Notes: generated from the sequence alone by a model not told the origin. DNA of 22,654 nt from a virus (IMGVR_UViG_3300034279_001376:108776-131429); one strand, 5' to 3'; shown: positions 1 through 22,654, numbered from the stretch's first letter. Numbers and translations: made by a program.

Positions 1-963
1 GTGTATAATAATTCAGTAGTATGGCCTTACCTAATGAATCAGTACGATGTAACAAGTTGGAAAAATTTCATAATGTTGGGCAAAAAAAGAAATTATGTTT
101 CTTTGTCTAATATTTTTGTGGGAAAACTTACAACTAAAATAACAGAGTATCTGGCAACAATAGGGGTTTATCCAACAAAAGGTGAACTTATACCTTGTAG
201 AATTTCAAATCCACAAGAAAGAGCAGAATGGGAAGAATGCCAAAATTATTATTTGAGCAAGTGTTACACATCTGCTATTTTAGAAACTCTTGAATATTTG
301 GAATGGGAAACACTCCGAGGAAAAAAAGTTAGAAACAGCACAGCGGGATTTGTCACTTATTTTAGGCAACCTTACTCTGGAGATTCTATTTACGTTAAAG
401 ACAAAATGGATTTTAGTGCAGTCTTAAAACACAAAGGTATAGTTGTAAACAACGTACCTGATAGGTGGATAAGTACTCTGACCAAGACTAAATTTCTTGT
501 AATTCAAACTAAATTAGAACACCCAAAAATTATAGACTTTGACATAAAAAGTATGAAAGGAAAAGAAAAATTAATCATAGGAGCACTCGTAAAACAACAT
601 GGATTAAAAAATTTATGGGAGGCTCCACGCATCACTATTTTAAGAGACACTGTCCCATTTCTTGCAGAAAAACTTATCCAAATAGAGCATTCTGGTTTTT
701 GTGACATACCTCATTATTTAGTGGCTGAGGTGTTAGAATTTAAGGGTGAATTGGTAACAGATTTGGACATTCAAGGAGTACTGGATGAGTTGCCACATCT
801 TTATTTCTTGGATTTTATTAACAACTACACAAAACCCTCAGAACAGACTAATAACGCATTTTTGAGGAGTTATATAGGGTCTAAATTATTGGCCAAAAAA
901 GAAGTAAACTGGAAAGACTTCTTACCAGTAGAAAAAGAGGTTGAAGTTACAGAAGTGGACTAG
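1..963 (+). CDS. rIIA: 5'-truncated large protein, probable C-terminal part of an rIIA-like protein
   Basis: ORF is open from the window edge and lies directly upstream of a clear rIIB homolog; rIIA-rIIB adjacency is conserved. No diagnostic motif is visible in this fragment, so the call rests on synteny. Confidence 0.55.
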   Translation: MYNNSVVWPYLMNQYDVTSWKNFIMLGKKRNYVSLSNIFVGKLTTKITEYLATIGVYPTKGELIPCRISNPQERAEWEECQNYYLSKCYTSAILETLEYLEWETLRGKKVRNSTAGFVTYFRQPYSGDSIYVKDKMDFSAVLKHKGIVVNNVPDRWISTLTKTKFLVIQTKLEHPKIIDFDIKSMKGKEKLIIGALVKQHGLKNLWEAPRITILRDTVPFLAEKLIQIEHSGFCDIPHYLVAEVLEFKGELVTDLDIQGVLDELPHLYFLDFINNYTKPSEQTNNAFLRSYIGSKLLAKKEVNWKDFLPVEKEVEVTEVD

Positions 964-1003
964 ATCAACAAACTGAATTACAATTATTACTAAACAAAGA
1001 TAT

Positions 1004-2068
1004 ATGAAAATCTTAATTATTCCGAGCAGCAACGGTAAAAATATTGCTGGTAAATTGTTAGATTTTGAATTTAACACTCTAATCACCCCTCAAATTAAGG
1101 AAAGACTCGAAACTTTTTCACTCGCTGATGTTGAAGAAACAGAAGAATGGAAAGAAAAATTAATTTGGGCACTCACAGATTATTACGACAAAGAAAAAGA
1201 ACACTTAGAGAGTGTAGAAAAATTAGAATCTATTCTTGATACAGATGGATTTTACGAAGAAAACGGTAGTGTGTACCATGAAAGTGGAAAAATTGCTATC
1301 CCTAAAAATATAGCCAGTTTGATTAAAGATGATACCACTGGAAGGTGGGAGAAATTTTGGGGGTTTTTATCCAACAATCCTGACCAATTGGTTAGGGAGA
1401 CTCTTTATAACTTCATCGAGGTAAACAGGCTCACAATTCTCGACAGTGGGCTAATACTAGCAGGTAGAAGAATTTTGAGCAGAGGAAACATTGAATTGAG
1501 CAAATGGGCCAATGAGATGTTTTTGACACGAAAAAAACAGAAAAAAGGCGTAAAAATCCCTGTGTATAATAACGAAGGAGTTTACAACTTAAAAGAAGGA
1601 AAACTTGTTGGAATATTGGATGAATTAATCCACAGTATTACTTACACAGATAACCACACTAAAACTTTGGACTACAAACTGGGTGTAGAAAACCGTATGG
1701 ACAGGTCTAAAGTAAATTCAAATCCCAATAGCAGTTGTGGAGCAGGGTTTCACAGTGCAGGACCTAAATTTTGCACAAGTGGGTTTGGAGACACTCCTTG
1801 TTTAATCACAATTAACCCTGCTGACGTATGTTGTGTGCCTTATTCCAATGACATTATGCGTAGTGCTGCATTTACTATTGTGGCAATTCTAACCAAGGAC
1901 TTGGAACACATTGATGACCTAGAAATCCATGCTATTTTAAAGCAAGAAACTACTGATGTCCAAAATGAAGTGGAAGATGTAAAAACAGATCTTTACGTGA
2001 CTCCTAAACCTACTCTTAATAATTACTCTCAAACCATCAAAAATATCTTAAATGCAAGCAGAGGCTAA
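1004..2068 (+). CDS. rIIB: rIIB-like protein
   Basis: rIIB-type motifs in order: FWGFLSNNP..RETLYNFIE, TILDSGLILA, YTDNH, MDRSKVNSNPNSSCGAGFH, INPADVCCVP..MRS. Confidence 0.85.
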   Translation: MKILIIPSSNGKNIAGKLLDFEFNTLITPQIKERLETFSLADVEETEEWKEKLIWALTDYYDKEKEHLESVEKLESILDTDGFYEENGSVYHESGKIAIPKNIASLIKDDTTGRWEKFWGFLSNNPDQLVRETLYNFIEVNRLTILDSGLILAGRRILSRGNIELSKWANEMFLTRKKQKKGVKIPVYNNEGVYNLKEGKLVGILDELIHSITYTDNHTKTLDYKLGVENRMDRSKVNSNPNSSCGAGFHSAGPKFCTSGFGDTPCLITINPADVCCVPYSNDIMRSAAFTIVAILTKDLEHIDDLEIHAILKQETTDVQNEVEDVKTDLYVTPKPTLNNYSQTIKNILNASRG

Positions 2069-2633
2069 GATTATTAAACTAAACACTCAAAAAGTATTTG
2101 AAAGTTTAACCAATGAAGAGTTTTATTCTGGTAGAGATTGGTATGGAGATGTACACATAAAATGCAAAAAACTGGCACAAGAAAATAATGTTTGTGTAGA
2201 AAAAGTAGTAGGGATATTTTCAGCATTTTCCCCCATTAAATCTGTTGAGCAGTGCTGGCTAATCACAGAGGATTTTCTCAAAGGAAAAGAGGTGTTTACT
2301 GTTGGTGCTCAGATCAAAAAAGCCAAGTCTATACTTGATCTTGCTGACAATAATTTGCATGAAATCAAACCAATTTTAGCAGGTTTAAAGACTCAAAGTT
2401 TTTATGATGCTATTTTTAGATCTTATGGTTACTCAAGCAATGACTTGATAACTATTGATTCACACATGTTTAAGTTGGCTCCATCTTACTGGAGGAATTT
2501 AACCCCCAATAGATACAAATTAATGAGTGATTCAATCAAATCAGTTAATTTTACAAGGGATTTAAAGCCTCACCAGTTTCAAGCAGTTCTATGGACAAAA
2601 TTAAAGCAAGTAAGTTCGATAAGAGAGATTTAG
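2052..2633 (+). CDS. Conserved phage protein, probable HhH-GPD glycosylase-like fold (DUF7178-like)
   Basis: Motif series GRDWY, SAFSP, GLKTQSFY, ITIDSHM, RY, QFQAVLW matches a widespread phage family recalled as glycosylase-like. Confidence 0.55.
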   Translation: MQAEAKIIKLNTQKVFESLTNEEFYSGRDWYGDVHIKCKKLAQENNVCVEKVVGIFSAFSPIKSVEQCWLITEDFLKGKEVFTVGAQIKKAKSILDLADNNLHEIKPILAGLKTQSFYDAIFRSYGYSSNDLITIDSHMFKLAPSYWRNLTPNRYKLMSDSIKSVNFTRDLKPHQFQAVLWTKLKQVSSIREI

Positions 2634-2827
2634 TTATCTACAAAAGAGAAATGTGCATTGTAATTAATTCTTGGGTAGATGCTGGGGAGGCAGTGGAGGA
2701 GACAGACATGATGGTGGCTCATTCAGGAGGTATTATTTACCTTATTCGAGACACAAACAATGAAGACCACCTTGTAGAAGAGTGTGAGATTATGAAATAT
2801 TTTCCCATCTTATTAAATCTTAATTAA
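2591..2827 (+). CDS. Hypothetical protein
   Basis: 78-aa ORF in the + strand cluster; stop overlaps the next start (TAATG). Confidence 0.6.
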   Translation: MDKIKASKFDKRDLVIYKREMCIVINSWVDAGEAVEETDMMVAHSGGIIYLIRDTNNEDHLVEECEIMKYFPILLNLN

Positions 2828-3105
2828 TGACAAACTTACAAAAAGAAGCAATAGAGGCTGCTGAAAAATTGAATACTAAGTTAAGCAAAGACACTCATAA
2901 GTTTGTGGTTTTTATATCAAATCAGAGTGCTGGCATTGCCCTTAATATTCATTGGGAAGAATCTCAAATACAAATCTCAATGTATGATAGTACTTTTGAT
3001 GACAGAATTTTTTATCCAAAGTTAAATAGAGAAGAAAAACTCACGGCTTTATTAAAAAGAAAATTCCGTGAGATCAAAAAAGATTTAAACAAAATAAAAA
3101 TATGA
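2827..3105 (+). CDS. Hypothetical protein
   Basis: 92-aa ORF, coupled by overlaps at both ends. Confidence 0.65.
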   Translation: MTNLQKEAIEAAEKLNTKLSKDTHKFVVFISNQSAGIALNIHWEESQIQISMYDSTFDDRIFYPKLNREEKLTALLKRKFREIKKDLNKIKI

Positions 3106-3635
3106 ATTTTAACGAATTTCAAGAAAATTGTCTTGTAACTTTTAGCCCTGACTCAGATTTAAGAATAGAGCAATTGCACTGTATGGTAGGTGTGACTTCT
3201 GAGATGGAAGAATTATGGGCAGCCATAGAGAAAAATGACACAGTAAACATAGCAGAAGAAGTTTGTGACATTTTGTTTTATTTGGTAGTTTATTGTAAAA
3301 AACGCAACATTAGTCTTGATCTAGTAGAAATGGCTTACCAAGAAGTAGATACGGAGGAGATGTTTTCTTTTCACCAATTGAATCTTAATAATTCAGCATG
3401 GCAAGATGCTGCAAAAAAGATTATTTTTTACAACAGGGAAATCTCAGAAGCCTTTGCTTTAATATTACTATTTTCAGAGTTATTCAAATTGGCTGCTCTT
3501 AAAGAAATCAATATTTATGAAGCAATGGATCGTCTTATTAACAAGTTAAAAGCAAGATATGCAGGAAAGTTTGACCAAGCAAGAGCCAATAACAGGAACC
3601 TCGATATTGAGCGAGCAATTCTTGAGGGAGAATGA
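3102..3635 (+). CDS. mazG: MazG-like nucleoside triphosphate pyrophosphohydrolase
   Basis: MNFNEFQ start, GVTSEMEEL and EEVCDILFY (ExxE..EExxD acidic motif), and NKLKARY..F C-terminal motif typical of phage MazG. Confidence 0.85.
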   Translation: MNFNEFQENCLVTFSPDSDLRIEQLHCMVGVTSEMEELWAAIEKNDTVNIAEEVCDILFYLVVYCKKRNISLDLVEMAYQEVDTEEMFSFHQLNLNNSAWQDAAKKIIFYNREISEAFALILLFSELFKLAALKEINIYEAMDRLINKLKARYAGKFDQARANNRNLDIERAILEGE

Positions 3636-3933
3636 GGAAAAATGGTGTGCATTTTTCTGGATTAACCTTAATCTGACACCTGATGAACTGGCTTACATGG
3701 AGGAGTCTTGGAAAAAAATGACCATTTTAGACGGATTTTCAGCAGAAGATAGAATGTGTTGTTTTAAATTCCAAGTGCACAGGCCAAAATATAGCACCCA
3801 GTTGAATTACTGTAAAGAAATGAATCGTAAAACTGGTGTAAAAAGATTGAGAGATCTTGCGGAGGTATCCAGAAAATTCGGGTATTACTTAAACGTTAAT
3901 AAACTTTTTTTGACAAAAAATGGGGCTCACTAA
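3559..3933 (+). CDS. Hypothetical protein (start uncertain: TTG 3622, ATG 3697, or frameshifted ATG 3632)
   Basis: Fills the gap between mazG and the DUF5664-like gene; the listed start overlaps mazG by 77 nt. Confidence 0.5.
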   Translation: MQESLTKQEPITGTSILSEQFLRENEEKWCAFFWINLNLTPDELAYMEESWKKMTILDGFSAEDRMCCFKFQVHRPKYSTQLNYCKEMNRKTGVKRLRDLAEVSRKFGYYLNVNKLFLTKNGAH

Positions 3934-4318
3934 AAAATTGGCAGAAACACCTGCTTACAAAGATAAAGTAAACAAAGTATCATTCACAGAGTTGTCTCCT
4001 AAATTCCTAATAGGAATGGCAAACAGACTGAACGAAAATAAAAAAGAGTTTGGAGGAAAGTATGAGCCGTTTAATTGGAAAGGTTCCAACAACAAGGACA
4101 TTTTGGATGCTCTTGAGAGGCATGTAATAGACATTAAGTCAATTCTTCAAACCAAAAAGGCTGTCTTATCAGATGAGCCACTTCACTCACATCTTGCTGC
4201 TGCGGCAGTAAATATTATGTTCTTATATGAAAATAACAGACCGGGCAAACTTATTAACAATACCAGTCCCAAACGACGAAAGGGTGTACAGATCAGTACC
4301 CCTAAAGGAAATCTTTGA
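3920..4318 (+). CDS. dATP/dGTP diphosphohydrolase (DUF5664-like)
   Basis: Motifs KDK, KYEPFNWKG, DALERH, EPLHSHLAAAAVNIMFL match the family pattern KY..NW..G / A.RH / HL(A)HA..N..FL. Confidence 0.8.
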   Translation: MGLTKKLAETPAYKDKVNKVSFTELSPKFLIGMANRLNENKKEFGGKYEPFNWKGSNNKDILDALERHVIDIKSILQTKKAVLSDEPLHSHLAAAAVNIMFLYENNRPGKLINNTSPKRRKGVQISTPKGNL

Positions 4319-4934
4319 TACTCTTGATGAACTCACAGGAGAAGCAGGATGGACCCTCTCTAATGAATATCATCAAACTGCTAATAAAGATCAACAACAT
4401 CTTTTAAGGTTTGCTTATGACACCCATAACCCTCTTTTCAAATTCGAGATAGTCATTCTTAACTCTTACAACAAAACCATTGCGCTAAAAGTAGCAGCAG
4501 GAGTATCTGTGGCTGCTTGTTTTAACGGAATGATTTGTGGTGAGTTTGTGATTGACCGTAAACACACAGGAAGTGTAAAAGAAGACCTTAGTGCATTTTT
4601 TAAAGGTTTCATAGACAAAAAAGATGCTGCTGTTAGAGAGGCAGAGGAAATGTGGGAAGTGTTTAATGAAATGGAAATTAACAACCAATTCATTTATACT
4701 GTCCTTGGGGAGTTGTTTATGAAGGATTGTTTGAACACCCAGCAGTTGAACGCAGTTAAAAAAGAAATAGAATTAAACGTACAGTACGAAGGTTGCACAG
4801 ATAAATCTCTCAACTTATTGTACCAACATGTTACCTTTGCGCAGAAAAATACGCACCCACTTATATACGAGAGGGTGAGGCATACAACCACACTTATATT
4901 TAACACACATTATGAGGATTTTCAAAATTTTTAA
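4227..4934 (+). CDS. DUF932-family protein
   Basis: ILNSYNKTIALKVAAGVSVAACFNGMI..DRKHTG matches the DUF932 NS..G...C.NG...H pattern. Confidence 0.75.
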   Translation: MKITDRANLLTIPVPNDERVYRSVPLKEIFDTLDELTGEAGWTLSNEYHQTANKDQQHLLRFAYDTHNPLFKFEIVILNSYNKTIALKVAAGVSVAACFNGMICGEFVIDRKHTGSVKEDLSAFFKGFIDKKDAAVREAEEMWEVFNEMEINNQFIYTVLGELFMKDCLNTQQLNAVKKEIELNVQYEGCTDKSLNLLYQHVTFAQKNTHPLIYERVRHTTTLIFNTHYEDFQNF

Positions 4935-5001
4935 ACGTTATGGGCAGATTTGTCCTAAGTGCATGAAACCAGTTTTATCACCTTACTGTAAATGTAAATG
5001 A
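4912..5001 (+). CDS. 29-aa zinc-knuckle microprotein (MRIFKIFKRYGQICPKCMKPVLSPYCKCK)
   Basis: Read manually (below the ORF-track cutoff). It has a CPKC..SP.CxC motif, and its TGA overlaps the next ATG (ATGA 4998-5001). Confidence 0.7.
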   Translation: MRIFKIFKRYGQICPKCMKPVLSPYCKCK

Positions 5002-5360
5002 TAAAAGACAAAATAAAACAAGCCGAGTCTCTTCTCCAAGCAAATCCGGGTGTAAATGACCTAAATGTGACAGGGGAATGGCTTGCTGATTTTAGAATAG
5101 TCTGTTTTGATCTGGCTAAATTGTACGGGCAACTCAAAGTAAATTTTTCCAAGCACGAAATTGATATAATTAAAAGTCCTGAATATGCTAAATTGAAACT
5201 TACTTATAAAACAGTAGGGCAATGGCAAGCATATTTGGAATCAACTTTTGAGCCTATGGAAGATTTGCACACACTTAAACTCTTGTTAGAAAAGTATTTT
5301 CCGCAGGTATCCTCGGAATATATGACTCTAATGAGTGCTTCAAAACGTCAACAACAATAA
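4998..5360 (+). CDS. Hypothetical helical protein
   Basis: 120-aa ORF followed immediately by a GC-rich hairpin. Confidence 0.7.
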   Translation: MIKDKIKQAESLLQANPGVNDLNVTGEWLADFRIVCFDLAKLYGQLKVNFSKHEIDIIKSPEYAKLKLTYKTVGQWQAYLESTFEPMEDLHTLKLLLEKYFPQVSSEYMTLMSASKRQQQ

Positions 5361-5361
5361 A

Positions 5362-5387
5362 AGTAGCCCTGCTTCGGTGGGGCTACT
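5362..5387 (+). terminator. cUUCGg-capped stem-loop (terminator or RNA stability/processing hairpin)
   Basis: AGTAGCCCTGC-TTCG-GTGGGGCTACT, an 11-bp stem with 2 G-U pairs. It has no good U-tract on +, but reads hairpin+TTTT on the - strand. Confidence 0.65.
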
Positions 5388-5396
5388 CATTAAATT

Positions 5397-5615
5397 ATGG
5401 AACCACAAATCTTAATTATAGTAAAAGATAATAAATACTTTGCTTCTTATGGAACTCAACAGATAGAAGTAGTTGTAGTTGATCTTGATTATGTGTCAGA
5501 AGAATCAATTCTGGAAAATGTAGTAACAGAAAATTGTAGCATACTTCCTAGTACTATGGAAGATGCTATTAATCTACTTTCAACAGGATCTGACATTAGC
5601 GAACTTAACAAATGA
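5397..5615 (+). CDS. Hypothetical protein
   Basis: 72-aa acidic ORF with ATGA overlap to the next gene. Confidence 0.65.
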   Translation: MEPQILIIVKDNKYFASYGTQQIEVVVVDLDYVSEESILENVVTENCSILPSTMEDAINLLSTGSDISELNK

Positions 5616-6232
5616 ACAAATTAAAACCTTGCACTATGTGCAAAAAAGATTCTGTTATATTCAAAAACAGAACAGTAGAAGGTGTCAGACTTTCTCTTTG
5701 TGTTACTTGTAACTCTAAAATAGAATCAACTATCAAGAGAGATAAAGTAGTCAAGGTTAAGGAGAAAAGAAAAGTAGCAAGAGACACCAAGAAATTGAGC
5801 CGTAAAAACATGCTCACATTGCTCCAGAAACTCGCTAGGGTGCTAGATGGAGATAAGTGCTGTACTTGTGACAAGGTGTTCACTGAGAGCAATATTGCAC
5901 ATGGAGGGCATGGTGTGAAAGCCCAGAAAAATATGTTTACTGCTTTTCTTCTCCAGAATATCCATGCTCAATGTGCTTCTTGTAACATTTTTTTGGATGG
6001 AAGCCAGTACAATTATGGAAATTTTGTCAATAAGACTTACGGGCATGGCACGTTTGAAAAAATTCAACACTTATCCAACAAAGTTCAGAAAATCCCCCTC
6101 ACTAAAATTCAAGAATTACGCACTAAAGCAGAAGAATACATTCTCCTAGGGGAAGGTAAAACTTTTGATGAAAAGTGGAAACTAAGGCTTGAATTTATCA
6201 AATGGCAAGAAAAAGAATGGGCTACCTTTTAA
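5612..6232 (+). CDS. ninG: NinG/Rap-like HNH recombination endonuclease with an extra N-terminal zinc finger
   Basis: DGDKCCTC..GGH..NIHAQCASCNIFLDG...Y is the NinG pattern; N-terminal CTMC..CVTC. Confidence 0.85.
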   Translation: MNKLKPCTMCKKDSVIFKNRTVEGVRLSLCVTCNSKIESTIKRDKVVKVKEKRKVARDTKKLSRKNMLTLLQKLARVLDGDKCCTCDKVFTESNIAHGGHGVKAQKNMFTAFLLQNIHAQCASCNIFLDGSQYNYGNFVNKTYGHGTFEKIQHLSNKVQKIPLTKIQELRTKAEEYILLGEGKTFDEKWKLRLEFIKWQEKEWATF

Positions 6233-6271
6233 TCCTATTTACTTTATCATTTTTAGCAGGATACACTTACA

Positions 6272-6460
6272 ATGAAAGAATACAACGTAATACTTAACAA
6301 CCAAGTAGGAATAGAAATCCTAGCAGAAAGAATAGAAATAGAAAACAATTTCATTATTCTTTGGACTGGAGATACAGTTGTAGGAGTCTTTCCTGCAAAC
6401 TCTGCTGTCTTTGAAAAACCCACCAAGAAATTACCAGAAGATGAAGCAGATTTAACTTAA
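6272..6460 (+). CDS. Hypothetical protein
   Basis: 62-aa ORF with an A-rich leader. Confidence 0.6.
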   Translation: MKEYNVILNNQVGIEILAERIEIENNFIILWTGDTVVGVFPANSAVFEKPTKKLPEDEADLT

Positions 6461-6480
6461 CTTAATTAATTTATTTAAAT

Positions 6481-6591
6481 ATGATTTTCAATAATTACGC
6501 TAAAGTAACGGATTATTGGAGTGAAAGTGAATTTCAACCCAAACCTTTAAAATTGAGCCTTTTTTGGAGAATAATTTATGGAATATGGTAA
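6481..6591 (+). CDS. 36-aa small ORF
   Basis: MIFNNYAKVTDYWSESEFQPKPLKLSLFWRIIYGIW, read manually; fills an otherwise unexplained gap. Confidence 0.4.
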   Translation: MIFNNYAKVTDYWSESEFQPKPLKLSLFWRIIYGIW

Positions 6592-6713
6592 AAAGGTTAT
6601 ACAGAATCAAAAAACAAACTTATGTAAATGGTATGCCAGTAGATGTTGATTATGATGTTTATGGGTTTTACATAGGCTGGGTATTAATTTTTAAATTTAA
6701 AAGAAAAGTATGA
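6585..6713 (+). CDS. 42-aa small ORF
   Basis: MVKRLYRIKKQTYVNGMPVDVDYDVYGFYIGWVLIFKFKRKV, read manually; TGA overlaps the ATG at 6710. Confidence 0.6.
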   Translation: MVKRLYRIKKQTYVNGMPVDVDYDVYGFYIGWVLIFKFKRKV

Positions 6714-7090
6714 CACACAAATTTGAAATTTACAACCATGCACAATATGAAAACAGGAGCAAAGTCCCACCAAAAATAAAAGAGAAATGGTTAGAGGCTC
6801 TCAGAAGCGGAAATTACAACCAAATTCAAGAACGTTTAAGTTCTCCAGAAGGTTATTGTTGTTTAGGTGTTTTGTGTGAAGTTTTAGAAATTCCTAAATC
6901 AGTAAGCCCAGTTATTCAATACGAAGGCTCTCAGTCCACTTTACCATATTCTGTAACTAAAAAAACAGATCTTACGAAATACGGGGACTTTAATGGTTTT
7001 ACTATTAACGAAAAATACACTTTAGCAGACCTGAATGATTCAGGAGCCTCGTTTGAACTCATTGCTCACATTATAGAAACTTATTTTTAA
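6710..7090 (+). CDS. Conserved phage hypothetical protein
   Basis: KWLEALRSGNYNQ..YCCLGVLC..LADLND.GASFELIA..IE is a recurrent phage family of unknown function. Confidence 0.75.
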   Translation: MTHKFEIYNHAQYENRSKVPPKIKEKWLEALRSGNYNQIQERLSSPEGYCCLGVLCEVLEIPKSVSPVIQYEGSQSTLPYSVTKKTDLTKYGDFNGFTINEKYTLADLNDSGASFELIAHIIETYF

Positions 7091-7091
7091 A

Positions 7092-7343
7092 ATGCACATA
7101 CAAGATTTACAGGTAGATTTAACCTTACACCCGGATGACTGGGATGGTTTTGAAGTTGTAGAAGACACCCTTTTAGATGGAGACTCAGAAAAAGGAAACA
7201 CTACAAACGAAATAGTAGTAAAAAGAATTTCAGACAACAAATTTTTCAAAGTAGAATACACTCAATACAGAGATGAAATTGAATACGAAGAAGATGTAAC
7301 AGAGGTGTTTCCAGTCACAAAAACAATAACAGTTTATGAGTAA
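7092..7343 (+). CDS. Hypothetical acidic protein
   Basis: 83 aa, ending EVFPVTKTITVYE as in other small phage proteins. Confidence 0.7.
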   Translation: MHIQDLQVDLTLHPDDWDGFEVVEDTLLDGDSEKGNTTNEIVVKRISDNKFFKVEYTQYRDEIEYEEDVTEVFPVTKTITVYE

Positions 7344-7632
7344 TATACCTAATGTAGAAGAGTTTTTAGAGAGAGAATATGTTCATATTGAGCATGAACC
7401 CGGAAGATTTATACATGAGTCGGATTTCAAAAAATCCATGTTAGAGTTTGCTGCATTACATGTTCAAGCAGCACTAAAAGCAGCAAGTGAAAAAGCATTT
7501 GCAAAAGGAGACACGTGCTCATTGACTACAAAAAACAATAATTTCTTTTGGACTTTTGGTGGTAGTATAGGTAGAGTTGTTATGGATACGGATTCTATTT
7601 TAAACGCATACCCTTTAACAAACATAAAATGA
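7336..7632 (+). CDS. Hypothetical protein
   Basis: EFAALHVQAALKAASE..SILNAYPLTNIK motif recalled from Bacteroidota phages. Confidence 0.7.
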   Translation: MSNIPNVEEFLEREYVHIEHEPGRFIHESDFKKSMLEFAALHVQAALKAASEKAFAKGDTCSLTTKNNNFFWTFGGSIGRVVMDTDSILNAYPLTNIK

Positions 7633-7781
7633 ATCAAAAAGAATTAACAGATTTTATGTTAAAAGCATCCGAAGAAGATGTGATAACTTACGCAAGGTTA
7701 GAAACTGAAAAGTTTAATTGTTTGAGTAAACTTCTATATTCAGAACAAATTCAAAACTTTATAACAAAATACGGATTATGA
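7629..7781 (+). CDS. 50-aa small ORF
   Basis: MNQKELTDFMLKASEEDVITYARLETEKFNCLSKLLYSEQIQNFITKYGL, read manually; ATGA overlaps at both ends. Confidence 0.7.
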   Translation: MNQKELTDFMLKASEEDVITYARLETEKFNCLSKLLYSEQIQNFITKYGL

Positions 7782-8359
7782 AAAAAGATTTAGAGGCAAA
7801 ATTTAGCAAAGCACTTGAACCAACATTGGATAGAGACGCTTTTATGGCTTTCTTTAGGGATGAAAATTCTTTTAATAGTTTAAGTGTAGATGACAGGTAT
7901 GAAATTTTTCAAGGCATTTTGTTAGGAAGTTCAGACATTACAAAAAAAGCACTAGATGAGTTAATTAATAATTACAATGTGCATGATTTGGAAGTAGTAC
8001 AAAAAATCTATCCTAAGTATAGTCATGGTCAATACGTAAAAATAGGCAGTAAAGTGTATAAAGTAAAACAAGTACACGTAAGAGATTATGATGTGATCTA
8101 CACTTTGGAAAACCCAAGAGAAAATAGGCAAAACGTAAATGAGTCTGCTTTAGCATTTGCAAACAGATATGAAATAATAAAAGAGTTTATTGGACACCAC
8201 AGAACAGGAAAATGGGTACGTGTAACTCATGGGTCTGGTTGTATGATAGACTATTACGAACCTTATTCCATTGAAGGAGTGATTTTTCACAATGGGATGA
8301 AAATGATAGGAGAACTAGCAAACTCAGCAGAAGACATTATTGACATCAAAGTATTATGA
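7778..8359 (+). CDS. Hypothetical protein
   Basis: 193 aa, with an SH3-like beta segment (PKYSHGQYVKIG..YTL). Confidence 0.7.
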   Translation: MKKDLEAKFSKALEPTLDRDAFMAFFRDENSFNSLSVDDRYEIFQGILLGSSDITKKALDELINNYNVHDLEVVQKIYPKYSHGQYVKIGSKVYKVKQVHVRDYDVIYTLENPRENRQNVNESALAFANRYEIIKEFIGHHRTGKWVRVTHGSGCMIDYYEPYSIEGVIFHNGMKMIGELANSAEDIIDIKVL

Positions 8360-8694
8360 TATACAAAGTTGAAGGAAATAATTTATTAATTTGTTGTAAG
8401 ACATTTGATGAGTTTAAATCCGCTTTTTTAAATATTGCTAAAGAAACAAATTCAGATGACTTTTTTGGTATACTTCAAACTCACTGTGATATTTTTAGAG
8501 AATGTTGTGAAGTTGGGTATGTAGGAACTGAAACTCCAACAGGTTTTACAGAAATTTTTTACACAGACCAATATTTTGAAGACATTGAAACTTTAGCCAA
8601 GTATTACTGGGTAGGAAAGAATACTACTTTAGTAATTGTAGATGAAAGTTTAATGTCTTACAATCCAAAAAAACTATTTAAGTTTGAATACTAA
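8356..8694 (+). CDS. Hypothetical protein
   Basis: 112-aa ORF with ATGA coupling. Confidence 0.65.
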   Translation: MIYKVEGNNLLICCKTFDEFKSAFLNIAKETNSDDFFGILQTHCDIFRECCEVGYVGTETPTGFTEIFYTDQYFEDIETLAKYYWVGKNTTLVIVDESLMSYNPKKLFKFEY

Positions 8695-8699
8695 ACAAA

Positions 8700-8730
8700 G
8701 CACTGGTAATAAACTGCCAGTGCAATTTTC
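8700..8730 (+). terminator. Intrinsic terminator-like hairpin
   Basis: GCACTGGTA-ATAAAC-TGCCAGTGC (9-bp stem) followed by AATTTTC, in an intergenic position. Confidence 0.55.
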
Positions 8731-8733
8731 ATT

Positions 8734-8976
8734 ATGAACAGAAAAAAACTTTGGGCTGATTATTTACCCAAATATTTTAAAATAGGAAAGTACACTCTAG
8801 CCTTATGGACTTGGGATGGTACTTGGAAATCAACCCGGATTACAATTCGAGAAGATCATTTGTGGATGTTCACTATTAAACAAGGTGAATACCAAGATAG
8901 AATCAGATGCTCAAAAGATTTTAAACCTTTCGGGATTAATTTACAAAAATTTTTTAAAAACACATGCCAACAATAA
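8734..8976 (+). CDS. Hypothetical protein
   Basis: 80-aa Trp-rich ORF. Confidence 0.55.
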   Translation: MNRKKLWADYLPKYFKIGKYTLALWTWDGTWKSTRITIREDHLWMFTIKQGEYQDRIRCSKDFKPFGINLQKFFKNTCQQ

Positions 8977-8998
8977 ACTTAGATTTTGATAATTAATG

Positions 8999-9029
8999 TT
9001 GATTTTGATAAATAATTTATACCTTTGCA
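8999..9029 (+). promoter_or_regulatory. Bacteroidota primary-sigma promoter upstream of the GIY-YIG gene
   Basis: TTG (8999-9001), an 18-nt spacer, then TACCTTTG(CA) at 9020-9027, matching the -33/-7 consensus TTG..TAnnTTTG; intergenic. Confidence 0.7.
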
Positions 9030-9066
9030 TCGAAGCCTGCTTTAAGCATAAAACGGCTTTTATAAA

Positions 9067-9723
9067 ATGCAAGGTATATACTGTATTAAAAACACTATTA
9101 ATGGAAAAATCTATGTAGGTTCTTCTGTAAATATTAAGAAAAAATTTCGGAACCATTTACTAAGTCTTAGAAAAAACCAGCATCCAAACTTTAAATTACA
9201 AAGTTCTTTCAATAAACACAAAGAAGAAAGTTTTATTTTTTACGTTTTAGAAGATGTACTAGAAAAAGAAAATTTAATTGCTAGAGAACAATTCCACATA
9301 GATACATTAGCCCCAGTTTACAATATTTGTTTGCTAGCAGACTCTTCTTTAGGAGTTAAAAGAACTGAAAAAACAATAGAAAAAGTACGCCAAGCAAATC
9401 TAGGTTTGAAACATCCAGAATGGAGAAATAAGATTAAAAGCATTGCTCAAGGTGGAGAAAATCACTGGACAAAGAAAAAAAATTTTTCAGAAGAAGCAAA
9501 ACAAAAAATGAGCACAACTCATAAAAAACTTTATGAAAACGGGTACGTAAACCCAACCAAAAAATCTATTTTGCAATACGATTTAGAAATGAACTTATTA
9601 AATGAATGGGAAAGTGGAGCGGCTGCAAGTAGAGGAACAGGATTAAGTACTTCTACTATATGCCAGTGTTTATCACAAAGATCAAAAACATCGGGTGGGT
9701 TTATCTGGAAATACAAAATTTAA
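9067..9723 (+). CDS. Free-standing GIY-YIG homing endonuclease with NUMOD3- and NUMOD1-like DNA-binding modules
   Basis: GIYCIKNTINGKIYVGSS, LIAREQ..ID..YNI, SSLGVKRTEKT..KH (NUMOD3-like), ILQYDLEMNLLNEWES..GGFIWKY (NUMOD1-like). Confidence 0.92.
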   Translation: MQGIYCIKNTINGKIYVGSSVNIKKKFRNHLLSLRKNQHPNFKLQSSFNKHKEESFIFYVLEDVLEKENLIAREQFHIDTLAPVYNICLLADSSLGVKRTEKTIEKVRQANLGLKHPEWRNKIKSIAQGGENHWTKKKNFSEEAKQKMSTTHKKLYENGYVNPTKKSILQYDLEMNLLNEWESGAAASRGTGLSTSTICQCLSQRSKTSGGFIWKYKI

Positions 9724-9758
9724 CCAAAATTATTAATTTTTAAATTAGACATATACAA

Positions 9759-10172
9759 ATGATTTGTAATATCGACTTTGACGGAACTTGTGTCAAACAT
9801 TCTTTTCCAGAAATAGGAGAAGAAATAGGAGCAGTACCAGTTCTTAAAACCTTAGTAGAGAATGGGCATCAACTTATTCTTTTTACAATGAGGAGTGACA
9901 CTCCTAAAGGTAATTACCTCACAGAAGCAGTAAACTGGTTCAAGAAACATGACATACCTTTATATGGGATTCAAACTAATCCAACTCAACTTTCTTGGAC
10001 GAGTTCCCCTAAGTCATACGCAAATTTTATGATAGATGATTCCGCGCTAGGAACACCTCTTGTAAGACCTGCACTTGAAAGACCTTATGTAGATTGGAAA
10101 AAGGTTATTTTCTTATTAGTGCAAGAGGGACTCATTACAGAAGTCCAATGCTATAAATTATTTCACACATGA
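9759..10172 (+). CDS. HAD-superfamily phosphatase
   Basis: Motif I IDFDGT, motif II LFTMR, motif III K, motif IV IDD. Confidence 0.85.
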   Translation: MICNIDFDGTCVKHSFPEIGEEIGAVPVLKTLVENGHQLILFTMRSDTPKGNYLTEAVNWFKKHDIPLYGIQTNPTQLSWTSSPKSYANFMIDDSALGTPLVRPALERPYVDWKKVIFLLVQEGLITEVQCYKLFHT

Positions 10173-10444
10173 ACATAACAAAAAAATTACAAGATCAACT
10201 TATAGAATGTGAGTTTCTGTTTACAGAGAAAGATATTAATCAAACAGAAGGTCTTTACGCAAAAGTTGAATTTTATTTTTCAGGTCATTGGCAAGTAATT
10301 CGCATACGTAATAACGATAAAACTACTTTAAAAGACGTTTTAAGAATATTGGCGGAACAAGCATTTGAGTTAGGAGTAGAAAAAGGAGTAAAAGAAGGTA
10401 AAAAAGAAGTAGGGGAATATTTAAAAAACTTAACAGAAGATTAA
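10169..10444 (+). CDS. Hypothetical protein
   Basis: 91-aa ORF with ATGA coupling. Confidence 0.65.
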   Translation: MNITKKLQDQLIECEFLFTEKDINQTEGLYAKVEFYFSGHWQVIRIRNNDKTTLKDVLRILAEQAFELGVEKGVKEGKKEVGEYLKNLTED

Positions 10445-11134
10445 ATGACAGAGGTAAAATACACACTAAGAAAACTAGACAATTCTTATCTTATCACTAG
10501 CAATGAAGAAATCAGAGAAGGCGATTATTATTATGAACCCACTTCTGATGAGCCTTTTAGTATCGCTTATTTTAATCTAGCACAGAGTAATTATAGGTCA
10601 AAAGTAATAGCAAAAACAAACTTTTACCACAATTCAGATCTACCAAATATTGATTTTTCTGCATTAACTAAGTCAGAATGCAATACTATTAAGTATATAA
10701 ATGTTGAGGTTTTGGCAGATAGAAGTAGTGAAATTCAAGAAGCAACTTATACCTCTAACCATAAAGTCACTTATGTACACGGTTATATAGACGGGTTTAG
10801 AAAGGCTCAAAAATTACTAGGGTTTAGTAAAGAAGACCTTGCAGACTATTTAGCATTCGTGGATAATAACTATTATCAGACAGATGCTTGGATAGATAGA
10901 GATTCTGGCGTAGGAGTTCCACGACATGTAATTTTGAATAATTACTTAAACTCTTTAAATAAAGTAAAAGAGTGGGGAGTTAAAATAGAATTGGAAAACT
11001 GTGAGCATTGTAAAGGAAGTAGTGTTTTTGTTGATGGAAACAATAACTGTACAGAATGCCCTGCTTGTATCAGTGGTAAATCATTTGATATTAAAATCAC
11101 AAACAACATCATAAAAGTCATTAAAATATTATGA
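10445..11134 (+). CDS. Hypothetical protein with a C-terminal zinc ribbon
   Basis: CEHCKG..CTECPAC near the C-terminus. Confidence 0.7.
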   Translation: MTEVKYTLRKLDNSYLITSNEEIREGDYYYEPTSDEPFSIAYFNLAQSNYRSKVIAKTNFYHNSDLPNIDFSALTKSECNTIKYINVEVLADRSSEIQEATYTSNHKVTYVHGYIDGFRKAQKLLGFSKEDLADYLAFVDNNYYQTDAWIDRDSGVGVPRHVILNNYLNSLNKVKEWGVKIELENCEHCKGSSVFVDGNNNCTECPACISGKSFDIKITNNIIKVIKIL

Positions 11135-11541
11135 AACAAGAAATAACAGTAAAAACAGGTACTCCAGTAGATTTTAGTAATGTTAAAGTTCCTTTGTATG
11201 GAATAAACGATCAAGCATATTTGCTTCATTTTGGAAAAGTCATAAAAGTTGACATACTCGGAGTAGAGTTAAAATTAAAATGGTTTGACAATAATTACAC
11301 GTCTAGGTATGAATGGGAAATAAGGTATGAATTAGGCAATGCGGATGGTACTACACCTTGGTTTGAAGTGTGGTTTGAAGAACACGATTTGTTTAAAGAT
11401 TTAGCATCTGTTACATTAGCGGCTAAAGAATACGAATTGAAAAAATTTGTGGAAAGAAAAGACACTTTAGAAAATAACATACGTGTTACTGAGAACGCAT
11501 TAGCCACTTACAAAAAACAATACCAAGAACTTTTAAAATAA
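11131..11541 (+). CDS. Hypothetical protein with a coiled-coil C-terminus
   Basis: 136-aa ORF coupled at both ends. Confidence 0.65.
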   Translation: MKQEITVKTGTPVDFSNVKVPLYGINDQAYLLHFGKVIKVDILGVELKLKWFDNNYTSRYEWEIRYELGNADGTTPWFEVWFEEHDLFKDLASVTLAAKEYELKKFVERKDTLENNIRVTENALATYKKQYQELLK

Positions 11542-12302
11542 TGCAGTACGAAGTCACACTAAAATACGCAGTAGATGAGGCAACAGGGGAATATGGTTTG
11601 ATTCCAGTAAAAACTTTAAACACAGAAACTCCTTTTAATTCATTTTGGACACCAGAAGGTGTGTTTCACGATGTTTTTGAGCATTATTTTGAAGGAGTTA
11701 ACAAATACTACAATGGGAAAGGGTTTATGCAACTATGGGGAGAAATGTGTGCATCTGGGCATGCTTTCGCTTACTATGAATTAGGTTTAGAAACATTCAG
11801 ATATAGGAAGTATAAACCCCAAAGAGATTTTACAATAGATACTTTAGGTATTATACAAGAGGCTATGTCAGAAAATTATCCAATGGATTATGAGGCGCAA
11901 AAGAAAACTTGTTTAGTACCTTATCAGAAATATACAAAAGAATTGTGGAGTGTTGAAGCAGTGGTAGAAGAGTATAAAGAAAAAATTTTGAAAAGAGTAA
12001 AGTACAATAATCCTTTTGTCTGGATTCCGGGTATTGCTAGAAACTACATGTATGGGTTTAAACAAGCACAAAAGATAATAGGAAAAGATCCAATGGATAG
12101 CCTTGAAAAAATGGATAAGTTTCTTATAGATTGGAACAAAATTTGCAAGCATGACGCTAATAATCTAGGAATAGAAAACTCAGAATACGGGTTGTACGGA
12201 ATTAAATTCAGAATAAAAAATACCGGAAAATTAAGCATTAAAACAACACTTATTGAAGATTATACACATGAAGAGTTTCATTTTTCAGACTTAATTTACT
12301 GA
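11541..12302 (+). CDS. Hypothetical protein with an HDxxEH putative metal-binding motif
   Basis: GVFHDVFEH..GEMCASGH. Confidence 0.65.
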   Translation: MQYEVTLKYAVDEATGEYGLIPVKTLNTETPFNSFWTPEGVFHDVFEHYFEGVNKYYNGKGFMQLWGEMCASGHAFAYYELGLETFRYRKYKPQRDFTIDTLGIIQEAMSENYPMDYEAQKKTCLVPYQKYTKELWSVEAVVEEYKEKILKRVKYNNPFVWIPGIARNYMYGFKQAQKIIGKDPMDSLEKMDKFLIDWNKICKHDANNLGIENSEYGLYGIKFRIKNTGKLSIKTTLIEDYTHEEFHFSDLIY

Positions 12303-12586
12303 TGACTTTACAAGAATATAGAAATCAAAACCCAGCCCGACAACAAAATGCTGGTTCTGTTTTATTAACCAAAAACGAGGTTAAGTTTGGGCATTGTATA
12401 AAAATTCATTCAGAACTCTATTATGTGCAAATCAAAATGGATTGGTGGAGACACACATACCTTTTAAAATCAAATGACAATACTCTCTGGACTACTGATG
12501 AAGATGGAAATCCAATGAGTAGATCAGTATTTGCTTACAATGCCACCTCGGAAGAGTGGGAAAAATTTAAAAGAAATGGAGATTGA
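12302..12586 (+). CDS. Hypothetical protein
   Basis: 94-aa ORF, start overlaps the upstream stop. Confidence 0.6.
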   Translation: MTLQEYRNQNPARQQNAGSVLLTKNEVKFGHCIKIHSELYYVQIKMDWWRHTYLLKSNDNTLWTTDEDGNPMSRSVFAYNATSEEWEKFKRNGD

Positions 12587-12938
12587 GGAAAAAGAGTTTA
12601 TTTATAGTTTTCCTGTTACGGAGCCTTGGCTAAGAAAACATAAAAAACAATTAAATGAATACAGGGTTAAACTTGGCATAAAAACTAAAGAAGAAGATTT
12701 TGTTTTAAGATGTATTCTTAGTTTTGACTGGCGCAAAGAAATTATTCTTGGAGAAATTGAAAAAGTAAAACTTGTAAATGATTCAGTTAAAATAATATTT
12801 AATGTAAAAGCACCACGTAAATCAATAGATTATTCTTGTTCTCACCCTTTTAGAGAAAAAGACTGGAGTTTAGAAGTTAACACTTTTTATAATAGGGCCA
12901 GTTATGTGTATTATCAGATACGTCGTTACATAATTTAA
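12576..12938 (+). CDS. Hypothetical protein
   Basis: Start chosen at the in-frame ATG 12576 to minimise overlap (the track gives 12531). Confidence 0.55.
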   Translation: MEIEEKEFIYSFPVTEPWLRKHKKQLNEYRVKLGIKTKEEDFVLRCILSFDWRKEIILGEIEKVKLVNDSVKIIFNVKAPRKSIDYSCSHPFREKDWSLEVNTFYNRASYVYYQIRRYII

Positions 12939-12960
12939 TAATAAATTCAATTTAAACAAA

Positions 12961-13350
12961 ATGACACAAACACAAAAAGATTTTAATGTTAGATGTGCAA
13001 AATTTCTAGGTTGGGATTTTTTCTATGATGCTGGGTTTTGCTATGAGGTAACTGACCATGATGGAAACAAGTACGAAACTCTGTATGAATTAAAATTTCA
13101 TTCAGATTGGAACTGGCTCCAAGAAGTAAAAGCAAAAATATGCTCTTTAGAAATAGTAGATGAATTTGAGATAAAATATGATTCAGTGTCAAAAGGATTC
13201 TATGGGCACATATCCCCTTCTTACAAAGATTCTTTTGAGTATTTTACCACAGGAACACTTGCTATTGGAACAGATGCTTACACAACAGAAATGGAAGCAA
13301 CCACAGATATAATTAATCAATTTTTAACTTGGTACGAAACACATGTTTAG
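12961..13350 (+). CDS. Conserved phage hypothetical protein
   Basis: AKFLGW..FHSDWNWLQEVKAKI resembles the recurrent phage motif (Y/F)H.SWDWL..VV.KI. Confidence 0.7.
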   Translation: MTQTQKDFNVRCAKFLGWDFFYDAGFCYEVTDHDGNKYETLYELKFHSDWNWLQEVKAKICSLEIVDEFEIKYDSVSKGFYGHISPSYKDSFEYFTTGTLAIGTDAYTTEMEATTDIINQFLTWYETHV

Positions 13351-13510
13351 ATACTTAATACCTTATTATGGGATTTACCTTACTTGGAAGGAACTGCCCG
13401 GATTTTTGAGTCCAAAAACTGACCAAGAATTTATTTATTACCGCTTATCTACGTGGTGTCACGCTATTTATCTTATACTTACTTATGTCTGTATCGACTA
13501 TTTTTTATAA
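13343..13510 (+). CDS. 55-aa hydrophobic small ORF
   Basis: MFRYLIPYYGIYLTWKELPGFLSPKTDQEFIYYRLSTWCHAIYLILTYVCIDYFL, read manually; fills the 13350-13485 gap. Confidence 0.55.
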   Translation: MFRYLIPYYGIYLTWKELPGFLSPKTDQEFIYYRLSTWCHAIYLILTYVCIDYFL

Positions 13511-13814
13511 ATACAAAGACCTTTACGAAGAAGTTCAAGAATTAGAAGCCTCTATGGATCCTGATAATGAAAGTTATGTATGGAGAGAATATGAGGATAA
13601 AAGAGAACTAGAAGAGTATATTGCTCGAATAGACAAAGAAAATCTTCACAATGTTGACCTTATTTTGAAAGTACCCAGTGAAACTTCTAGCACGACTTTA
13701 ACAAAGTCTGAATGGGTTGGTTGGACTGTTAACAACAAGATTACTAGATTGGATTCTCAGGCTATGGTGGAGTTTTTTAAAGAATACCCTGACGGGTTAA
13801 TACAAATAGGATAA
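13485..13814 (+). CDS. Hypothetical protein
   Basis: 109-aa acidic ORF. Confidence 0.6.
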   Translation: MSVSTIFYKYKDLYEEVQELEASMDPDNESYVWREYEDKRELEEYIARIDKENLHNVDLILKVPSETSSTTLTKSEWVGWTVNNKITRLDSQAMVEFFKEYPDGLIQIG

Positions 13815-13828
13815 ACAGGATAAGTATA

Positions 13829-14155
13829 ATGAAAAAATGCTGTGGGCTATGCCCTTACAGCCGATTAAATACTTTATTTTTGCACCCTGAAAGAGCAGCA
13901 GAATTTGCTTATTCTGCTTCAAATCCTTATAATGACTTTGTATGTCATAAAACAGGAGTACTTGAGGAAAATGATGAGGAAAGTGCAGAGATAGTAAAAG
14001 GAGTAAAATCTTTTACTTGTGCTGGATTTTATGCTATGCAGCATCTCATAAATAATCCTAATAAAAAATCTGAAATAAAAATCAATACAGAAGATCATTT
14101 TGACGATGTGTATGAAATGATAGAACACCATGAAGAATATTACGAACAAAAATAA
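13829..14155 (+). CDS. Cys/His zinc-binding protein (DUF6283-like pattern)
   Basis: CGLCPY..FVCHKT..CAGF matches the C..CP..F.CH..CAG family pattern. Confidence 0.6.
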   Translation: MKKCCGLCPYSRLNTLFLHPERAAEFAYSASNPYNDFVCHKTGVLEENDEESAEIVKGVKSFTCAGFYAMQHLINNPNKKSEIKINTEDHFDDVYEMIEHHEEYYEQK

Positions 14156-14156
14156 T

Positions 14157-14564
14157 ATGCAAGAATTAAATCAAGTAGAATTAAAAGACTCAATAGGTAA
14201 AACTATTAAAAAGGTTCATGTAGGCCATTGTGAATTTGTTATCATTTACACAGATGACTCCTTTTCGTGTTTCAAAGAATATGATGATTGGGGAAGCATT
14301 AGCAATGATGACTGCAAACTCAAGTATGAAGGGTTTATAGAAAGACTAGGTATTAAAGCAGATGGTTCAACCTATTTTACAGGGTTTCAACAATTTTTAA
14401 TAGATGCAGGAATCCTAGATGGTGAACAACTTATCTTGGATGCTAAGACTAGGATTGATGCGTATGTAGAAAACTGCAAACAAAACGAACTTAAAGAGTA
14501 CAACAGGTTAAAAGCAAAATTTGAGCAATTAGATAATGATTACAGAACCACAATTAAAGATTAA
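14157..14564 (+). CDS. Hypothetical protein
   Basis: ATG 14157 follows the upstream stop directly; ends in EYNRLKAKFE. Confidence 0.65.
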   Translation: MQELNQVELKDSIGKTIKKVHVGHCEFVIIYTDDSFSCFKEYDDWGSISNDDCKLKYEGFIERLGIKADGSTYFTGFQQFLIDAGILDGEQLILDAKTRIDAYVENCKQNELKEYNRLKAKFEQLDNDYRTTIKD

Positions 14565-14868
14565 AGTAGGAGATTTTGTACAATTTAATGACGGTAAACT
14601 AGGAATTTATGGCATGATTTGTAGGATTCATTCTGAAACTATTGTTGATTACGTAAGAACCAGCATGACAAGGTGGACTACTTCTATTACAAAAATTGAA
14701 CAAGGAGTTTTAATAACAGAAAATGATTTTATTACTCATGTAAAATTTAATGCTGCATTGTCTGATAGAGAAATACCTTCCACAGAACAAATAGAAAAAG
14801 CATTGGATTTGTACAAAACAAATTTTGATGTAGATTTTTCTGAAATAACTAACTGTTTTGAGCAATGA
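14536..14868 (+). CDS. Hypothetical protein
   Basis: KIKVGDFV SH3-like N-terminus. Confidence 0.6.
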   Translation: MITEPQLKIKVGDFVQFNDGKLGIYGMICRIHSETIVDYVRTSMTRWTTSITKIEQGVLITENDFITHVKFNAALSDREIPSTEQIEKALDLYKTNFDVDFSEITNCFEQ

Positions 14869-15083
14869 GTCAAAAAGAACTTGAAGATTCTATTCGTAGA
14901 GCAGGCCCAGAAATACTCCAGAATCATTATCATGGTCAGTATCATACTACTTGCCCAAATTGTAATGAAACATTCATCACGGGAGAAATACATGTTTGTC
15001 CCGTGTTAATTTATTCTAAACAAGACCTGTCTAAAATTCGTGCTCAAGAAAGGCGTGATGCTAAAACAGGGTTTAATTACTAA
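14865..15083 (+). CDS. Small zinc-finger protein
   Basis: CPNC..HVC. Confidence 0.6.
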   Translation: MSQKELEDSIRRAGPEILQNHYHGQYHTTCPNCNETFITGEIHVCPVLIYSKQDLSKIRAQERRDAKTGFNY

Positions 15084-15084
15084 T

Positions 15085-15297
15085 ATGAATTTAACACAAA
15101 TAATATTAGCACTGATAGGTGCAACTGTTCTTATACAAAGTTTCTGCGTTTACTTTGTAGTAAAAGGGTCTTTGCAGAAGAGCCAACAGCCCTATGACTC
15201 GATACTCTGCATTAGAAACCTTATGGGAATATTGTTCATAACAGATGTAATTTTTATAATGCTTTTAATGGCAACTATTTTAGCGAAAAGTTTATGA
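15085..15297 (+). CDS. Small two-TM membrane protein
   Basis: Two hydrophobic stretches (IILALIGATVLIQSFCVYFVV; LMGILFITDVIFIMLLMATILA); ATG 15085 follows the upstream stop. Confidence 0.65.
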   Translation: MNLTQIILALIGATVLIQSFCVYFVVKGSLQKSQQPYDSILCIRNLMGILFITDVIFIMLLMATILAKSL

Positions 15298-15485
15298 GTC
15301 TTATTGAAGAATTACTAGACGAAATCATTCGAGTTGCTAAATTACAAGCATTGTATTACAGTTATGAAAGTAATTATTTTAAAAACCAATTGATAGAAAT
15401 GGCTTTAGAAAAAGCAAAACAAAGTATAATCAATGGTTACGGGCTTCTCGAATCACTTGCAACCTTACAACAATTTAAAGAATGA
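15294..15485 (+). CDS. Hypothetical protein
   Basis: 63 aa with ATGA coupling at both ends. Confidence 0.6.
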   Translation: MSLIEELLDEIIRVAKLQALYYSYESNYFKNQLIEMALEKAKQSIINGYGLLESLATLQQFKE

Positions 15486-16483
15486 AACACGCAAAAATTA
15501 ATGAAGAAGACACAGTGGCTTTTACTTGTCCTTTACTAGCCACACCTTTAGTTTTGAACCAAAAAAATATCCCACTGTTTGAGCAGTTGGGAATTAACAT
15601 CATATTACCTAATGATGGGTTGTATGACAACAGAGATCATTTTCTTTTAAGAACTCCATTAGAATTAATAGAAAATTATTCCGAACCTTTAGACCAATCT
15701 ATTAAAATTTGCATAGACTGGAAAAATGGTGCTTCAAGGATTTTACACTCCACTATATTAGAAATGAAAGAAATTCATGGAAATAACATGATTTTAATGG
15801 CAGGTAATGTAGGAAGCCAAGAAGCCTTTTTAGAATTGGCAAAAACAGGTGTAGATTACATTCGAGTAGGCTTGGATTCCTTTATAACAAGAAATGTAGG
15901 AGTGGGAGAAAATCTTGAAGGATTAGTTTGGAATTGTGCTAAACAGGTAAAATGGTACAAAGAGCAGTACGCTATGACGGAAGAAGAAGGATTTGAAGAT
16001 TATTACAGGAGACAAGGGTTTTCTAAAAACATGGATTTGGCTTTAGAACATTATGAAAATTCTAAAAAAATATCCAAGGTTAAAATAGTGGCAGATAATA
16101 TAACTGAATATGTAAAGTACTGTAAAAAATACGGATTTGCAAAAAACGGTTATGCTGCTATTAACAAACTAATAGACTGTGGGGCTGACCTTGTAATACC
16201 TGATAAAATCTTTTTACAATGCTTAGAAAGTGATGGAGAGAGAAGGGTAAAAGAAGAAGGAGACTATTACACAATTGCAGAACTTAAAGACTGGTTGGGG
16301 GAATTTACAGAATTAGAAGATCATTTTGGAGATGGGCTGTGTGTGGAATCAAAAGGTCTTTCAGAAAAAGAGTACATAACTGCAAAATGGACAATCAGAG
16401 ATTGGATGCTTGGCTCGCAAGAAAACAAATTATTTGGGTTCAGAAATTCATATTTAAAATATTTAAACTACACAGGAAAATGA
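15482..16483 (+). CDS. Degenerate IMP dehydrogenase/GMP reductase-like TIM-barrel protein
   Basis: ICIDWKNG, ILMAGNVGS, GVDYIRVG, TR..GVG, IVAD, GADLV, LESDG follow the GuaB/GuaC motif order; the catalytic GPGS(I/V)C loop is absent. Confidence 0.8.
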   Translation: MKHAKINEEDTVAFTCPLLATPLVLNQKNIPLFEQLGINIILPNDGLYDNRDHFLLRTPLELIENYSEPLDQSIKICIDWKNGASRILHSTILEMKEIHGNNMILMAGNVGSQEAFLELAKTGVDYIRVGLDSFITRNVGVGENLEGLVWNCAKQVKWYKEQYAMTEEEGFEDYYRRQGFSKNMDLALEHYENSKKISKVKIVADNITEYVKYCKKYGFAKNGYAAINKLIDCGADLVIPDKIFLQCLESDGERRVKEEGDYYTIAELKDWLGEFTELEDHFGDGLCVESKGLSEKEYITAKWTIRDWMLGSQENKLFGFRNSYLKYLNYTGK

Positions 16484-17007
16484 GATTAACAGCATTATTT
16501 TTATTATTTGCTTTTACAGCAAATACACAGTCTATTAAAGACTACATCATTAAGTACGAGGCTTATTGCAACGAACTGGTTCCAGATACAGTAACCCAAT
16601 ATGGAAAAGTAACCAAAGAATGCTACCCGGTTTACAATAAAGAAGGAGTATTGACTTCTTATTTTTGTGTAAACAAAGACACTACTTGGCTACCAGTAAA
16701 ATGTGAAATATTCAAAGACAGAGGACTTAGTATTGGTTATAGTTCTGGAATTATTACTAATGGGCAGTTTGGGACTGGGATTACTTTAACTAGAAATGGG
16801 GTAACAAACGATGGAAAAACTTTACGGATTTATTCCAATGAAATAGCGGAAGAAGAGATTACACGTTTACATGTTTGCATGGTTAAAAGGCAACCCATAG
16901 AACCATTTGGTTGGGATTTTTGGAATTTTATAAAACCCACTGATGAAACAATACAGGTTTTTCTTTCATTATCGAAAGCAAACAGAAAGTATGACAGTGC
17001 ATTTTAG
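16480..17007 (+). CDS. Putative exported protein with a Sec signal peptide
   Basis: Likely start is ATG 16480 (ATGA overlap): MRLTALFLLFAFTANT-Q, i.e. basic n-region, hydrophobic core, A-N-T cleavage before Gln. Confidence 0.65.
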   Translation: MRLTALFLLFAFTANTQSIKDYIIKYEAYCNELVPDTVTQYGKVTKECYPVYNKEGVLTSYFCVNKDTTWLPVKCEIFKDRGLSIGYSSGIITNGQFGTGITLTRNGVTNDGKTLRIYSNEIAEEEITRLHVCMVKRQPIEPFGWDFWNFIKPTDETIQVFLSLSKANRKYDSAF

Positions 17008-17152
17008 AGGAAAATGTTACCCTTGTAAAATAGTAAACTGTTTAGTTGCTTGTCATACTAAATACAATATTGCTCAACCAAAACTTGTTTTGAGAGGTTG
17101 GTGTACTGAAATTAAAATCAGTAAAGATTCAAATACTATAACTATACAATAA
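16943..17152 (+). CDS. Conserved phage hypothetical protein
   Basis: FFFHYRK..MTVHFRGKCY..C..QPKLVLRG pattern. Confidence 0.65.
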   Translation: MKQYRFFFHYRKQTESMTVHFRGKCYPCKIVNCLVACHTKYNIAQPKLVLRGWCTEIKISKDSNTITIQ

Positions 17153-17481
17153 TGGAAGAAACTATTAAATTTGAAACTGCAAAACTAGCAGAAGAAAAAG
17201 GTTATAAGTTTGAGTATATAGGGGGCACTCTAGTCAGTGTCCCAATTCAGAGTGTTCTACAAAGGTGGTTAAGATGTGAACATGACATTCACATAGCAAT
17301 ATTGTACACGGGAGAATTTGATGAAGATTTTGATTATCATTATGAAATACTTTATTTCCAAGGCAATGAAAAAAATAAGTACTTAAATGCAAAACGCATT
17401 ACTTACACGGATAATCATGGTTGTGCTTCTTACGAAATAGCATTAGAAAAAGCACTATTTAAATCATTAGAATTAATATGA
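17152..17481 (+). CDS. Hypothetical protein, paralog of 17478-17948
   Basis: FETAKLAEEKG..PIQSVLQRWLR..HDIHI..YEIALEKAL..SLELI. Confidence 0.75.
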   Translation: MEETIKFETAKLAEEKGYKFEYIGGTLVSVPIQSVLQRWLRCEHDIHIAILYTGEFDEDFDYHYEILYFQGNEKNKYLNAKRITYTDNHGCASYEIALEKALFKSLELI

Positions 17482-17948
17482 AAGAAGATATTACAGGGTT
17501 TGAAGTAGCAAAACTTGCTGCTGAAAAAGGTTTTGACTGGAAGACTAAACATTGGTATGACCAAACTGGAACTTTAAACCCAACTAAAGGTATGAGAGGT
17601 TCAATGAGTTATGAGAGAGTTGCTTACGCTCCTAGTCAGTTCTTACTTCAAAAATGGTTACGTGAAGTACACAATATTCACATAACTGTAAATTTTCATA
17701 GTCATCCTCAATTAGAAAAAGATTGGTATGAAATGTGGATTTCAAGCAAACATAATGATTTTAGAGGGCACAACCTACTGCTTATGAAACGAATTGAAGC
17801 AAGAGCAAAGAAAGTAAATTGGCTTGATTCCCCCGAAGAATATGGAATGTTTCCAACACATCAACAAGCATTAGAATCAGGATTACTTTACTCACTAAAT
17901 TTAATAACATGTTTGAAAGACACCATCACAGACAACACCCACACTTAG
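17478..17948 (+). CDS. Hypothetical protein, paralog of 17152-17481
   Basis: FEVAKLAAEKG..PSQFLLQKWLRE.HNIHI..HQQALESGL..SLNLI. Confidence 0.75.
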   Translation: MKEDITGFEVAKLAAEKGFDWKTKHWYDQTGTLNPTKGMRGSMSYERVAYAPSQFLLQKWLREVHNIHITVNFHSHPQLEKDWYEMWISSKHNDFRGHNLLLMKRIEARAKKVNWLDSPEEYGMFPTHQQALESGLLYSLNLITCLKDTITDNTHT

Positions 17949-18121
17949 TTCTTGAAAAGCCAGATCATATTACTGACGAAGAATGGGTGGCTATGAGAAA
18001 TGTACAAAAGAAAATAGCAGTATGGGACCCAGAGAGAGATATAGAAATTCCAGAAAATCCAGAACCTTTAAACTTAAAATTCGATGATACAACGGCTCAT
18101 ATCTACGTTAACAATAGGTAA
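17909..18121 (+). CDS. Hypothetical protein
   Basis: 70-aa ORF with a His-rich N-terminus. Confidence 0.55.
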   Translation: MFERHHHRQHPHLVLEKPDHITDEEWVAMRNVQKKIAVWDPERDIEIPENPEPLNLKFDDTTAHIYVNNR

Positions 18122-18500
18122 GAAGGGATTTTTTTTACTGTTTGCTTTGGCAAATGCAGATTTTCTCTTAAAAATGTGGGCAAGAAAACAACCAGAAGAA
18201 TGGGTAGGTTTTCTTTATCCTTGTCAACATGCTCTCCCAATAACTCTTCACTACTTTATAGCAATAGTACTGGCAGCAGTGTTTTGTATTATTGTCAAAG
18301 TAGACAAAGAGCATTTGTTCTGGCATTGGCTATGGATTATAGGGGCTTTGTCTAACTTAACTGAACGAGCAATTTACGGAAGTGTAACAGACATGATACC
18401 TATTCAACTCTTCGGGACAAAGTGGGTCATTTTCAACCTAGCAGATGTTTACCTTTTGGGAATATTTGTAACATATAAAAATATATGGAAAAAAACTTAA
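18084..18500 (+). CDS. lspA: Lipoprotein signal peptidase II (LspA, peptidase A8)-like membrane protein
   Basis: About 4 hydrophobic segments; D..LK in TM1; GALSNLTER..GSVTDMI and IFNLAD match LspA GA.GN..DR..G.V.DF and FN.AD, including both catalytic Asp positions (D103, D121). Confidence 0.8.
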   Translation: MIQRLISTLTIGKKGFFLLFALANADFLLKMWARKQPEEWVGFLYPCQHALPITLHYFIAIVLAAVFCIIVKVDKEHLFWHWLWIIGALSNLTERAIYGSVTDMIPIQLFGTKWVIFNLADVYLLGIFVTYKNIWKKT

Positions 18501-18829
18501 AATTTAAAGACTACGCAGACATGGAACAGATTTTTAACATTTTTGTGCTAATGTCCAAACCAGACTTGCTTACTATGTATTTGGCAGCAAAAGCAGAAAC
18601 TGGCATTGACCCTATTGAATCTTTTACTTGGAGAAAATACCGAGTTAGAAAATACAAAAAGGTTTGGTTGGATTTTATTTTTCCTGCATACAAATACGAA
18701 GGTCACAAAGGAACCATAATTTTTGCATACCTTTGTAACGGAGATTGGAAAAAGAGACTAATAAATCTCACAGTTTTGGAAAAAGAATTTATCAGTAGAT
18801 TAAACAGATTATTGGATGATAAAATATAA
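18485..18829 (+). CDS. Hypothetical protein
   Basis: 114-aa basic/aromatic ORF. Confidence 0.6.
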   Translation: MEKNLKFKDYADMEQIFNIFVLMSKPDLLTMYLAAKAETGIDPIESFTWRKYRVRKYKKVWLDFIFPAYKYEGHKGTIIFAYLCNGDWKKRLINLTVLEKEFISRLNRLLDDKI

Positions 18830-18843
18830 ATCAATACTAAAAG

Positions 18844-19098
18844 ATGCAAATAGTTAAAAGTCTTACAGTAATAACCAAGGCTAGAAAGCAGTATCCTTGT
18901 GATGGGTTTTCCTTTTTGTTAGACACGCCATTTGATTCTGTGTATGAACCTAGGTTTAATCAATTACCAGAAGTTATTCTAAAAGGAGAAGAGTATTACT
19001 ACTTGAAGAAAAAAACTGAAACAGGAATGCAAGGAAGAAAAGTAAACCAAGAAGTTTACAAATTTTTATTAGAACTTAATTTAATTACATTTATATGA
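18844..19098 (+). CDS. Hypothetical protein
   Basis: KARKQYPCD..ILKGEEY resembles a common small phage family (KARK.H.C..I..GE.Y). Confidence 0.65.
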   Translation: MQIVKSLTVITKARKQYPCDGFSFLLDTPFDSVYEPRFNQLPEVILKGEEYYYLKKKTETGMQGRKVNQEVYKFLLELNLITFI

Positions 19099-19520
19099 AG
19101 TTTATCAATTACAAATTTGTCCAAGAAAATAATGGACAAGAAACTATTTGTGCTCTCAATTTAGAAAATGTGGCACAAGTAACCCCTGTTAAAAATGATG
19201 AAGGGTTTGTGAAATTTCTCCAAATTCTTACAGATTTACCAACAGAGCAAGGTTTTAAATCTTATCCTGTTAACGGTACAGTGGATTCTGAGGGAAGAAT
19301 CAAAATGAACCGTAAAGGTGAGGCTGAGATTAAATTTGTCAACAAATCCACTCAAACCCATTTTTTTATTTTGATTCGTGATGAAGCAGACATTAAAAGG
19401 TTAATGCCTGTTTTTGGGATTGATCCTAGTGAATTTAAGTATTTGAGTGAAATGCCAGCACCAGAGGTTGTACCAGAGGTTGTACCAGAAGCGGAAATAA
19501 TCCCAATGGTAGAAGGTTAA
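19095..19520 (+). CDS. Hypothetical protein with an acidic PEVV-repeat tail
   Basis: Last + strand gene before the terminator. Confidence 0.7.
   Translation: MKFINYKFVQENNGQETICALNLENVAQVTPVKNDEGFVKFLQILTDLPTEQGFKSYPVNGTVDSEGRIKMNRKGEAEIKFVNKSTQTHFFILIRDEADIKRLMPVFGIDPSEFKYLSEMPAPEVVPEVVPEAEIIPMVEG
19461..19489 (+). repeat. 12-bp tandem repeat (CCAGAGGTTGTA x2 plus CCAGA)
   Basis: Perfect in-frame duplication encoding PEVV-PEVV-PE. Confidence 0.9.
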
Positions 19521-19558
19521 AAAAGAAAGGGGGTGTCTTATACAGGCACTCCCTTTCT
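19519..19558 (-). terminator. Intrinsic terminator between the convergent arms (possibly bidirectional)
   Basis: 15-bp stem AGAAAGGGGGTGTCT-TATAC-AGGCACTCCCTTTCT (19524-19558); the A-run at 19519-19524 gives a U-tract on the - strand. Confidence 0.85.
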
Positions 19559-19589
19559 AGGATTAAAAAAATTTCCTGACGACTAAACC

Positions 19590-19964
19590 TTACGCATCAG
19601 GATTTAATACTGGGTCTGTTGGTTTTAAACGTGCCTCACGTACTTTACGCAAAGTCACAGCCAACTGACCAGCCAATTTAACAAACTCAAGTGTGAGTTC
19701 TTCTGCAAGGTCATTACGAAGTTCTAGTTCACTCTGGATGAGTGCTGAAACTTCTGCAACTTCTGCTGCGGAAAGATCACCTAGTTCACTAGGAATAAGG
19801 TTTGCATCTTTAATGGCTGCACCTGCTACCTTTAGGGGGGATAGGACAAAGGCTGCATCAAACATGTTTACTTTACCATCTTCCAAGGCAGATGTACCTG
19901 CACTTACAAGCCTACAAGCAAATGTTACCATCTCGCTTGTCTGAATAATACCAAATTTTTCCAT
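19590..19964 (-). CDS. 124-aa helical hypothetical protein at the end of the lysis operon
   Basis: Start chosen at ATG 19964 (MEKFGII..), 20 nt after the metacaspase stop; Ala/Leu/Glu-rich amphipathic helices; EDGKVNMFD motif. Confidence 0.75.
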   Translation of the reverse strand: MEKFGIIQTSEMVTFACRLVSAGTSALEDGKVNMFDAAFVLSPLKVAGAAIKDANLIPSELGDLSAAEVAEVSALIQSELELRNDLAEELTLEFVKLAGQLAVTLRKVREARLKPTDPVLNPDA

Positions 19965-19984
19965 AATTGTGTAAAATTTAAAAA

Positions 19985-20686
19985 TTACAGTACAAAGGTA
20001 CTCCAATCAAACTTAGTACCATAGGATTTAAAGTTAATTTTTTGTTGTGTGACCAATTCAGAGGCTGCTTTGGTCCAACTAAGCAAAGGATGCCCTGTGT
20101 AAGTCTTAAACATAGTCTCCGTAAACAATCCATTTACCTCACCGTCTAAGGCTGGTTGTGACTCAGCAGATGCGTTTATGGAAAGAAAACTACACTTCAA
20201 AATCCTAGATTTAATAGGAATAGGAGCCGGAATAGGTAAAGTGGCTTTAATGGATTTTCTAATTCCTAAAGCATTTCTATGGACTCCACCACTAAAGCAA
20301 CAGTCAAAAATTCCCACAACTTTGATACCTTTTTTGATAGTGGCCAAGTTGTTGTTAAAATTCTTGTCCAAGAAAATCCGATTGTAAAAGCAAAATGCTT
20401 CATCCAATTCATCCTTCTCAGATTTCGAGGTTGAGGGGACTTGAGTTCCATGACCTGAATACATAATGTAAATGGTGTCTCCCTCAACTGCTTTTACTTT
20501 AACCGAGTGTAAACACCCTAGGAAATTTTCAGGAGTTGCTTCTTCGTTCAAAAGGACTTGAAATTCATCCGGTTTTATCAGATTTATCCAAGTGTTTACA
20601 TCATTGATACAACCTCTCAGGGCTCCATCAGTTCCATAATATTCAGGGTCTATTTTGTTCAGACCCATAAGAATTGCGTATTTCAT
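19985..20686 (-). CDS. Metacaspase / caspase-like cysteine peptidase (C14)
   Basis: YAILMGLN, LRGCINDV, EATPENF, YSGHG (His79), ELDEAF, IFDCCFSG (Cys130), and a p10-like ASAESQPALD..GLFT. Confidence 0.92.
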   Translation of the reverse strand: MKYAILMGLNKIDPEYYGTDGALRGCINDVNTWINLIKPDEFQVLLNEEATPENFLGCLHSVKVKAVEGDTIYIMYSGHGTQVPSTSKSEKDELDEAFCFYNRIFLDKNFNNNLATIKKGIKVVGIFDCCFSGGVHRNALGIRKSIKATLPIPAPIPIKSRILKCSFLSINASAESQPALDGEVNGLFTETMFKTYTGHPLLSWTKAASELVTQQKINFKSYGTKFDWSTFVL

Positions 20687-20701
20687 ATTATACCTGTTGG
20701 T

Positions 20702-21370
20702 TTACATAATTTTGTCCCAATCAAAAATAGGAGACAAGTCAAACTTGTTCAGCCTAAAATCTGTATGAGTTGTGATGCCTTTGAAATTAATGACTTCATT
20801 AGAATATCCTTTAGTGTATCTTACATTAGGGATTGCGTAAAGGGCACAAAGTTTGTTCTTAATCAATTTAAGGCTTACATATTGAGCCTCAGTGTACTTT
20901 GAGAAGTATCTAACATTTACATTGCCAAATCTTTTCCAAGGTTTGCTTTCCTCGTATAAATGTGTGTCAGTCATTTTACAATGTGGTCTTCCTAAGTAAT
21001 TGAAAAGAATATCTCCTTTACGTACTAGAAATCCCCAATTGCTCAGTTCTATTCCTATACTTATACGAGATTGAGCCTCATTACCTCCTAAAGCACCTTT
21101 ACCCAGATGCCACGCCCAAAATCTAGGATGGTGCAGCATGACTATTTTTCCTTGAGGAGAAATAAGAAAAGCAACACTTACTGTGCTAGATAAAAGAGTA
21201 ATAAGATCCCCTTCAAACCCGCCAGCAGTGTGATGAATTACTATTTTGGATTTTCTACCCGCCTCATTAAAGAAGTGCTTAGTGAGTTTATTGTTTGAAT
21301 AAACTTCTATTCCATTGTAATTAGTGAGTGCAAACCCGTAATTTGCGAGGATTACTTCTTCACTTTTCAT
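20702..21370 (-). CDS. Endolysin, N-acetylmuramoyl-L-alanine amidase (Amidase_2)
   Basis: IVIHHTAG, AWHLG, SIGIEL, YTEAQY..L, ITTHTD..KFD zinc-amidase motifs; adjacent to holin-like genes. Confidence 0.92.
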   Translation of the reverse strand: MKSEEVILANYGFALTNYNGIEVYSNNKLTKHFFNEAGRKSKIVIHHTAGGFEGDLITLLSSTVSVAFLISPQGKIVMLHHPRFWAWHLGKGALGGNEAQSRISIGIELSNWGFLVRKGDILFNYLGRPHCKMTDTHLYEESKPWKRFGNVNVRYFSKYTEAQYVSLKLIKNKLCALYAIPNVRYTKGYSNEVINFKGITTHTDFRLNKFDLSPIFDWDKIM

Positions 21371-21621
21371 TTGTTAGATTGATCTATTTCAGGAAACTGG
21401 TACTCGGCTGCTTTTTGAGAAGTCCTTGGTGAAATCCCTGCCACTATACTTCCTAAGATAATAATAATAGTGTTGTCCACACTTTGATTGATGTTAATTA
21501 CGTCAGTGCTAAACAAAAGTAAAGTCCCACAAATTAATGTTTGAACTACCACATAAGTAATAGGGTTGCTTATCTTGAGTTTGTCAAGATAAAAAGCAAG
21601 AAATATTTGCACATTTTCCAT
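21367..21621 (-). CDS. Holin-like small membrane protein (2 TM)
   Basis: 84 aa, two hydrophobic segments and a hydrophilic C-tail; ATGA overlap with the amidase. Confidence 0.6.
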   Translation of the reverse strand: MENVQIFLAFYLDKLKISNPITYVVVQTLICGTLLLFSTDVININQSVDNTIIIILGSIVAGISPRTSQKAAEYQFPEIDQSNK

Positions 21622-21623
21622 AA

Positions 21624-21980
21624 TTATTTTTCTTTATTGTTGTTGTTACTTTTTGCAAAGGTATCTAAAATCTCAGAAACAATCTTGTTAAGTGTTTCTT
21701 TCCAAGGAAACTCTAAAGCAAGCCTCATTATAGTCATTCCCATTAAACCGCATATAAATGAAACAAAGGAAATGTTAAGAAAAGAAAAATGCTCTACAAT
21801 TTCAGGGCTTGCATACACCGAGAATATCACCCCCATTAAAAATTCTAAGAAATTGGACACAGTTTCTCTTTTTAAATACACATGCGAGTATATAAAATAT
21901 ACTGCACCTCCCATTATAGCATCTTTATAAGGGACAAGGAAAGACAGGATGCTGTCTATAAATTCAACGATTCTAGTCAT
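21624..21980 (-). CDS. Holin-like membrane protein (about 3 TM)
   Basis: Start ATG 21980 (ATGA overlap with the upstream stop), 118 aa; three hydrophobic segments and a charged C-tail (SNNNNKEK). Confidence 0.65.
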   Translation of the reverse strand: MTRIVEFIDSILSFLVPYKDAIMGGAVYFIYSHVYLKRETVSNFLEFLMGVIFSVYASPEIVEHFSFLNISFVSFICGLMGMTIMRLALEFPWKETLNKIVSEILDTFAKSNNNNKEK

Positions 21981-22471
21981 ATAATTATTTTTATGTCGTG
22001 TGGAGCAGGATAAATACCTCCAAACCAAGGTCTTATTTCTCTGCAAAAATTGGTTGTTTTACCATCTGCAAAGGTATAATTATTTTTACTACTAAATAAA
22101 GCCTTATTTCCTTCAAAGTTAATTTTTGCTTGTCCCCGACACATTAATTTATTATTTTCTTTAATTAAAGGCAAAGATTGGAGCAACCCAGATAAATGAT
22201 CTCCTTTTGGGTTGTTTACATACCAGTAGATTCCTATTTTATCTGTGTCCCAAGACCAACCTATCATGTAAGACCAGCCTTTGTTTGCAGGAGTACCGGG
22301 TGAAAAATCTACCCCACCTAGTTTATTAATACCTGCATAACCATTTTTGTGATAATATTCCGCACTTGAATCAAACTCAAAGTTTATTACTATTTCTGGT
22401 TTTCTAAACCAAACCTTAGGTAAATAAAGATTACAGGCATGATTTCCCTTTTTATGAATTATAGTTCTCAT
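21977..22471 (-). CDS. Beta-rich conserved hypothetical protein
   Basis: INKLGG..GWSW..IYWYVN..PWFGG..PAPHDIKI resembles a Bacteroidota family with NKL.G..GWR..YFGG..APHD. Confidence 0.7.
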   Translation of the reverse strand: MRTIIHKKGNHACNLYLPKVWFRKPEIVINFEFDSSAEYYHKNGYAGINKLGGVDFSPGTPANKGWSYMIGWSWDTDKIGIYWYVNNPKGDHLSGLLQSLPLIKENNKLMCRGQAKINFEGNKALFSSKNNYTFADGKTTNFCREIRPWFGGIYPAPHDIKIII

Positions 22472-22472
22472 A

Positions 22473-22652
22473 TTATTTTCTAAAAATTATTAATACATAT
22501 CCATTTCCTCCATTACCTCCTCTACCAGAATTAAATCCATTCAAAGAAGCAGCACCACCTCCGCCACCTCCACCTCTAAGAGCATCACCACCTCTGCCAG
22601 CAGTTGTGGCAGAAGAACTTCCACCACCAGCACCAGCACCAGCGTAGTAAGC
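22473..22652 (-). CDS. C-terminal end of a glycine-rich tail/fiber-type protein (5'-truncated by the window)
   Basis: AYYAGAGAGGGSSSATTAGRGGDALRGGGGGGGAASLNGFNSGRGGNGGNGYVLIIFRK*, the typical GG..GG.G.V.I terminus of phage Gly-rich tail domains. Confidence 0.8.
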   Translation of the reverse strand, partial: AYYAGAGAGGGSSSATTAGRGGDALRGGGGGGGAASLNGFNSGRGGNGGNGYVLIIFRK

Positions 22653-22654
22653 AC

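Follow-up and report, generated by a model that had tools for sequence, protein, structure and literature searches.

A predicted metacaspase encoded within the terminal lysis operon of a lineage of putatively crAss-like phages

In textbook phage lysis, a holin and an endolysin open the cell, together with spanins in Gram-negative hosts. To our knowledge, the way in which Bacteroidota phages breach the outer membrane is largely unknown, and we know of no protease with an accepted role in tailed-phage lysis; a literature search found no paper on a metacaspase in a tailed-phage lysis cassette. The virus record IMGVR_UViG_3300034279_001376 raises the question of what a caspase-type protease is doing among lysis genes. 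The record is complete (131,429 bp, with 127-bp direct terminal repeats), and the window, that is, the whole stretch of 22,654 nucleotides analyzed here, is its final 22.6 kb. The genome, whose ORFs include giants of 1,950 to 3,176 aa, is organized in two opposed gene blocks, one on the minus strand (about 0 to 65 kb) and one on the plus strand (65 to 128 kb); the minus-strand block wraps past the record ends and terminates in the window, where it converges with the end of the plus-strand block. A PHROG search assigned the portal protein to a portal family (phrog_6547, E 4e-43), and in tblastn it shares only 22 to 24% identity with the portal regions of csAssE-Sib (a gut phage), Cellulophaga phages and a Leptolyngbya phage. 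We regard the C14-bearing phages as a small lineage of large, putatively crAss-like phages, with a putative host that is likely a member of the Bacteroidota.

The gene in question belongs to a tightly coupled minus-strand run (Table 1), the junctions of which, from the 164-aa gene onward, are an ATGA overlap (the TGA stop of the 164-aa gene with the ATG of the holin-like gene), 2 nt, a second ATGA overlap (the end of the 84-aa gene with the start of the amidase gene), 15 nt, and 20 nt. The sequence-only reading had reported a 233-aa C14 ORF at this place, and the ORF is real but lies on the minus strand, the plus-strand reading of 19985-20686 being full of stop codons. The same reading had set the protease 15 nt from an amidase endolysin, in the order holin, holin, amidase, metacaspase, hypothetical protein, terminator; both the spacing and the order were borne out by the ORFs, the junctions, and the hairpin, with weak holin matches.

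Table 1. Operon features in the window, in order of transcription (positions counted from the first nucleotide of the window)
Feature	Position	Strand	Basis or remarks
164-aa basic protein, no family	21977..22471	-	ORF; first in the tightly coupled run after tail-fiber-like genes
Holin-like membrane protein, 118 aa	21624..21980	-	phrog_2359 holin, E 1.2e-4; phrog_2073 holin, E 0.02
84-aa 2-TM protein, second holin or antiholin candidate	21367..21621	-	TM-like segments 20-36 and 47-63
Endolysin, N-acetylmuramoyl-L-alanine amidase (Amidase_2), 222 aa	20702..21370	-	PF01510, E 4.3e-10; PHROG amidase/endolysin families
Peptidase_C14, GSU0716 type (predicted), 233 aa, His79/Cys130	19985..20686	-	Pfam, alignments, AF2, Foldseek, dN/dS
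124-aa acidic all-helical protein, no family	19590..19964	-	Last operon gene, 20 nt past C14
Hairpin terminator	19524..19558		15-nt arms, 87% complementary, 5-nt loop, then T-run on the minus strand

For the holin-like protein, the ATG at 21980 was taken as the start, an alternative TTG start (140 aa) overlapping the upstream gene by 70 nt. Its assignment combines weak PHROG matches (best E 1.2e-4) with membrane topology, namely, two to three hydrophobic segments that were described as a 3-TM, holin-like arrangement. The 84-aa protein has no family match in Pfam or PHROG, and the 164-aa protein has none in Pfam, PHROG, or PADLOC; homologues of both membrane proteins occur in the related loci L002, L003, and L004-7, where the contig reaches. 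The endolysin carries no signal peptide and is well conserved among the relatives (61 to 82% identity; dN/dS, 0.07 to 0.16). Its more distant relatives in IMG/VR (three loci, 30 to 32% identity) have neither a C14 gene nor the 124-aa gene nearby and are little informative. The hairpin at 19524-19558 separates the convergent late (minus-strand) and early/middle (plus-strand) gene blocks; a simple promoter and terminator scan, the counts of which were at chance level, did not pick it up. When the cassette is set against the canonical Gram-negative lysis set, the endolysin is in place, and neither a spanin pair nor a unimolecular spanin was seen by a simple scan: the lipobox pattern found no lipoprotein in the cassette or its surroundings, so that no spanin candidate is visible, and the lone plausible lipoprotein of the genome lies on the other arm, at 84599-84943.

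The identity of the protease is carried by several concordant comparisons. Pfam Peptidase_C14 matched residues 3 to 212 with an E value of 1.9e-14 and 54.3 bits, well above the gathering score of 21.4, and the search of the genome retrieved the match as well. An AF2 model built on a 62-sequence alignment reached a pLDDT of 91.5 and a pTM of 0.88, falling below a pLDDT of 50 only at residues 139 to 147. A family profile search returned PDB 3BIJ first (E 3.7e-88), followed by Yca1, Candida MCA-I, AtMC4, AtMC9, and TbMCA2, and a single-sequence search gave the same ranking (3BIJ, phmmer E 9e-18). Foldseek also placed 3bij at the top (E 5e-17; TM 0.79), ahead of metacaspases, MALT1, and caspases, with a probability of 1.00 for 3bij, TbMCA2, AtMC9, Yca1, MALT1, and caspase-6, and AlphaFold DB clusters were concordant. 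The fold spans residues 1 to 233, and its strand 1 begins at residue 2, so that the protein has no prodomain and no signal peptide; it has no extra domain that could serve as a sensor. These absences had been claimed beforehand, as had the catalytic dyad and the two caspase halves, which were likewise found: the motifs SGHG (77-80, with His79), ELDE (93-96), and DCCFSG (128-133, with Cys130) are in place, His79 and Cys130 are invariant in both of our alignments (16 and 62 sequences), and in the p10-like half (166-233) Gln177 and Asp181 are invariant among the 16 sequences, Asp181 being retained in at least 90% of the 62.

With regard to specificity, the S1 pocket of TbMCA2 is formed by Cys92, Asp95, Ser156, and Asp211 (PMC4357240), and Cys26, Asp29, Ser77, and Asp128 occupy the corresponding motif positions in the phage protein, as mapped by motif rather than by superposition. 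All four are invariant in the 16-sequence alignment; among the 62 sequences, Asp29, Ser77, and Asp128 reach at least 90% and Cys26 stays below 90%. Because equivalents of the TbMCA2 S1 residues are present, specificity for Arg/Lys is a reasonable expectation for the phage enzyme. The sequence-only reading had also derived such specificity from acidic residues, naming both the ELDE and the D-C-C positions; the latter stands, since Asp128 matches an S1 position, whereas ELDE more likely belongs to the calcium-site loop of metacaspases than to S1. By spacing only, the calcium-site residues Asp92/Asp95 and Asp107 are retained; Asp107 is followed by Lys/Arg108 in the phage lineage, against an Asp-Asp pair in every other family member, and Arg137 falls near the fourth calcium position. 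The calcium site that restrains many metacaspases thus looks degenerate in the phage protein (Asp107-Lys108; Arg137). The two halves are joined by a disordered, Arg/Lys-rich linker of about 29 residues (137-165), which could be a site of self-cleavage; compared with the 270-aa bacterial relatives, about 35 residues of the inter-half insert are missing.

As to class, the protein lacks the N-terminal Pro-rich or zinc-finger prodomain of type I metacaspases, its linker of about 29 residues is far from the p20-p10 linker of about 90 to 150 aa that marks type II, and the presence of a p10-like half sets it apart from orthocaspases in the strict sense (prokaryotic, p20 only). It agrees with the GSU0716-like group (closest to 3BIJ, stand-alone, about 250 to 290 aa), than which it is shorter because most of the inter-domain insert is missing. 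From its sequence, it is best filed as a predicted intact, minimal metacaspase of the GSU0716 type with an acidic S1 pocket.

A search of 5.8 billion proteins returned seven close clusters (at 90% identity), all metagenomic, with 44 to 100% identity and lengths of 230 to 238 aa. Pairwise dN/dS of the C14 genes is 0.15 to 0.28, indicating purifying selection, and together with the homologue clusters this shows that the gene is no chance ORF. In each of the six relatives with sufficient flanking sequence (L002, L003, L004-7, L151, and L152; C14 identities of 44 to 75%), the gene directly upstream of C14 encodes Amidase_2, and a homologue of the 124-aa gene follows C14. Within this lineage, the terminal lysis operon has the predicted metacaspase gene as a constant member, and from synteny and purifying selection it follows that the gene is functional and has long been held at this position; since all syntenic relatives belong to one lineage, they amount to a single evolutionary observation. 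One relative, L152, departs from the common layout in that a 70-aa gene with an Acb2/Tad1 hairpin domain is inserted between the C14 and the 124-aa genes, a gene that is missing from the window and from the remaining relatives. The Acb2/Tad1 hairpin family comprises phage immune-signal sponges. The operon end therefore accepts counter-defense cargo, and L152 puts C14 next to a gene of an anti-defense type, so that C14 and amidase may be neighbors because the site is permissive and not because they share a function.

The last gene of the operon was followed separately. The 124-aa protein is conserved in all relatives (dN/dS, 0.16 to 0.42), and its AF2 model is helical and of moderate confidence (pLDDT 70.8). 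No family match was obtained in Pfam, PHROG, or PADLOC; an Atlas shape search with the model gave a best TM not above 0.42, a word search retrieved near-identical homologues only, and Atlas feature matches were confined to viral clusters. In another phage (L144), a 30%-identical homologue lies between two membrane proteins and a lipoprotein, with no C14 gene. Because the family exists without C14, the 124-aa protein is probably a lysis-region protein in its own right rather than an obligate partner of the protease. Complex prediction for the C14 and 124-aa proteins returned "no answer" (score, 0.00) and counts neither way.

Does such a protease recur beside lysis genes in other viruses? In a set of 50,697 phage records, megablast with the cassette gave zero matches and tblastn with the C14 protein a single weak match, in a 485-kb uncultured phage; a single-protein search for C14-related loci in viral contigs found none. 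An alignment-based scan of IMG/VR yielded 240 C14-encoding stretches, many of them from giant viruses, of which 80 loci were kept. Upstream neighbors at ten phage-like loci include SNase-like, small terminase, PDDEXK nuclease, SIS, and SWIB genes, among others, and ten more neighbors include portal, a DUF1353 gene annotated as tail chaperone, peptide deformylase, and exonuclease. When 33 C14-bearing viral records were scanned for Amidase_2, Phage_lysozyme, M15_4, SLT, and GH19, a recognized endolysin was near C14 in one; Amidase_2, M15_4, SLT, and GH19 were never near C14 in these whole-searchable records, a weak scan since few records showed any endolysin and the GH19 control gave no signal. 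In BFVD, the named viral proteins with this fold number 24 at E<=0.001 and come from giant viruses only, with no named phage; named phage examples are nearly absent from reference collections (INPHARED and BFVD).

Two loci from other phages bear directly on the question. In L013 (record G001, GC 58%), an unrelated phage, a tail-fiber-like gene is followed by two lipoprotein genes, Phage_lysozyme, one small gene, and C14, which is the last gene of the late block before a convergent block; this architecture closely parallels that of the window, with another endolysin family. The nearest outgroup in a representative search, P0121 (40% identity), belongs to a Mu-like phage, in which C14 is preceded by genes for a TM/coiled-coil protein, a lipoprotein (LAGC lipobox), and a secreted DUF1353 protein and stands immediately before the small and large terminase genes. 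Lysis genes of Mu-like phages sit just before the terminase genes. The contigs of P0175 and P0163 were too short for informative context. In the tree, the phage lineage is monophyletic (support, 99), with a long stem, inside the GSU0716-like group, and L013, P0121, and the phage lineage fall into one weakly supported group (85).

The closest cellular homologues come from Chitinophagaceae (Niabella and Ferruginibacter; 33 to 34% identity, 270 aa). In Chitinophagaceae, C14 has a 195-aa Peptidase_M15_4 protein of phage endolysin type (phrog_17001, E 5e-48) as its immediate upstream neighbor at 11 loci or more; on the flanks of the pair lie either EAD11-TIR, nSTAND1, and EAD11 or a giant DUF7379-lipase-CHAT-TPR-S protein, which are components of conflict systems. 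Peptidoglycan-attacking effectors have been described in NTPase-centered conflict systems (Kaur et al. 2020, PMC7159879). Further C14 relatives adjoin nSTAND1-CHAT proteins or tandem C14 genes and, in Firmicutes, lie near germination genes. The link of bacterial caspase-like proteases with defense, on which the sequence-only reading had drawn, is in keeping with the conflict islands that house bacterial relatives of this enzyme. Its proposed comparisons gave divided answers: the tree unites the phage lineage but does not make it sister to the Chitinophagaceae clade, its deep branches being poorly supported, and lysis linkage recurs in at least two independent further endolysin-C14 pairings, whereas the majority of the other viral C14 genes examined have no lysis gene nearby. 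Because the phage and Chitinophagaceae clades are not sisters, the pairing of C14 with endolysins of three hydrolase families looks like repeated assembly, in possibly separate events.

With regard to function, the protease would be made late, alongside the holins and the signal-less amidase, and, since it has no export signal, it would reach the envelope only through the holin lesion, as the amidase does. Its most likely role would be an accessory proteolytic step at lysis, to which we give somewhat less than an even chance and which could take two forms: (i) the protease may cut the envelope proteins by which the outer membrane is held to the wall, the cassette having no recognizable spanin, or (ii) it may process a lysis protein, be it holin, antiholin, amidase, or the 124-aa protein. 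We counted for the lysis role the tight operon with its terminator, the synteny in six of six relatives, the pairings with other wall hydrolases, and the lack of a spanin candidate; counted against it were the position of most examined viral C14 genes away from lysis genes, the cargo-accepting operon end (the Acb2/Tad1-hairpin insert of L152), the failure of the tree to join the phage and Chitinophagaceae clades, and the restraint that a cytoplasmic Arg/Lys protease needs before lysis, none having been identified. Some of these observations would suit a captured conflict-system caspase that cuts cytoplasmic host proteins late in infection, in counter-defense or host takeover, with targets such as the effectors of abortive infection or sensors that respond to late phage proteins and with the lysis position as a permissive cargo site. 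The conflict islands around the cellular relatives (EAD11-TIR/nSTAND1, the DUF7379-lipase-CHAT-TPR-S giant, nSTAND1-CHAT, and tandem C14) point this way, as do the partial match of C14 to the generic "caspase" model of PADLOC (E 1e-9), the Acb2/Tad1-hairpin gene directly after C14 in L152, and the varied non-lysis contexts in which other phage C14 genes occur as accessory genes; cytoplasmic action is also the simplest reading of a protein without an export signal. The gene, however, belongs to the late operon and not to an early block of accessory genes; all six relatives, down to 44% identity, retain it right behind the endolysin gene; two other endolysin families are partnered by related C14 genes; and the sponge-like gene occurs in a single relative. 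We consider counter-defense, the main rival reading, possible but less likely than a role at lysis.

A role in the timing of lysis, in which C14 cleaves one product of the cassette to trigger or delay it, seems improbable to us. Candidate targets would be the 84-aa 2-TM protein as an antiholin, the holin, the basic stretch of the amidase before its zinc-binding His-His, or the C-terminal tail of the 124-aa protein, and the tight coupling of the operon is consistent with such a switch, as are the conserved R/K-K-S-K cluster just before the amidase His-His, the conserved L-R-K-x-R/K-E-x-R cluster followed by a variable tail at the end of the 124-aa protein, and the possibly self-cleaved C14 linker. 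Yet the N-terminal 40 residues of the amidase are highly conserved, like a fold and not like a disposable propeptide, another phage has a member of the 124-aa family but no C14, the two genes are separated by the insert in L152, and the endolysin partners differ in other C14 pairings. Least probable of all, in our estimate, is that the gene is a passenger unrelated to lysis or defense (with a part in, say, general proteolysis or the release of nutrients) or a protease of the virion or of its assembly: C14 genes turn up in many different phage contexts, and this one comes just after tail-fiber-like genes, but purifying selection and strict synteny argue against a passenger, and the head and portal genes are far away, at 44 to 60 kb of the genome. 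We know of no tailed-phage maturation protease with a caspase fold; a virion maturation protease was rejected for its wrong fold and the distance of the head genes, and a gasdermin-type module was rejected because there is no partner gene. Of the three functions that the sequence-only reading had offered, protease-gated lysis and late counter-defense thus find weak evidence in the gene context, and virion maturation finds none. The lysis-accessory reading also admits a bolder extension, which we think unlikely: endolysin and metacaspase would form a portable two-enzyme lysis module, in which the holin lesion releases or activates the protease and the protease replaces spanins by cutting the tethers between outer membrane and wall, and the M15_4-C14 pair would be a suicide-lysis effector in the conflict islands of Chitinophagaceae.

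A conserved, apparently active (as judged from its sequence) caspase-type protease in a lysis operon offers a concrete candidate for an unstudied proteolytic step in phage release, a case made stronger by the related copies that lie beside two further families of endolysin. Were counter-defense to be true, a phage-borne caspase would be turned against host immunity, reversing the known direction in which bacterial caspase-like proteases act against phages. Either role, if true, would add something new to the biology of an enzyme family that is otherwise very well known.

Among known proteins, the closest counterpart is GSU0716 of Geobacter sulfurreducens (PDB 3BIJ), a stand-alone metacaspase-like protein with no assigned function. 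The two share a single chain with p20- and p10-like halves, the absence of a prodomain, and the motifs YSGHG, D-x-C-x-SG, and Q..S.DG; the phage protein differs in being about 40 to 50 residues shorter, with most of the inter-half insert missing, in having Phe instead of His after the catalytic Cys, and in being encoded by a phage, in a lysis operon. With type I metacaspases (TbMCA2, Yca1, and Candida glabrata MCA-I) it has the fold, the dyad, and the S1 equivalents in common, although it has no prodomain, is viral, and comprises only 233 aa; the calcium site of TbMCA2 (Asp173, 189, 190, and 220) appears, by motif spacing, not to be intact in it (Asp107-Lys108, Arg137). The metacaspases of giant viruses (Nucleocytoviricota) have the same fold but are longer, fall on a eukaryote-like branch of the tree, and have eukaryotic hosts. 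As for lysis itself, mycobacteriophages possess a third lysis enzyme, LysB, an esterase by which the outer mycolate layer is cut loose from the wall. LysB and the spanins of Gram-negative systems are extra lysis components that deal with the outer layer after holin and endolysin and so provide an analogy, though only to the proposed role, their folds and chemistry being unrelated to those of the phage metacaspase. Pfam, applied to all six cassette proteins, and PADLOC, applied to the amidase and the 124-aa and 164-aa proteins, revealed no gasdermin, TIR, or sensor partner. In bacterial gasdermin operons and in type IV Thoeris, which has a caspase-like effector (PMC13243611), a caspase-fold protease is likewise coupled to a cell-killing or lytic outcome; here, unlike in those systems, the protease is borne by the phage, and a putative holin and an amidase serve as lytic effectors.

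The 273-aa metacaspase of L013, a locus in another phage, is the final gene of its late block and is an independent case of a lysis-adjacent C14 protease. In a Mu-like phage, a DUF1353/phrog_1158 protein lies directly upstream of the C14 gene; in another phage it is found two genes upstream (loci L145 and L023). It may be a second recurrent neighbor of C14. In Chitinophagaceae chromosomes, the conserved pairing of an M15_4 endolysin with a metacaspase is flanked in one of two ways: (i) by EAD11-TIR/nSTAND1/EAD11, or (ii) by a DUF7379-lipase-CHAT-TPR-S protein of 1,000-1,650 aa. This pair looks like a suicide-lysis effector module within conflict islands.

Features of the window, of the rest of the record and of related loci
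Feature	Position	Strand	Remarks
RIIB-like C-terminal domain protein	window 1004-2068	+	PHROG match
MazG-like pyrophosphatase	window 3102-3635	+	PHROG match
NinG/Rap-like endonuclease	window 5612-6232	+	PHROG match
GIY-YIG homing endonuclease	window 9067-9723	+	PHROG match
Codons for Asp107-Lys108, C14 gene	window 20363-20368
Gly-rich C-terminus of protein	window 22473-22652, running on across record ends	-	immediately upstream of lysis run
114-aa gene with lipoprotein signal	genome 84599-84943, outside window	+	short N-terminal hydrophobic stretch, Cys at its end
70-aa gene, Acb2_Tad1_hairpin domain	L152:1573-1785		between C14 and 124-aa genes
Distant homologue of 124-aa protein	L144:3536-4878		between two small membrane proteins and lipoprotein (LLGC lipobox)
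M15_4 endolysin (phage-type), then 270-aa metacaspase	L008:7360-8813 and L093-L104		Chitinophagaceae chromosomes
Two lipoproteins, Phage_lysozyme, small SNase-like gene, 273-aa metacaspase	L013:3736-6780		GC-rich 41-kb phage
DUF1353/phrog_1158 protein, secreted, upstream of C14	L145:5462-6759 and L023:4950-6780		annotated 'tail assembly chaperone'

The 124-aa family, which may be a general component of lysis regions, extends to a phage (L144) carrying neither C14 nor a recognizable endolysin. Among lineage members, only the relative L152 has this gene of the Acb2_Tad1_hairpin family of phage immune-signal sponges inserted in its cassette. Across the window's genome, a convincing lipoprotein signal is seen in the 114-aa gene alone, which lies in the early/middle arm, distant from the lysis cassette. 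The gene of the protein with the Gly-rich C-terminus spans the terminal repeat by wrapping across the record ends, and this C-terminus weakly matches the terminal part of a large unknown-function PHROG.

Within the protease itself, positions 107-108 read Asp-Lys/Arg in the phage lineage (seven of seven proteins) and Asp-Asp in all other aligned family members. Judged by its spacing, the Asp107-Lys108 loop appears to correspond to the metacaspase calcium site, where a built-in positive charge at position 108 might substitute for the metal.
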